A stretch of DNA of 64,000 nucleotides from Elusimicrobiota bacterium (GTDB taxonomy: Bacteria > Elusimicrobiota > Elusimicrobia > Elusimicrobiales > UBA9959). Below, one piece after another: positions 1 to 64,000 of this stretch. The DNA is taken from the NCBI GenBank assembly GCA_012517235.1, contig JAAYVI010000117.1:1-64000 (forward strand), read 5' to 3'. A program made the position numbers and the translations under genes. The notes beneath the pieces are model-generated. The model was not told the DNA's origin. It was given only the letters and a program-made list of their open reading frames with translations, and ran no database searches. Within the stretch, counting starts at the first letter, position 1. Each line of letters opens with the position of its first letter.

Positions 1-7
1 AAATGAA

Positions 8-571
8 ATGTTAATAGGCGAATATTATTATTCTAAAGTAAGAGGCGATTATTCTTATGTGGATAATGGTCCGCTTTTTTTAGATCCCGGAGAAGATTAC
101 AAATTATGGTTTGAATATAATTATCCCGAGAATAGCGATAAATGGCCTAAGGATGCCGAGACGAGCTTTGAAAGCGATGTTAAGACGGATAAATGGGATT
201 TAGTGCATAAAGGGGATTTATTAAGAAGCGGTAATCCCGTATATCTTGCGATTAAATACGCGGAAGGCGATAAAGAAGGCAAGAAAGTTATATTTTTAAA
301 TAAGTTAAAGTTAATGGAATATGTCAGTAATAAGTGGAAAGAACGAGTTTTTATAGGCGATAGCGGAAGGATGGATGGCAAGGAAATAGAGATTAATTAT
401 TCCGGTATACCCGCAAGATATGAAGATGTAATATTTACAATTAACAAAAACAAAAGCGAAGACGAACTAAATATACATCTGTCAAGCGAAGGGATTCAAG
501 GCGAGATAAGATATTATTATAAGAGTAAAGAATTTGAATTTATTTCCGCCTCCGATTTTGCCGGCGAATAA
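8..571 (+). CDS. hypothetical soluble protein, possibly 5'-truncated by the window edge
   Basis: ORF open to the window start; Tyr/Asp/Glu/Lys-rich; no motif I recognise. Confidence 0.35.
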   Translation: MLIGEYYYSKVRGDYSYVDNGPLFLDPGEDYKLWFEYNYPENSDKWPKDAETSFESDVKTDKWDLVHKGDLLRSGNPVYLAIKYAEGDKEGKKVIFLNKLKLMEYVSNKWKERVFIGDSGRMDGKEIEINYSGIPARYEDVIFTINKNKSEDELNIHLSSEGIQGEIRYYYKSKEFEFISASDFAGE

Positions 572-765
572 ATATATTAAATTTTGCGACAAATAAGAAC
601 GTATTGAAAGGAAAAAGCAATGTTTCGTTGGAGGAGGCCGTCCGTGAGAAGATCCTACCTCTAAAAATTGTGTAAAAGTTTATATTAAACTATCTTAATT
701 TTGAATATTAAAGCAAGTATTTGCCTTATTTCGTATAAATATTATCTAATTCACGGTTAGTTAAT

Positions 766-794
766 TTGCCACATAATAATCAAAGAGTTATAAT
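766..794 (+). promoter_or_regulatory. sigma70-like promoter TTGCCA-N17-TATAAT about 40 nt upstream of the first gene of the complex-I-like operon
   Basis: TTGCCA at 766-771, 17-nt spacer, TATAAT at 789-794, read directly from the sequence. Confidence 0.4.
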
Positions 795-833
795 AAACTT
801 ATAAGGTTTTTTGAAAGTATTCGGATTTAATAT

Positions 834-2753
834 ATGATAATCATCCTGCTTGTCTGCGTTTTGTTTTTATCTTTTTCCTTTTTAAATTTATTTTTATCTT
901 CATATTCGAATATAAACAAAATTAATTCTTTTTTTTCTTTTTTACTTTCGGCGGCCGGATTATTTGCCTGCGCGGCGGGATTAATTTCTCAGGGCTCTTT
1001 TTTACCTTTTAAATCGCAATTTATAAATAATTATTTTTATTTCGATTATCTTTCTCATTTTTTTCTTTTGATTTTTTATATTTCTCTGTCCGCCGTTTCG
1101 CTTTATTCCGCTGGCTATTTAAAGAAAACGGAAGGAAAAAAATCTTTGAATTTCTTTTGGTTTAATTTTTATCTTCTCGCTTTTTCCATGCAGGCCGCTT
1201 TGATTTCTAAAAATTCGGTTTTATTTATTCTTTTCTGGGAATTGATGGCTTTTTCTTCTTTCTTTTTGGTTATGACAGATTTCCATAAAAAAGAAGTGCG
1301 TAAGGCAGGATTTATATATATGTGCGCAAACGGAGCCGGCGCCTTAATTTTGATAGCGGCTTTTTCTCTCTATTCCGATTCTTATTATAACTTTTCGGTC
1401 TCCTCTTATCCTTCCGCCGTTTTTTTTATGACTTTAATCGGATTCGGACTTAAAGCGGGTTTTATTCCTCTTCATATTTGGCTCCCCGAAGCTCATCCGG
1501 CCGCTCCGGGAAATATATCGGCTCTTATGAGCGGAATGATGATAAAAATGGGCATATACGGAATTTTAAGGACTCTTTCCCTGCTTTCTCCATGGAAAGA
1601 ATCCTGGGGCTGGACGATACTGATATTGGGCTCGCTCTCGGCGGTTTTGGGGATAATATTTTCTTTAGGTCAAAAAGAACTTAAGAAATTTTTGGCTTAT
1701 TCCAGCGTGGAAAACATAGGCATAATCTTAATTGCCCTGGGTTTGGCGATACTTCTCAATTGCAACGGATACTACGAATTATCCGTTATCGCTTTATTCG
1801 CGTCTTTATTTCACATTTTTAATCATTCTATTTTTAAAAATCTGCTTTTCATGTCCGCCGGGGCAATAGCTCAATCCGCCTCTACTTTGATTTTTGAGGA
1901 ATTGGGAGGTTTATCTAAAAAAATGCCTTATACGGCTTTTCTTTTTTTTATAGGCGCCTCCGCAGCCTCCGGATTGCCTTTGTTTAACGGCTTTGCCGGA
2001 GAGTTTTTGATTTATTACGTATCTTTTTCGTCTATAGGATTTAAAAGCGGAACTTTTTCGGTTTTTGCAGTATTATCCGTTTCCCTGACCGGCGCTTTGG
2101 CTCTGGCTTCTTTTGCCAAAATTTTTTCCGCGCTTTTCCATGGCGGATTAAAAAATGAAAATCATAGCGATATAAAAGACCCTTCTTTATATATGCTTTT
2201 GCCGATGGGATTTTTAGCTTTTATGTCTTTACTTGCCGGATTAATTCCATATTTGCCGTTTAAATTACTTTTTTCAAGTTTTAATTTCGCTTTTACTCAA
2301 AGCTCTCAATGGATATCGGTATCCAAATATTTACTTATGACTACTTGCTCTTACTGCGCTTTGATAATGTTTTTTTTAGCTTTTTATTATATGAGAAAAA
2401 GAATTTCCAAAGAAAACGAAACGAAAGAAGGAATTACATGGGATTGCGGATACGGCACTTCGTTACCTTCGGCAAAATACAGCGCCGCTTCTTTTTCTCA
2501 GCCCATAACCGAATTTTTTTCTTTTGACGGACAACGCTCTCGTTCTTATCCTAAAATTTTGGAATATTTCCCGAAAAGCGCTTTTTATTCGGGCAATACG
2601 AGAGCCGTATTCTACGAACTTTTTTACGCTCCGGCCGCTAAAAAAATCAAAAAAGCGGCTTCCCGCCTGTCGTTCATACAAAGCGGTCAGCTTAGATTCT
2701 ATATTTTGTATATATTTTTGACCTTGGCGGCTTTGCTTATATGGAAAATATAA
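834..2753 (+). CDS. NuoL/HyfB-like antiporter-type membrane subunit (hydrogenase-4 component B / FHL subunit 3 family)
   Basis: 639 aa polytopic protein; GFGLKAGFIPLHIWLPEAHPAAP...MSGMMIKMGIYGILR is the NuoL/HyfB signature. Confidence 0.85.
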   Translation: MIIILLVCVLFLSFSFLNLFLSSYSNINKINSFFSFLLSAAGLFACAAGLISQGSFLPFKSQFINNYFYFDYLSHFFLLIFYISLSAVSLYSAGYLKKTEGKKSLNFFWFNFYLLAFSMQAALISKNSVLFILFWELMAFSSFFLVMTDFHKKEVRKAGFIYMCANGAGALILIAAFSLYSDSYYNFSVSSYPSAVFFMTLIGFGLKAGFIPLHIWLPEAHPAAPGNISALMSGMMIKMGIYGILRTLSLLSPWKESWGWTILILGSLSAVLGIIFSLGQKELKKFLAYSSVENIGIILIALGLAILLNCNGYYELSVIALFASLFHIFNHSIFKNLLFMSAGAIAQSASTLIFEELGGLSKKMPYTAFLFFIGASAASGLPLFNGFAGEFLIYYVSFSSIGFKSGTFSVFAVLSVSLTGALALASFAKIFSALFHGGLKNENHSDIKDPSLYMLLPMGFLAFMSLLAGLIPYLPFKLLFSSFNFAFTQSSQWISVSKYLLMTTCSYCALIMFFLAFYYMRKRISKENETKEGITWDCGYGTSLPSAKYSAASFSQPITEFFSFDGQRSRSYPKILEYFPKSAFYSGNTRAVFYELFYAPAAKKIKKAASRLSFIQSGQLRFYILYIFLTLAALLIWKI

Positions 2754-3661
2754 AGATTTTTTTTCAAATACTCGTAATTTTTTCTCTGGCGCCTATTTTG
2801 CCGGGGATAATAAACAGAGTAAAAGCAAAATTTGCGGGAAGGCAAGGGAGAAGTATTTTTCAGCTATATTTCGATCTTTATAAGCTGATAAACAGAGGTA
2901 TGGTTTATCCGAAAGTTTCGGGGATTATTTTCAAGATGGCCGCTCCGTCGGTATTGGCTTTTACCGCCGCGTCGGCCGTAATTATGCCTTTTGGCGGTCA
3001 AAGCGGTTTATTGAGTTTTTCGGGAGATTTTCTTTTAATAGCTTATTTTTTGGCTTTTTCGAGATTTTTGTTAATTCTTTCGGCCATGGATACTTCTTCG
3101 GCTTTCGAAGGTATGGGGGCTTCCAGAGAAGCTCAATTCGCGGTATTTGCCGAGCCAGTTTTTTTTATGTCTATGCTGACTCTTTCGAGAATTACCGGGG
3201 AAACTTCCGTATACGGAATATTTTCAAAATTAAGTCCGGATTTATGGATACAAAACGCTCCGGTACTATCTTTAATAACGGGTTCTCTTTTCATCCTTCT
3301 TCTTTGCGAATCTTCCAGAGTTCCTTTCGACGATCCCGATACTCATCTGGAACTGACTATGATACATGAGGTTATGATACTGGATAATTCCGGAACCGAT
3401 CTGGCTTTTATGCTTTATGCTTCTTATTTAAAATTCTGGATCTATGCCTCTTTCGTATCCGCAATAATACTTCCGAGACACAGCGATTTTTTCTTTTCCG
3501 ATTCTTTTATATATATGAGCGGCCTATTTTTTACTTCCGTTGCCGCCGGAGTAACCGAATCGATAATGGCAAGAGTTCGTCTTTTGAGAGTACCTCAATT
3601 TTTGCTTGCGGCATTTTCGATTTCGGTAATGGCTTTTGTTTTTCAGGCCGTTAAAGGATGA
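2741..3661 (+). CDS. NuoH/HycD-like membrane subunit
   Basis: 306 aa and multi-TM; size and hydropathy match HycD/NuoH; overlaps the upstream gene by 13 nt. Confidence 0.75.
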   Translation: MENIKIFFQILVIFSLAPILPGIINRVKAKFAGRQGRSIFQLYFDLYKLINRGMVYPKVSGIIFKMAAPSVLAFTAASAVIMPFGGQSGLLSFSGDFLLIAYFLAFSRFLLILSAMDTSSAFEGMGASREAQFAVFAEPVFFMSMLTLSRITGETSVYGIFSKLSPDLWIQNAPVLSLITGSLFILLLCESSRVPFDDPDTHLELTMIHEVMILDNSGTDLAFMLYASYLKFWIYASFVSAIILPRHSDFFFSDSFIYMSGLFFTSVAAGVTESIMARVRLLRVPQFLLAAFSISVMAFVFQAVKG

Positions 3662-4326
3662 ATATGCATATAATATCTCAATTTCTCATTCTTGCGGTAA
3701 TTTTTTGCGACTTCTTTCTGCTTTCGTCTTACTCCACTTTTGAGCTTGTAAAATTTGCCGCCTTGCAGGGCGTTCTTACCGCTCTTTTGCCTTTGATGGC
3801 CGCCGAACATTTTGCGGCCGAAGGGATAGCTTTTGCTTTGTCGGTAATATTGCTTAAGGGATTTTTTTTCCCTTTTGTGCTTAGAAAATTGATAGTAAAA
3901 AATAATGCCTATGAAGAAAAGAAACGCGAATATTCGGGAGCTCTTTCCATAGCGGTTTATCTTTTCGTGTTTTTTGTATCGGTTTGGCTTTCTATTAAGT
4001 TAGATTTGGAAGTTAAAAGTCTGTCATGGATAATACCGGCTTCTTTTATGACCATATTTTCCGGTTTATTTTTAATAATACTTCGAACTCAAACCGTTTC
4101 TCAAATAGTGGGCTATATGGTTTTGGAAAACGGTATTTATTGTTTCGGCTCCGCCGTCTTTGTTCAACAGCCGCTTATGGTGGAAGCCGCTATATTGCTC
4201 GACATTTTTGTGGCGGTCTTTGTAATGGGAATGGCCGTTTTCCACATAGGCAAAGAATTTAATAATTCCGACAGCGAAAATTTGAACGAATTAAGAGAGG
4301 AAACGGGACAGGAGGCCGATATATGA
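3658..4326 (+). CDS. HyfE-like small membrane subunit (NuoK-like C-terminus)
   Basis: 222 aa membrane protein; intramembrane Glu in GYMVLENGIYCFG; 4-nt overlaps on both sides. Confidence 0.6.
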   Translation: MNMHIISQFLILAVIFCDFFLLSSYSTFELVKFAALQGVLTALLPLMAAEHFAAEGIAFALSVILLKGFFFPFVLRKLIVKNNAYEEKKREYSGALSIAVYLFVFFVSVWLSIKLDLEVKSLSWIIPASFMTIFSGLFLIILRTQTVSQIVGYMVLENGIYCFGSAVFVQQPLMVEAAILLDIFVAVFVMGMAVFHIGKEFNNSDSENLNELREETGQEADI

Positions 4327-5843
4327 GCTTCCTGTCTTCTTTTTTATATTTTTACGGCGCCGATAATTTCAAAGAACTTTCTTTATTTTTAATTTTAATG
4401 CCGACGGTTTTAGGCATATTGTCATTTTTGGTAAGTTCAAACGCTCAAAGACGTTCGATAATCTTCATAGGAAGTATTTTCCATTTTTTGATTACGGGAA
4501 TTTTAGTTCTTACTTTGGCAAATAGAGATTTATATGCCGTATCTAATTTTCCCGTTTTAATATTGAACTCATTTTCCGGCAATATTGAAAATGCCGTATT
4601 TTTAAGCGTAGTTTCGCTTCTGTTTTCGGGAGCTTCTTTTTATTCTTTGAAATATCTTAAATTGGAAGAAAAGAATATTAGAAAAGACGACGAGGGTTTT
4701 TTGATAAACGACGAACCAGAAGCTGTTTTTACCGGATTTATGATGTTCTTTCTTTCCGCTATGACTTTGGTATGCTTTTCCGCTCATATGGGTCTTCTTT
4801 GGGCTGCGGTTGAGGCGACCACGCTTTTTTCGGCGCCTTTGATATATTTTCATAGAAGCAGGAGATCTTTGGAAGCCACCTGGAAATATTTGGTTGTTTG
4901 TTCGGTAGGTATAGCCATAGCATTGCTGGGAACTTTTTTTCTTTCTCTCTCAGGCGGAAAAAGCGGAGGATCTTTGTATTTTTACGATATTATTTCTCAA
5001 GCTAAAAATTTTAATCCTTTGTGGCTAAAACTTTCTTTTATCTTTTTCTTCGTAGGTTACGGCACTAAAATGGGCCTGGCTCCTTTGCATACTTGGCTTC
5101 CGGACGCTCACAGCGAAGCTCCTTCCGTAGTTTCCGCTCTTTTATCGGGAGCGCTTCTAAACTGCGCCTTTTTAGGGATATGGAAGTCTTACTCTTTTAT
5201 GCGTATCGGCGGTTTGGGCGAATTTTCTTCTTCAATAATGATTTTTTTCGGAATATTTACCGTTTTTATTTCCGCTCTTTTTATCTTAAATCAAAAGGAA
5301 TATAAGAGAGCTTTGGCTTATTCCAGCGTGGAAAATATGGGGCTTATGTGTCTGCTTTTGGGTATTTCTTTTTATGTCGGCAGAGAAGCGGAAAAACTTG
5401 TTTTTTTAAGCGCGATAGGGCATTCTTTGATCAAATCCGGCATGTTTTTTATAGCCGGCATGGTTTTGTTTTACTATAAAAGTAAAAAGTACGCCGAAGT
5501 CGGACCCATGTTTTCCAAAACGCCTTTCACCGCGGGCATGTGGTTTTTAGGATTTATTCTTTTATCCGGAGCTCCGCCTTCTCCGTTGTTTTTCCCGAAA
5601 CTTTTCATATTCAAATTTATGCTTTTAGGAGGAAAATATTTTATTTCCGCTTTGATGATTTTTTTGTTTATTATCATATTTGCCGGTCTTGGAAAAATAT
5701 TTTATGAAACGATTTTTTCGGGAGCTAATAATCTGCAGGAAATTAAGGAAGATAAAACGATATTATTTCCGTCGCTATCGTTTTTTTCTATTTCTATTTT
5801 TATTTTTTTTGCGTTTTTTTATTTTTCTCGAGGAATAAAATGA
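4323..5843 (+). CDS. NuoN/NuoM/HyfF-like antiporter-type membrane subunit
   Basis: 506 aa; GLAPLHTWLPDAHSEAPSVVSALLSG motif. Confidence 0.85.
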   Translation: MSFLSSFLYFYGADNFKELSLFLILMPTVLGILSFLVSSNAQRRSIIFIGSIFHFLITGILVLTLANRDLYAVSNFPVLILNSFSGNIENAVFLSVVSLLFSGASFYSLKYLKLEEKNIRKDDEGFLINDEPEAVFTGFMMFFLSAMTLVCFSAHMGLLWAAVEATTLFSAPLIYFHRSRRSLEATWKYLVVCSVGIAIALLGTFFLSLSGGKSGGSLYFYDIISQAKNFNPLWLKLSFIFFFVGYGTKMGLAPLHTWLPDAHSEAPSVVSALLSGALLNCAFLGIWKSYSFMRIGGLGEFSSSIMIFFGIFTVFISALFILNQKEYKRALAYSSVENMGLMCLLLGISFYVGREAEKLVFLSAIGHSLIKSGMFFIAGMVLFYYKSKKYAEVGPMFSKTPFTAGMWFLGFILLSGAPPSPLFFPKLFIFKFMLLGGKYFISALMIFLFIIIFAGLGKIFYETIFSGANNLQEIKEDKTILFPSLSFFSISIFIFFAFFYFSRGIK

Positions 5844-7285
5844 AAGATTTTATAACGGGAAATTTGGAAGAAATAGAGTTTTTAGACAGAGATGTTTTTG
5901 TAAAAAGACTATCCGGAGAACTTTCTTTGGGCGCGGGAGTCCTTTCTTATTTTTCGGTTAAGTATAAAGAAGGAATTAAACTTTTTGTGTTTTTACTAAA
6001 AAAATCCGGAGAAATAGAGTTTTTTTCATGTAAAGCCGATAGTAAGATGCCTTCTTTGACTCCTTTCTATCCGCAGCTTCATCTTTTTGAGAGAGAAATA
6101 TCGGAAAAGACCGGAATTATTTTCGAGGGCCATCCTTTGCCAAATCCCGTAAGATACGAAAACGGTCTTACGGCCTCTTCCGGCTCATATTTCAAAGTAC
6201 AAGGAAACGAAATTCACGAAGTGGCCGTCGGGCCCGTTCATGCGGGCGTAATAGAGCCCGGACATTTTAGATTTCAATGTTTGGGCGAAAACGTATTTCA
6301 TTTGCAGATAGAATTGGGCTATCAGCATAGAGGCATAGAAAATGCGGTTATCTCCGTAGATAAAAAAAGAATGCTTCCTATGATAGAGACCGCGGCCGGA
6401 GACACTTCCATAGGCCATGCCTGGACTTACGCAAAAATAACCGAAGCGCTTTGCGAAGTTCAAATATCTAAGAGAGCTTCTTTTTTGAGAGGCGCTGCTT
6501 TGGAACTCGAAAGATTGGCAAATCATATAGGAGACTTAGGCGCGCTTAGCGGAGACGTCGCATATTTGCCTACCGCAAATTTTTGCGGAAGAATAAGAGG
6601 CGAAATATTAAATATTACCGCTTTGCTCTGCGGAAACAGATTCGGAAGAAATTTTATAATTCCGGGAGGAGTGGAGTATGACGTCGACGATAAACTTATA
6701 AAAGAGATAATGTCTCGCTTAGATTCGGCTTACGAAGACGCCGTTTCCGCCATATCTCTTTTATGGGAAAGAAAAACCGTTTTGGACAGATTTGAAAAAA
6801 CGGGAATCGTTTCTTTGGAAAAAGCTTTAAAACTCAGACTTGTCGGTCCCGCGGGAAGGGCCAGCGGAATAGACTGCGATTTAAGAAAAATATTCAAAAG
6901 CGAGCCTTACGAAGATTTTGAAAGCGAACCTTTGACTCTTAACGGAGATGTCTTTTCCAGAGCGTATATTAGATGGATGGAAATAAAAAAATCTTATAAA
7001 TTAATCAAAAATTGGCTTTCGAGATTGCCGCAAGGCGAAATAACTTTGGAAATAGGGCCGTTTAAGAAAAATTCTTTCGCTTTGGCTTTGACCGAAGGGT
7101 GGCGCGGAGAAATATGCCACGTATGTTTTACCGACGATAAAGGAGAAATATCTTTTTACAAAATAAAAGATCCTTCTTTTCATAATTGGCAGGGTCTTGC
7201 TATGGCTTTGAGGAACGCTCAAATTTCCGATTTTCCGCTTTGTAATAAGAGTTTTAATTTGTCTTATTGCGGACACGATTTATGA
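5840..7285 (+). CDS. fused NuoC-NuoD / HycE-like large subunit lacking the canonical [NiFe]-binding cysteine motifs
   Basis: N-terminal NuoC motif (EREISEKTGIIFEGHP); NuoD/large-subunit core (GPVHAGVIEPGHFRF, YQHRGIE); ETAAGDTSIGHAWTY sits where RxCGxCxxxH is expected; the C-terminus ...DFPLCNKSFNLSYCGHDL has no DPCxxC. Confidence 0.8.
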   Translation: MKDFITGNLEEIEFLDRDVFVKRLSGELSLGAGVLSYFSVKYKEGIKLFVFLLKKSGEIEFFSCKADSKMPSLTPFYPQLHLFEREISEKTGIIFEGHPLPNPVRYENGLTASSGSYFKVQGNEIHEVAVGPVHAGVIEPGHFRFQCLGENVFHLQIELGYQHRGIENAVISVDKKRMLPMIETAAGDTSIGHAWTYAKITEALCEVQISKRASFLRGAALELERLANHIGDLGALSGDVAYLPTANFCGRIRGEILNITALLCGNRFGRNFIIPGGVEYDVDDKLIKEIMSRLDSAYEDAVSAISLLWERKTVLDRFEKTGIVSLEKALKLRLVGPAGRASGIDCDLRKIFKSEPYEDFESEPLTLNGDVFSRAYIRWMEIKKSYKLIKNWLSRLPQGEITLEIGPFKKNSFALALTEGWRGEICHVCFTDDKGEISFYKIKDPSFHNWQGLAMALRNAQISDFPLCNKSFNLSYCGHDL

Positions 7286-7292
7286 GGAGAAA

Positions 7293-8048
7293 ATGATAAA
7301 AGAAATATTGGCCAGAATAAAACAAGGATATAGGACTTTGCCTTTTCCTTTTGAAAAAATAAAATTATCTGAAAGGTATAAAGGATATCCCAAATTGGAT
7401 TTTTCAAATTTGAAAGAAAGCGAAATAGAAGAGCTTTTATCGGTTTGTCCCAACTCATGTATTTATAAGGATGCGGGAAAAATAAATTTAGACTTAGGCA
7501 ATTGCACTTTTTGCGCTATTTGCGAAAAAAAATTACCTCAAGCCGTCAAATTTTCAAAAGACTGGTCTATGGCTTTTTCTTCCAGAGAGGACTTGATTTT
7601 ATCTCAAGATACTAAGAAAAAATCATATGTTCTAAGAGAAGAAATAAGAAAACTTTTCGGCCGTTCATTAAGGCTCAGACAGGTAAGCGCAGGCGGATGC
7701 AATGCCTGCGAAGCCGATTGCAATGTTCTGGGAACTCCCGCTTTCGATATGGGCAGATTCGGCATACAATTTGTAGCTTCTCCGAGACATGCCGACGGAA
7801 TTTTGATAACCGGTCCCGTAAGCGAAAATATGTATACCGCTTTGATAAAGACATATCGGGCCGTGCCGGATCCGAAAATAGCCATAGCGGTAGGCGCATG
7901 CGCCATAGGCGGCGGAATTTATAGGAATTTGCCGAAAGTCAAAGGCATATCGGAGGAAATAAATATAGATCTTTATATTCCCGGATGTCCGCCCAATCCC
8001 ATTACCATTCTCGACGCCCTTTTGCGCTTTATCGGAAGAATAAAATAA
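7293..8048 (+). CDS. ferredoxin-like N-terminal domain fused to a NuoB/HycG-like small subunit
   Basis: N-terminal CPNSC...CTFCAIC; C-terminal GGCNACEAD, GACAIGGG and PGCPPNP, which are the [4Fe-4S] ligands of NuoB and hydrogenase small subunits. Confidence 0.8.
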   Translation: MIKEILARIKQGYRTLPFPFEKIKLSERYKGYPKLDFSNLKESEIEELLSVCPNSCIYKDAGKINLDLGNCTFCAICEKKLPQAVKFSKDWSMAFSSREDLILSQDTKKKSYVLREEIRKLFGRSLRLRQVSAGGCNACEADCNVLGTPAFDMGRFGIQFVASPRHADGILITGPVSENMYTALIKTYRAVPDPKIAIAVGACAIGGGIYRNLPKVKGISEEINIDLYIPGCPPNPITILDALLRFIGRIK

Positions 8049-8171
8049 TATTGTTTTCGCGGTTATATTAAATTGGATAATTTATTATTGATTATGGTTT
8101 ATCTTTTATTTACAAAACTATTAGAGCTATCTTGAATAATGTATAATATTTTTTACTAAGGGGAAGAATTT

Positions 8172-10421
8172 ATGAAGATTATTTTTGCTATTTTCATATT
8201 CATCTTTAATTTAAATCTCTATTCTATCGAGACATTTACATATAAGGAAATATCAAAAGATATTTCTAAACAGATAAAAGAATCGGAAAAGAATAATATA
8301 AAAGTTGCTGTCTTTGATTTTGCATATTATGACGGAAAAATATCTCCCGCGCTCAGGCAAATATCCGAGTCTTTAACCATAAATTTGGCTAAAAATTCTA
8401 TAACCATAGTTGAAAGAAATCAAATTGAAAAAATTCTCCAGGAGAAGAAGCTTCAAATGTCCGGCATGTTCGACGAAAAAACAGTAACCGAAGTGGGAAC
8501 ATTTGTGGGAGCGGAAGCCATTTTGACCGGCACGGTCGAAGATATGGAAAATGGCAAGTCTAAAATTAATATAAAAGTTCTTAACGTAAAAACTTCCGTC
8601 ATAATAGCGGCCGGGGAATATATTATAGATAGGACCTGGGAGTTGTATAAGCCCAAGCAAGAACCTGAAAAAAAAGAAACAAAGATATATTCCGAAATAA
8701 AATTTGAAATAGAAAAACTTCCAAAATTAGAATCTTCATCGTTTCATATGGAGGAAATACACTTAGATTTTAATAATATGGATATAGATAAGCTGGAAAA
8801 ATACAACGAAATAACAGAACTTGAGAAAAAGACTACGGACTATCTTTTAATAGCCGAGAAATGGGATATATTCGGCAAAGAAGTGCCCGAATACCGTGAG
8901 ATTTCGATTAAAAGAGCAAATGAGTTGAGAGATCATTATAATAAAATCATAAAATTTGAAGAAGATAAAAAGAAGATAAGAGAACAGATGAGAGCGGATT
9001 TTGAAAAACTGATGAGGATATTGAAACTAAAAATAATTTCTTCGGATAAAAAAGATGAATTTTGCCAAAAATTTATTGATGCGTATTCAGAATACGAATT
9101 TGAAGAATTCAGTAAATATTATTTAAAACTTAGGCGGTATATGATTCGCCAGTGCATAGATGAAGATAAAGTGGGTTTTGCTTTATGCTACGAAGACGGA
9201 AGTATAGCGATGACAAATGTCGATCGGTATAATAACGGTTTTTCAATGGAAGGTCTAATACCAGCACTTTACTGGGTAAATGGAAGCCGTAAATATGGGC
9301 CGGTTTTAGATATACATAGCGCGCGTCCTGATTATATGACTTCAGTATGGGAACCGTGTTATTTTTTTATAGATAAAAAAGGCAGTATTAAAATTCCTCC
9401 CGACGGCAGCTGTATATATTCAGACGTACGAAATTTTAGTAATGGACTGGCCATGGTGAGAGAAAAATATTCCGGGAAATGGGGTTATGTCGATAAAAAT
9501 GGCAAGCTGATTATAGACTATAAGTTTGACGACTATTTTTTGAGTGATTTTTCAGACGGTTTCGCCACTGTTAGATTAAACAGGAAGTGGGGGCTTATAG
9601 ATAAAACCGGAAACACTGTTATACCTTTCAAATATGATTACATTTCCGATGCCGCAAGATGTCCATATTATGTAAAATTAAACGATAAGACTTTTTACAT
9701 CAATAGAAAAGATCAAATAGTGCAGGATAATAAGAAAAATAAAATGTATGCCATAAGAGATGAAGATGGAAATCTTACGACTTCTTATATTTTTGAAGAT
9801 ATAGAAACTTGCGACAACCATTTTCAGAAGGTGAAAAAAAACGATAAATACGGGTTTTATTTAAAGAAAGGTAAGGAAATAATTAAACCAAAATATGATT
9901 GGGCCGGATGTTATTTTAATTCTCTTGCGGCAGTATGCGGTCAAAAGTGCGGCTTTGTGGATGAGAACGGAAAAGTTGTAATTCCGATTAAATATGACGG
10001 TATAACCAGTTTTATGGGTGAAACCGCTGCGGTTAAAGAAAATAATAAGTGGCTTTTAATAAACAAAGAGGGAGAGGTTTTAAAAGAATTACAAACTTAT
10101 GATACTATTTCCAATTTAGATGATGAATTTTTTGTCGTATCAAAAAATAAAAAATACGGTTTAATCGATACAAGCGGAAATAAAATTACCGCGTTAAAAT
10201 ACGATGGTATTCCACTAAATGGTATTGATTTTATTGCGGTAGAATTGAACGGGAAATACGGTTTTATAAGAAAAAAAGACTCGGCTGAGATAACGCAAAT
10301 AAAATATGATAACTGGTCATTTGACGGCATAGATTTCATATCTGTAGAATTTATGGGCAAAAAAGGAATTGTCGATTTATTCGGCAGAGAGTTATACGCG
10401 GATGAAGACAAAAAAAAGTAA
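8172..10421 (+). CDS. secreted multidomain protein: CsgG/LpoB/FlgO-like N-terminal domain, central coiled coil, C-terminal WG (KWG/KYG) beta repeats
   Basis: signal peptide MKIIFAIFIFIFNLNLYS; N-terminal domain KVAVFDF...IVERNQIEKILQEKKLQMSG...AEAILTGTV; at least seven repeats of the type KWGYVDKNGKLIIDYKFD and KYGLIDTSGNKITALKYD. Confidence 0.7.
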   Translation: MKIIFAIFIFIFNLNLYSIETFTYKEISKDISKQIKESEKNNIKVAVFDFAYYDGKISPALRQISESLTINLAKNSITIVERNQIEKILQEKKLQMSGMFDEKTVTEVGTFVGAEAILTGTVEDMENGKSKINIKVLNVKTSVIIAAGEYIIDRTWELYKPKQEPEKKETKIYSEIKFEIEKLPKLESSSFHMEEIHLDFNNMDIDKLEKYNEITELEKKTTDYLLIAEKWDIFGKEVPEYREISIKRANELRDHYNKIIKFEEDKKKIREQMRADFEKLMRILKLKIISSDKKDEFCQKFIDAYSEYEFEEFSKYYLKLRRYMIRQCIDEDKVGFALCYEDGSIAMTNVDRYNNGFSMEGLIPALYWVNGSRKYGPVLDIHSARPDYMTSVWEPCYFFIDKKGSIKIPPDGSCIYSDVRNFSNGLAMVREKYSGKWGYVDKNGKLIIDYKFDDYFLSDFSDGFATVRLNRKWGLIDKTGNTVIPFKYDYISDAARCPYYVKLNDKTFYINRKDQIVQDNKKNKMYAIRDEDGNLTTSYIFEDIETCDNHFQKVKKNDKYGFYLKKGKEIIKPKYDWAGCYFNSLAAVCGQKCGFVDENGKVVIPIKYDGITSFMGETAAVKENNKWLLINKEGEVLKELQTYDTISNLDDEFFVVSKNKKYGLIDTSGNKITALKYDGIPLNGIDFIAVELNGKYGFIRKKDSAEITQIKYDNWSFDGIDFISVEFMGKKGIVDLFGRELYADEDKKK

Positions 10422-10547
10422 TTTCTAAACGATATTTTAAAGCAATATTCGGCTATAACAATTTCAAATTGCCTTATATTAAAAACTGCGTCAATTATAA
10501 TCGGAAATTATTTATTTGTATAATTAACTTGTGTTTGAGGAGGATTT

Positions 10548-11366
10548 ATGCAGGAGATGAACGTAAATTTTGATAAAAGGATTTTAAGTTCCATAGGCGG
10601 TTTCTTTGCCGCATTTCTTTTAGCGGTAATATTTTTAACTTCTTTTTTTATCGTTTCGCCCGGCACCGTGGCGATAAAAACAAGACTCGGGAAAATAGCC
10701 GGTTCTTACGGTGAAGGAATTCATTTTAAAATACCTTTGATAGAAAGCGTAACCAAATTTTCGATACAAATACAAAGAGCCGATATAAAAACTCAGGCTT
10801 TTTCCAAAGATTTGCAGACTATGGAAGTTCATATGGTGGTAAATCACAGGATACAGCAGGAAACGGTAGTAAGCATATATAGAAATTTGGGGCCTTATTA
10901 CGTAAATACCGTAGTCGATCCGGTAGTACAGGAAGTTTTTAAATCGATATCGGCAAAATATTCCGCCGAAAAAATCATAGGCGACAGAAACGAGCTCGTA
11001 AGGGAAGTTAACGACGAAGTTAAGCAAAGGCTTATGACAAAAGAAATCATAGTAACGGATATTTCGGTGGTAGATTTGGATTTTACGGATCAATTCTTAA
11101 AAGCGGTAGAAGATAAACAGATAGCCGAACAACAGGCCAAGATGGCCGAAAAATTGGTAGAAAAAGCCAAGAAAGACGCCGAACAGCAAATAGCCAAAGC
11201 AAGAGCGGAAGCCGAATCTTTGAGAATGCAAAGAGAAGCCGTTACGAGCCAGCTTATAGAATTAAGAAAAGTCGAAGCTCAAATTAAAGCCATAGAAAAA
11301 TGGAACGGAGTTCTGCCCGGGTACGTAGGCGGCGGAGTTCCTTTCATATCTTTGGAAAAAAAGTAA
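10548..11366 (+). CDS. SPFH/band-7 (prohibitin/HflC-like) membrane protein
   Basis: N-terminal TM segment, SPFH core, C-terminal Ala/Glu/Lys-rich coiled coil. Confidence 0.8.
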   Translation: MQEMNVNFDKRILSSIGGFFAAFLLAVIFLTSFFIVSPGTVAIKTRLGKIAGSYGEGIHFKIPLIESVTKFSIQIQRADIKTQAFSKDLQTMEVHMVVNHRIQQETVVSIYRNLGPYYVNTVVDPVVQEVFKSISAKYSAEKIIGDRNELVREVNDEVKQRLMTKEIIVTDISVVDLDFTDQFLKAVEDKQIAEQQAKMAEKLVEKAKKDAEQQIAKARAEAESLRMQREAVTSQLIELRKVEAQIKAIEKWNGVLPGYVGGGVPFISLEKK

Positions 11367-11393
11367 AAAAACTTAGTTAAAAATATTTCTTCT

Positions 11394-12620
11394 ATGATTG
11401 CGGTATTAATATTATTTGCGGTATTTTTACTTATTTCCGTAAGGCAAATAGGCAGTTTAAAATTGGAAATATGGCAGATAATGTCCGGTGGGGCCGTTTT
11501 GGCTTTGCTTGGCGGTTCGATAAGTTTTTCCGACGCTTTAAAAGCCGTAGATTACGACGTGATAATTTTCCTATTCGGTATGTTTGTTTGCGGAGCTTTA
11601 TTTGAAATAAGCGGTTATCTTTCTTACAATCAGCATAGGATTTTCAAAAAAGCCGATACTTGCGAAAAAATGCTTTTTCTTTTTATTTTTTTCTTCGGAT
11701 TATCTTCGGCTTTGGTGATGAACGATACCGTCGCCGTCATAGGAGTACCGGCTTCGGTTTCACTTTCAAAAAAATATAATTTTCCTTTAAAGATTTTGCT
11801 TTTGGCTTTGGCATTTTCGGTTACCATAGGAAGCGTTTTCAGCCCGATAGGAAATCCTCAAAATCTTTTGATAGCGATAAAATCGGCTATGTCGAATCCT
11901 TTTATAGTTTTTTTAAAATATTTGTTTATTCCTACGATATTAAATCTTTTTTTGCTTTTTCTAATTTTCAGAGCCGTATATTCTCGGTATTTTTCCGATT
12001 TGCCCGATATGGGACATTATATTCCCGAAAAAAAGAAATGGCTTTATTTCCTGTCGAATTTGACTATGGCGATAATTTTAGTCGGAATATCGGCTAAAAT
12101 ATGGTTTTCTTTGAAAGGCGAAAGTTTTCGTCTAACATGGATAGCGGTTTTTGCTTCTATGCCGGCTTTGCTTTTAAGTTTCAAACAAGGGGAGATAATA
12201 AAAAAAACGGATTGGAAAACTTTGATATTTTTTGCCGCCATGTTTATTTTAATGAAAAGCGTTTGGGATAGCGGTTTTTTTCAAAAAATAATACAAAACA
12301 ATGCCTTTGACATTTTATCTTTGCCGTTTATTTTTATTCTTTGCGTTATATTGAGCCAATTTATTTCAAATGTGCCTTTGATAGCTTTGCTTTTGCCGCT
12401 TTTTACTTTGAAGGGGGCAGGGGAAAATCATTTCATAGCTTTGGCCGCCGCTTCCACTTTGGCCGGCAATCTTTCCATACTCGGCGCTGCGAGCAATGTA
12501 ATAATAATACAAGGCGCGGAAAATAGAAAGGAAGGCACCATATCTTTTTGGGAATTTTTTAAAATCGGAGCGCCGCTTACGGCTTTAAATTGCTTTATAT
12601 ATTGGCTTTTTTTAAGATAG
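11394..12620 (+). CDS. ArsB/NhaD-superfamily anion permease
   Basis: 408 aa polytopic protein with SPIGNPQNLLIAI motif. Confidence 0.65.
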   Translation: MIAVLILFAVFLLISVRQIGSLKLEIWQIMSGGAVLALLGGSISFSDALKAVDYDVIIFLFGMFVCGALFEISGYLSYNQHRIFKKADTCEKMLFLFIFFFGLSSALVMNDTVAVIGVPASVSLSKKYNFPLKILLLALAFSVTIGSVFSPIGNPQNLLIAIKSAMSNPFIVFLKYLFIPTILNLFLLFLIFRAVYSRYFSDLPDMGHYIPEKKKWLYFLSNLTMAIILVGISAKIWFSLKGESFRLTWIAVFASMPALLLSFKQGEIIKKTDWKTLIFFAAMFILMKSVWDSGFFQKIIQNNAFDILSLPFIFILCVILSQFISNVPLIALLLPLFTLKGAGENHFIALAAASTLAGNLSILGAASNVIIIQGAENRKEGTISFWEFFKIGAPLTALNCFIYWLFLR

Positions 12621-12673
12621 AATAATAATAAAGATACGGGCAGAAAAAAATCTCCGCCCATAAGGAGTTTTTT

Positions 12674-13474
12674 ATGATGGAAGAAAATATAATTAAAATT
12701 TTAAGCGATGCTATAAGCGAAAGAAAAAATGCGGCTTTTATAACGATAATTTCATCGGGCGGATCCACTCCCAGAGACGCGGGTTCCAAAATGATAGTTT
12801 ATGAAAACGGCTCGATAGCCGGGACCATAGGCGGGGGGAAAATAGAAGCTCTTGCGATAAAAACCGCTCTGGATTGTCTTAAAAAAGGGGAAGGCGGAAA
12901 ATTCGTTTTCGATTTGACTCCCAAAGGCATAGGTATGGCCTGTATGGGTAAAGTGGAAATTTTTATAGACATATACAAAACTCCTTTGAAGGTTTTTATT
13001 TGCGGAGGCGGTCATGTGGCTAAACAATTGGCAAAGGTTCTGGATATAGCCGGCTTTCCTTATGCCGTTGCGGACGACAGAGAAGAATTTGCAAATAAGA
13101 ATAATTTTCCGGGCGCTTACGAAATAATAAACGAATTTCCCGACAAGGCTTTCAAAAAAGCGAAAATAGATTCCGATACTTATATAGTCATAATGACCAG
13201 AGGTCATATGCTGGACGCCGAGTGTTTGATAGAAGCGGTTAAAACAAAGGCCGCTTATATAGGAATGATAGGCAGCGCTTCGAAAGTTAGAACTGTTATG
13301 TCGGATCTTAAGAAGAAAGGCGTGAAAATAGATAAAAGAGTCTATTCTCCTATAGGATTGGATTTGGGCGGTAAAACTCCGGGAGAAATAGCCGTATCCG
13401 TAGCGGCAGAAATACTTAAAATACATTACGGCCGAAGCGGAAATCATATGAGCGTAAATTTGGAGGCAAAATGA
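12674..13474 (+). CDS. xdhC: XdhC/CoxI-family molybdenum-cofactor insertion chaperone
   Basis: N-terminal AAFITIISSGGSTPRDAGSKMIV; Rossmann-like VFICGGGHVAKQLA; 4-nt overlap with the downstream Mo-subunit gene. Confidence 0.8.
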   Translation: MMEENIIKILSDAISERKNAAFITIISSGGSTPRDAGSKMIVYENGSIAGTIGGGKIEALAIKTALDCLKKGEGGKFVFDLTPKGIGMACMGKVEIFIDIYKTPLKVFICGGGHVAKQLAKVLDIAGFPYAVADDREEFANKNNFPGAYEIINEFPDKAFKKAKIDSDTYIVIMTRGHMLDAECLIEAVKTKAAYIGMIGSASKVRTVMSDLKKKGVKIDKRVYSPIGLDLGGKTPGEIAVSVAAEILKIHYGRSGNHMSVNLEAK

Positions 13475-15741
13475 GCAAAGATTTATTTTCTTTCGTCGGC
13501 AAATCATTGGAAAGAGTAGACGGCGCGGTTAAAGCCGAAGGCAAAGCTCTTTACGGAGACGACATATCTTTCCCGAATATGATTTACGCGGCGGCGGTTA
13601 GAAATCCCAAACCGAGAATAGAAATAAGAAAAATGGACGATTCTTTGGCAAAAAAAATAAAAGGATATTTCGGCATAGTTTCTTTTAAGGATATAAAAGG
13701 CAAAAACAGCTGGCCTTTGGTTATGAACGATTATCCTTTTTTACCGGAAAAGGAAGCGAAATTTTACGGAGAAACCTTAGCTTTGGTTTTGGCGGAAAAT
13801 CAAAGAACGGCAAAAAAAGCCGCGGCTTGTGTCAGATTGGATTATAAAGAATTGCCTTTTATAGACGATCCTTTGAAAGCTTTGGAAAAAAAATCTTTGA
13901 AAATATACGGCAAAGATAATATCATATCTTCTTTCAAAATAATAAAGGGCGATGCGGATAAAGCTTTTAAAGACTGCGATGTGGTAATAGAAAAAGAATT
14001 TAGGACAAATTATCAAGTCCATGCTTATTTGGAAACTCAAACCGCTACGGCCGTTCCGGAACCCGACGGTTCTATTACGGTTTATTCTTCTACTCAATGT
14101 CCTTTTTACGTATTGGACGCCGTCGCGGCGGCTTGCGGTTTGCCCAATAATAAGGTCAAGGTAATACAAACCGTTACCGGAGGCGGATTCGGCGGTAAAG
14201 AAGACGTGCCGGCTTTGGTTGCGGCTCATGCGGCTATTTGCGCTTTGAAATTTAACCGTCCGGTAAGGCTTGCCTATGACAGAAAGGAAGATTTTATGAG
14301 TATGTCGAAAAGACATCCTTCTTGGGCCAGAGTAAAATACGGCGCCGATAAAAACGGAAAAATAAAGGCTTGTAAAGTTAAATATGTTTTGGACGGCGGC
14401 GCTTATGCTACTTTGTCGCCGATAGTTTTATGGAGAGGGACGGTTCATGCGGCCGGTCCTTATAAAATAGAAAACGTGTTCATAGAAACTTATGCAGCCG
14501 CGACAAATAAAGTCCCCTGCGGAGCTTATAGAGGATTCGGTCAGCCTCAAATATGCTTCGCGCAGGAATCTTTGATAGACGATCTGGCCGAAAAATTGGG
14601 AATAGATCCGATAGATTTAAGACTTAAAAATATGATTCAAAGCGGAGATAAAACCGCTACGGGTCAGAAAATTGACGAATCCTGCGGATTAAAAGAGCTT
14701 ACGGAAATAGTAAGAAAAAAATCAAGATGGGATAAATCCGAAGTTAAAATAAACGGAGACAAAAGAAGAGCTTTGGGTTTTTCTTGCGCTTATTACGGAG
14801 TCGGACTCGGAGCGAAAGGCAGATATTTGGATAGAGCGGGAGCTTTCGTAAACATATACAGAGACGGTTCGGTTCAGGTAAATGTCGGCAATACCGAAAT
14901 GGGACAAGGCGCTTTAACCGTTCTTTCTCAAATAGCCGCGGAAACTCTTAATGCTCCGATGAAAAATATAAAACTTGCCGAAGTAGATACCTCAAAAGTG
15001 CCTGACAGCGGACCCACGGTAGCCAGTAGAACCACTTTGATGAGCGGAAATGCGATAATAGAAGCTTGCCTGCCTTTGAGAGAAAATATATTCTCGGCCG
15101 CCGCCGAACTTTTAAAAGCCGGTAAAAATAAAATTACCGCTTACGGCGGATTTTTTTACTTCGGGAAAAAGAAAATTTCATTCGAAGAAGCGGTAAAGGA
15201 ATGCTGGTCTAAAAGATTAAAGATGAGCGAACAAGGCTGGTATGCGGCTCCCAATACCACATTTGACATAAATAACGGTCAAGGCAATGCTTATGTTATC
15301 TACTCTTATAGCGCCGATATAGCCGATGTGGAAGTGGATATAAAAACCGGCGAAAAGACAGTTCATAAGATATACGCCGCTTACGATGTAGGGCGCATAA
15401 TAAATCCCAAATTGGCTCACGCTCAAGCTCACGGCGGCATACTTCAAGGTATGGGCTGGGCAATAATGGAAAATTTAATAGTAAAAGACGGAATAATGAA
15501 AAATCCTAATTTTACCGATTATGTCCTTCCCATTTCTACCGACGCCCCTCAGTACGATATAAGTTTCTCGGAGAAGCTCTACAAACACGGGCCTTATAAG
15601 GCTAAAGGTATGGGAGAAGTGCCTTTGATAGGGGTGGCTGCGGCGGTAAGAAATGCGGTTAAAAGAGCTTGCGGAGTTTCTCTGACTTATTGTCCTATGA
15701 TATCGGAAAAAACGCTCAAGACGATAAACGACAAAAAATGA
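13471..15741 (+). CDS. xanthine dehydrogenase-family molybdopterin-binding large subunit (set 1)
   Basis: 756 aa; VTGGGFGGKE and GQGALTVLSQIAAETL motifs. Confidence 0.9.
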   Translation: MSKDLFSFVGKSLERVDGAVKAEGKALYGDDISFPNMIYAAAVRNPKPRIEIRKMDDSLAKKIKGYFGIVSFKDIKGKNSWPLVMNDYPFLPEKEAKFYGETLALVLAENQRTAKKAAACVRLDYKELPFIDDPLKALEKKSLKIYGKDNIISSFKIIKGDADKAFKDCDVVIEKEFRTNYQVHAYLETQTATAVPEPDGSITVYSSTQCPFYVLDAVAAACGLPNNKVKVIQTVTGGGFGGKEDVPALVAAHAAICALKFNRPVRLAYDRKEDFMSMSKRHPSWARVKYGADKNGKIKACKVKYVLDGGAYATLSPIVLWRGTVHAAGPYKIENVFIETYAAATNKVPCGAYRGFGQPQICFAQESLIDDLAEKLGIDPIDLRLKNMIQSGDKTATGQKIDESCGLKELTEIVRKKSRWDKSEVKINGDKRRALGFSCAYYGVGLGAKGRYLDRAGAFVNIYRDGSVQVNVGNTEMGQGALTVLSQIAAETLNAPMKNIKLAEVDTSKVPDSGPTVASRTTLMSGNAIIEACLPLRENIFSAAAELLKAGKNKITAYGGFFYFGKKKISFEEAVKECWSKRLKMSEQGWYAAPNTTFDINNGQGNAYVIYSYSADIADVEVDIKTGEKTVHKIYAAYDVGRIINPKLAHAQAHGGILQGMGWAIMENLIVKDGIMKNPNFTDYVLPISTDAPQYDISFSEKLYKHGPYKAKGMGEVPLIGVAAAVRNAVKRACGVSLTYCPMISEKTLKTINDKK

Positions 15742-15837
15742 TGGGATATTTTAATTTTTGAGGATATGCCTGTTACATAAGTTAAATGAAAAAAAACGGT
15801 AAAATATGCTATTATTAATCTTTGGAGGTTTCCATAT

Positions 15838-16986
15838 ATGTTTAAAAAATTAATTTTGTCTTTGATTTTGTTGTCTTCTTCCGTTTATGCTCAAGACTCT
15901 TACGATAAATTGGCTTCGGAACTGTCTTCAAAATCCGAAGGTATAAAAAAGTTGGCCATAATACCCTTTTCCTACGCCGATAATACTTCTTCCACAAAAG
16001 ACGGCGCCGTCATAGCGGAAAGATTGACAATGAAGCTTATTAATATGCAGAAGTTTGAAATAATAGAAAGAAGCGTATTGAATAAAGTTTTGGACGAATT
16101 AAAACTTCAAAATTCGGGAGCCATAGACGCCGGCAGCGCGAAAGAACTCGGAAAAGTTTTGGGCGTGGACGCTCTTATAACCGGAACTTTGATACCTACC
16201 GCTTCCGGAATAGAAGTTAATGCCAGAGTTATAAAAACGGAAACCGCTCAAGCCATAGCCGCTTCTCAAGTTACCGTACAGAAGGATTGGTACGGCGGCG
16301 ACGTACAGGCTATGCCTCAAAAGACGGAATATCAACAGCCGCAAGCTCAAACGCAGAAACAGCCGATATCTCGAGTAAGAAGCCCTAACGAATACGGATT
16401 TTTTGACGTTATGGTAGGCGCCGGTTCTCAAACGGTGGATATAAAATGGGATACTACAAAATTCGGCGGTTTAGAAATGAACGCTCTCACGGCCAGCGGA
16501 GGCGGACCAATAGGCCTTAGGGTCGGCGGCTTCGGCAAAGGCGTGGTAGGCGGAGATTTTGAATTTTCGGTATCTAAACATTATACCGACGCTCAAAAAG
16601 GCACAATAACTTTTCCTCTTATAGCCAATGTCAATTATCCAGCCGGATTAATAGACGCCACTTCCATAGGCCTTAGCGGAGACTTGCTTTTTAGAACTTT
16701 GACAAAAGCTCAATTCTATTTGGGTATAGGTTTGGGACTGTCTATAAATAATATACAATCTACCGTAATAAAAGACTACTATAATAAGCTTTTGAACGAG
16801 ACCGCCGTAGGATTTATGTTTAGAGTACCGATAGGTTTGAGATTTAACGCCGATAATGTCACTTTCTTTATGGAATATAGGGCGGAAATTAACGCTACGA
16901 GCTTTAACAGAGGATTCGGAAACGAAACTAATAATCTTACTTTCAACGGTTCGAGATTTGTTTTCGGAGTGGGATCTAAATTCTAA
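15838..16986 (+). CDS. outer-membrane protein: periplasmic CsgG/LpoB-like N-terminal domain plus Gly-rich beta-barrel-like C-terminal half
   Basis: signal peptide ending AQD; N-terminal domain paralogous to that of the 8172-10421 protein; C-terminal residue is Phe (RFVFGVGSKF). Confidence 0.6.
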   Translation: MFKKLILSLILLSSSVYAQDSYDKLASELSSKSEGIKKLAIIPFSYADNTSSTKDGAVIAERLTMKLINMQKFEIIERSVLNKVLDELKLQNSGAIDAGSAKELGKVLGVDALITGTLIPTASGIEVNARVIKTETAQAIAASQVTVQKDWYGGDVQAMPQKTEYQQPQAQTQKQPISRVRSPNEYGFFDVMVGAGSQTVDIKWDTTKFGGLEMNALTASGGGPIGLRVGGFGKGVVGGDFEFSVSKHYTDAQKGTITFPLIANVNYPAGLIDATSIGLSGDLLFRTLTKAQFYLGIGLGLSINNIQSTVIKDYYNKLLNETAVGFMFRVPIGLRFNADNVTFFMEYRAEINATSFNRGFGNETNNLTFNGSRFVFGVGSKF

Positions 16987-16988
16987 AA

Positions 16989-17453
16989 ATGAAAAAATTT
17001 CCGCTTAGCTGCGAAATTAACGGTAAAAAAATAAAAAAGGAAATAGATTCTTCTTTAAGACTAATAGATTTCATAAGAGAAGATATGGGCCTTAAAGGCA
17101 CCAAAGAAGGCTGCGGCGAAGGCGAATGCGGTGCCTGTATGGTTTTGCTCGACGGTAAAGCCGTAAATTCCTGTCTTATGATGGCCGTTCAAATACATGG
17201 CAAGAAATTGGTTACCATAGAGGGAATACACGAACATAAATACGGCAAAGAACTTCAAGATTCCTTTGTAAAAGAGGCCGCCGTGCAATGCGGTTTTTGT
17301 ACGCCGGGTTTTATAATAGCCGCTCAGGAAATACTTGCAAAAAATCCCAAAGCCTCTTTGGAAGAAATTAAAGAAGGTCTTGCCGGTAATTTATGCAGAT
17401 GCACCGGATATGAAAATATTTTTAAAGCCGTAGATAAAGCTCGTAAGAAGTAA
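16989..17453 (+). CDS. xanthine dehydrogenase-family [2Fe-2S] small subunit (set 1)
   Basis: CGEGECGACMV...SCLM and QCGFCTPGFII...GNLCRCTGY. Confidence 0.9.
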   Translation: MKKFPLSCEINGKKIKKEIDSSLRLIDFIREDMGLKGTKEGCGEGECGACMVLLDGKAVNSCLMMAVQIHGKKLVTIEGIHEHKYGKELQDSFVKEAAVQCGFCTPGFIIAAQEILAKNPKASLEEIKEGLAGNLCRCTGYENIFKAVDKARKK

Positions 17454-17471
17454 AATTTACTATTTGAGAAT

Positions 17472-18314
17472 ATGCCGGAAATAATAGAAAAATACTATTC
17501 TTTAAAAGAACTTTGGTCTTCCTTAAATAAACTTAATAAAAGCAGAAAATATTTGGCGGGCGGAACGGATTTAACAATATCTTTGTCTTACGGCGAAGAA
17601 AAAACCGAACTTTGGATAGATATAAGCGACATAAAAGAGTTGTCCTTGATAGAGGATAGGAAAGAATTCGTATTTATAGGCGCCGGAATTAAAGTTTCTC
17701 AGCTTGAAAATAATCCGATAGTGAAAAAATGGGTTCCCGCTTTGGCCGAAAGCGTTAAATATTACGCTTCGCCTTCTATTAGAAATACGGCCACTTTGGG
17801 CGGAAATTACGTAAACGCTTCGCCTTGCGCGGACGGAGTTTTAGCTTTGGCGGCTTCTCAAGCTTCGGTCGTTTTAAACCTGAAAAACCGAAGAAGAACT
17901 TTGCCTTTGCTTTCTATTATAAAAGGGCCTAAAAAAATAGATTTAAAAAAAGACGAAATAGCCGAAGGATTTTTGGTACCGAAAATAAAACACGAAGCCG
18001 TTTTTTACAAAATGATGGCAAGAAAAAGATTCGGTATTTCCAAGGCCGGACTTTGTATATGCTATAGGGCGAATAATAAAAAATTAGAATATGTATCTAT
18101 CGCTTTGTCTTCGGTCGCTCCTTCGATAGTAAAGGCGCCAAAAACCGAAGAATTCCTGAAAAATAAGAAAATCGATCAAAATATCGTAAAAAAAGCCTGT
18201 GAAATTATTAAAAGCGAGATAAGTCCGATCGACGACATACGTTCTCAAGCGGAATATAGAAAAGAAATAATTTCCGTTTTCTTGCAAAGAGCTTTGCAAA
18301 AAACTATAGGTTAA
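17472..18314 (+). CDS. xanthine dehydrogenase-family FAD-binding subunit (set 1)
   Basis: YLAGGTDL and TLGGNYVNASPCAD motifs (FAD_binding_5-like). Confidence 0.85.
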   Translation: MPEIIEKYYSLKELWSSLNKLNKSRKYLAGGTDLTISLSYGEEKTELWIDISDIKELSLIEDRKEFVFIGAGIKVSQLENNPIVKKWVPALAESVKYYASPSIRNTATLGGNYVNASPCADGVLALAASQASVVLNLKNRRRTLPLLSIIKGPKKIDLKKDEIAEGFLVPKIKHEAVFYKMMARKRFGISKAGLCICYRANNKKLEYVSIALSSVAPSIVKAPKTEEFLKNKKIDQNIVKKACEIIKSEISPIDDIRSQAEYRKEIISVFLQRALQKTIG

Positions 18315-18341
18315 TTTTTAAAAGTTAAAAGCGGAGGAATA

Positions 18342-20033
18342 ATGAAAATTAAATTTCTTTTGACCGGCGTTTTATTTTTTCTTTCTTCTTTTTCTTATTG
18401 TCAGGAAGACGTAATTTTGAAAGCCGCCAAGAAAGAGTTAAACCGTTCTTTTTCGGAACTTAAAAATGCGGAAAAAGCCCCTCTTTATTTCCTTCAATAC
18501 GAAATATGGCAAGATAAAAACTATTGGGTATCCGCCAATTTGGGCGCTTTGGTTTCCGAAGGAGAAAACGAGCAAAATACCGCTACGGCCGACATAAGAA
18601 TAGGTTCGAGAGAATTGGATAATACTCACGAGATAAAAGGCAAAGAAAGCAGAAACTGGGAATCAAATTCCAAAGAGATAGAAACGGAACTTTTGACTAA
18701 AGGCGACGAAAATGCGATAAGGGCCAAACTTTGGAATCTCACCGATGCGGCTTACAAGGACGCTCTTAACAAATATATGAAGGTAGAGGCCAATAAACAG
18801 GTTACGGCCGGCGAAGAAGATAAGAGCGGAGATTTTTCTCAGGAAAAAACTACAGACGTTTATTACTCCAAAGCGGAAGATATAAAAATAGACAAAGACG
18901 AGATGAGAAAAAAAATAAAAGAGCTTTCTCTTATTTTCAAGAAATACGATTTTATACTGAATTCCTGGACGAGTTTTTCATTGGAATCTCAAAACAGATA
19001 TATAGTCAATTCCGACGGCGCGGAAATAGTAGCCGGAAATAATTACATGAGCATATCTTACGGACTTACGGCGAGAACTACCGACGGTATGGACTTAAGC
19101 AGAAATAAACAATATCATTTTGACAAAGTTTCCGACATTCCTTCTTTTGAAAAAATAGCGGCCGACATGGAAAATTCCGTAAAAGAACTAAAAGCTTTGA
19201 TCGGTTCTCCGTCTCAAGAACCTTATACCGGACCCGCCATATTGGAAAATCAAGCCGCGGCCGTATTTTGGCACGAAATATTCGGACATAGAATAGAAGG
19301 ACACAGACAAAAAAGCGAAAGCGAAGGTCAGACATTCGCAAAGAAAATAGGCGAAAAAATAATGCCGGATTTTTTAAATATCTACGACGATCCGAATATA
19401 AGATATTTTAAAGGAAAATTTTTAAGAGGATATTATTCTTACGACGACGAAGCCGTAAGGGCGCAAAAAGCTTCATTGGTGGAAAAAGGAGTTTTAAAAG
19501 GATTTTTGATGCAGAGAGTCCCTCTGGAAAAATTCCCCAAATCTAACGGTCACGGAAGAAGAAGCGAAGGCAATATGACTGTCGCCAGACAGGGCAATCT
19601 CATAGCCGAGTCTTCCAATAAAGTGCCTTACGAAAAACTCAGAGAAATGCTTTTGGATGAAGTCAAAAAACAAGGAAAACCCTACGGAATAATAATAAAA
19701 GACATAGCCGGCGGCTTTACCATAACTCAAAGATTCCTTCCTCAAAGCTACACTATCTTGATAAAATACGCGGTTAGAGTATATCCCGACGGCCGTCTAG
19801 ACGAGCCCATAAGAGGACTTAATATGATAGGTACGCCTTTGCAGACATTCGGACGAATTTTAGCCGCAGCCGACGACGACGACATATTTAACGGCACATG
19901 CGGCGCGGAATCGGGGTGGGTGCCTGTGTCCGCCGTAAGCCCGAGCCTTTTATTTTCCGAAATAGAAACGGAAAAACTTCAGAAATCAAACGAGATGCCG
20001 CCGATACTTAAAAATCCGATTTTTGAAAAATAA
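18342..20033 (+). CDS. secreted TldD-like metallopeptidase (TldD/PmbA family with HExxGH)
   Basis: signal peptide MKIKFLLTGVLFFLSSFSYCQ; catalytic-type motif FWHEIFGHRIEGH; 563 aa. Confidence 0.75.
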   Translation: MKIKFLLTGVLFFLSSFSYCQEDVILKAAKKELNRSFSELKNAEKAPLYFLQYEIWQDKNYWVSANLGALVSEGENEQNTATADIRIGSRELDNTHEIKGKESRNWESNSKEIETELLTKGDENAIRAKLWNLTDAAYKDALNKYMKVEANKQVTAGEEDKSGDFSQEKTTDVYYSKAEDIKIDKDEMRKKIKELSLIFKKYDFILNSWTSFSLESQNRYIVNSDGAEIVAGNNYMSISYGLTARTTDGMDLSRNKQYHFDKVSDIPSFEKIAADMENSVKELKALIGSPSQEPYTGPAILENQAAAVFWHEIFGHRIEGHRQKSESEGQTFAKKIGEKIMPDFLNIYDDPNIRYFKGKFLRGYYSYDDEAVRAQKASLVEKGVLKGFLMQRVPLEKFPKSNGHGRRSEGNMTVARQGNLIAESSNKVPYEKLREMLLDEVKKQGKPYGIIIKDIAGGFTITQRFLPQSYTILIKYAVRVYPDGRLDEPIRGLNMIGTPLQTFGRILAAADDDDIFNGTCGAESGWVPVSAVSPSLLFSEIETEKLQKSNEMPPILKNPIFEK

Positions 20034-20045
20034 TTTGGAGGAAAA

Positions 20046-21731
20046 ATGAATATAATTTTAGCCGTTTTTTTAATTTTGACAGCTTCGAATATCAAGGCTC
20101 AAGAGGATAATGTTTTAAAAGCCGTTTCCGACGAGGTAAATAGAACCGCGGCAAAGCTTAAAATAGAAAAATCTTCCGCTCCTTATTTCGCTTCGTGTTA
20201 CGTAGCCGACAGTTCGGAGACTTATATTTCGGCTTCTTTCGGAGAAATAAAGGAAAGCAAGTCTTATTTTAACAGAAACGGCAGATTTGAAGTCAGAATA
20301 GGAAACGAAATGTTTGACAGTTCTCATTATATTTCCAATTTCAGAGATTATAGGCCCGTATTTAGGAATTTGCCGGTTGAAGACGATTATGACAGCATAA
20401 GAAAAAGTCTTTGGCTTATGGCCGACGAAGCTTATAAAATCGCCGTTGAAAGATATTCTCAAAAAGAAGCTTATAGAAAGAAAAAAGACATAAAAGAAAT
20501 TTACGGAGATTTAAGTATTGAAAAACCGAACAGGTATTTTGAAAAAAATTCTTCTTGCGGAAATTTGGATAAACAGAGATGGGAGAAAAGACTTAAGAAT
20601 ATTTCTCAATTATTTAGAAAATATCCCAATATTTCAGATTCCGACATAAATGCCAGATTTTCTTCGGTAACCAGAAGGTTTTCCGATTCTCAAGGCTTTT
20701 CGTATAAAACATATTCCTGCGAAGCTTATGTTTCTATTTTTGTCTATATGCAGAACGAAGAAGGATATAAATTGAAAGACAATAAAGATTTTCTATATGC
20801 TTCGTGGAAAGAGGCGGAAGAGGATAATATAGAAGCGAAGGCGGAAGAATATGCGAAGTCATTAAACGATTCGTATAAAGCGGAAAAGATAGATTATTAT
20901 GTGGGTCCGGCTCTTTTCACTCAAGAAGCCGCGGCCGAATTTTTAAATCAGCTTTTTGTAAGAAATATTTCTTTCAATCCGAAACCCTGGGCCGATAAAG
21001 ACGAATGGCTCAAGTATTATTATGAAATTCCCAAATTAAAAGACAGAATAGGCAAAAGAATTTTGCCGGGATTTATTTGGGTTTACGACGATGCTAAGGC
21101 AAAAGAATACGAAGGCAGGAAACTTGCCGGATATTATGAGATAGATTCCGAAGGAATAGCGCCTTTGAAATTAGAACTGGTAAAAAAAGGAAAACTCGAA
21201 ACGATATACGCTTCCAGAAATCCCGACGAAAAAATAAGAAATTCCAACGGAAGGGGGAGAGCTTCTTATAATTTTTTCCCTTATGCTACCGCGGCAAACG
21301 TTTTCTTTATGTCGGATAAAAAATTAGATTCGCCTTCGGTAAAAGAAAAATTAATTTCTCTGGGAAAAGAACAGGAATTGGATTATGTTCTCGTAGTAAA
21401 GAAAATCGCTTCCTACAAAGATTCCGAAAGCAATCTCGGCAATCCTATTTTGGCTTATAAATTGGATCTTAAAACGGGCAAAGAAACTCCTTTAAACATA
21501 TCGGAATTCGAAGGGATAGGCCTCAGGGCTTTAAGAGACATCGAAGCGGTTTCTTCAAAAAATCAGGTGTATAATTTTTACCAGAGAGGCCCGTATTCGT
21601 ATTCGGCAAGCGCCGTACCTACTTCTATTATTTGTCCTCAAGACATATTAATCAGAGAAATAGAAATAAAGAAAACTCAGGATAAACCGGAAAAAAAACC
21701 GTATCTCAAACATCCGTATTTTACCAAATAG
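20046..21731 (+). CDS. secreted TldE/PmbA-like partner lacking HExxGH
   Basis: signal peptide MNIILAVFLILTASNIKAQ; same architecture as the upstream gene but LNQLFVRN occupies the HExxGH position. Confidence 0.65.
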   Translation: MNIILAVFLILTASNIKAQEDNVLKAVSDEVNRTAAKLKIEKSSAPYFASCYVADSSETYISASFGEIKESKSYFNRNGRFEVRIGNEMFDSSHYISNFRDYRPVFRNLPVEDDYDSIRKSLWLMADEAYKIAVERYSQKEAYRKKKDIKEIYGDLSIEKPNRYFEKNSSCGNLDKQRWEKRLKNISQLFRKYPNISDSDINARFSSVTRRFSDSQGFSYKTYSCEAYVSIFVYMQNEEGYKLKDNKDFLYASWKEAEEDNIEAKAEEYAKSLNDSYKAEKIDYYVGPALFTQEAAAEFLNQLFVRNISFNPKPWADKDEWLKYYYEIPKLKDRIGKRILPGFIWVYDDAKAKEYEGRKLAGYYEIDSEGIAPLKLELVKKGKLETIYASRNPDEKIRNSNGRGRASYNFFPYATAANVFFMSDKKLDSPSVKEKLISLGKEQELDYVLVVKKIASYKDSESNLGNPILAYKLDLKTGKETPLNISEFEGIGLRALRDIEAVSSKNQVYNFYQRGPYSYSASAVPTSIICPQDILIREIEIKKTQDKPEKKPYLKHPYFTK

Positions 21732-21752
21732 CCTATTTTTATTCTCTTAATC

Positions 21753-21804
21753 GGTGACAATTATCCGACGGCCGTCTAATAACTGTCACCTTTGGTTTCT
21801 ATTT
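21753..21804 (+). terminator. rho-independent terminator after the TldE-like gene
   Basis: GGTGACAATTATCCGACGGCCGTCTAATAACTGTCACC stem-loop followed by TTTGGTTTCTATTT. Confidence 0.6.
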
Positions 21805-21904
21805 ATTGATGGCGGGAATTTTAAAAAAGACGGATGAGAACGTATTTTAACTAAAGCCATTTTTCGGTTATTTTTATATAATATTTTTATTAATAGGAGG
21901 GAGT

Positions 21905-22738
21905 GTGAATATAAAACAAGTTTATTTCCCAAAAACTCTCAAAGAGGCTTTGTCTTTAACAAAGAAAAAAAATTCGGTTTTCATAGCCGGTTCTTCTTAT
22001 TCTTTTAAAAATATCCCGTCTCAAGCGGAGATAGCGGTAATGGGTTCGAATTTGCCTCTGACTTACATAAAAAAAGATTCCAAAAACTTAATTCTGGGAG
22101 CCGGCGCGACATTCGCCGATATGGAGGAAAACAAAATTTGTAAAACTCTTTTCGGAGGAGTACTTGCAAAAGCCGCTTCGGCTTGCTCAAGCCAGCTTAT
22201 AAGGAATATGGCTACGGTAGGCGGAAATCTCGCTCATCCCAACGCTTTTAATCTTATGCCTTTGCTATGTTCCTGTATGGACGCAAAAGTTAAAATAATG
22301 TCTTCTTCGGGAACTAAAACTGTTTTATGGAAAGAAATATACGGCGGAAAATATAAAGCGGGAAAAGATTTTCTCATAACCGAAATCCTTTTCCCTTTGT
22401 CTTATTCCAAAAATATTTTTTATTTTGAGAAGGTTTCTAAAATAAAATCTTCCTGGGATTCTTATATAACCGTCTGTTTTTCTCTCGAACTTAAAAAATC
22501 GGCGGTTAAAAATATATCTTTGGCTTTTTCCGCTTTGAGAGCCATACCCATAAGAGCTTTAGAAGCCGAAAAAAAACTCATAGGCAAAACGCTCGACTCT
22601 CAAACGATAAGCGAGGCCGCCGATTTATGCGCTCAAGAAATACTTTCCGTTCACAAAGGTTCTTCGTGGGAGTATAAGGCGAAACTCGCCGGGAATTTGA
22701 CTTCTTATTTTCTTTCTACGGCCGCGGAGGCAAAATGA
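21905..22738 (+). CDS. xanthine dehydrogenase-family FAD-binding subunit (set 2, divergent)
   Basis: GTG start with AGGAGG ribosome-binding site; ATVGGNLAHPNAF...LLCSCMDAKV; the AGGTDL position reads AGSSY. Confidence 0.75.
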   Translation: MNIKQVYFPKTLKEALSLTKKKNSVFIAGSSYSFKNIPSQAEIAVMGSNLPLTYIKKDSKNLILGAGATFADMEENKICKTLFGGVLAKAASACSSQLIRNMATVGGNLAHPNAFNLMPLLCSCMDAKVKIMSSSGTKTVLWKEIYGGKYKAGKDFLITEILFPLSYSKNIFYFEKVSKIKSSWDSYITVCFSLELKKSAVKNISLAFSALRAIPIRALEAEKKLIGKTLDSQTISEAADLCAQEILSVHKGSSWEYKAKLAGNLTSYFLSTAAEAK

Positions 22739-23235
22739 AAAGCGAAAATCTTACTTTAAATAAAAACGGGAAATTCGAAATAAATTTTACTCTTAACGGA
22801 AAAGAAATTTCCGCGCAAGTAAAACCTAAAGAAACTTTATTGGAAGCTTTAAGAGCTTTGGGTTATAAAGGCACAAAGAAAGGATGCGACACCGGAGATT
22901 GCGGTTCTTGCGCGGTAATTTTTAACGGAAAACCTAAAGTATCTTGTCTTATGCCGGCTTTCGCCGCGCATAAAGCCGAGATAATTACGATAGAAGGTAT
23001 AGGAAGCGTTTCCAAACCTCATCCGATACAGGAAGCTTTTGTCGAAGCCGGCGCCGTGCAATGCGGATACTGCATACCCGGAATGATAATTTCTACGAAA
23101 GCGCTTTTGGATAAAAATCCGAATCCGAGCGAAGAAGAGATAAAGCATTCTTTGGACGGCAATCTCTGCAGATGCACCGGATATGTGAAACAAATAGAAG
23201 CGGTTAAATTAGCCGCCAAGAAATTGGCGAAATAA
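22735..23235 (+). CDS. xanthine dehydrogenase-family [2Fe-2S] small subunit (set 2)
   Basis: CDTGDCGSCAVI...SCLM and QCGYCIPGMII...GNLCRCTGY. Confidence 0.9.
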   Translation: MKSENLTLNKNGKFEINFTLNGKEISAQVKPKETLLEALRALGYKGTKKGCDTGDCGSCAVIFNGKPKVSCLMPAFAAHKAEIITIEGIGSVSKPHPIQEAFVEAGAVQCGYCIPGMIISTKALLDKNPNPSEEEIKHSLDGNLCRCTGYVKQIEAVKLAAKKLAK

Positions 23236-23246
23236 TCGGAGAAAAT

Positions 23247-25571
23247 ATGAACGAAACAAAAAATTTCAAATGCGTAAACAAGAGAGTGGCTAAAATAGAT
23301 TCTTTGGGTTTGGCCTGCGGCGAACCGATGTTTGCCGACGACATAGATATAAAAGGACTTCTTCACGCAAAAATTTTATGGAGTCCTCACGCTCATGCCA
23401 AAATAAAAAACATAGACGTTTCCAAAGCTTTGAAAATAAAAGGCGTAAAAGCGGTTTTAACTTATAAAGACGTGCCGAGAATACCTCATACCACGGCCGG
23501 ACAGGGTTATCCCGAACCTTCTCCCTACGACACTTATGTTTTGGACAATAAAGTAAGATATGTCGGAGACAGAGTAGCCGCCGTTGCCGCGGAAACTCTT
23601 GAAGCCGCTGAAGAAGCTTTGGCCGCGATAAAAGTGGATTATGAAATTTTGCCGGCCGTTTTCGATCAGTTGGACGCTTTAAAGGACGGCGCGCCGGTAA
23701 TACACGACGAAAAAGATTCTAAAAATATTCCGGACGCAAAAAGAAATATAGCGGCAAAATTCGATTTTGAAGTCAAAAATTCGGAATGGTTCAAAGAAGC
23801 CGACTATGTGATAGAACAAACATACAGAATACCTTACTTTCAACATTGCGCCATAGAGCCGCATACCACTATCTGTTATTTCGATCATCAAAACAGATTG
23901 ATAATAAGAACCTCCACTCAGGTGCCTTTCCATGTTAGAAGAATAGTGGCTCAGGCATTAAACATACCGGTTAAAAACATAAGAGTGATAAAACCGAGAA
24001 TAGGAGGAGGATTTGGTTCAAAACAGGAAGTTTTGGAAGACATAGTAGCCGCTCTGGCTTTGAAAACCAATAACCCGGTTAAATTGGAATATACCAGAAA
24101 AGAAGTTTTTGTTTCTTCGAGAACCAGACATCCGGCATTCATGCGTCTTAAAACCGGAGTAAAAAAAGACGGAACAATAACCGACGCCGATATGGAAATA
24201 ATATTAAATACCGGCGCCTACGGCTCTCACGCTCTTACGGTTATGATGTGTTCCGGTTCGCATACCATTCCGATGTATAAAGTGAAAAATAATATAAGAT
24301 TTTCCGGCAAAAGCGTATACACAAATATGCCTGTGGCCGGAGCTTATAGAGGATACGGAGCTACTCAGGGATTTTACGGCTGGGAAACTCAGATGGATAT
24401 GATGGCCGAAAAAATCGGCATGGATCCCGTGGAATTTAGAAAGAAAAACTATATAAAATTGGGAGAAGGCTCTCCCGTTTTTAAGGCTATGGGCGAAGGC
24501 AGGGAAGGCGTAGAACAGGTTATAACTTCCATAGGCCTCGACGAAGCCATAGAAAGAGGACTGAAAGAAATAAAATGGTACGATAAAAAAGCCGAATATG
24601 AAAAATTCAATAAAACCTCTTCAAGAATAAAAAAAGGTTTGGGTATGGCTTGCCTTATGCAGGGTTCGGGTATTCCGGAAATAGATATGGCCAGCGCAAC
24701 CATAAAAATGAACGAAGACGGCTCTTTCAATCTTTCCGTCGGCGCGACCGATCTGGGCACCGGTTCCGATACCATACTTGCTCAAATAGCCGCAGAGGTA
24801 TTATGTGTGCCCAATACCGACATAATAGTTTATTCTTCCGACACGGATCTTACGCCTTTTGACGTAGGAGCTTACGCTTCCAGCACGACTTTTATTTCGG
24901 GAAACGCCGTAAGAAAAACCGCCGAAAAAGTAAGAGATATGATAATAGAAGTGGCGGCTAAAATATTGGAGGAAAAAGCGGAGAATTTATATTTGGCCGA
25001 CAAACATGTTTTCTCCAAAGACGGCAAAAAGGTTTCTTTCTCTGAAGTAGCCAATACTTCTTTATACTACTACAATCAGCATCAAATAATAGCCAGCGCT
25101 TCCCATACCGCGCATACGTCTCCGCCGCCTTTTTCGGCTCATTTTGCCGACATAGAAGCCGATACGGTAACGGGGGAAATAACCGTTAAAGAATATGTTT
25201 CCTGCATAGACTGCGGTACGGCCGTAAATCCTACTTTGGCGGAAGGTCAAAACGACGGCGCGGTTGTAAACGGAATAAGCCATACATTGGCGGAAGGTCT
25301 TGAATTTTCTCCAAACGGCACGCCTCTAAACGCCAATTTCAGGCGATATAAAATATTTACTTCAAAAGACATAGAAAAAATTAAAACCATACTTATTCCG
25401 ACTTACGAACCCAACGGACCTTTCGGCGCCAAGTCGGTTTCCGAAATAGGCATAAACGGACCTTTGCCGGCTATAAACAATGCCATTTACGACGCTTTAA
25501 AAATAAGGCTTTTCGAAGCGCCTTTTACTCCCGACAAAGTCCTTTCCGCCTTGGAGAAAAAAGTCGGATAA
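23247..25571 (+). CDS. xanthine dehydrogenase-family molybdopterin-binding large subunit (set 2)
   Basis: 774 aa; IGGGFGSKQE motif. Confidence 0.9.
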   Translation: MNETKNFKCVNKRVAKIDSLGLACGEPMFADDIDIKGLLHAKILWSPHAHAKIKNIDVSKALKIKGVKAVLTYKDVPRIPHTTAGQGYPEPSPYDTYVLDNKVRYVGDRVAAVAAETLEAAEEALAAIKVDYEILPAVFDQLDALKDGAPVIHDEKDSKNIPDAKRNIAAKFDFEVKNSEWFKEADYVIEQTYRIPYFQHCAIEPHTTICYFDHQNRLIIRTSTQVPFHVRRIVAQALNIPVKNIRVIKPRIGGGFGSKQEVLEDIVAALALKTNNPVKLEYTRKEVFVSSRTRHPAFMRLKTGVKKDGTITDADMEIILNTGAYGSHALTVMMCSGSHTIPMYKVKNNIRFSGKSVYTNMPVAGAYRGYGATQGFYGWETQMDMMAEKIGMDPVEFRKKNYIKLGEGSPVFKAMGEGREGVEQVITSIGLDEAIERGLKEIKWYDKKAEYEKFNKTSSRIKKGLGMACLMQGSGIPEIDMASATIKMNEDGSFNLSVGATDLGTGSDTILAQIAAEVLCVPNTDIIVYSSDTDLTPFDVGAYASSTTFISGNAVRKTAEKVRDMIIEVAAKILEEKAENLYLADKHVFSKDGKKVSFSEVANTSLYYYNQHQIIASASHTAHTSPPPFSAHFADIEADTVTGEITVKEYVSCIDCGTAVNPTLAEGQNDGAVVNGISHTLAEGLEFSPNGTPLNANFRRYKIFTSKDIEKIKTILIPTYEPNGPFGAKSVSEIGINGPLPAINNAIYDALKIRLFEAPFTPDKVLSALEKKVG

Positions 25572-25677
25572 AATATTTGCTCTTATCTGAAAAGCTGTAG
25601 GTATTACAGTTCTATTATGGAACTAAAATAACACAAAACAGTGCTATTGCAGCACCATATTTGATATAATTTATTTT

Positions 25678-26841
25678 ATGGAAATAAATAACATAATAAG
25701 AAATTTTGAGGAAATCCATAAAAGACTTATAGACTCTCTGCCGCAAAGAATAAGGCCGGTAAGTTTGGAATCGAATATAAGCGAAAAGAGAGCGGTTATA
25801 GTGTACGGACTTAGGGGAGTCGGTAAAACCGTATTTCTTTTAAATGCGTCTAAAAACAAAAATTTTCTTTATTTCTCCGCGGATAACCCTTTAATATATA
25901 ATATCCCCATAATAGAGTTAATCGATAAAATATTTAAATCCGGTTATGACGGAGTAGTAATAGACGAGATTCATTTTTCTAAGGATTGGGCGGCCCATTT
26001 GAAATCCGCTTATGACAGTTATCCTTCAAAAACAATATGGGTAAGCGGCAGCAGCAATCTTGTTTTGAAAAAAGGCCTTGCCGATTTATCGAGAAGATTT
26101 TTGTCCGTACATCTTCCTTTGCTTTCTTTTAGAGAATATATATATTTAAAAGAAGGGATAATGCTGGATAAGATAAATCTATTTGAGAGCATAAAAAACT
26201 ACGATAATATTAAATCTAAAAAAATAAATGTTTTAAAACTTTTTAAAGAACATATAAACGGCGGAATAAGGCCGATATTTTATGAAGGCGATTATAGTGA
26301 AAGGCTTAAAAATATGATTGAAAAAAGTGTTTTTTACGACATTCCTTTTTACATAAATACGATTACCGACAATTATTTAAGATTAATGAACGGCATAATC
26401 GGCCATTTGATAACTTCTCCTATCCCGACCTTAAATATCTCAAAAATGACCTCCGAGTGGGAGATAGGCAAACATAAATTGTATTTTTTGCTTGAAATTA
26501 TGGACAAAATGGAATTGATAAAAATTATAAAACCTAAAAATAAAAAACATACATATACAAAGGGCTCAAAAATATTTTTGACCGACTCTTCGATATATTC
26601 TTGTTTTAACGGAAATCTGGGAAATATAAGAGAATCCTATTTCGTAAACTCCGTTTCCAAATCCTATCCGATTTGTTCAAGCGAAAACGAAGATGAGTAT
26701 GATTATCTGGTCGGCGATTTAAAATTGGAAATAGGCGGCAAATCTAAATCGCTTAAAAAAGCCGATTTTGTCATAAGCGACGATATTGAAATGCCGGTTA
26801 AAAATAGAATACCTTTGTGGATGGCGGGACTTACTTACTAA
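25678..26841 (+). CDS. AAA-type ATPase of the AAA_14/DUF4143 family
   Basis: Walker A YGLRGVGKT; Walker B VVIDEIH; gene is visibly lower in GC than its neighbours. Confidence 0.7.
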   Translation: MEINNIIRNFEEIHKRLIDSLPQRIRPVSLESNISEKRAVIVYGLRGVGKTVFLLNASKNKNFLYFSADNPLIYNIPIIELIDKIFKSGYDGVVIDEIHFSKDWAAHLKSAYDSYPSKTIWVSGSSNLVLKKGLADLSRRFLSVHLPLLSFREYIYLKEGIMLDKINLFESIKNYDNIKSKKINVLKLFKEHINGGIRPIFYEGDYSERLKNMIEKSVFYDIPFYINTITDNYLRLMNGIIGHLITSPIPTLNISKMTSEWEIGKHKLYFLLEIMDKMELIKIIKPKNKKHTYTKGSKIFLTDSSIYSCFNGNLGNIRESYFVNSVSKSYPICSSENEDEYDYLVGDLKLEIGGKSKSLKKADFVISDDIEMPVKNRIPLWMAGLTY

Positions 26842-27009
26842 AACATTTTTATGTTATTTTAGATATTAGGGAAAAAAGATAATACCAAAATACGAAAAAA
26901 TATCTCTATTTTAAAAAAATCAACTTAAAATTAGAAAAGTTGATTTCGGCGCTTTCCAAAAAATGTATAATTTTACTGTTGCCTTAAAAAGATTTTAAGG
27001 AGGCCCGCC

Positions 27010-28332
27010 GTGGATAAAAAAGAGATTCTTAAAAAGATAGAAAAAGAAAATATAAATTTCATAAAGCTTTGTTTTGTCGATATTTTGGGACAGCTCAAAG
27101 CTTTTGCCATAACCAAAAGAGAATTGGAACACGCTTTAAACGAAGGCATGGGTTTTGACGGCTCTTCGGTCGAAGGTTTTGCCAGAATTTACGAATCCGA
27201 TTTGAGATTACTGCCCGATTGCGAAACTTTTAACATACTGCCGGTTTCTTTCGACGGTACAAAAACGGCGGTGATGTTCGGAGATATAATAACACCCGAG
27301 GGGAAAAATTACGAGGGAGATACTAGATTTATATTAAAGAAAAATTTGGCGGAAATGAAAAAAATGGGTTTTGACAGATTTATGGTCGGTCCGGAACTCG
27401 AATATTTTTATTTTTCAAATTCGTCGAAGCCTCAAATACTCGATAACGGCGGATACTTCGACAGCGTTCCTGTGGACGAATCCAGCGATTTAAGAAAAGA
27501 AACCATACTTGTTTTGGAAGAGATGGGCATACCGGTAGAATATTCCCATCACGAAGTGGCTCCCAGTCAGCATGAAATAGATCTCAGATACGACGAAGCC
27601 TTGAAAATGGCCGATAAAGTTATACTCTATAAACTTATCGTAAAGCAAATAGCGGCCAGAAAAAATATTTACGCTTCTTTTATGCCCAAACCTCTAAACG
27701 GAGTAAACGGCAGCGGAATGCATGTTCATCAATCTCTTTTCAAGGGAGATAAAAATACTTTTTTTGACAAAAAAGACGAGAATTTTTTATCCGATACCGC
27801 CAAAGCGTATTCCGCCGGCATACTTAAACATGTAAGGGAAATTTGCGCCGTAACAAATCAATGGGTAAATTCTTATAAAAGACTTGTTCCCGGATTTGAA
27901 GCTCCGGTTTATATAGCATGGGCGAGAAGAAACAGATCGGCTTTGGTAAGAATCCCTCAGTCTTTGGTAGGCCATGAAAAATCCACGAGAATAGAAGCGA
28001 GATTTCCCGACCCCGGCGCCAATCCGTATCTTGCTTTTTCGGTTATGTTGAAAGCGGGATTGGAGGGAATAAAAAATAATTATAAGCTGCCCAAAGCCGT
28101 AGAAGCCGATATTTACGAAATGGACGAAATCGAGAGAAAGGCAAATAAAATAAATACTTTGCCCGGTTCTCTTTTGGAAGCTCTGGAAGAATTTGAAAAA
28201 TCGAAAATAATGAAAGAGGCTTTGGGCGAACATGTTTTTGAAAAGTTTTTGGAAAATAAGAAAATAGAATGGGATAATTATAGAATTAAAGTTACGGATT
28301 ACGAGGTAGACAGATATTTGCCAATATTGTAG
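27010..28332 (+). CDS. glnA: glutamine synthetase type I
   Basis: GTG start after AAGGAGG; FDGSSVEGF and KPLNGVNGSGMHVHQSL motifs; 440 aa. Confidence 0.9.
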   Translation: MDKKEILKKIEKENINFIKLCFVDILGQLKAFAITKRELEHALNEGMGFDGSSVEGFARIYESDLRLLPDCETFNILPVSFDGTKTAVMFGDIITPEGKNYEGDTRFILKKNLAEMKKMGFDRFMVGPELEYFYFSNSSKPQILDNGGYFDSVPVDESSDLRKETILVLEEMGIPVEYSHHEVAPSQHEIDLRYDEALKMADKVILYKLIVKQIAARKNIYASFMPKPLNGVNGSGMHVHQSLFKGDKNTFFDKKDENFLSDTAKAYSAGILKHVREICAVTNQWVNSYKRLVPGFEAPVYIAWARRNRSALVRIPQSLVGHEKSTRIEARFPDPGANPYLAFSVMLKAGLEGIKNNYKLPKAVEADIYEMDEIERKANKINTLPGSLLEALEEFEKSKIMKEALGEHVFEKFLENKKIEWDNYRIKVTDYEVDRYLPIL

Positions 28333-28335
28333 TTT

Positions 28336-29082
28336 ATGGAAAACATATTAAGCGGAGCATTTGCGTCTTTTGCGGCGGGAATGGCCACTTTATTGGGCGC
28401 TTTGCCCGTTTTTTTTCTTAAAAAAGAGCTTTCTCATAAGTCGTATTCCGCCATGCTGGGTATCTCGGGCGGGATAATGCTGGCCGCTACTTTTTTTAGC
28501 CTTCTTATCCCGGCCATAGAAAGAGGCGGGGCTTATACCGCGGCGGCGGGATTCCTTTCGGGAGTTCTATTTATAGAACTTGCCGCAAGGTTTATACCTC
28601 ACGAACATTTTTTTAAAGGCAAAGAAGGTCCGAAGGCTAACATAAAAAGAATAGTTCTTTTCGCTCTGGCCATAACCATACATAATTTTCCCGAAGGGAT
28701 GAGCGTAGGAGTCGCTTGGGCCTTGCCGGAAAGAGCCAAAGCTATGTCTTTGGCTTTCGGCATAGGAATACAGAATATCCCCGAAGGAGCTTCCATAGCT
28801 CTTCCTCTTTTGGCTTTGGGTTATTCTCCCGCTTATTGTTTTTTTATTTCTTTTTTAAGCGCCGTAGTCGAACCCGTAGGCGGACTTATAGGCATTACCG
28901 CCGTAACTTTTTTTTCTTCTTTTTTGCCTTTCGCTCTGGCTTTTGCTTCCGGATGTATGCTTTATGTGATAAGCGGAGAAATGATACCGGAATCTCACGA
29001 AAAAGGTTACGGCAAATTGGCTACATGGTGGCTTGTGATAGGTTTTGTGATAATGATGCTTTTGGATAATCTTTTCGGATAA
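28336..29082 (+). CDS. zupT: ZIP-family zinc transporter
   Basis: HNFPEGMSVG and GIQNIPEG motifs; 248 aa. Confidence 0.85.
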   Translation: MENILSGAFASFAAGMATLLGALPVFFLKKELSHKSYSAMLGISGGIMLAATFFSLLIPAIERGGAYTAAAGFLSGVLFIELAARFIPHEHFFKGKEGPKANIKRIVLFALAITIHNFPEGMSVGVAWALPERAKAMSLAFGIGIQNIPEGASIALPLLALGYSPAYCFFISFLSAVVEPVGGLIGITAVTFFSSFLPFALAFASGCMLYVISGEMIPESHEKGYGKLATWWLVIGFVIMMLLDNLFG

Positions 29083-29084
29083 TT

Positions 29085-30350
29085 ATGAAACTTCTATTAT
29101 TTTTATTTTTTATTCCTTCCTTATGGGCCGAAAAATACGATATCGACTCTTATGTGAAAAAAGTTTTGTCCGTATCTAACGAAATAAAGTATTACGAAGA
29201 AAATTTACAATTGAAGAAGAAGGCTTCGGCTTCCGCTTTTGCGGCTTTGTATATTCCTTCGGCGTATTATAAATTTTCTTCGGACTTATACTCTTCTTCA
29301 AAGAAGAATTTTTCGCTTCAAAAAGATTATTCTTCTTCGGATTTGGTGTTTTCATACGACATTTTTTCAAACCTCTCTTCGAGTTTTGATTTTAAAAAAT
29401 CAAAAATAGAACTCGATTCGGCTAATAGAGATTTATGGCTTAAAAAACAGGAAGTAATTTATTCGGCAATGAAAAAATACTGCGACGCTTTGAAATATGC
29501 CAAACTTCTGGAAGTCAATAAAGCTTCGGAAAAGTCTTATGCCGACGAATACGAAAAAGCTTCGCAATATTACAAAGAAGGGCTTAGAAGTTATTCCGAT
29601 TTGCTTAAATCCAAATTGAACTATAAAAATGCAAAACTGTATTCTGTTTATTCCGAGAACGCTTATAAAAGCTCTTTAATGGAGCTTAATTACGGAATAT
29701 ACGAAGATCCTTTAAACAAAAACGAATTGTCGGATATTTCGCAGGAATTTTTGGAAAAACAACTCGGATACGAAGAAGCGGTAAAATATGCCGTAGAAAA
29801 TAGGAAAGAACTTCAAAACCTTAAAGCCGAAGAAAAATATTTGATATTGGAACTTAAAAAAAAGACGGGAGATTATTTGCCTCTTTTGAATCTTTCAGCT
29901 CAGTATTCCAGAGGAGGTATTTTTAATTTTTCTCCGGCGCCTTCGCCTAAAGAATCTTATCTTTTAAATCTGTCTTTAAAAATTCCTTTCGGCTCGGAAC
30001 TTTTCTCCAAAAGCGAAAATTATAATTTGGCTTATACGGCTCTCGAAAGAAAAAAAAGAGAGATAGCCGAATACGAACTTAAAATTAAAAAAGAAGTTTT
30101 GATATTGGTTTTGGAATTGGATTATGCTCTGGAAAAATACGAGGTTTCGAAAACAAATTCGGAAATTTCAAAAAATAATTTGGAAATAATAAAGCAAAAA
30201 TACGGCGAAGGCAAAGCTTCGGTACTGGAACTTATAGAAGCTCAGAAAGACGATTTGTCGGCTCAAAGCCAATTGGCGGAATCGTTCTACGACTTATATC
30301 TTAAGAGAGCCGAATATAAAAAAGCTTTGGGAATAGATTTGGAGAGATAA
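29085..30350 (+). CDS. TolC-like outer-membrane efflux protein
   Basis: signal peptide; two coiled-coil-rich halves; first gene of an efflux operon. Confidence 0.75.
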   Translation: MKLLLFLFFIPSLWAEKYDIDSYVKKVLSVSNEIKYYEENLQLKKKASASAFAALYIPSAYYKFSSDLYSSSKKNFSLQKDYSSSDLVFSYDIFSNLSSSFDFKKSKIELDSANRDLWLKKQEVIYSAMKKYCDALKYAKLLEVNKASEKSYADEYEKASQYYKEGLRSYSDLLKSKLNYKNAKLYSVYSENAYKSSLMELNYGIYEDPLNKNELSDISQEFLEKQLGYEEAVKYAVENRKELQNLKAEEKYLILELKKKTGDYLPLLNLSAQYSRGGIFNFSPAPSPKESYLLNLSLKIPFGSELFSKSENYNLAYTALERKKREIAEYELKIKKEVLILVLELDYALEKYEVSKTNSEISKNNLEIIKQKYGEGKASVLELIEAQKDDLSAQSQLAESFYDLYLKRAEYKKALGIDLER

Positions 30351-30351
30351 A

Positions 30352-31272
30352 ATGAAGAAAAAATATATATATGCGATTATTTCGGTTTTATTAATATCCG
30401 CGGCTTATTTTTTATATCCGATTTATAAAAAATATTCCGTAGTGGAAGCCGAGATAGAAAAAGCCCAGGCATATAAGGGCGACATAGAAGTTACTTTCCA
30501 GGACATAGGCGACATAAGTCCTAAAAATGTGATAGAAATTAGGTCTTTGGCGTCTGGAGAACTTAAAGAAGTATTGGTCAGAGAAGGCGATTTTGTAAAA
30601 AAAGGTCAAAAGCTGGCCGTAGTTTTGCCCGGCCAAAGCGCGGCGGATAAGTTTATGCCGGTTGAAGTTTTAAGTCCGATAGACGGAACGGTTTTAAAAT
30701 GCGAGGGACAGGGATATTACGACGAACCTGAAATAAAAAAACCGGGCGAAAGAGTAACCGGAGCAAGCGATTATAATCCGACTTGCATAATGAAGGTGGC
30801 CGATTTGAAAGAAATGATAGTAAAACTCGAAGTAGGCGAATCGGAAGTTATGAAGCTTAGAAAAGGAATGCCGGTATCTATTTTTGCCGAAGCGGCTAAG
30901 AAAAATTTCAAAGGCAGAGTTTCGGTAGTTTCTCCTAATGCCAAAAAAGAAAGAAACGGCGGGGTAAAGACTTTTCCCGTAGAAATAGAAATATTAGGAA
31001 ATCCAAATGTGCTTCCCGGTATGACGGCCAGAGTAAGCGCGGTGCTTGAAACCAAAAAAAATGTTCTTTTAATTCCGATATCGGGCGTATTCGAATCCAA
31101 AGGCAGAAATTTTGTTTATCTTTATAACGATAAAACACGCAAAGCTATTAAAACTTTCGTAACTTTGGGCATAAGAAACGAAATGGAAGCCGAAGTCCTT
31201 TCCGGTTTGAAAGAGGGCGACAGCGTGTATACGGATAAACCTTTAAACATAGAAAATGATAAAGTGTCTTAA
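30352..31272 (+). CDS. periplasmic adaptor (HlyD/MacA-type membrane fusion protein)
   Basis: N-terminal TM anchor and beta-rich lipoyl/barrel-like regions; lies between the TolC-like and ABC genes. Confidence 0.7.
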   Translation: MKKKYIYAIISVLLISAAYFLYPIYKKYSVVEAEIEKAQAYKGDIEVTFQDIGDISPKNVIEIRSLASGELKEVLVREGDFVKKGQKLAVVLPGQSAADKFMPVEVLSPIDGTVLKCEGQGYYDEPEIKKPGERVTGASDYNPTCIMKVADLKEMIVKLEVGESEVMKLRKGMPVSIFAEAAKKNFKGRVSVVSPNAKKERNGGVKTFPVEIEILGNPNVLPGMTARVSAVLETKKNVLLIPISGVFESKGRNFVYLYNDKTRKAIKTFVTLGIRNEMEAEVLSGLKEGDSVYTDKPLNIENDKVS

Positions 31273-31924
31273 CTTAAAAAAGATATATCCTTTAAAATCC
31301 GCGCTGGGTTATGCGGCTTTGAAAGGAATAAACATAGAAATAAGAAAAGGGGAATTTGCCGCAGTTTGCGGACCTTCCGGCTGCGGAAAATCGACATTGC
31401 TTAACATACTCGGATTTTTGGACATACCTACGGAAGGAAAATACTTTTTCATGGGAGAGGACGCAAGCTCTTTTTCCGATTCCAAAAGGTCTTTTTTAAG
31501 GAGAAAAAAAGCGGGTTTTGTCTTTCAGTCTTTTAATCTTTTGCCCAAGCTTAGCGTAATAGAAAACGCCATGCTTCCCCTTTTATATCTGGGAGTATCG
31601 AGAAAAGACGCTCATAAGAAGGCATATTCTTTATTGGAAAGAGTAGGCCTTTCCTCTAAATCCGAAAATGACATAATGGAGCTTTCCGGCGGAGAAAGGC
31701 AGAGGGTCGGTCTGGCGAGGGCTTTATCCAATGATCCGGAAATCTTATTGGCCGACGAGCCGACAGGGAATCTGGATTCGGAGAACTCTTTGCAGGTTTT
31801 AACTCTTTTGACGGAAATAAATAAAGAAAGAAAAATGACGGTTATAATGGTTACTCACGATATGAAACTTGCGGCAAAGGCCGAAAGAATAATAAAAATA
31901 AAAGACGGAGAGATTCAAGAATGA
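31256..31924 (+). CDS. ABC transporter ATP-binding protein (MacB/LolD type)
   Basis: Walker A GPSGCGKST; ABC signature LSGGERQRVGLARA; Walker B LLADEPTGNLD. Confidence 0.9.
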   Translation: MIKCLNLKKIYPLKSALGYAALKGINIEIRKGEFAAVCGPSGCGKSTLLNILGFLDIPTEGKYFFMGEDASSFSDSKRSFLRRKKAGFVFQSFNLLPKLSVIENAMLPLLYLGVSRKDAHKKAYSLLERVGLSSKSENDIMELSGGERQRVGLARALSNDPEILLADEPTGNLDSENSLQVLTLLTEINKERKMTVIMVTHDMKLAAKAERIIKIKDGEIQE

Positions 31925-33216
31925 GATTTTCCGAAATTTTAAGAATAGCTTTGATAGAAATAAAAGCTCACAAAATGCGTTCTTTTTTGAGTTTTTTTTC
32001 CATTTCCATAGGCGTAATTTCCATAATGTATACTTTGACTTTAATATACTCGATGAATTATAGGCTTAAAAAAGCCATAGAGGTAGCGGGCCCCGGAAGA
32101 ATAAACGTAGAGCTAAAAAAAAGATGGGAAGCTCAAAGCGATATGGAAAAAAAACAAGGCAGAGAAGCTTTGACATATCAGGATGCGGCCGCTTTGTCCA
32201 GAGTTTTCCCGCAATTGTATATGGTTTCTCCGTATATGGATAAATGGGTCGAGTTCTCGGACGGCTATTTCAGCGATTATATAGGAGTAAGAGGCATAAC
32301 TCCGCAGTGGAAAAAGAGGGGATGGGTTTATAAGCTTAAAGGCAGATTTATAAACGAATACGACGTGCAAAACGCGCAAAGAGTATGCGTTATAGTAAAA
32401 GAGGGGGGATGGATAAAAAAGCCAAAATGGATGAAATTTTATTCTTATAAAGATCCTTTGCAAAATTACGTGAAACACAGCGAACTTTTGGGAAAAACAA
32501 TAAAACTCGGCAGCGGATTATTTAAAGTGGTCGGAATACTCGAAGAACCTCCCGCAGAAAAAAATCCGAGAAGTTTCGTCGGAGTAGGAATGTGGGAACC
32601 TAAAGTTTTGGTGCCTTTAAGTACGGCTCAAAAATTCTTATCGGGCTGGAGCGAGTTAGGTTCCGACGATATAGACGGAATACACGTGGATACCGGCGAT
32701 CCGCAAACGATAGAAAAATATAAAAGATTGATAGAAGAAACTCTAAAGTCTTTACACGGTAAAAAACTCCTTTTTAACATAAAAGATTACAGAGAAATAA
32801 TGAAAGACCAAATGGCCGATAAAAAAAGAGATATGCTTACCGTTATGATAATAGGAGCAATAGCCATTTTGGCCGGCGGCATAGGAATAATGAACGTATC
32901 TCTGGCGGCAATTTATTCCAGAATAAAAGAAATAGGCGTAAGAAGGGCCATAGGGGCGGATAAAAAAGATATTATGCTTCAATTTATGACCGAGGCCATG
33001 CTTTTGGGTTTTTTCGGCGGTTTGGCGGGAGTAATAGTCGGATTTATAGGAATTCAATACTTAGCTTATAAAGGCGATCAAAATATGGCCATGCTTTCGT
33101 GGTGGATGCCTTTGGCGGCGATTGCCGCCGCGGTATTTACCGGTTTTGCGGCTTCGATATATCCGGCAAAAACGGCCGCCAATCTGGACCCCATAGAAGC
33201 TTTGAGATACGAATAA
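31921..33216 (+). CDS. ABC transporter permease, FtsX/MacB type
   Basis: N-terminal TM segment, large periplasmic domain, C-terminal three-TM FtsX-like region. Confidence 0.8.
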   Translation: MRFSEILRIALIEIKAHKMRSFLSFFSISIGVISIMYTLTLIYSMNYRLKKAIEVAGPGRINVELKKRWEAQSDMEKKQGREALTYQDAAALSRVFPQLYMVSPYMDKWVEFSDGYFSDYIGVRGITPQWKKRGWVYKLKGRFINEYDVQNAQRVCVIVKEGGWIKKPKWMKFYSYKDPLQNYVKHSELLGKTIKLGSGLFKVVGILEEPPAEKNPRSFVGVGMWEPKVLVPLSTAQKFLSGWSELGSDDIDGIHVDTGDPQTIEKYKRLIEETLKSLHGKKLLFNIKDYREIMKDQMADKKRDMLTVMIIGAIAILAGGIGIMNVSLAAIYSRIKEIGVRRAIGADKKDIMLQFMTEAMLLGFFGGLAGVIVGFIGIQYLAYKGDQNMAMLSWWMPLAAIAAAVFTGFAASIYPAKTAANLDPIEALRYE

Positions 33217-33711
33217 CTATTTTGAAGAAGAGCCTTTTACGGTAGGATATCCTTTGGCTTTCCAATCTACTATGCCGCCTTTTATGTGATGTATGTCTTT
33301 AAATCCGAGTTCTTTCATCATTTCCAGAGCAAGTCCTGTCCTTCTTCCCGTTCTGCAGTATATAAGATATTTCGCGTTTTTATCCAATTCGTTTAATTTG
33401 GTTTTAAAGTCTTCGGCGTAAAAATCTATGTTATAAGAAACATTTTCAAGCCTTTCTTCTTCGTATTCCTGAGGAGTTCTTATGTCTATTATTATCGGAT
33501 TTTTGGAAATTATAAAATCGTAGGCCTCGTCTGCTCCGATTTCTATCGGCGTGGTGCAATTGCCGGGCTTTTCCTGCGAAAAAGAAAATTTTATTTCGCC
33601 AAGGTCGAAGGAAGAAAAAGAATTTCTGTTTATGTTTTCCAAAGACAGATAATTTGCTTTACAAAATGACGCATAGATAAAAAATAAAGCCAAAAATATT
33701 GCGATTTTCAT
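33217..33711 (-). CDS. secreted single-domain rhodanese (sulfurtransferase)
   Basis: signal peptide; active-site loop YCRTGRRT. Confidence 0.8.
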   Translation of the reverse strand: MKIAIFLALFFIYASFCKANYLSLENINRNSFSSFDLGEIKFSFSQEKPGNCTTPIEIGADEAYDFIISKNPIIIDIRTPQEYEEERLENVSYNIDFYAEDFKTKLNELDKNAKYLIYCRTGRRTGLALEMMKELGFKDIHHIKGGIVDWKAKGYPTVKGSSSK

Positions 33712-33719
33712 TTTTTCTC

Positions 33720-35465
33720 CTATTTATATATCGGTTCCAAACTCTTTGTCTCTATTTCTTTTTTAATCGAAGAAATAAATTCTTGAGTGTTTACGCCGAA
33801 TATGTTTTTATTGCCTTTAAGCCTGAGAGAAATATTTCCGCTTTCTTTTTCTTTTTTGCCCGCTACTATCAAGTAAGGTATTTTTTGAGAAGAAGCGTTT
33901 CTTATCTTGGCGTTTATCGTATCGTTGGATATGTCGGCTTCGGCTCTTATCCCTTCGGACAATAATTTGTCTTTTAAAGAAATAGCATAATCTTCTTCGT
34001 TGGAAGTTATATTTAGAATTCTCACCTGAACGGGAGCCAGCCATAGGGGAAAATTCCCGGCATAATGTTCTGTTAGCACGCCGAAGAATCTTTCCAACGA
34101 ACCTAAAAGCGCTCTATGAATCATATAAGGTCTGTGCTTTTTACCGTCGGATCCGGTATATTCCATATCGAATCTTTCGGGAAGATTAAAGTCGAATTGA
34201 ATGGTGGTTGTTTGCCATTCTCTTCCTATGGCGTCTTTTATTTTAAGATCTATTTTCGGTCCGTAAAAAGCGCCGCCGCCTTCGTCTTTTTCGTAGGGAA
34301 GTCCTTCTTTTTCCACCGCTTTCATTAAGCTTTTTTGCGCTTCTTCCCATCTCGACGGATCGCCTACCGCGTCATTTGGTCTTGTCGCTATATAAGCTTT
34401 GATTTCCGAAAAACCGAAAGTTTTCCAGATATTTAAACTAAATCTTAAAACTCTTAATGTTTCTTCTTCTACTTGCTCGGGAGAACATATTATGTGAGCG
34501 TCGTCCTGGGTAAATCCTCTGACTCTTAAAAGGCCGTGCAATACTCCCGCTTTTTCAAATCTATATACCGTGCCTAATTCGGCCCATCTCAAAGGCAAAT
34601 CTCTATAAGAGCGGGACGCGCTTTTATATACCTGTATGTGAAAAGGACAATTCATCGGCTTTACATAATATTGTATCTGGTCTATGTCCATAGGAGAATA
34701 CATGGAATCTTTGTAAAAATCCAGATGGCCGGATGTCTGCCAGAGATTGGCTCTTCCTATATGCGGAGTATAGATAAGTTCGTATCCGCCTTTGAAATGT
34801 TCGTTTTTCCAATAATTTTCTATCTCGTGGCGTATTCTTGCGCCTTTAGGATGCCAGAGTATGAGTCCCGGCCCGACGGTTTCGCTTACGGAGAAAAGAT
34901 CCAATTGTCTTCCCACTTTTCTATGATCTCTTTTCTCGGCTTCTTCCATTCTTTTCAAATATTCGTCCAATTCTTCTTTGGTTTCGAAAGCGACCCCGTA
35001 TATTCTCTGCAGCATCGGATTTTTTTCGCTGCCTCGCCAGTAGGCTCCGGCTATGGACATCAATTTAAAGTGCTTAAGCTGTCCCGTATGTTCCACATGA
35101 GGGCCTTTGCATAAATCTTCGAAATTTCCGTTTTTATATATAGTTATTTTTTCCGTTTCTGGCAAATCTTTTATTAGTTCTACTTTATAGTTTTCTCCCA
35201 GAGAAGAAAAATACTCCAGGGCTTTGCTTCTTTCTATTTCTCTGCTTTCGAATTTTTGAGCTTGAGCGGTTATATGCTTCATCTTTTTTTCTATCAGAGG
35301 CAAATCTTCCGGAACAAATCTATGCTCGCAATCGAAATCGTAATAAAATCCGGTTTCCGTGGCGGGGCCTATGCCTAACTTTACCGGTCCGAAAAGTTCT
35401 TTTACGGCTTGAGCCATTACATGAGAAAAGCTATGTCTTATTTTGTGAAGTTTGTCGTTTTCCAT
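33720..35465 (-). CDS. thrS: threonyl-tRNA synthetase lacking the N-terminal TGS domain
   Basis: begins directly in the editing domain (HSFSHVMAQAVKELFGPVKLGIGPATETGFYYDFD); class II core and anticodon-binding domain present; 581 aa. Confidence 0.9.
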   Translation of the reverse strand: MENDKLHKIRHSFSHVMAQAVKELFGPVKLGIGPATETGFYYDFDCEHRFVPEDLPLIEKKMKHITAQAQKFESREIERSKALEYFSSLGENYKVELIKDLPETEKITIYKNGNFEDLCKGPHVEHTGQLKHFKLMSIAGAYWRGSEKNPMLQRIYGVAFETKEELDEYLKRMEEAEKRDHRKVGRQLDLFSVSETVGPGLILWHPKGARIRHEIENYWKNEHFKGGYELIYTPHIGRANLWQTSGHLDFYKDSMYSPMDIDQIQYYVKPMNCPFHIQVYKSASRSYRDLPLRWAELGTVYRFEKAGVLHGLLRVRGFTQDDAHIICSPEQVEEETLRVLRFSLNIWKTFGFSEIKAYIATRPNDAVGDPSRWEEAQKSLMKAVEKEGLPYEKDEGGGAFYGPKIDLKIKDAIGREWQTTTIQFDFNLPERFDMEYTGSDGKKHRPYMIHRALLGSLERFFGVLTEHYAGNFPLWLAPVQVRILNITSNEEDYAISLKDKLLSEGIRAEADISNDTINAKIRNASSQKIPYLIVAGKKEKESGNISLRLKGNKNIFGVNTQEFISSIKKEIETKSLEPIYK

Positions 35466-35544
35466 AAATAAATTATAACATTTTGAGAAATCAAAGGGGG
35501 GAAATAGGGGCCGGTTTGATACGGCCCCGTATAGGATTTACGGA

Positions 35545-35715
35545 TTAATTTTCCGGTTCGAAATCCGCTTTTGTGACTCCGCAGACGGGACATACCCAGG
35601 TATCGGGTATTTTTTCGAAAGGAGTTCCCGGCGCTATATTGCTGTCGGGATCTCCTACCGCCGGATCATAAATGTATCCGCAGACTTTGCAGACATATCT
35701 TTTCATTTCGCTCAT
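35545..35715 (-). CDS. rubredoxin
   Basis: CKVCGY...CPVCG; start placed at MSEMKRY after a GGAGG ribosome-binding site. Confidence 0.85.
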
Positions 35716-35732
35716 TTTTCCTCCGCTGTTTT

Positions 35733-36110
35733 TTAGGCCGCTTTCCAAAGGCCGTGAAGGTTGCAGTATTCTCTCGCTTCAACTTTTTCCGCTTTAACGC
35801 AAAAAAAAGCTTCCGGTTTTTCTCCGGGTTTTAGGAATTTTCTATGAGAAACTCCGTCGGCTATGAGTTCTATCCATTCTATGTAATGCTTGTCTTCCAT
35901 GGGATGAGCCACCGAACCGACTTTAACGAGATATCCTTCCGCCGTTTTTTCTATTACCGGCACGTGTTTTTCCTTCGCGCCGTCGGTAGTATTTTCTTTA
36001 AAGTATTTCATTTCTTTTCCGCAGCATACCAAAGCACCGGCTCCGGTGTGGAGAACTTCTACGATATTTCCGCATACTTCGCATTTGTAAATACCTTTTA
36101 ATTGAGTCAT
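35733..36110 (-). CDS. dfx: desulfoferrodoxin (two-iron superoxide reductase)
   Basis: N-terminal desulforedoxin CEVCGN...CCG followed by a neelaredoxin domain. Confidence 0.9.
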
Positions 36111-36119
36111 TTTTCCTCC

Positions 36120-36683
36120 TTAATTTTCTTGAGCTATTTCCTTTAAAGCTTTGAGGGCTTCTTCGTAATTTGGCTCTTGGGTAACTTCGGGAACTATTTG
36201 GACATATCTTATTACCGAATTTTTGTCGGCTATAAATATCGCTCTTGCCAAAAGACGAAGATCTTTTATCAAAACCCCGTAAGCCTTGCCGAATTCGGCT
36301 TTCATATAATCGGAATAAGTTTTAACTCTTTTTACGCCCGCGGCTCCGCACCAGCGAGATTGCGCGAAAGGTAAGTCCATGCTTATAGTAACAATCTCTA
36401 TTTCCGGAGAAAGTTTTTCCGCTTCGGAGTTAAATTTTCTCGTTTCCAAATCGCATACCGGAGTATCCAAAGAAGGAACCGAACTTATCAGAACGGTTTT
36501 GCCGGAATATGTCCTTTTAAATTTCATAGGCAGCATATCGTTGGCTATCACTTTAAAGTCCGGAGCCGGAGATCCTATATTTATTTCTTCGCCTTGAAGA
36601 ATCATAGGTCGGCCTTTCATCGTAACCGTTCTTTTTATTTCTTGAGATTCTCGATTCGAGTTTTCGTTTAAATTTTCTTCCAT
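36120..36683 (-). CDS. tpx: thiol peroxidase (Tpx-type peroxiredoxin) with N-terminal extension
   Basis: SVPSLDTPVCDLE motif. Confidence 0.85.
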   Translation of the reverse strand: MEENLNENSNRESQEIKRTVTMKGRPMILQGEEINIGSPAPDFKVIANDMLPMKFKRTYSGKTVLISSVPSLDTPVCDLETRKFNSEAEKLSPEIEIVTISMDLPFAQSRWCGAAGVKRVKTYSDYMKAEFGKAYGVLIKDLRLLARAIFIADKNSVIRYVQIVPEVTQEPNYEEALKALKEIAQEN

Positions 36684-36692
36684 TTTATCTCC

Positions 36693-37274
36693 TTACCAGT
36701 TTTCCGCAAGTAATTCGAAATAATCTTTGGGATGCGCGCAGGCGGGACAGGAAGCGGGAGCTTCCGTTCCTTCGTGTACATATCCGCAGTTAAGACATCT
36801 CCATTTTTCTTTTTTCTCTCTCTTGAAAACTTTTCCGGCCTCTATGTTTGCCGCTAATTCTTTGTATCTTTTCTCATGCTGTTTTTCCGCCACGGCTACG
36901 GCTTCGAAAACCTTGGATATGGTTTCAAATCCTTCTTCTTTTGCGGTTTTTGCAAAATCCGGATACATATGTCCCCATTCGTAACCTTCTCCTTCGGCGG
37001 CGTGAATGAGATTCGTTTTGGTATCTGCTATGGTCCCGGCGGGGAAAGCGGCATTTGCGTTTAGGTTAAGCTCTCCGCCTTCCAGAAATTTATAAAATCT
37101 TTTTGCATGTTCTTTTTCCTGTTCGGCGGTTTCTTCGAATATTTTGGATATCTGAACATATCCTTCTTTTTTGGCAACAGAAGAGTAGAAGGTATATCTG
37201 TTGCGGGCCTGAGATTCTCCCGCAAAAGCGGTAAGAAGATTTTTTTCGGTTTTCGTTCCTTTTATAGACGGCAT
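36693..37274 (-). CDS. rbr: rubrerythrin
   Basis: diiron ferritin-like ExxH motifs plus C-terminal rubredoxin-like CLNCGY...CPACAHP. Confidence 0.9.
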   Translation of the reverse strand: MPSIKGTKTEKNLLTAFAGESQARNRYTFYSSVAKKEGYVQISKIFEETAEQEKEHAKRFYKFLEGGELNLNANAAFPAGTIADTKTNLIHAAEGEGYEWGHMYPDFAKTAKEEGFETISKVFEAVAVAEKQHEKRYKELAANIEAGKVFKREKKEKWRCLNCGYVHEGTEAPASCPACAHPKDYFELLAENW

Positions 37275-37363
37275 TTTGCCTCCGTATTAGAGTATAAACG
37301 ACTCTGCTTAGAATTTTATACCGATTTCCCTTAATAATATTTTAGCAATTTGCGAAAATAAAA

Positions 37364-38122
37364 TCATTTAAAATTTTTAAGTATGCCTGTTCTCGTTATT
37401 GAGAAATCGTATTTAACCGGATCTTGCGGATTTATTTTTCTAAAAAAAGAAGTTATCTCTTCGGCCGTTTTCATTGAGCCGTCTTTTCTTTTTGTTATGC
37501 CTAATTTTTGAGAAATAGAAAGCATGTGGGTATCCAGAGGTATTATAAGACCTTTGGGAGAAATATTTTTCCAAACGCCCAAATCTATTTTATCTTTTCT
37601 TATCATCCATCTGAGATATAAGTTAAACCTTTTGAAAGAACTTTTCTTTTCGGGACAAGGAGTAAGCGTAGGCGCGCAGGCGGAATAGTTTAATTCGTTG
37701 ACAAATCTATATAAACAGCCTATATAATTTTTTTCTTCTTCTCTTATGTTTTTTACGAATAGATTTTCCAGAGTTCCGTATTTGATCAGTACTTTTTTGA
37801 TGTTTATTAGAAATACGGTCAATTCTCCTCCGGTAGTAAATCTATGTTTGAAACTTAAAAAATCTTTCGCTATTTCATGATTTTTTTTCTTTTCGAGATA
37901 AAGGCGCGGTGATTTTCCCATAACTAAAAAAACTTTACCGAGAGATTTTAGTATTTGCTTTACATTGCCGTAAGCCAGAGAAGATGCTATCAATCCGGCT
38001 ATTTCCGCGTCCAAATGATTTTTTTCGTAGTTATAGACCAGACTTATGGGGTCGCTGAAAGCATAAGAACGGTTATTGTATTTTTTATAAAGATTTTCAA
38101 AAAAAGCTTTGTCGGCAAGCAT
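37364..38122 (-). CDS. DUF2400/TIGR02757-like conserved hypothetical protein
   Basis: about 250 aa with LIIPLDTH motif; family assignment is from memory. Confidence 0.5.
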   Translation of the reverse strand: MLADKAFFENLYKKYNNRSYAFSDPISLVYNYEKNHLDAEIAGLIASSLAYGNVKQILKSLGKVFLVMGKSPRLYLEKKKNHEIAKDFLSFKHRFTTGGELTVFLINIKKVLIKYGTLENLFVKNIREEEKNYIGCLYRFVNELNYSACAPTLTPCPEKKSSFKRFNLYLRWMIRKDKIDLGVWKNISPKGLIIPLDTHMLSISQKLGITKRKDGSMKTAEEITSFFRKINPQDPVKYDFSITRTGILKNFK

Positions 38123-38181
38123 AGAGAAATTATATCAAAACGGCGGGCCGAACCGGCCCGCCGTTTCTTTTTAGGGAAGGA

Positions 38182-39837
38182 TTATACCTTGCTTAGTTTT
38201 AATATGGTTTTTAAGTCTTCTTCGGCGGTTTTTACCGGCATAATATTAAATTTCTCTACGAGAACTTTTAATACGGCCGGAGTTATGAAAGCGGGTAAGG
38301 AAGGTCCTATCCTTATATTTTTTATACCCAGGTATAACAAGGTCAGGAGTATGCATACCGCCTTTTGTTCGTACCAGGAAAGAATCAGAGAAAGAGGCAG
38401 TTCGTTTACCGATACGTTAAAAGCTTTTGATAAAGCCAAAGCTATTTGTATGGCCGAATATGCGTCGTTACATTGTCCGGCGTCCAAAAGACGAGGAATA
38501 CCTTCTATATTCCCGAATTCCATTTTATTGAATCTGAATTTTCCGCAAGCCAAAGTAAGTATTATCGTATCCTTGGGAGCTTTTTCGGCAAATTCCGTAT
38601 AATAATTTCTTCCCGGTTTGGCGCCGTCGCAGCCGCCTATCAAAAAGAAATGTTTTATTTTGCCTTTCTTTACGTTTTCTATTACGGCGGGAGCGGCGGA
38701 AATCACCGCGTTTCTCGCAAATCCCACGGTTATTGTCTTTTCTTCTTCGTCTTTTTCAAATCCTTTTTCGTTTAAAGCGGCTTCTATGACGGGGGAGAAA
38801 TCTTTATTTGATACATGTTTTACGCCCGGCCATTGAACCAAACCGCTCGTAAAAATTCTTTTTTCATATCCTTTCGGTTCTTGTATGCAGTTGGTGGTCA
38901 TAAGTATGGCGCCCGGGAATTTTTTGAATTCTTTTTGTTGGTCCTGCCAAGCTCCGCCGTAATTTCCGGCCAAGTGTTTATATTTTTTAAGTTTTGGATA
39001 ACCGTGGGCGGGAAGCATTTCGCCGTGAGTGTATATGTTTATACCTTTGCCTTCGGTTTGCTTTAGAAGTTCTTCCAAATCTTTTAGATCGTGTCCCGAT
39101 ACGAGTATCGCTTTTCCTTTTAGCGGAGTAATTCTTACTTGAGTGGGAACGGGATGACCGTAAGCGTCGGTATTGGCTTTATCCAAAAGTTCCATTACTC
39201 TTAAATTTATTTCTCCGCATTTCATATTCGTCGCAAATAATTCTTCTACCGTATGACTATCTTTGGTTAGGAAAGAAAGCGCTTCGTGAAAAAAAGCAAA
39301 TACTTTTTCGTCGGTTTGTCCCAGTATCATCGCATGGTCGGCATAGGCGGCCGTTCCTTTGAGTCCGTAGGTCAAAAGTTCTCTAAGAGCGGTTATGTCG
39401 TCTCCGTCTTTCTTTTGAGAGCTTTTTATTCCGTTTTCATAAGCGAAATTTATAAGGTCCGAAAGTTTTTCCGAAGGCTGCCATTTTGAGTGCGGAGGAA
39501 TTTCTTTTTCGTTAAGTCCCGCTTTTTTGTATTGATTTGCCAGCTCTTTTTTTATCTCTTGGCCTTCTTTTATTATATTCCTTATATTTTCCGAGTCGAA
39601 ATTGACATTTGTTACCGTGGTAAAAAGAGATTCTATTACGTATTTGTCGGCTTTGGAAGTTTTTATGCCTTTTTTATTTAAAGCGTTTGCATAAAACGAA
39701 ATTCCTTTGACTTGATAAACCAAAAGATCCTGCATCAAAGCCGTTTCGGGGTCTTTGCCGCAAATACCTATGCTGTCGCATCCTTTTCCGCCTTTGGCTT
39801 GTTCGCATTGGTAGCAAAACATTTTTTCAGATGACAT
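38182..39837 (-). CDS. hcp: hybrid cluster protein (hydroxylamine reductase / NO-detoxifying Hcp)
   Basis: N-terminal CYQCEQAKGGKGCDSIGICGK; 551 aa. Confidence 0.9.
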   Translation of the reverse strand: MSSEKMFCYQCEQAKGGKGCDSIGICGKDPETALMQDLLVYQVKGISFYANALNKKGIKTSKADKYVIESLFTTVTNVNFDSENIRNIIKEGQEIKKELANQYKKAGLNEKEIPPHSKWQPSEKLSDLINFAYENGIKSSQKKDGDDITALRELLTYGLKGTAAYADHAMILGQTDEKVFAFFHEALSFLTKDSHTVEELFATNMKCGEINLRVMELLDKANTDAYGHPVPTQVRITPLKGKAILVSGHDLKDLEELLKQTEGKGINIYTHGEMLPAHGYPKLKKYKHLAGNYGGAWQDQQKEFKKFPGAILMTTNCIQEPKGYEKRIFTSGLVQWPGVKHVSNKDFSPVIEAALNEKGFEKDEEEKTITVGFARNAVISAAPAVIENVKKGKIKHFFLIGGCDGAKPGRNYYTEFAEKAPKDTIILTLACGKFRFNKMEFGNIEGIPRLLDAGQCNDAYSAIQIALALSKAFNVSVNELPLSLILSWYEQKAVCILLTLLYLGIKNIRIGPSLPAFITPAVLKVLVEKFNIMPVKTAEEDLKTILKLSKV

Positions 39838-39846
39838 ATTATCTCC

Positions 39847-40248
39847 TTATAAGTCTTTTATTTTTGCCGCTAATAATTTCTCGAAGGCAAAATTAACCGT
39901 ACGCAAAAAAGAGCTCAACTGACAATTCTTCCTTTTGCATGTTCCGGAAGAAAAGCAGGAAGCGTACGAGGTTTCGCCTTCTACGGCGGAGAGTATGTCC
40001 GAAAGAGACGAATTTCTGCCTTTGTCCGTCAAAACATATCCTCCCCGCGGGCCTCTGAGAGTGTTCAGAAGCTTTTTTCGGGCAAGCCTTTGCAAAACCT
40101 TGCTTAGGTGATTGTAAGAAACTTTCATATCTTCGGCCATCTTTTTGGCCGCGAAAGATTCTTCTTTCGAATTAATCATATGCAAAACGGCGTGCACCGC
40201 TATTACCGAAGCCTCGGAAATTTTTATCAAAGTTTTGTTTTCGGACAT
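39847..40248 (-). CDS. Rrf2-family transcriptional regulator (NsrR-like, three Cys)
   Basis: wHTH region; YASCFSSGTCKRKNCQ cysteine triad; directly upstream of hcp. Confidence 0.85.
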   Translation of the reverse strand: MSENKTLIKISEASVIAVHAVLHMINSKEESFAAKKMAEDMKVSYNHLSKVLQRLARKKLLNTLRGPRGGYVLTDKGRNSSLSDILSAVEGETSYASCFSSGTCKRKNCQLSSFLRTVNFAFEKLLAAKIKDL

Positions 40249-40353
40249 ATTGTCTCCTTATAAGGTTAAATAGGATTTATGATACCAATATACCAATTTA
40301 AACCTAAAAAAACAAACTTTTGATTTTCCGTTTTCGGTCTTTTAAGAGAGCGC

Positions 40354-40383
40354 TTGACTTAATGATACTAAAAATGTATCATT
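40354..40383 (+). promoter_or_regulatory. promoter TTGACT-N17-TATCAT overlapped by a perfect palindrome AATGATAC-N7-GTATCATT (candidate Rrf2 operator)
   Basis: direct reading of the divergent region between the Rrf2 gene and the ccsB-like gene. Confidence 0.45.
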
Positions 40384-40428
40384 TCTAAAAAGACTTGTCA
40401 AGAGTTTCTTAAAAAGATATCTTAAAAT

Positions 40429-41370
40429 ATGCGAAATTTTAAAGATAGAATGAAGAAAACGATAGAAATAATTTCTTCCGTAAATTTTTTTGCTTTCGTA
40501 TCTTCTCTTTTCGCATTTTTTTTGGTTTATGAAACTCTTGTTTACAAAGGCGATCCGGGAAAATTTTATTTTATTTACGCTTTTTTGGGGATTCTGATCG
40601 TTTTAAATATTTTTTTATGTTCCGCTTCCCGGTTTTTTGGAAAAATAAAGTCGAAACCGCACTTCAAACTTATACATTGGGGAATTATAATAGTCATATT
40701 GGGATTTATTTTTAGCGGAATTTTTTCTTTTCAAGGGGAGATGTTTCTTGTTAAAGGAGAGGAAAGCAATCTGGTTCAAAGCGCGGACGGAATTTATAAA
40801 CTGCCTTTTAGAATAAAATTAGAAGGTTTTTATATAGAGTATTATAAAGATCCCAAACCGTATATATATTTTAAAGACGAAACGAACGGTAAAGTATCGG
40901 CCGAAAAAGGAGTTAAATTAAAAAAAGGAGATATTTCCTGCGAAGTAGAGAATTTTTATTCGGATTTTTCCATAAAGGGAGACGGTAAATTTTTTTCCAA
41001 AACTCTTTATTATAATAATCCCGCAGTTCTTTTGTCTTGTTATTCGGGGAAAAATAAAAGCAGATTTTGGCTTTTCGAAAAAAAATCGGGACATATCTCG
41101 GAAAATTTGCCTTTCGAACTCAAAATAGAAGATGCCGATATAAAAGATTTTAAAAGCGAAATATCTATATTTTATAAAGGCGATTCGGTTAAAGCGGATG
41201 TGTCCGTAAATAACCCTTTTTCGTTTGAAGGCTATAAGATTTATCAGACAAGTTACGAACCTTCTCAGGGAGAAGCTTCGATTTTAACCGTAAAAAAAGA
41301 CAAATGGTTTTGGCTTGTCATGTTAGGATTTATTTCTCTGTCTCTGGGAGTTTTATTATGGATAATTTGA
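40429..41370 (+). CDS. ccsB: short ResB/CcsB-like cytochrome c biogenesis membrane protein
   Basis: N-terminal TM segments, periplasmic domain, C-terminal TM; 13-nt overlap with ccsA; 313 aa. Confidence 0.55.
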   Translation: MRNFKDRMKKTIEIISSVNFFAFVSSLFAFFLVYETLVYKGDPGKFYFIYAFLGILIVLNIFLCSASRFFGKIKSKPHFKLIHWGIIIVILGFIFSGIFSFQGEMFLVKGEESNLVQSADGIYKLPFRIKLEGFYIEYYKDPKPYIYFKDETNGKVSAEKGVKLKKGDISCEVENFYSDFSIKGDGKFFSKTLYYNNPAVLLSCYSGKNKSRFWLFEKKSGHISENLPFELKIEDADIKDFKSEISIFYKGDSVKADVSVNNPFSFEGYKIYQTSYEPSQGEASILTVKKDKWFWLVMLGFISLSLGVLLWII

Positions 41371-42119
41371 TAAATTCTTCTCTTCTTTTCTCTTTGGTTT
41401 CTCTGGTATTCTATTTTTTGCACGGCATATTTAAGGTTAAAAAAACTTCTTCTCTATTCGTTGTTTCTTTGTTTTTATCTTGGCTTTTTTCTTTGCTTTA
41501 TTTTGTCCTATATTCTTTCAAAAACGCAAGGCTGCCCCTTTCAAATCAATACGAATCGGTTTTGCTTCTTTCTCAGGCCGCTTTTGCCGGAGGATTTTAT
41601 TTTTACTTTGGAAAAGGGAAAAATATTCAAAATCTTTTGCCTTCGGCCGTTTCGGGGGCAATTTTGCTCTCTTTGCTTAATCTTTTGGATTCTTCGGCCC
41701 GTCCTTTGATGCCGGCTTTAAGGTCTAATTGGCTGTTTTTTCACGTATTTACCGCCATGATTTCTTACGCTTTTTTCTTCTTGGCCGCGATAAAAGGATT
41801 TCTGGATCTTTTATCTAAAAAAGAAAATGAAAACTCTTACGAATTGCCTTTGGTAAAATCCGGTTTTGCCATGCTTACATTGGCGATAATTACCGGCGCG
41901 GTATGGGCCGAGAACGCATGGAACAGATATTGGAGCTGGGATCCCAAGGAAACATGGTCTTTGATAACTTGGCTTTATTACGGCTGCGTACTGCATTTAA
42001 ACAAGAAGTATTTTACGCGCAAAATGTTTTATGTTTCCTTGATTATAGGCATTTTTGTCGTGATATTTACTTATTTCGGAGTTAATTATCTTTTGAGCGG
42101 TTTGCATAGTTATGCTTAA
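41358..42119 (+). CDS. ccsA: cytochrome c assembly protein CcsA (system II heme lyase)
   Basis: WWD domain WAENAWNRYWSWDPKETWSLITW; alternative in-frame start at 41304. Confidence 0.8.
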   Translation: MDNLINSSLLFSLVSLVFYFLHGIFKVKKTSSLFVVSLFLSWLFSLLYFVLYSFKNARLPLSNQYESVLLLSQAAFAGGFYFYFGKGKNIQNLLPSAVSGAILLSLLNLLDSSARPLMPALRSNWLFFHVFTAMISYAFFFLAAIKGFLDLLSKKENENSYELPLVKSGFAMLTLAIITGAVWAENAWNRYWSWDPKETWSLITWLYYGCVLHLNKKYFTRKMFYVSLIIGIFVVIFTYFGVNYLLSGLHSYA

Positions 42120-42591
42120 AAAAATAAGAACGATTTTATTAAAAAACTCATTTTTAATTTTTTGGGCTTCCGCTTTGGCTTTTACGGGGGCGGCGGTTTC
42201 CTTGCCTCCTATCGTCCATTTTTCGGAAAGTTCTTTTTTTTGCGGCTTATGTCATTCTATGAAAGATCAATATAAAACCTGGAGCGTTTCCAGACACAGA
42301 ACGCTAAAATGCGTCGACTGCCACTTGCCTAATTCCAATAAGGCCGAGCATTTTTTTTGGAAAGCGGTGGACGGCAATAAAGATTTGATAAGCGAAACAT
42401 TAGGTTTAAAAGAAGATTATGAAATACGGCTTTCGTCTCACGGAAAGAAAGTTTTGCAGGAAAACTGCATAAGATGCCACGCCGATGTCGTTTCCAGAAT
42501 GAATACCAAAAGAAACTGCGTCGATTGTCATAGAGGCGTTTCTCATATTAAAACCGCGGCGGTTTGTTCTTATAATACGGAGGTAAAATGA
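42112..42591 (+). CDS. nrfH: NrfH (NapC/NirT-family tetraheme quinol dehydrogenase)
   Basis: four CxxCH motifs (CGLCH, CVDCH, CIRCH, CVDCH); N-terminal TM; 159 aa. Confidence 0.85.
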   Translation: MLKKIRTILLKNSFLIFWASALAFTGAAVSLPPIVHFSESSFFCGLCHSMKDQYKTWSVSRHRTLKCVDCHLPNSNKAEHFFWKAVDGNKDLISETLGLKEDYEIRLSSHGKKVLQENCIRCHADVVSRMNTKRNCVDCHRGVSHIKTAAVCSYNTEVK

Positions 42592-44027
42592 AGAATAAAA
42601 TATTTTATCCGCTTTTTTGTCTTGTCTTTGCGGCATGTTCGAAAAGCGCGGATCCGATTAAAATTTCGTCCATAGCGGATAAGGAGTACGAGCCTCAAAA
42701 ATGGCAGGCGAATTATCCGGCGGAATACGAATTATGGGAAAAAACAAAAGAACCCACGCCGGCGGGAAAAAGTTATTACAAAAAAGGCTGGGATACGGAC
42801 GGTAAAATTTACGATAAATTGTCGGAGTTTCCTTATATGCCTCTTTTATTTAAAGGATGGGGTTTCGGCATAGAATATAATGAGCCGAGAGGCCATTATC
42901 ATATGCTTAAAGACGTATTGGAGGTGGATTCCGCCAGAAGAAAAGCCGGAGGAGTTTGTCTTACATGTAAAACTCCTTACGCTCAGGAACTTAGAGACAA
43001 ATACGGCAAGGATTATTTTTCCAAACCTTTTGAAACGGTTCATTCGTGGATACCTAAAAATCACAGGGAACTGGGCGTGGCCTGCGTCTCGTGTCATAAA
43101 GGAGAAAACGCCGATTTGAGGATATTAAACGATTTTACTCTCGGCGCGGCTTTGAGAAATATGAATTTCGATTTGAAATCGGCTTCTCATCAGGATATGA
43201 GAACCTTGGTATGCGCTCAATGCCATGTTACATATGTGGTGAGCAAAGACAAGGAAATGAAATCTCAGAACGTATTTTTCCCTTGGAATAATTCAAAATA
43301 CGGGAAAATAAACATAGAAGACATAATAAAAACCATAAAAAGCGATCCGGCCAATTTGGAATGGACTCAAGCCGTTACGGGCTTTAAGTTGGGTTTTATA
43401 AGACATCCGGAATTTGAACTTTTCAGCAATCAAAGTCTGCACTGGAAAGCCGGTCTTTCTTGCGCCGATTGCCATATGCCTTATGTAAGATACGGTTCGT
43501 ATAAAGTTTCCGATCATAGAGTAATGAGCCCGCTTAAAAACGGTTTGCGCGCCTGCGTACAGTGCCATTCTCAAGGAGAAGAATGGTTGAGAGACAGAAT
43601 TAAATTTACTCAAGACAGAACCGTATCGATGCTTATAAGGAGCGGATATTCTACGGCCGTTTCGGCAAAAATATTCGAAAAGTTGAATAAAGCCCGCTCC
43701 GAAGGGAAAAATATAGATAAAAATCTTTACGATAAAGCCAGAGAATATTACGAGCAGGCTTTTTACAGAATAGTATTCATAGGAGCGGAAAACTCTTTGG
43801 GATTTCATAATCCTCAAGAAACATTGAGAGTATTGGCGGACGCTTCTTCCTTTGCGGCAAAAAGCGAGGCTCTTTTAAGACAGGCGGCCGCTCAAGCCGG
43901 GATATATCTGCCCGAGAAAATAGATCTGGAATTAAACAAATATTTGACCGACAGAGGCGAGAAAAAACTTAATTTTGATTCTAAGGTAGAATTTAAAGAC
44001 CCTTTTAAGATTCAGGATTATTTTTAA
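42588..44027 (+). CDS. nrfA: cytochrome c552 nitrite reductase, pentaheme catalytic subunit
   Basis: CLTCK (CXXCK active-site heme) plus CVSCH, CAQCH, CADCH and CVQCH. Confidence 0.9.
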   Translation: MKNKIFYPLFCLVFAACSKSADPIKISSIADKEYEPQKWQANYPAEYELWEKTKEPTPAGKSYYKKGWDTDGKIYDKLSEFPYMPLLFKGWGFGIEYNEPRGHYHMLKDVLEVDSARRKAGGVCLTCKTPYAQELRDKYGKDYFSKPFETVHSWIPKNHRELGVACVSCHKGENADLRILNDFTLGAALRNMNFDLKSASHQDMRTLVCAQCHVTYVVSKDKEMKSQNVFFPWNNSKYGKINIEDIIKTIKSDPANLEWTQAVTGFKLGFIRHPEFELFSNQSLHWKAGLSCADCHMPYVRYGSYKVSDHRVMSPLKNGLRACVQCHSQGEEWLRDRIKFTQDRTVSMLIRSGYSTAVSAKIFEKLNKARSEGKNIDKNLYDKAREYYEQAFYRIVFIGAENSLGFHNPQETLRVLADASSFAAKSEALLRQAAAQAGIYLPEKIDLELNKYLTDRGEKKLNFDSKVEFKDPFKIQDYF

Positions 44028-44036
44028 GGAGGTTTT

Positions 44037-45194
44037 ATGGGCGGTATAAATAAAAAAGAATTTATAAAAGAAGTATTAAAAAAATTATCCTCCGGCATGT
44101 CTTTTCAAGACGCCAAAAAGGAAGTTCTGTCAAAAATAGGCAATATCGAATCTTCCGAACTTTTTTTAATAGAACAGGAGCTTATTAACGAAGGAATATC
44201 TCCGGAAGAAATAAAAAGATTCTGCAATGTGCATGCTTTGCTTTTCGAAGGAATATTTGAAAATAAAATTTCGGATCCTTCTTCGCCGTCTCATCCGATT
44301 AATCTTTTTAAGTCGGAAAATAAAGCGATAAAAACAAAAACGGAAGAATTGAAAAAAAATATCGGGAAATCAGGCAAAGATGATATATTAAAATCGCTCG
44401 AAGAACTTAAAAGCGGCATATATGTTCATTACGAGAGAAAAGAGCAAATACTCTTTCCTTACTTGGAAAGAAAAGGTTTTTTCGGCCCTTCCAAAGTAAT
44501 GTGGGGAAAAGATAACGAAGTAAGAGATCTTTTTAAAAAAGCTTTTGACAATATAAATTTCGAAAATTTTGAAAAAGATTATCTAAATCCTTTATTGGAA
44601 GAGATAGACTCAATGATATTTAAGGAAGAGAATGTTCTTTTTCCGACTTCTCTGGAAAAATTGGAACCTTCGGATTGGACCGAGATTTTTAAACAAAGCG
44701 CTTCCTCAGGGTATGCTTTCATAGAGCCGCCGAAAGAAAATTTTGAAGTTCAAGATTTGAATAAAAGATCCGTAAGATCTTTTTTTGAAGACGGGAAAGT
44801 GAATTTTCCTACGGGAAAAGTTTCTTTGGAGGAACTTAGAAAGCTATTGGATTGTCTTCCCGTAGATTTGACTTTTGTCGACAAGGACGGAAAAGTCGCT
44901 TATTTCTCCAATTCTTCGGAAAGAGTTTTTTTAAGAACTCCTTCGGTAATAGGCCGGGAAGTTAAGAACTGTCATCCTCCTCAAAGTTTGCCCGCGGTGG
45001 AAAAAGTTATCGAAGACTTGAAGAACGGAATAAAAAAATATCATGATTTTTGGCTCAATATAAAAGGCAGAACCGTATATATCAGATATTTTCCGGTAAG
45101 AGACGAATTCGGAACTTTTATGGGAATTTTGGAAGTTACTCAGGATATAACCGAAATAAAGAAGATAGAAGGCGAGAAAAGACTCGCAAGCTGA
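44037..45194 (+). CDS. DUF438/hemerythrin-like/PAS domain protein
   Basis: architecture typical of DUF438-PAS proteins; C-terminal PAS-like region; family assignment is from memory. Confidence 0.6.
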   Translation: MGGINKKEFIKEVLKKLSSGMSFQDAKKEVLSKIGNIESSELFLIEQELINEGISPEEIKRFCNVHALLFEGIFENKISDPSSPSHPINLFKSENKAIKTKTEELKKNIGKSGKDDILKSLEELKSGIYVHYERKEQILFPYLERKGFFGPSKVMWGKDNEVRDLFKKAFDNINFENFEKDYLNPLLEEIDSMIFKEENVLFPTSLEKLEPSDWTEIFKQSASSGYAFIEPPKENFEVQDLNKRSVRSFFEDGKVNFPTGKVSLEELRKLLDCLPVDLTFVDKDGKVAYFSNSSERVFLRTPSVIGREVKNCHPPQSLPAVEKVIEDLKNGIKKYHDFWLNIKGRTVYIRYFPVRDEFGTFMGILEVTQDITEIKKIEGEKRLAS

Positions 45195-45201
45195 GGAAAA
45201 T

Positions 45202-45432
45202 ATGGAAGAAAAAATAATAAATCCGGATTGGACTTTATTTGAAATACTGGAAAAATATCCCCAGGCGGAAAATGTTTTGTATAGTTTGGGTTTTGCCGGA
45301 GTTAAAAATCCGGTTATGAAAAACACTCACGCAAGAATTATGACTTTAAGAAAGGGATGTTCTCATTTGGGTATAGAAGAAAAAAAAGTTAAAGAAGAGC
45401 TTGAGAAAGCGGGATTTAAAATAAGTTTTTGA
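45202..45432 (+). CDS. DUF1858 small protein
   Basis: 76 aa; WTLFEILEKYPQAENVLYSLGFAG. Confidence 0.55.
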   Translation: MEEKIINPDWTLFEILEKYPQAENVLYSLGFAGVKNPVMKNTHARIMTLRKGCSHLGIEEKKVKEELEKAGFKISF

Positions 45433-46451
45433 TGAGGCTTAAGTATTATTTCGAATACTATAAAGATAAAATTCAGATTTTAAGGCTGATATCTCTTTCT
45501 TTTTTTTCGTTCTTGGCCGTATCGGCCGGAATAAAATTTCATCTTTTTATAAAAAGTCTGGAAACTGGTCAAGTCTTAGAAAGACCTCCCGGCGCCGACG
45601 CTTTTTTACCCATAAGTTCTTTGATGAATATAAGGCATTTATTTGAATTTAAAAGCGTTCATTCGGCGCATCCGGCCGGTTTTTTTATTCTGCTTGCGGC
45701 TTTGTTTTCTTCCTGGCTTTTTTCGAAATCTTTTTGCTCTTGGGTTTGTCCTTTCGGATTCTTCTCGGAGTTTTTGACGAATATTAGAAAAATTCTCATA
45801 AATAAAGATTTTAAGATCCCGGTTTTTTTGGATTATCCTATGAGGGGGATAAAATATCTCATATTGACCTTCTTTATTTATGTTATTTTTTTCGCAATGG
45901 ACGCAGATTCCATAAAATTGTTTTTGGATTCCGATTATAATAAAATTTCGGATATTAAGATGTATCTTTTCTTTGCGCAAATTACTCCTTTTGCTCTGAA
46001 GATAATTTTGGTTTTAATCGTTTTAACTTTCTTTTTTAACTTTTTTTGGTGTCGTTATTTATGTCCTTACGGAGCTTTGACAGCTTTGAGCGGTTTTTTG
46101 TCGCTTTTTAAAATAAAAAGAACGGCAAGCGGATGCGTAAATTGCGGCTCTTGCGCCGACGCTTGTCCGCATAATATAAAAACAGACAAGATTAATACCG
46201 TCTTTTCAGACGATTGCACTTTTTGTCTTTTATGCGTAAGTTCTTCCAAATGCGGCGTTTTAAATGTTTCTCCGATATTTTCAAATAAAAGAATAAGTCC
46301 TTATCTGGTATTTTTTTCCGTAATTTTTATTTTTGCTTTTTTTAAATATTTTGCCGTGTTTCAAGGTTTGTGGCAAAATAATATAAAACCGCAGGAATAT
46401 AAAGTACTTTACGAGAAAAGAAATTACTTAGATCATCCGCGCGGATATTAA
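45429..46451 (+). CDS. NapH/MauN-like membrane polyferredoxin (4Fe-4S-binding)
   Basis: CSWVCPFG and CRYLCPYG TM motifs plus C-terminal CVNCGSCADACP and CTFCLLCVSSSKCG. Confidence 0.6.
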   Translation: MMRLKYYFEYYKDKIQILRLISLSFFSFLAVSAGIKFHLFIKSLETGQVLERPPGADAFLPISSLMNIRHLFEFKSVHSAHPAGFFILLAALFSSWLFSKSFCSWVCPFGFFSEFLTNIRKILINKDFKIPVFLDYPMRGIKYLILTFFIYVIFFAMDADSIKLFLDSDYNKISDIKMYLFFAQITPFALKIILVLIVLTFFFNFFWCRYLCPYGALTALSGFLSLFKIKRTASGCVNCGSCADACPHNIKTDKINTVFSDDCTFCLLCVSSSKCGVLNVSPIFSNKRISPYLVFFSVIFIFAFFKYFAVFQGLWQNNIKPQEYKVLYEKRNYLDHPRGY

Positions 46452-47683
46452 AATTTTACCGAAGTAAGCTTTCTTACCAATTCGTCATATCCGAAAGAAG
46501 AATCTTCTACCGTCATATCGGCGGCTTCGCTGTCGAGATTATCTATTAAAATAGGTATTTCGCTTCTTTTTTCCTGGTATTTCGGTATGGTTTGAGTTAC
46601 GCAGTGAATCGATCCGCCCGAAGTTATCGAATCGTCGGAGTTTACTTGTACCACGCTTATTCCGGGAATGCCTTGCTTATAAGCGTTTTCGGCTTTTATG
46701 TTGTCTTCGTCGTGCCCGGAATAAGAAGGCATTATGACTACGGAATTGACTATCAAAGAATTGGTATAAGTATACCATGTGCCGGAATACCATCCGCCGC
46801 CGTCATACCAGCCTTTTACGGTTATTATTTTGTAAGGATGTCCGTCCGGAGCGGTTTTGTTTTTGAAAAATTCTATCGCTTTTTGAGAATTACTCTTAAA
46901 GGGTTCTTGTTCGGCTGTGGAAATTAAAACGGTATGATCGTTTAAAAGTTTCATGAACATATCTATGTGCCCCGTTCCGTCTTTCGGTTCTCCCGGAAAG
47001 CCCGCATATTCGAAAACATATATGTTCTTTGCTTTGAAAGCGCTTTTAAGAGCGGCGTCTACCTGTTCTTTGCTCATATTTGAATTCCAGATATATGTTC
47101 TTTCCGTGGTAAAAAGATTACCGTAAGAATCTATCATGAAGTTGCCGCCGTCTAAAATCAATTCGGTTTGATATACGGGTATGTTTTTTGTTTTGCCTAT
47201 TACTTGAGGAACGGCATCGTCGTTTCTTCTATATTGATAATGTCTGTAAACCGTATCCACTATGGCCGGCTTTACCCCGGAAGAAGACAAACCGAAAGGG
47301 CCGTAATCTCTTACCCATACCGTGTCCACGGGGGCGGGAATTCTTTGCCAGCATTTTGTGTCCAGTCCGCTTATCGATTGAGGAGCGGCGTTTACCCATA
47401 CTTTGGCATTGCCTTTTTCGCAAGCCGCTTTTGCTATTTGAGTAAGCATACCGGTATATCCGGCCCAAGATATTACTACAGCCGATATCGGTTCGTATTC
47501 GGCCGGTATTCTAAAATCGGAAGGCACGGAGGCTCTGGTATGAAGCAGAAAAGGACCTTTGCCGTCCGGAGTTTCTCTATTGGGATCTATCCAATTGGGA
47601 AGAGGCTTTTGTAAGTCTAAAGAAAACGAGAAAGATACGAGATAAAAAATAAAAAATACCGATATGAAAGATCTTTTTTTCAT
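46448..47683 (-). CDS. secreted agmatine-deiminase / Porphyromonas-type peptidylarginine deiminase family enzyme
   Basis: signal peptide MKKRSFISVFFIFYLVSFSFS; C-terminal catalytic-Cys motif GGSIHCVTQTIP; start placed at MKKRSF after GGAG. Confidence 0.75.
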   Translation of the reverse strand: MKKRSFISVFFIFYLVSFSFSLDLQKPLPNWIDPNRETPDGKGPFLLHTRASVPSDFRIPAEYEPISAVVISWAGYTGMLTQIAKAACEKGNAKVWVNAAPQSISGLDTKCWQRIPAPVDTVWVRDYGPFGLSSSGVKPAIVDTVYRHYQYRRNDDAVPQVIGKTKNIPVYQTELILDGGNFMIDSYGNLFTTERTYIWNSNMSKEQVDAALKSAFKAKNIYVFEYAGFPGEPKDGTGHIDMFMKLLNDHTVLISTAEQEPFKSNSQKAIEFFKNKTAPDGHPYKIITVKGWYDGGGWYSGTWYTYTNSLIVNSVVIMPSYSGHDEDNIKAENAYKQGIPGISVVQVNSDDSITSGGSIHCVTQTIPKYQEKRSEIPILIDNLDSEAADMTVEDSSFGYDELVRKLTSVKF

Positions 47684-47778
47684 ATTATTCTCCGGATTTT
47701 GTCGATTGCGGGAAAACATATATTAATAAATATATTTTAGCAATTAAACTGACCCAAACAAGGGCCAAAGGTCCTAAT

Positions 47779-48957
47779 TTACTTTACTCTGAGTAAAGCA
47801 AAATTTAAATATCTGGTTTCTTCCATCCCGGCAAGTATGGGATGGTCTTTGGATTGGTATCTGTGTTCGAGTAAAAAAGTTTTTCTTGACGATATCATCG
47901 CGGCATTTTTTATGATGTCTTCGAAAGTAAAAGGCGATATGTGCTGAGAGCATGTGGAAAAAGCGGCATATCCGCCCGATGGCAAGGCTCTTAAAACTTT
48001 CGACAAAAGCTTAGCGTAAAGTTTTTCGGCTTGAGGAGAATTTTTTTTGCTTCTAATGAAATTTGGAGGATCCAGAAGTATAAAATCCGGTTTTTCCGGA
48101 AGTTCTCCCTTTTCCAAGGCGTCAAGCATCTTTTCCGCGTCGCATTTTTGAAAAATTATCTTATCTTCTTTTATCTTGTTTAATTGCGCATTTTTTTGAG
48201 CCAATTCTACGGCTTTTTCGCTGGAATCGGCGCCCCAAACTATTTCGGCTCCGTTTTTTGCCGCCAATACGGAAAAAGCTCCCGTGTAGCAGTAAAGATC
48301 CAATACTTTTTTGCCTTCAAAAAAGGGAATAAGAAAAGCGCGATTTTCTCTCTGGTCGAAATACCATCCGGTTTTTTGTCCCAGAGCCAAATCGACCTCA
48401 TACTTGCAGCCGTTTTCTTCTATGATTATTTTCTTCGGAAGTTTTCCCAATATTTCGTCTTCTTTTTTCTCGATACCTTCCAAGTGTCTATATTGATGAT
48501 CTCTTTTTATTATAATAGCTTTCGGCGAAAATAATTCGTATAAAGCCTGCGATATTTTTGCGCTTAATAGTTCGGCTCCGGCTGAGATAATTTGAACGCA
48601 GAATATGTCTCCGTATCTGTCTATTACAAGACCGCCTATGAAATCGGATTCCCCGAAGAAAATTCTGCAGTATTTATCAAGTCCCAAAGCTTTTCTGTGT
48701 TCGAAAGCCGCGGCTATTCTGTCTTTTACGAAATTATCGTCCAAAGAATAAGAATTTTTTACCAATAATCTTCCGCTTATCAAACTGTGAGGATTAAAAA
48801 AACCGACTCCGCACGGCGCTCCGTTTGAATATTCGAATCTGCATATTTCTCCAGGATTTATGTCGGTTCTTATCTTTTCCAGCTCATTGGAAAAAATCCA
48901 CCAATGGCCGTATTTCAATCTGTTATTGAAAGGCGCTTTTAATTTTAAAGTTTCCAT
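47779..48957 (-). CDS. RlmI/RlmK-like class I SAM-dependent rRNA methyltransferase (PUA + MTase)
   Basis: VLDLYCYTGAFSV SAM motif and DFILLDPP motif; start at METLKL overlapping the upstream stop (TAATG). Confidence 0.75.
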   Translation of the reverse strand: METLKLKAPFNNRLKYGHWWIFSNELEKIRTDINPGEICRFEYSNGAPCGVGFFNPHSLISGRLLVKNSYSLDDNFVKDRIAAAFEHRKALGLDKYCRIFFGESDFIGGLVIDRYGDIFCVQIISAGAELLSAKISQALYELFSPKAIIIKRDHQYRHLEGIEKKEDEILGKLPKKIIIEENGCKYEVDLALGQKTGWYFDQRENRAFLIPFFEGKKVLDLYCYTGAFSVLAAKNGAEIVWGADSSEKAVELAQKNAQLNKIKEDKIIFQKCDAEKMLDALEKGELPEKPDFILLDPPNFIRSKKNSPQAEKLYAKLLSKVLRALPSGGYAAFSTCSQHISPFTFEDIIKNAAMISSRKTFLLEHRYQSKDHPILAGMEETRYLNFALLRVK

Positions 48958-49322
48958 TATATAAGCTGATTCTTTACCGTTTTTATTATGTCTTCTTTTT
49001 TTGCGGGTTTTGTTATGTAAGTATTGGCTCCGTAAATCATACAATGCTGTATATCCGACGGACTGCCTTCGACGGTAAGCATTATGACCGGTATGTTTTT
49101 TAACATAGGATCTGATTTGATTTCTTTCAATGTTTGTATGCCGTTTTTATTGGGCATATGTATGTCGAGCATTATCAAAGAAGGGAGTTCTTTTTTCGCT
49201 TTTTCCAAAGCTTCCATGCCGTCATTGGCTTTTATAACCAAATATTTTTCGGCGGAAAGTATTTCGGAAAGAAGATTCAACATATTCGAATCGTCGTCCG
49301 CTATTAATATTTTATGTTCCAT
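48957..49322 (-). CDS. stand-alone CheY-like receiver domain
   Basis: MEHKILIADDD...LIMLDIHMP...KP; the ORF-track N-terminal extension is antisense translation of the tRNA. Confidence 0.8.
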   Translation of the reverse strand: MEHKILIADDDSNMLNLLSEILSAEKYLVIKANDGMEALEKAKKELPSLIMLDIHMPNKNGIQTLKEIKSDPMLKNIPVIMLTVEGSPSDIQHCMIYGANTYITKPAKKEDIIKTVKNQLI

Positions 49323-49336
49323 AAGTAAATTGAAGT

Positions 49337-49408
49337 TGCCGCGGGTTGGGATCGAACCAACGACACCTGGTTTTTCAGACCAGTGCTCTACCACTGAGCT
49401 ACCGCGGC
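49337..49408 (-). tRNA. tRNA-Phe (anticodon GAA)
   Basis: cloverleaf GCCGCGG-TA-GCTCAGTGGTAGAGC-A-CTGGT-CTGAAAA-ACCAG-GTGTC-GTTGGTTCGATCCCAAC-CCGCGGC-A; CCA is not encoded. Confidence 0.9.
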
Positions 49409-49543
49409 AACACGGCATTTAGCCGATAATATTATTAAATCAAATTTTAAATTTATTGGCAAGAAGCTCAAAAGATAGAGGCACGGATGTATGGAAGTGT
49501 GAAGTATGGATGCGGGAAGGTATTGAAGCTTAAAATAGTATTG

Positions 49544-50323
49544 TTAAATTTCTACTATGGCTTCGACTTTATCTCCGCTTTTTACGCCGTATTCTTTGGC
49601 AAAGTCGCCGTTTCTTACGGAAAATTCCAGATAATCGTAAGCGCCTATTACGCATAAAGCCGATTTTTCCGCAACCGAAGCGTATGTCGGTTTTAATCCG
49701 CTTATTGTTTTTTCTCCTACGGTAAAAACCGAATTTATGGTTATATATTCTCTGGTTATGTTTGTTATCGCGTTTCCGAATCTGTCTACTGCGATTATTT
49801 CGCCTACTACTTTATTTCCTATTCTTACCGGATGCGGATAAGGAAATTTTCTGTAATCGGAAAAGACGGGTCCTATTTTTTCCTCGCTTAAACCTTTTGC
49901 TATTTGAGCCGCGGCCGGGGACAGAATATCTCTGCCGTGAAAAGTCATACTTATCTTATCTAAGAAAATTGAAGAATTATTTAAAGCTCTGGCTTCTATT
50001 ATTTTTTCTTTTTCTTCTATCCAGCTTATTATGCCGTTATCGGGCGTTAAAAATTGATAGTTTTTAGTTTTTATCCATAAAGCGGCCCTGCCGGTTCCGA
50101 CATAGGGGTCCACTACGGCCAAAAAAAGAGTATTTTTAGGCATATACTCCATGGTTACCATAAGATAAAAAGCGCATGTTTTTATGTCTTGCGGCGGAAT
50201 ATTATGCGTTATGTCTATTATGGAAACTTTCGGATTTTTTGAAAGTATGACGCCTTTCATCGAAGCGACAAAAGGGTCGTTTGTGCCGAAATCGCTCAGT
50301 AAAGCGATATGAGAAGCTTTCAT
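49544..50323 (-). CDS. SAM hydroxide adenosyltransferase (DUF62, fluorinase/chlorinase-like fold)
   Basis: N-terminal IALLSDFGTNDPFVASMKGV. Confidence 0.75.
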   Translation of the reverse strand: MKASHIALLSDFGTNDPFVASMKGVILSKNPKVSIIDITHNIPPQDIKTCAFYLMVTMEYMPKNTLFLAVVDPYVGTGRAALWIKTKNYQFLTPDNGIISWIEEKEKIIEARALNNSSIFLDKISMTFHGRDILSPAAAQIAKGLSEEKIGPVFSDYRKFPYPHPVRIGNKVVGEIIAVDRFGNAITNITREYITINSVFTVGEKTISGLKPTYASVAEKSALCVIGAYDYLEFSVRNGDFAKEYGVKSGDKVEAIVEI

Positions 50324-50324
50324 A

Positions 50325-50900
50325 TTATCTGTTATTGCTTTGTATGACCGTAAGAGGTATTTTCTGCCGGCACATAGGGCAATTATCCGGATGATATAGT
50401 TCCAGAGGATATGATATCAAAGCTCTTAGAGGAACCGAGACGGACGGTTCTCCGTCCGACCTGTCGACTATGGCCGCTATCCCTATTACCTTTGCTTTAA
50501 AATTTCTCGCCAGAGAAATGGCTTCGTTGCATAGTTTACCGGTATTGAAAACATCGTCTACGACCAATACCTTTTCGCCTTCGTTTATTTTAAAATCTCT
50601 TTTTAAAACGGTAACCCCGTTGGACCTTTCCGCGAAAATAGATCTTGCTTTTTTTATTCTCGCTATTTCCTGTCCCAGGGCCAGAGAAGCGGGAGAGGAA
50701 GATATGACGACATTTATTTCCTGCGGAAATTTTTCCGCCATTTCTTTTGCTATTTTTTGAGCTATGTGAGGATATTGAAGAACGGCCGAAGTTTGAATAT
50801 ATGTTTGAGAATGAAAGCCGTTTGGAAGCTGAAAATGACCTGAAAGTATGGCTCCGTGCTCTTCCAGAACGGAAACTATGTCGAATTTCACTTTTGCCAT
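50325..50900 (-). CDS. type I phosphoribosyltransferase, PyrE-like, with C-terminal CPMC
   Basis: PRPP-binding VLVVDDVFNTGKL; N-terminal GHFQLPNGFHSQTY resembles OPRTase. Confidence 0.55.
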   Translation of the reverse strand: MAKVKFDIVSVLEEHGAILSGHFQLPNGFHSQTYIQTSAVLQYPHIAQKIAKEMAEKFPQEINVVISSSPASLALGQEIARIKKARSIFAERSNGVTVLKRDFKINEGEKVLVVDDVFNTGKLCNEAISLARNFKAKVIGIAAIVDRSDGEPSVSVPLRALISYPLELYHPDNCPMCRQKIPLTVIQSNNR

Positions 50901-53041
50901 TTTACCTCCGAGTTTACGAACTTGTCTTTTTCCAGATTTATTCCGGCGTCTATCGCTTTTTTTATGATTTCCGGATTATTGTTAGGATCTAAAATTTTTG
51001 TTTCGTTATTTTTAAATTTGCCTTTGAGTTTGAAAGCCAATGCCGGTCTTCCTTTGGCGTCCGTCAAAGCTTCGGGCAAACCGCCCATGGCGTGAAATTT
51101 ATTATTTAAAACATATACGGATAAATTCATCGTTTCTTCTTTGAAATCCATTTCGCCTTTTGTATAAGCCATAAAGTCTTTGCCGTCTATATAGAAACTG
51201 TTCAATACTATTTTACCATTATTTAGAGAATAATCCGCGGCCGTTTGAGAAAAATCTATGTTTTTAAGTTCCGAATTTAATCTAAAAGAACCGGCTCTGT
51301 TTAATTTATATATTGTGGTAATCGGAAGCGAAATAAGATGATAAATATTATTTTTTTCGGCATTGGATTGTATGTCGATAAAAGTTCCTTTTTCGGCTTT
51401 TACCGAAAAATCTCCGGAAATTTTCATAAAATCCGGATAAAATTTTGAGAATTTAGCCTGAAGAAAGACTTTGTCCGCTTTGCCGTATTCGTTATAGAAA
51501 GAATCGGAGTAAAAATATATGTTGAGTTTTTTGTCTATAAAATCGTACTTTTGAGAATTTTTCTTTTTAATATTTCTTTTTTTTATTTCCGATATATGTT
51601 TAAAAAAATTCGAAATTTCGTTTATGTCCGCTTTTGAGGAATAAACCGAGAACTCGCCTTCTCTTTTTACGGATTCGTTGTTTTTTATTATTCCTTTTAA
51701 AACGGTCTTTTTCCCGTTAAAAAAAGCCCTTCCGCTCATCTTTTCGATATTGCCTTCTTGCTCCCATTTAAAATTTATATTTCCGAAAACATTATTTCCC
51801 GATTTCGCTTCGCCTTTAAGTATATTTAAAGCTTTAAACGATTCGTTTAAAATCAGTTTTCCGCGCATTTTTGAAAACAAAGCAATGTCTTCCAAATCCG
51901 AAAAAGAAGAATCGTAAAAGTCGGCGCTTATATTCCATTTCTTTTCGCCTTTTCCTCCGGAAAAACGCATATCCAAATCCATTGTTCCGGCCGGTTTTTT
52001 TATATAGGGAGATAAAGTAAGTTTTATTTTTTCGGCTTGAAGAGATTTTACTCCGCAGGAAAAATTATACTCTATGTTTTTAGATTCCGTCCCCACAAAG
52101 CCTTCGGCCGAAGCTTTTATGCTTTCCAAAAAAGCTTTAAAACGCAAATATTTTAAGTTCTCATCCGACCAAATTCTTAATTTTATTTCGTTTTGAGGAA
52201 GATAAAATTCGTCTTTTAAAGGGAGTATGTCTTTTAAATTTGTGGCCGGCAACTCGAGAGAAAAAGATCCTTGAGGTACGGACAAATTTTTTAAGTTGCC
52301 TTTTGCGGAGTATATTTTTCCGTCCAAGTTAAGAGAAACCGAAATATTTTCCAAAGAGCATTCGCTTAAACTATCTCCGTGTATAAAATCCGCGTTTAAA
52401 TAAAAAGAAGCTTTTTCTTTGGTTTTTAAATACGAGCTTTTAAATTCCGTTGAGACGGTGAAGTTAGAATAAGCCGAATCCGAAGAGAAATCCGCCAAAA
52501 AGTCTATTTTTTCAAAATTATGATTAAGGGAATTTTTCATGTCTTCTATAAATACTTTTCCGTCTTCTACTGTTATTCCGTCTATTTTGGCGGAACCTTT
52601 TGATTTTCTTTTTTTCCATTTTTCTATTATGTCTTCAAATCTCCATTTTCCGTCCTGGTTTCTTCTCAGGAAAAATTCCGGAGAAATAAGTTTTATGTTA
52701 TTTATCTCCAATTTCCCGGATATTACGGAATACGGAGAAAATTTTCCCGTTATTCTGGGACAAACTATGAAATATTTTTGATTGTCTTTGGAGTAAATCT
52801 TAAGACCTTTGATCTGTAATCTTCCGTATGCGTCGAAAAAAACGCTTTCTATCGTGGTCGGTCTGGCGAAAAAATCCTGAAGCTGACCGGTAACCATAGA
52901 TTTAATTTCTTGTCTGGTAAAATAGTGGTTTATGACGTAGTAAAAAGCAAGATAAGAAAAAACCGCGGAAAAAGCCAAAAGTATAAAGGCAAATTTTAAA
53001 CCGTAGTAGATGTAGTAGATAATTTTGCCCGCTATTTTCAC
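50888..53041 (-). CDS. AsmA-like large membrane-anchored protein
   Basis: N-terminal TM followed by a long beta-rich repetitive region; 717 aa. Confidence 0.5.
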   Translation of the reverse strand: MKIAGKIIYYIYYGLKFAFILLAFSAVFSYLAFYYVINHYFTRQEIKSMVTGQLQDFFARPTTIESVFFDAYGRLQIKGLKIYSKDNQKYFIVCPRITGKFSPYSVISGKLEINNIKLISPEFFLRRNQDGKWRFEDIIEKWKKRKSKGSAKIDGITVEDGKVFIEDMKNSLNHNFEKIDFLADFSSDSAYSNFTVSTEFKSSYLKTKEKASFYLNADFIHGDSLSECSLENISVSLNLDGKIYSAKGNLKNLSVPQGSFSLELPATNLKDILPLKDEFYLPQNEIKLRIWSDENLKYLRFKAFLESIKASAEGFVGTESKNIEYNFSCGVKSLQAEKIKLTLSPYIKKPAGTMDLDMRFSGGKGEKKWNISADFYDSSFSDLEDIALFSKMRGKLILNESFKALNILKGEAKSGNNVFGNINFKWEQEGNIEKMSGRAFFNGKKTVLKGIIKNNESVKREGEFSVYSSKADINEISNFFKHISEIKKRNIKKKNSQKYDFIDKKLNIYFYSDSFYNEYGKADKVFLQAKFSKFYPDFMKISGDFSVKAEKGTFIDIQSNAEKNNIYHLISLPITTIYKLNRAGSFRLNSELKNIDFSQTAADYSLNNGKIVLNSFYIDGKDFMAYTKGEMDFKEETMNLSVYVLNNKFHAMGGLPEALTDAKGRPALAFKLKGKFKNNETKILDPNNNPEIIKKAIDAGINLEKDKFVNSEVKWQK

Positions 53042-53736
53042 AAAATCTCCTTAATAAGCGATAAAAGCTTTAAAGACGAAGAAAACATAAAAGCGGAAAT
53101 GCTTTTTAAATTTGAGAAACTCTCCCTAAAAAAAAGCGTTAAATTTGTTTTTTCCGGAAATAACATTTTTATTATGAAAGCGAAAAAGATCAAATTGAGA
53201 AAAAAAACGGCCATATATGAAAGAAAAACGGATTTTGTTTTTTTGAAATCGCTTTGTAAATCCGATGTCATTACCGAAATCGTGTTTGCGGCATGAAAAC
53301 ATATAAAAAAACCTTGCGCCGCTAAAAAAATATTTCTCCAATGTTTTATGTCCGCAAATAAAGATATTGCGAAAAAAATCAAGGCAAAAAGCGCGCAGTA
53401 AAAAGGGAATATGTAAGGCGCCAAGGATGTTATAAAATCGGGTTTTGCGCCGAAAGAAACATATCCGGAATCGGATTTAATCTTTATTTTTTTTATTTTG
53501 TTTCCCAAAATTATTCCGGCCATAGCGTGAGATAATTCGTGCGCCAAGATATATGGCTTTCTGAAAAACTCCGGAAAACGAACGTATAAAACGGCAAAAA
53601 TTATCGCTCCGGAAAAGAAAAATATGGGACCGCTTTTAAGCGATAAGATGGGGGAAAAAACGGAAAAAGAAAAAAGAACCGCAATGTTTAACGGAATAAA
53701 AAGAAAAGAAATAAGCGTTCTAAATGCGGCGGACAT
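53038..53736 (-). CDS. polytopic membrane protein with HExxH (M50B-like putative metalloprotease)
   Basis: AHELSHAMAG motif next to TM segments. Confidence 0.45.
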   Translation of the reverse strand: MSAAFRTLISFLFIPLNIAVLFSFSVFSPILSLKSGPIFFFSGAIIFAVLYVRFPEFFRKPYILAHELSHAMAGIILGNKIKKIKIKSDSGYVSFGAKPDFITSLAPYIFPFYCALFALIFFAISLFADIKHWRNIFLAAQGFFICFHAANTISVMTSDLQSDFKKTKSVFLSYMAVFFLNLIFFAFIIKMLFPEKTNLTLFFRESFSNLKSISAFMFSSSLKLLSLIKEIL

Positions 53737-53738
53737 CT

Positions 53739-54146
53739 TTATTTAAGAGGTTTTGTTTTAAGAATCTTATGTATCAGCGAAGAGAGAATATTAACTTTTA
53801 TCGGTTTCTCTACGAATTCCTTTACATTAGGTTCTTGTTTTATAAGTTCTATGGTGGTTCTGTCGGCATATCTGCCGGTTATTATGATTATGGGTATGGA
53901 AGCCGTTTCGTAAGATTGAAGTTCCCTTAGAATTTCAAAACCTCCGTATCCGGGAAGCATCAAATCCAAAAGAATAAGATCCGGATTTAGATTTTTAGCT
54001 TTTTCCAGAGCGCTTTTCCCGTCGGCGGCTTTTTCTATTTTAAATCCTTCTTTCTTTACGACAAATTCCAAGAGATCTCTTATGCTGTCGTCGTCGTCGA
54101 CTATCAGAACCAGTTTTTCTTGAGGTTTTCCTAAATTTTCCTGCAT
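53739..54146 (-). CDS. stand-alone response-regulator receiver domain
   Basis: LIVDDDDSIRDLL...LILLDLMLPG. Confidence 0.8.
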   Translation of the reverse strand: MQENLGKPQEKLVLIVDDDDSIRDLLEFVVKKEGFKIEKAADGKSALEKAKNLNPDLILLDLMLPGYGGFEILRELQSYETASIPIIIITGRYADRTTIELIKQEPNVKEFVEKPIKVNILSSLIHKILKTKPLK

Positions 54147-54147
54147 A

Positions 54148-54378
54148 TTAAAGATTGGTAGTTACCAAAGTTTCGGTGGTTTGAACGCCGTGAATACCTC
54201 TAATCTCTCTTACTATCAAACCGCTAAGTTTATCCATAGTGTCCGCTTCGGCGACCAAAATTGCGTCCCAAGCTCCGAAAGTGAGGTATACGTCTTTTAC
54301 TCCGCGTATGCTTTTTATTTGACCTATGGCTTTTTGCTCCAATCCCGCCACGAGTTTGCACAAGATAAAAGCTATCAT
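54148..54378 (-). CDS. stand-alone Lrp/AsnC-type RAM (ligand-binding) domain protein
   Basis: 76 aa; beta-alpha-beta-beta-alpha-beta-like, GVKDVYLTFGAWDAILV. Confidence 0.6.
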   Translation of the reverse strand: MIAFILCKLVAGLEQKAIGQIKSIRGVKDVYLTFGAWDAILVAEADTMDKLSGLIVREIRGIHGVQTTETLVTTNL

Positions 54379-54393
54379 TTCTCCTCCGTAAAA

Positions 54394-55095
54394 CTAAATT
54401 CTATTTATCCAAGAACTATTATAATATTTATTATAAGCAATTTCTCCTATTTTTTCCATATCTTGAGGTTTTGCCGTATACTCTTGCCACGAAACCGAGT
54501 GGCTTTGAGAAAAAGCTTCGATAAAAATTTGCGAGTAAAAGTCTTGTTTTTCTCTCGCGTCGTCTATTTGAAAAGATGCTTGATAGAGCATATAATCGGA
54601 AAATTTTCTAAGGGCGCCTCCGAGAACTTTTTTTCCCGAAATCATAAGATCTTTTTCTACCGGTTTTGAAAAGCAATCCATTGCCGGAGAACTTACGGCG
54701 TAACTTGCGGTTTTGGAATTTAGTATTTCCAGATTTATATTTTCTTTTGAGAAAGCTTCGTTTACGGCCGTATGAAGTTTTTCGTATAGAGCGTGAGGAT
54801 TAAATTCTCCGGGATTATGGAATATAAAGGAAAAAGTCAAATCTTTTTTGTGAAAAACTATTCCTCCTCCGGTCGGTCTTCTTGTGCGGGGCAAATCGAT
54901 GTCTTCCTTCGGAAGCTGAGATAAGACTTCTGCCGATCTTTGAGAAAAACCGAATGTTATTCCCGGTTTTCCCCAATTGAAAAACCTGAGCAAATATCTT
55001 TCCGGCATTCTTTCGCAGAAAAATTCGTCGGCCGCCATTTGATTAAAAACATCCAGAGGCGGCGTTTTTATTATAAGGCCTTTGTTCGCTACCAT
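54394..55095 (-). CDS. lipoate-protein ligase / octanoyltransferase family protein (LplA/LipB catalytic domain only)
   Basis: BPL_LplA_LipB fold with catalytic-lysine region ISGKKVLGGALRK; 7-nt overlap with gcvPB. Confidence 0.7.
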   Translation of the reverse strand: MVANKGLIIKTPPLDVFNQMAADEFFCERMPERYLLRFFNWGKPGITFGFSQRSAEVLSQLPKEDIDLPRTRRPTGGGIVFHKKDLTFSFIFHNPGEFNPHALYEKLHTAVNEAFSKENINLEILNSKTASYAVSSPAMDCFSKPVEKDLMISGKKVLGGALRKFSDYMLYQASFQIDDAREKQDFYSQIFIEAFSQSHSVSWQEYTAKPQDMEKIGEIAYNKYYNSSWINRI

Positions 55096-56540
55096 TTTAT
55101 ATTTGGCTGTCTTGCCGCCAGGACTTCGTCCAAACGTTTAACCGGCATGGTATGAGGAGCGTTTTTTACAAATTCCGGATTATTTAAAGCCTCTTCGTTT
55201 ATTTTTCTCATCGTTTCTATGAAAGAGTCCAAAGTCTCTTTGCTTTCGGTCTCGGTCGGTTCTATCATTATGGCTTCGTGAACTATGAGAGGGAAATATA
55301 CCGTAGGCGCGTGAAAACCGTAATCCAAAAGTCTTTTTGCTATGTCTAATGTTTTTATACCTTTATCGGCAAGCTCTTTTGACGGAGCCAAAACGCATTC
55401 GTGCATGCAGTATTCTTTGGAGTAAGGCGGAAACAAATTTTCCAAAGCGGATTTGACATAGTTTGCGTTTAATATGGCATTTTCCGCTATTTCGGCAAAT
55501 TCTTTGGGACCGTGTTTGAGCAAATATGCGTATGCTCTGAGTAAAACTTGAGTATTGCCGAAATGAGATTTTATCCTTCCTATGGACAAAGGCAGGTTTT
55601 CGTTTAAGAAATATTTACCGTCTTTTTTTTCTACTTTGGGCTTGGGAAGATAGGGAGATAATTTCTTCTTGACCAAAATCCCGCCGGCTCCCGGTCCTCC
55701 TCCTCCGTGAGGGGTGGAAAAAGTTTTATGCATATTCAAATGCATCATGTCTATTCCGAAATCGCCCGGTTTTATCAGGCCTATGAGAGCGTTTAAATTG
55801 GCTCCGTCCATATATACGAGCGTTCCGTTTTTATGGGAGAGTTCGCAAATTGTTTTTATGTTTTTTTCGAAAATGCCCAAAGTGTTCGGAACGGTCATCA
55901 TTATTACCGCAGTTTTGGAATTTAGATGTTTTTTTAAAGTTTCTATGTCCAAAAGACCTTCGGGAGTCGATTGAATATTTATCGTCTTAAATCCGGCCAT
56001 CGAAGCCGTGGCCGGATTTGTGCCGTGAGCGGAATCCGGAACTATTATTTCGTCTCTTTCTTCTCCTATTACGGAGAAATGTTTTTTTGCCAAAAGTATG
56101 CCCGTATATTCCCCGTGCGCTCCGGCTACCGGCCAGAGTGTGGCGTCGTCCATGCCGCAAAGCTCGCAAAGCCTTTGATGGGCGTCGTATATTATTTCCA
56201 AAGTTCCTTGAGAGTTTTCGTCTAATGACATAGGATGCAGGGAAGTAAAGCCTTCCAAAGAACTTACCTCTTCGTTTATTCTCGGATTGTATTTCATCGT
56301 GCACGAACCCAAAGGATAAAAATGAGTGTCTACGGAGAAATTATATTTGGAAAGTCTTGTGAAATGTCTTACGGCGTCAAATTCCGAAAGTTGGGGAAGT
56401 TTAGGCTCGGACTTTCTGGCGGCTTCGAGTGGGATATTTGCTTGGCAGGAAGGACAATTAAAATGAAGCCCTCTCTTGCCGGTTCTGGATTTTTCTATGC
56501 TGAGTTCATTGTCGAATTTCATTATATCGTTCATAAGCAA
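55089..56540 (-). CDS. gcvPB: glycine dehydrogenase (decarboxylating) subunit 2
   Basis: PLP-lysine region HLNMHKTFSTPHGGGGPG. Confidence 0.9.
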   Translation of the reverse strand: MLMNDIMKFDNELSIEKSRTGKRGLHFNCPSCQANIPLEAARKSEPKLPQLSEFDAVRHFTRLSKYNFSVDTHFYPLGSCTMKYNPRINEEVSSLEGFTSLHPMSLDENSQGTLEIIYDAHQRLCELCGMDDATLWPVAGAHGEYTGILLAKKHFSVIGEERDEIIVPDSAHGTNPATASMAGFKTINIQSTPEGLLDIETLKKHLNSKTAVIMMTVPNTLGIFEKNIKTICELSHKNGTLVYMDGANLNALIGLIKPGDFGIDMMHLNMHKTFSTPHGGGGPGAGGILVKKKLSPYLPKPKVEKKDGKYFLNENLPLSIGRIKSHFGNTQVLLRAYAYLLKHGPKEFAEIAENAILNANYVKSALENLFPPYSKEYCMHECVLAPSKELADKGIKTLDIAKRLLDYGFHAPTVYFPLIVHEAIMIEPTETESKETLDSFIETMRKINEEALNNPEFVKNAPHTMPVKRLDEVLAARQPNIKW

Positions 56541-57862
56541 GCCTCTATTGATTTTTTAAGTTCGAATATGTCGCTTTCGTTTTTTGTTTCGGTTAAACAT
56601 ACCATAAGCGAGTTCTCAAAATCTTTTCCCATATGTGATAGGTCCAATCCCGGATCTATTGAAAACATTTCGGAGACTTTTTTTCTAAGCTCCGAGGCTT
56701 TCATAGGAAGTTCCAAAACAAATTCGTTAAAGAAAGGCGCTTTGTATTTCAATTTTACGTCTTTTATCGACGTAAGTTCTTTGGCCGCTTTTACCGCCAG
56801 ACTATTATTTATCATACAAGCTTCTTTAAGACCTTTAGGTCCCAAAAGAGCGCAGTAAATAGTAGCTCCCAAAGCGCAAAGCGCCTGATTTGAGCAGATA
56901 TTTGAAGCCGCTTTGTCTCTTCTTATGTGCTGTTCTCTCGCTTGAAGAGTAAGAACAAAACCTCTTTTCCCGTCTTTATCTTTGGTCATTCCGCATATCC
57001 TTCCCGGCATTTGCCTTATATGTTCTTTTCGGCAGGTAAAAATTCCCAAATAAGGTCCGCCGTAAGACATGGGAAGTCCCAAAGATTGTCCTTCTCCTAC
57101 GGCAAAATCAAATCCGCATTCGCCCGGAGTCTTCAAAGCTCCCAGAGAAAAAGGATCCGCGCAGCATATTGTCAAAATATTTTTACTTTTGGCGGTCTTA
57201 TTTAATATCTCTATATTTTCTATTAATCCGAAATAATTGGGGTTTGCCGCCGCAAAACATGCGGTCGAATCGTCTATCTTTTCGGCCAAATATTTCTCGT
57301 CGGTTAAACCTCCGCTCAAAGGTATCTCTTCGAAAATATATTTAGGATCGTTTGCCAAATATGTTTTTGCCGTTTCTATATATCTTGGATTTATAGCCGC
57401 GGAATATAAAATTTTGTTTTTTCCGCTGATTCTTAAACAGGCTTTTACTGCTTCGGCAAAGGATGTGGAGCCGTCGTACATTGAGGCGTTGGAACAATCC
57501 ATATCGTATAAGGCGCACATCGAACTTTGATATTCGTATATTGTTTGAAGAAGTCCTTGGCTGGCTTCCGGCTGATAGGGGGTATATGCGGTTAAGAATT
57601 CTCCTCTGGATAGTATCGCTTTCATTGCCGCGGGAGTATATCTGTCGTAAACGCCGGCTCCCACGAAACTTTTTAATCTTTTATTTTTTTCGGATAATTC
57701 CCGCATTTTTTTGGAAATTTCTATCTCGCTTAAAGCGGCGGGAAGATTTATTTTAGGATTTAAAAATTCCTTGGGAACGGAAGAAATTAAATCTTCGAAT
57801 TTTTTGACTCCTATTTTCTCAAGCATTTCTTTTTTTTCTTGGTCGGTATTTGAAATATACAT
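56531..57862 (-). CDS. gcvPA: glycine dehydrogenase (decarboxylating) subunit 1
   Basis: GcvPA-type N-terminal half of P-protein; 443 aa. Confidence 0.9.
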   Translation of the reverse strand: MYISNTDQEKKEMLEKIGVKKFEDLISSVPKEFLNPKINLPAALSEIEISKKMRELSEKNKRLKSFVGAGVYDRYTPAAMKAILSRGEFLTAYTPYQPEASQGLLQTIYEYQSSMCALYDMDCSNASMYDGSTSFAEAVKACLRISGKNKILYSAAINPRYIETAKTYLANDPKYIFEEIPLSGGLTDEKYLAEKIDDSTACFAAANPNYFGLIENIEILNKTAKSKNILTICCADPFSLGALKTPGECGFDFAVGEGQSLGLPMSYGGPYLGIFTCRKEHIRQMPGRICGMTKDKDGKRGFVLTLQAREQHIRRDKAASNICSNQALCALGATIYCALLGPKGLKEACMINNSLAVKAAKELTSIKDVKLKYKAPFFNEFVLELPMKASELRKKVSEMFSIDPGLDLSHMGKDFENSLMVCLTETKNESDIFELKKSIEACL

Positions 57863-57927
57863 AAATGCCTCTTGTTTTGGGAAAGGAAAATGCCGCGCGA
57901 AATTTCGCGCGGCGGATAATTGTCAAT

Positions 57928-58311
57928 TTAGTGGGCTTCGTTATTCGCAAATTCCGAATATGCGTTCCAATCGAGCAAATCGGAAGTATCCGCGGAAGAA
58001 ACCTTCATTTTGAAAAGCCAGCCGTTTTCCAGCGGAGATTGATTTACCAATGCGGGTTCGTCGGAAAGTTTCGTGTTTACTTCGACTACTTCTCCCGAAA
58101 CAGGCGAGTAAATATCGAAAGCCGATTTCACCGATTCGACCACGCAGGCCTGTTTTCCTTTTTCTTTTTTATCCCCTATTTTGGGTAAATCCACAAAAAC
58201 TATGTCGCCCATTTGATGCTGAGCGTGATCAGAAACGCCTATTACGGCGATGTCTCCTTCTATCTTTATCCATTCGTGAGTTTTTGTATATTTGACTTCT
58301 TCTGGTTTCAT
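57928..58311 (-). CDS. gcvH: glycine cleavage system H protein
   Basis: lipoyl-lysine motif VESVKSAFDIYSPVSGEV. Confidence 0.9.
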   Translation of the reverse strand: MKPEEVKYTKTHEWIKIEGDIAVIGVSDHAQHQMGDIVFVDLPKIGDKKEKGKQACVVESVKSAFDIYSPVSGEVVEVNTKLSDEPALVNQSPLENGWLFKMKVSSADTSDLLDWNAYSEFANNEAH

Positions 58312-58365
58312 TTTTCCTCCGTTAATGCAAATATATTCTATATTTTTGCCCGCCGATTTACAAAA

Positions 58366-59493
58366 TTAAGACTCAATGTAGACCTTACCGAAAGCGCCGC
58401 CTTTATAAAAAGGAACTTCGTGTACAAAAGAAGGAACTTTTTTATCTCTTATTTCCACCTCCAGAGAATCTCCCGGTTTAAGATCGGGTATGTCGAAATA
58501 TCCCACTCCTATTCCTTTTTTTAGAGTGGGAGAGAAAGTCGCGCTTTGAAGAGTGCCTATCTGCCTTCCGTCTTTGAAAACCTTGCATCCTTCTCTGGGT
58601 ATGCCGGTTTGAGTCGTAAGGCCGGTAAGCCTTATTTTTACTCCTTCGGCTTTTTGCTTTTCGTATATGTCTTTGCCGATGAATTTTTCTTTTTTAAGTT
58701 TTACTACCCATCCGTAATTTGCTTCGTATGAAGTATGCTCGTCGTCTATGTCGTTTCCGTATAGCAAATATCCGCTTTCGAGCCTTAATGTGTCTCTTGA
58801 ACCCAATCCGCAAGGAATAAGTTCTTCGGATTTTCCGAGTTCGAAAAATTTATCCCATATTTGGTTTATTACTTTGTGCGGCGCGGCCACTTCGAAACCG
58901 TCTTCTCCGGTATATCCCGTTCTGCTTACGAATATTTTTTCGCCCATAAAAGAAGATTCGACTACCGAGAATCTTCCGAACTTAAGTATGGCGGGTTCGA
59001 ATTTTTTCATTATGGATATGGTCTTTGGGCCTTGTAAAGCCACCATGGAATAATCGTCGCTTTTGTTTTCTATTTTAACCTGGAATCCTTTTGAGTTTTT
59101 TAAAAACCACTCGTAATCTTTTGTCGAAGTCGTCGCGTTTACTATTACCAGATATCTGCCTTCTTCTTTGTTTAAGCAGAAATTTATTACGTCGTCGACT
59201 ATTCCTTTTCTGCCGTTAGGCAAATGCGAATAGCAGCCTTGATTATTTTGAAGTTTTTTTACGTCGTTTGCGTTTACATAATCCAAAAAAGCCGCGGCGT
59301 CTTTTCCCGTAACAAAAATTTGTCCCATGTGAGATACGTCAAAAATTCCGGCTCCGTTTCTCACCGTATTGTGTTCTTTTGTTATGCCTTCGAACTGTAT
59401 CGGCAGTTCCCATCCGTGAAAATCTACCATCTTACCGCCGTATTTCCGGCAGGTTTCGTTTAAAGCCGTCTTTTTTAAAGTTGAAGATTGCAT
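58366..59493 (-). CDS. gcvT: aminomethyltransferase (glycine cleavage T protein)
   Basis: GcvT fold; 375 aa. Confidence 0.9.
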   Translation of the reverse strand: MQSSTLKKTALNETCRKYGGKMVDFHGWELPIQFEGITKEHNTVRNGAGIFDVSHMGQIFVTGKDAAAFLDYVNANDVKKLQNNQGCYSHLPNGRKGIVDDVINFCLNKEEGRYLVIVNATTSTKDYEWFLKNSKGFQVKIENKSDDYSMVALQGPKTISIMKKFEPAILKFGRFSVVESSFMGEKIFVSRTGYTGEDGFEVAAPHKVINQIWDKFFELGKSEELIPCGLGSRDTLRLESGYLLYGNDIDDEHTSYEANYGWVVKLKKEKFIGKDIYEKQKAEGVKIRLTGLTTQTGIPREGCKVFKDGRQIGTLQSATFSPTLKKGIGVGYFDIPDLKPGDSLEVEIRDKKVPSFVHEVPFYKGGAFGKVYIES

Positions 59494-59604
59494 TTTTCCT
59501 CCGATTGTCGTATAAAAATATCCTATAAAAAGAAAAATTAAATATCAAGGAAAGCAAATCGGCCTACCGATGAACGGAAAATATATATAGAGGAGCAGAT
59601 ATGT

Positions 59605-60369
59605 TTATAAACTAATTTCTGCGGCCAAAGGACAGTGGTCCGATCCCTGAACTTTATCCAGAGCATAAGCCTTTTTTAAAAGCGGCAAAGCTTGCGGAGA
59701 AAAAAAGAAATAGTCTATTCTCCAGCCCACGTTTCTTTCTCTGGCTTTTGTTTTATAGTCCCACCACGTATATTGTATTTTTTGCGGGTGAAGATGTCTA
59801 AAAGCGTCCGTCCAGCCCATATCGGTTATTTTATCCAACCAATCTCTTTCTATCCTTAAAAAACCCGTATTATTTTCGTTTTCTTTCGGTCTTGCCAAAT
59901 CTATTTCTTTATGAGCCGTATTTACGTCGCCGAAAAAAATTACCGGTTTTTTTGTTTCTCTTAATTTTTCTACGTAAGATAAAAAAGCTTCGTAAAATTC
60001 AAGTTTATATTTTATTCTTTCGGGACCCTGTCCTCCGTTTGGGAAATAAACATTCAGCAGATGAAAATCTTTATATTCCGCGGCGGATATTCTGCCTTCT
60101 CTGTCAAACTTTGATATGCCGATATCGCCGTAAAATTTTTCCGGCTTAGTTTTGGAAAATAAAACCGTTCCGCTGTATCCTTTTTTTTCCGGAATCGAAA
60201 AGAAACTTTCATATCCCGAAGGATTGATTTCTTCTTTTTTAAGTTGTTCGGGCCAAACTTTTGTTTCCTGAAGACCTAATATGTCCGGTTTTTCGGTTTC
60301 AATAAAGCTCAAAAATCCTTTTTTTAATACCGCGCGGTAACCGTTTACGTTCCATGATATTATTTTCAT
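59605..60369 (-). CDS. xth: exodeoxyribonuclease III
   Basis: MKIISWNVNGYRA...LGLQETK. Confidence 0.9.
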   Translation of the reverse strand: MKIISWNVNGYRAVLKKGFLSFIETEKPDILGLQETKVWPEQLKKEEINPSGYESFFSIPEKKGYSGTVLFSKTKPEKFYGDIGISKFDREGRISAAEYKDFHLLNVYFPNGGQGPERIKYKLEFYEAFLSYVEKLRETKKPVIFFGDVNTAHKEIDLARPKENENNTGFLRIERDWLDKITDMGWTDAFRHLHPQKIQYTWWDYKTKARERNVGWRIDYFFFSPQALPLLKKAYALDKVQGSDHCPLAAEISL

Positions 60370-61706
60370 TTAAACAAAGCCTCTTTTATGATTTCGCTCA
60401 TAGTGGGATGCGCGAAAATCATAGAACGCAAGTCTTTTATATCGGCTTTCGTTTTAACCGCGAAAGCCGCCAAATGTATGATTTCCGTAGCCGGACCTCC
60501 GGCTATTTGAGCTCCGATTACCTTGTCGTTTTCGTCGGTTATTATTTGACAAAATCCTTCGGTATTCATGGAGGCTACCGCTCTTCCCAAAACCTGATAA
60601 AAAGATTTTCTCACTTTGACTTTTATTCCCTTTTCTTCCGCTTTTTTCTTTGTCAAACCTACGGAAGCTATTTCGGGCCAGGTATATATGCAGGAAGGAA
60701 CTATGGAAGAGTCAAATTCTTCCGATTTGCCGAATATGTTTTCGGCGGCTATTTCTCCTTGCCTTTCCGCGCTATGAGCCAAAAGAGATATTCCGTTGGC
60801 GTCTCCCACGCAGAAGATTTTCGGATTGGATGTTTTTAAATCGGGAGAAACCTTTATCCATTTTGAGTGTTCTACTCCCGCCTTTTCCAAATTTAAACCG
60901 TCAAAATACGCTTTTCTTCCGGCGGCCGCCAAAATTTCGTCTGCCTCTATTCTTGACCCTTTGTCGGTTAATATTATTTTTTTCCCGTTTTCAAAAGAAA
61001 GAGAGGAAATTTTTTCCGCTAATTTGAAAACAATTCCTCTTTTTTCGAACGATTTTTTTAAAACCGCCGCCGCTTGAGGATCTTCAAAAGGAAGTATCTC
61101 TGGCATAAGCTCTATTATTTCGACCGCGCTTCCCAAAGAATTAAAAAAACACGAAAGTTCCAATCCTATGACTCCCGCTCCTATTACGGTAAGTTTTTTT
61201 GGAAATTTTTCCAAATCGAAAATTTTATCGGAATCCGTTATTTTATCTCTATGTCCGTCAAGAGGCGGAGGATAAAAGGGAGACGTTCCGCAAGCTATTA
61301 CCGCATAGTCGAATGTTTCCGATCTTTCTCCTTGAAGCGTCTTTATCTTTACCGAAGATTCGCTTTCAAAAGAAGCTTCTCCGGATATTATTTCTATTTT
61401 TTTCATCGCGAAAAGTTTTTCAAGAGAAGTTTTTATCGAATTTACGATTAAACTTTTATGTTCTTTTATCTTTTCCCATGAAAATTCCGCTTTTATATCC
61501 GAGTTTTCGCAAAATTTCAAAATTTCTTCGAAAGAATGTTTCCTGTGTCCTATTTCCAATAAGGCTTTGGAAGGTATGCAGCCTCTGTTTAAACATGTTC
61601 CTCCGAATTGAGCTTTTTCCACAACGGCTACGTCGGCTCCCAGAGATTTAAGTTTCAGAGCCGCGGGATATCCTCCGGGTCCTCCTCCTATTACTATTAC
61701 TTTCAT
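60366..61706 (-). CDS. lpdA: dihydrolipoyl dehydrogenase (L-protein / E3)
   Basis: GGGPGGYPAA...GGTCLNRGCIPSK. Confidence 0.9.
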   Translation of the reverse strand: MKVIVIGGGPGGYPAALKLKSLGADVAVVEKAQFGGTCLNRGCIPSKALLEIGHRKHSFEEILKFCENSDIKAEFSWEKIKEHKSLIVNSIKTSLEKLFAMKKIEIISGEASFESESSVKIKTLQGERSETFDYAVIACGTSPFYPPPLDGHRDKITDSDKIFDLEKFPKKLTVIGAGVIGLELSCFFNSLGSAVEIIELMPEILPFEDPQAAAVLKKSFEKRGIVFKLAEKISSLSFENGKKIILTDKGSRIEADEILAAAGRKAYFDGLNLEKAGVEHSKWIKVSPDLKTSNPKIFCVGDANGISLLAHSAERQGEIAAENIFGKSEEFDSSIVPSCIYTWPEIASVGLTKKKAEEKGIKVKVRKSFYQVLGRAVASMNTEGFCQIITDENDKVIGAQIAGGPATEIIHLAAFAVKTKADIKDLRSMIFAHPTMSEIIKEALFK

Positions 61707-62899
61707 AAATCCTCCTTCCCGAGTATTTTAATCAAAATATTTCTTTCAAAATCCAAAACCGCTTTTTTAAAAGCTTCCGCCGCAGTTTCTGAAAAATCCT
61801 GCTTTATCTTTACTTTGGAAAAATCCGATTGAGCGTCGAAATTCAATTTAAGTTCTTTTGCCGATAAGTCTGCTTTTATTTCGTCCCTTCTAATATTAAA
61901 ATCGCAAACCGAAGAAAAGTTAAGACTTATAAGATTTGAATCGGCGGAAAATTTTATTTCCGATTTAAGATCTTTGGTCCAAGCCGAAAAATTGGCTTCT
62001 TTTAGAATAAACTCTTTTTCTTTGGCTATGTTTTTGCCTAAGGCCTTTTCGACGGAACCGACATATTTCATTACCGAAGAGTATGTGTCGTTTGAAGAAG
62101 GAATAAATAAGTCTTTTAAATAGAGATCGGTTTTATAATTTCTTTTTTCTTTTTTATTTAAAGACATAAACTCGCCTTTGAAAAGAGCTTCTTGAGCGGA
62201 AATATCGGAATAAAAAATTTTATTTAATTTTGTCTTGGTTTTTAAAGCGCTAAGATCCGCATAGGAATATATCAGTTCGTTTTGAGAATCTATTTCGAAA
62301 GAAATAAGTTTGCCGTTTATAAGAGCGTCCGCCGAGGCCGATACGGATAAGGAAAAATTACCGCCCAAAGAAGATCTATGACTTAAACTTACGAAGGCGT
62401 TTTTAAGAGTTATTTCTTTGCCTGTGTCGGATTCGTAAAAATATAAATCAAAATTTTCAAAAGATATTTCTTTCGCGTTCCATACCAAATGAATAGGTTT
62501 TCTTGACGGGGGGAGAAGATTTGATAAGTCCTGGAAATTCCATATTCCGTTTTCTTTTGTTATTCTGGCTTTCCCCGAATAAAATCTTGCTTTTTCAAAT
62601 AAGAGATTTCCTTTTAAAAATTCTTTTTCGTTTATTTTTATTTCGGCTTTTTCAAAAGATAAAAAGTTTTTTTCCCCGGAAAGTTCTTTTATTTGCGCGT
62701 TTTTTATCGTTATACCGTCCAAGACGGAATAGTAAATTTTTTCAATGACCGTTTTTCTGCCGGTTTTCTTCGACAGATATTCCGCCGTCTTCGATGTTAT
62801 TTCGTTGCCTTTTTTCTTAAAGTATAAATATCCCAAAGAAGATATAAGGGAAAATGAAACTAAAACGGAAATTATTAAAATCTTTTTTTTTGAAGGCAT
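61703..62899 (-). CDS. membrane-anchored hypothetical protein (possibly AsmA/DUF748-like)
   Basis: N-terminal TM, beta-rich remainder, 4-nt overlap with lpdA. Confidence 0.4.
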   Translation of the reverse strand: MPSKKKILIISVLVSFSLISSLGYLYFKKKGNEITSKTAEYLSKKTGRKTVIEKIYYSVLDGITIKNAQIKELSGEKNFLSFEKAEIKINEKEFLKGNLLFEKARFYSGKARITKENGIWNFQDLSNLLPPSRKPIHLVWNAKEISFENFDLYFYESDTGKEITLKNAFVSLSHRSSLGGNFSLSVSASADALINGKLISFEIDSQNELIYSYADLSALKTKTKLNKIFYSDISAQEALFKGEFMSLNKKEKRNYKTDLYLKDLFIPSSNDTYSSVMKYVGSVEKALGKNIAKEKEFILKEANFSAWTKDLKSEIKFSADSNLISLNFSSVCDFNIRRDEIKADLSAKELKLNFDAQSDFSKVKIKQDFSETAAEAFKKAVLDFERNILIKILGKEDL

Positions 62900-62963
62900 A
62901 TAGAAATTGTATTAAAAAAAACAAATGTTATAAAATATAAGCGGTAAAAATTTCGGAGGCGAT

Positions 62964-64000
62964 ATGGACGTTTTGTTCTTATCTCGGCTGCAATTTGCGG
63001 TAACGGCGGCTTTTCATTTTTTATTTGTCCCGATGACTTTGGGCGTCGTAGTGCTTGTGGCTTTTATGCAGACTCTCTGGTATAAAACCGGAGAAGAATA
63101 TTGGCTTAAACTTACAAAATTTTTCGGAAAACTGTTTTTAATTAATTTTGCCATAGGAGTGGTTACCGGAATTTCTTTGGAGTTTCAGTTCGGAATGAAT
63201 TGGTCTGCGTATTCAAAATATGTCGGAGACATATTCGGAGTTCCTCTGGCCATAGAAGCTACGGCGGCTTTCTTTTTGGAGTCGGTGTTCTTGGGTTTGT
63301 GGATATTCGGTTGGGATAAAATTAGCAAAAGAGTACACCTTTTATCCATATGGCTTGTGGCAATAGGTTCGAATTTATCGGCTCTATGGATATTATTTGC
63401 CAATGCTTTTATGCAAAATCCCGTCGGATACAAAATAGCCGAAGGAAGAGTCGAACTGACGGATTTTGCGGCTTTTATGCTTAATCCTTACGGCTGGGTT
63501 AAGTTTTTTCATACGATTTTTGCCGCATATTGCGTGGGAGCTTTTTTTGTAATGGGAATTTCGGCGTATCATATTCTCAAAAAAAGAAACGTAGAAGCAT
63601 TCTCAAAATCTTTTAAGCTTGCGTCTTATTTTTGCGCTTTTTCCGCGCTTATGGTTTTTGTATTCGGCGATTTCCACGCAAAGGACATATCCAAGTATCA
63701 GCCCTCAAAATTTGCCGCTATGGAATCGGTTTGGGAAACTCAAAAAGGAGCCGGATATCCTATTCTGGTTTTACCGGACGAAAGCGGCGAAAAAAATACG
63801 GTTGAAGCTCTGAAAATACCTTATATGCTTAGCATATTAGCCACTTATGATCCTTTCGGAGAAGTCAAAGGACTTAAGGAATTTCCAAAAGAAGAAAGAC
63901 CTCCGGTATTTTTAACTTTTGCTTCTTTCAGAGCTATGGTCGGTCTTGGTTTTTTATTCATAGCCTTGTCTTTGCTTTCCGTATGGCTTTCGTGGAAAAA
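62964..64000 (+). CDS. cydA: cytochrome bd ubiquinol oxidase subunit I, 3'-truncated by the window edge
   Basis: MDVLFLSRLQFAVTAAFHFLFVPMTLG...GMNWSAYSKYVGDIFGVPLAIE; GGAGG ribosome-binding site at 62956-62960; not in the ORF track because no stop is reached. Confidence 0.85.
   Translation, partial: MDVLFLSRLQFAVTAAFHFLFVPMTLGVVVLVAFMQTLWYKTGEEYWLKLTKFFGKLFLINFAIGVVTGISLEFQFGMNWSAYSKYVGDIFGVPLAIEATAAFFLESVFLGLWIFGWDKISKRVHLLSIWLVAIGSNLSALWILFANAFMQNPVGYKIAEGRVELTDFAAFMLNPYGWVKFFHTIFAAYCVGAFFVMGISAYHILKKRNVEAFSKSFKLASYFCAFSALMVFVFGDFHAKDISKYQPSKFAAMESVWETQKGAGYPILVLPDESGEKNTVEALKIPYMLSILATYDPFGEVKGLKEFPKEERPPVFLTFASFRAMVGLGFLFIALSLLSVWLSWK

Follow-up and report, generated by a model that had tools for sequence, protein, structure and literature searches.

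A candidate clade-specific operator on the overlapping divergent promoters of rrf2-hcp and ccsBA-nrfHA in Elusimicrobia

In the window (the whole 64,000-nucleotide stretch of Elusimicrobiota DNA that was analysed), a gene for an Rrf2-family regulator followed by hcp is transcribed divergently from a ccsBA-nrfHA operon, and a perfect inverted repeat lies between them. The first-pass annotation had put this palindrome forward as a candidate Rrf2/NsrR operator through which a single site might control both the NO-detoxification arm (rrf2-hcp) and the nitrite-reduction arm. Is the palindrome an operator, which promoters would it control, and which protein would bind it? Our best reading, at a probability of roughly 0.8, is that it is an operator for a dimeric protein. 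We identify the occupant more tentatively: the adjacent Rrf2 protein, binding in a non-canonical mode, has in our judgement a little less than an even chance.

The gene cluster and its Rrf2 regulator

Profile scans upheld the annotated gene calls and divergent layout (Table 1), and likewise the distance of 180 bp between the Rrf2 gene and ccsB. The terminator directly 3' of hcp is strong, setting the rrf2-hcp transcription unit apart from the DUF2400-rubrerythrin-tpx-dfx-rubredoxin genes. An extended -10 sequence, TGATATAAT (38122-38137, - strand), ends 7 nt 5' of the DUF2400-gene ATG (38122), from which a leaderless mRNA is predicted for that gene. On the other side of the intergenic region, the longest ccsB/ResB ORF runs from 40429 to 41370 on the + strand. 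An alternative ATG at 40450 (MKKTIEII...) is probably the true ccsB start, as it fits the 304-aa orthologues in two relatives (L001 and L153).

Three genes stand 3' of nrfA (44037-46451), encoding a DUF438-hemerythrin-PAS protein, a DUF1858 protein and a NapH-like ferredoxin; they always follow nrfA in the clade of close relatives described below (window, L001, L005, L153). In D. desulfuricans, the 'YtfE-like hemerythrin-PAS' protein Ddes_1165 is NO-induced (PMC5701242). We considered the DUF438-hemerythrin-PAS protein as a possible DNA binder and dropped it: its solved homologue, 3CAX, lacks the N-terminal (DUF438) domain, and there was no hint of a helix-turn-helix. The conserved cluster of 12-15 kb encodes no DNA-binding regulator other than Rrf2, and scans of 34 further window ORFs, every ORF of 120-310 aa included, brought no second one to light. 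Over the 39 window ORFs scanned in all, the nearest things to a second regulator gene that the Pfam search turned up were proteins consisting of a receiver domain alone and a fragment of an AsnC ligand domain.

The Rrf2 winged-helix domain was confirmed by PF02082 (82 bits) and TIGR00738 (84.6 bits, cut-off 73.3). Against the NsrR equivalog model NF008240 the protein reached 31.5 bits, below the cut-off of 182, and it fell far below every cut-off of the IscR, RirA, HypR, CymR and SufR-type models. The window Rrf2 is not an NsrR orthologue; only generic Rrf2 superfamily models were passed. An NCBI protein 100% identical to it is named only 'Rrf2 family transcriptional regulator'. Among solved structures, the window Rrf2 comes closest to S. 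coelicolor NsrR (ScNsrR; 5N07, E = 8e-11; profile E = 3e-12). Three cysteines, C98, C104 and C109, are invariant in 11 relatives and align with the ScNsrR cluster ligands C93/C99/C105; they are spaced C-x5-C-x4-C in the window protein, but C-x6-C-x4-C among the relatives. The fourth cluster ligand in ScNsrR is an N-terminal carboxylate, Asp8. HMMER alignments of the window protein to NsrR start at residue 21-22, and Glu12, in KISEA, is a candidate by eye for an Asp8-like ligand. It is plausible from these residues that the protein is an Fe-S, NsrR-like sensor, and its signal would presumably be NO.

Table 1. Features of the rrf2-hcp/ccsBA-nrfHA region, in window coordinates
Feature	Position	Strand	Basis
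Intrinsic terminator closing the rrf2-hcp unit	38137-38167	-	14-bp stem, 10 GC pairs, then TTTT
hcp (hybrid cluster protein / hydroxylamine reductase)	38182-39837	-	836 bits (cut-off 367)
Rrf2-family regulator, 133 aa	39847-40248	-	Rrf2 profile matches
Canonical subfamily operator, AATTGGTATATTGGTATCATAAATCCTATT	40269-40298	-	Family PWM, 21.4 bits
Invariant GCTCTC block (GAGAGC on +) in the distal rrf2-hcp leader	40346-40351	-	Invariant in 7 of 7 aligned clade sequences
Promoter-like site for ccsBA-nrfHA: TTGACT (40354-40359), N17, TATCAT (40377-40382)	40354-40382	+	Promoter scan, 10/12
Flagged 23-bp palindrome, AATGATAC / TAAAAAT / GTATCATT, candidate shared operator	40361-40383	strandless	Conserved in L001-8, L149, L150, L153
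Distal promoter-like site for rrf2-hcp: TTGACA (40401-40396), N17, TACATT (40378-40373)	40373-40401	-	Promoter scan, 10/12
ccsB-ccsA-nrfH-nrfA operon	40429-44027	+	Profile matches

A conserved palindrome on two predicted face-to-face promoters

The inverted repeat is as annotated, with AATGATAC at 40361-40368, the spacer TAAAAAT at 40369-40375 and GTATCATT at 40376-40383. A perfect 8-bp inverted repeat is by itself within chance: the window holds 53 matches with spacers of 0-12 (about 40 distinct sites), and 11.8% of shuffles of the 180-bp region contain at least one (4.6% for spacers of 5-9). The significance of this one comes from its conservation. The 23-mer is unique within the 64-kb window even at 3 mismatches, and no further copies were found at up to 2 mismatches in the window, L001, L005, L006 or L153, nor any upstream of the neighbouring rbr-tpx-dfx-rd stress genes. 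Over the window and ~0.93 Mb of related loci, amounting to ~3% of any one genome, the motif was single-copy and present only at the orthologous position.

The clade was compared through seven diverged Elusimicrobia relatives (L001-4, L005, L006-8, L149, L150, L153/154), whose Rrf2 proteins are 55-64% identical to that of the window. All seven have the palindrome, placed identically with respect to the -35 boxes, in the clade form AAAATGATAY-NTTTTWN-RTRNCATTAA, and the intergenic DNA between the conserved blocks is randomised to the point of being unalignable. Arm symmetry is perfect in the window, L150 and L153, with 1-2 mismatches in the other relatives; in L005, both symmetric inner positions have changed as a pair (C..G to T..A). 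The arms are perfect in L150 despite replacement of the adjacent ccsB -35 box by other sequence. L006 and L149 keep the palindrome without a divergent ccsB, their upstream gene being co-directional. This persistence without ccsB, together with the perfect arms of L150, indicates that the palindrome is selected for itself and belongs primarily to rrf2-hcp. The left arm (40361-68) is perfect in three lineages, including L150, that are only ~62-63% identical to the window at the protein level; its outer AATG is invariant in the clade, and its inner positions vary without compensation (GTATC, GTGCC, GTGTC, ATGTC, GTAGC). Just downstream of the palindrome in the rrf2 sense, the GCTCTC hexamer is retained in L150 though the adjacent GTCAAG is lost.

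The promoter scan recovered TTGACT-N17-TATCAT, annotated earlier as being overlapped by the palindrome at its spacer and -10, and both of its hexamers are conserved in L001, L005 and L153, the carriers of a divergent ccsB. A mirror promoter on the - strand, absent from the first-pass annotation, faces it. The TG at 40381-80 gives this distal rrf2-hcp promoter an extended -10, and TTGACA-N14-TGATAYNTT is kept in all clade members with sequence reaching that far. In the window, as in L001, L005 and L153, exactly 36 bp separate the two -35 boxes. The -10 hexamers share 2 bp within the right arm of the palindrome (40376-83), which doubles as TATCAT on the + strand and as the TGATAC of the extended -10 on the - strand; carrying both -10 elements explains the invariance of this arm. 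At over 70 other loci of the hcp-linked Rrf2 subfamily, TTGACA-N17-TATAGT lies upstream of rrf2, so that ordinary sigma-70-type promoters are used in the subfamily and the two TTGAC boxes are credible as -35 elements. A larger imperfect inverted repeat (40338-40417) was considered as a mobile element, and that reading was rejected: only its two TTGAC boxes are kept in relatives, which marks them as -35 hexamers and not as terminal repeats.

Start sites are predicted at ~40389 for ccsBA-nrfHA (+) and ~40366 for distal rrf2-hcp (-), which would place the palindrome across -28..-6 of the former promoter and -17..+6 of the latter. One bound dimer could then block both promoters, and two polymerases would exclude each other as well. 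Several features expected of a shared operator are present: opposite-strand promoter-like sites have overlapping cores that are conserved in orthologues, the dyad covers both -10 regions, and arm 40361-68 is conserved without a promoter role. The earlier proposal that a single site gates both arms stands in its geometry, in that the palindrome covers both promoter cores; the starts, the repression and the binding protein are predicted parts of it.

Could the symmetry be a product of the promoters themselves? It might arise where opposed promoters share a -10 and the initial transcribed sequence of the rrf2-hcp leader is conserved, with no dedicated protein involved. The double duty of arm 40376-83 would suffice for its invariance, the uncompensated variation inside arm 40361-68 suits such an account, and 8-bp inverted repeats alone are not rare. 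Arm 40361-68 argues the other way. It occupies part of the ccsB spacer and positions +1..+6 of rrf2, where it has no promoter role, and yet it is conserved, remaining perfect in three lineages that include L150 with its replaced -35. That two 8-mers under independent constraint should mirror each other exactly has a chance of order 1e-3 or less, and we regard this explanation as improbable. Much less probable still is an RNA hairpin (an attenuator or stability element) or a cruciform. The 8-bp stem does fold at -7 to -8.5 kcal/mol (z = -2.2 to -4.4), but a transcript from either predicted start would include just one arm, the single pair in L005 is the only compensatory change between arms, and the palindrome has no T-tract after it, no terminator call and no match to an Rfam family.

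The probable operator of the hcp-linked Rrf2 subfamily

One-genome-per-species scans and JGI metagenomes supplied 139 further loci of the hcp-linked Rrf2 subfamily from many lineages, among them Elusimicrobia, Gastranaerophilales, Planctomycetota, Verrucomicrobiota, Desulfobacterota and Myxococcota. The hcp start is at most 250 nt from the rrf2 stop in 50 of the 108 non-redundant loci with enough downstream sequence, and the gene order rrf2-hcp-DUF2400-rubrerythrin is the rule in Elusimicrobia. The subfamily is widespread and apparently undescribed: we found no published description of it or of its motif in the open-access literature, a search that does not prove absence. The recognition helix, SYNHLSKVLQRL, is essentially invariant across the 139 further loci and the window clade; being the same in the clade as in the rest of the subfamily, it gives no sign of changed specificity.

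A motif with the consensus TATTGGTATAGTAGTACCAGAATACCA = TATTGGTATAGTAGTACCAGAATACCAAAA was found upstream of rrf2 in 96 of 117 non-redundant loci outside the clade, across many phyla. It is built from GGTAT/GTAC/ATACC units with an 8-bp period, and in Gastranaerophilales it takes the form of a perfect long palindrome (TTGGTAT-tat-AGTACT-aaa-ATACCAA). It overlaps the -10 of the TTGACA-N17-TATAGT promoter, with TTGAC 16-18 nt upstream of its TATAGT part in 73 of the 96 motif-bearing loci, and it ends a median of 15 nt from the start codon (IQR 13-18). Extra copies precede hcp in L060 (4470-4499), L088 (4465-4494) and L142 (422-451) and rubrerythrin in L083 (1780-1809), and one follows a napH-like gene in L122 (6163-6192). 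These copies appear to outline a small regulon beyond autoregulation. As the motif travels with rrf2 across phyla and marks extra stress genes, this three-unit motif is almost certainly the operator of the hcp-linked Rrf2 subfamily.

The window has its own copy, orthologous to the motif of the 96 non-clade loci and lying 21 nt upstream of the rrf2 ATG (Table 1). It is the top PWM match among ~128,000 window positions; the next unrelated match scores 8.5 bits. Its units are GGTAT (40294-90), GGTATC (40286-81) and AATCC (40277-73), the last of them degenerate. Within it is a TG-extended -10-like sequence, TGGTATATT, which may be the -10 of an ancestral proximal rrf2 promoter, the -35 there being reduced to a TTG remnant. 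The same weakened form of the operator (~19-22 bits) is found in L001, L005, L006 and L150, compared with 31-39 bits in other Elusimicrobia. Another likeness in the window, ACATGGTATACTTATACCAATTC (46751-46780, - strand, 8.2 bits; also L090, 102-131), lies within the agmatine deiminase gene and is probably a coincidence of coding sequence (WYTYT). A group of Rrf2 paralogues (L092-L094, ~2030-2080), 48% identical and without hcp downstream, has a family-type operator with a TTGACA box on the reverse strand at its flank, pointing to a further divergent promoter that shares the operator.

Outside the clade, nrfHA, ccsB or napH-like genes were noted on the same strand downstream of rrf2-hcp, in other Elusimicrobia (L106, L107, L122, L131) and in a Myxococcota MAG (L088). 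Rrf2 control of nitrite-reduction genes may thus be ancestral, and the divergent layout of the window clade seems to have arisen by rearrangement from a cluster that was once co-directional.

The flagged palindrome is a different element, ~65-95 bases from the canonical operator, which is the one next to the rrf2 gene. The label of Rrf2/NsrR operator did not survive comparison, because the regulator fails the NsrR model and the site departs from both the NsrR and the subfamily consensus. Neither the NsrR consensus, gATGyAT-N5-ATrCATc (PMC1274295), nor the ScNsrR hmpA1 23-mer fits the spacing and core of the palindrome. Its ATG...CAT span of 21 bp is 4 bp longer than the 17 of the NsrR consensus, and its halves share in register 4 of 11 positions with E. 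coli or S. coelicolor NsrR half-sites. The likeness to an 11-1-11 site that had been remarked on therefore holds for the 23-bp length and the AA/TT ends, and fails for the core and spacing.

Scores against the subfamily operator tell the same. In every register and on both strands, the family PWM gave the palindrome -15.3 bits at best, versus +21.4 at 40269-40298. With a half-site PWM each arm scored only -3 to -4 bits, a value that 7-8% of random 10-mers also attain. Either arm agrees at 8/11 positions with AATTGGTAGAT, the ScNsrR hmpA1 half-site, and at as many with AATTGGTATAT of the window itself; the mismatches to the half-site PWM hit its most conserved bases, and the resemblance (TGnTA) is largely an extended -10 signature. 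The core, GATAC-N7-GTATC, is 3-5 bp out of register with the GGTAT-N4-ATACC (or N12) of the subfamily. The palindrome does overlap the -10 of a TTGACA-N17 promoter, yet it lies 113 nt from the ATG, compared with the subfamily median of 15. We also weighed and set aside two links between the elements. A 20-nt likeness of the right arm plus GTCAAG to units 2-3 of the proximal operator (15/20 in L153, 8-12/20 in other clade members) was treated as chance, and looping between the two sites was rejected on their centre-to-centre distances of 70.5-89.5 bp, which are out of helical phase.

Relatives of the motif upstream of hcp/nrf orthologues, on which the first-pass annotation had staked its interpretation, proved to exist in one narrow clade. 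At up to 3 mismatches, palindromes of the flagged type were found in 0 of 117 non-clade upstream regions, with a mismatch distribution equal to that of shuffles. The restriction to the orthologous clade position points to a clade-specific addition, and the palindrome is most likely a second operator specific to this clade. It would have come with the new distal promoter, upstream of the ancestral operator-promoter.

Candidate occupants and known systems

The explanation we favour is as follows. The palindrome would be an operator peculiar to the clade, lying where the -10 regions of two divergent sigma-70-type promoters overlap, and a dimer bound there would exclude RNA polymerase from both the ccsBA-nrfHA and the distal rrf2-hcp promoters. 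The occupant would be the adjacent [Fe-S]-type Rrf2 in a second, non-canonical mode, with each arm, AAATGATACAT, serving as a weak half-site that resembles the family half-site. The canonical, ancestral operator of Rrf2 would be distinct from it, located at 40269-40298 on the proximal promoter. For an operator on both promoters speak the two opposite-strand 10/12 matches with -10 hexamers overlapping within the palindrome, the symmetric paired change in L005, and the exact 36-bp spacing in which the palindrome and both -35 boxes are held in the syntenic L001, L005 and L153.

The choice of protein is harder. IscR, another Rrf2 protein, reads two unrelated motif types. Rrf2 is here the sole DNA-binding regulator encoded in the conserved cluster, and a single copy of the palindrome in ~0.93 Mb plus the window fits a local factor and not a global one. 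In its 23-bp length and A/T ends the palindrome agrees with the footprint of ScNsrR, the closest homologue of solved structure (PMC9338935), the arms share 8/11 positions with the family half-site, and half-site use has been reported for NsrR proteins (PMC4432287). The possibly ancestral Rrf2 control of nitrite-reduction genes is in line with this as well. Against Rrf2 as the occupant count the PWM deficit at the palindrome relative to the neighbouring canonical site, the low half-site scores of both arms, the core spacing out of register with the family operator, and a recognition helix that does not differ between the clade and other subfamily members.

The main alternative is that an unlinked dimeric regulator, such as an anaerobiosis, nitrite or redox factor, binds the palindrome and blocks both overlapping promoters; Rrf2 would then act only at 40269-40298, occluding the proximal promoter and roadblocking the distal one. 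It is favoured by the two clearly different conserved elements in one control region, by a palindrome unlike the family motif by PWM, half-site PWM and spacing, by the absence of that palindrome from the 117 non-clade subfamily loci, and by an unchanged Rrf2 recognition helix. One site per 64 kb would also be expected of a global factor with sparse sites. Such a regulator is neither encoded in the conserved cluster nor recognised among the window ORFs scanned, and no further copy of the palindrome precedes the neighbouring rbr-tpx-dfx-rd genes. The spacing is off that of HcpR (TTGAC-N4-GTCAA) and of the NsrR consensus (PMC1274295). By eye, it is also off FNR/CRP, Fur/PerR (7-1-7) and NarL (7-2-7). 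We hold the unlinked factor to be a serious possibility of the second rank; if it is real, hcp would integrate two signals and nrf would lie outside Rrf2 control.

The adjacent Rrf2 in a second binding mode, which we prefer, has a stronger form, in which an Rrf2 with an unchanged helix gained a second, unrelated 23-bp operator on mutually exclusive promoters, and one NO-labile dimer switches hcp and nrf together. That whole chain seems to us rather unlikely. If true, the gain of the second operator would be an IscR-like dual-motif case at its evolutionary origin.

As an object the palindrome is of an ordinary kind, a candidate promoter-overlapping operator, and its modest interest lies in the overlap of divergent promoters and the separation from the true family operator. 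The known principles of Rrf2/NsrR-type regulation are unchanged by these results. What they add is a likely operator and likely core regulon (rrf2, hcp and sometimes rubrerythrin) for a widespread Rrf2 subfamily, and a reminder that an obvious palindrome beside a regulator gene is not necessarily the site of that regulator. If the palindrome is a working operator, it would show how, in an uncultured phylum, nitrite respiration can be coupled to NO detoxification, or uncoupled from it, through a compact arrangement.

The nearest known system is NsrR, an Rrf2-family [4Fe-4S] sensor of NO, as seen in the S. coelicolor NsrR-hmpA1 complex (PDB 7B0C; PMC9338935, PMC4432287), with which the window Rrf2 shares the wing motif Gx2GGx2L and the recognition-helix pattern Y-x-H-x-x-K. 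Like NsrR, it appears to be of the autoregulated repressor type beside an NO-detoxification gene. The subfamily half-site, AATTGGTAT, differs little from AATTGGTAG, that of hmpA1, and the GGTAT-N4-ATACC pair matches the 11-1-11 geometry of ScNsrR to within half a base pair per half-site. Unlike NsrR, the window Rrf2 is linked to hcp and not to hmp, and its family operator has a three-unit, 8-bp-periodic layout that is undescribed for NsrR.

In E. coli, hcp-hcr and nrfA are reportedly both repressed by NsrR. The hcp-hcr operon had been predicted as an NsrR target there (PMC1274295). The proposed logic would be the same if the palindrome is Rrf2-bound, with one NO-sensing Rrf2 repressor tying hcp to nrf. 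The E. coli targets are unlinked and have their own NsrR sites, whereas here the candidate is a single site on overlapping divergent promoters. IscR, with its type 1 and type 2 sites, provides what our favoured explanation requires, namely one Rrf2 protein with one recognition helix and two dissimilar motifs. The IscR motifs, however, are similar in length and both have been shown biochemically, whereas the second motif here is a candidate that differs in half-site spacing. HcpR, of the CRP/FNR family (PMC1274295), resembles the window Rrf2 as a dedicated regulator beside hcp in anaerobes with a palindromic site at the hcp promoter. It belongs to another protein family and reads TGTGA-N6-TCACA or TTGAC-N4-GTCAA; the TTGAC boxes of the window, by contrast, stand 36 bp apart and are -35-like.
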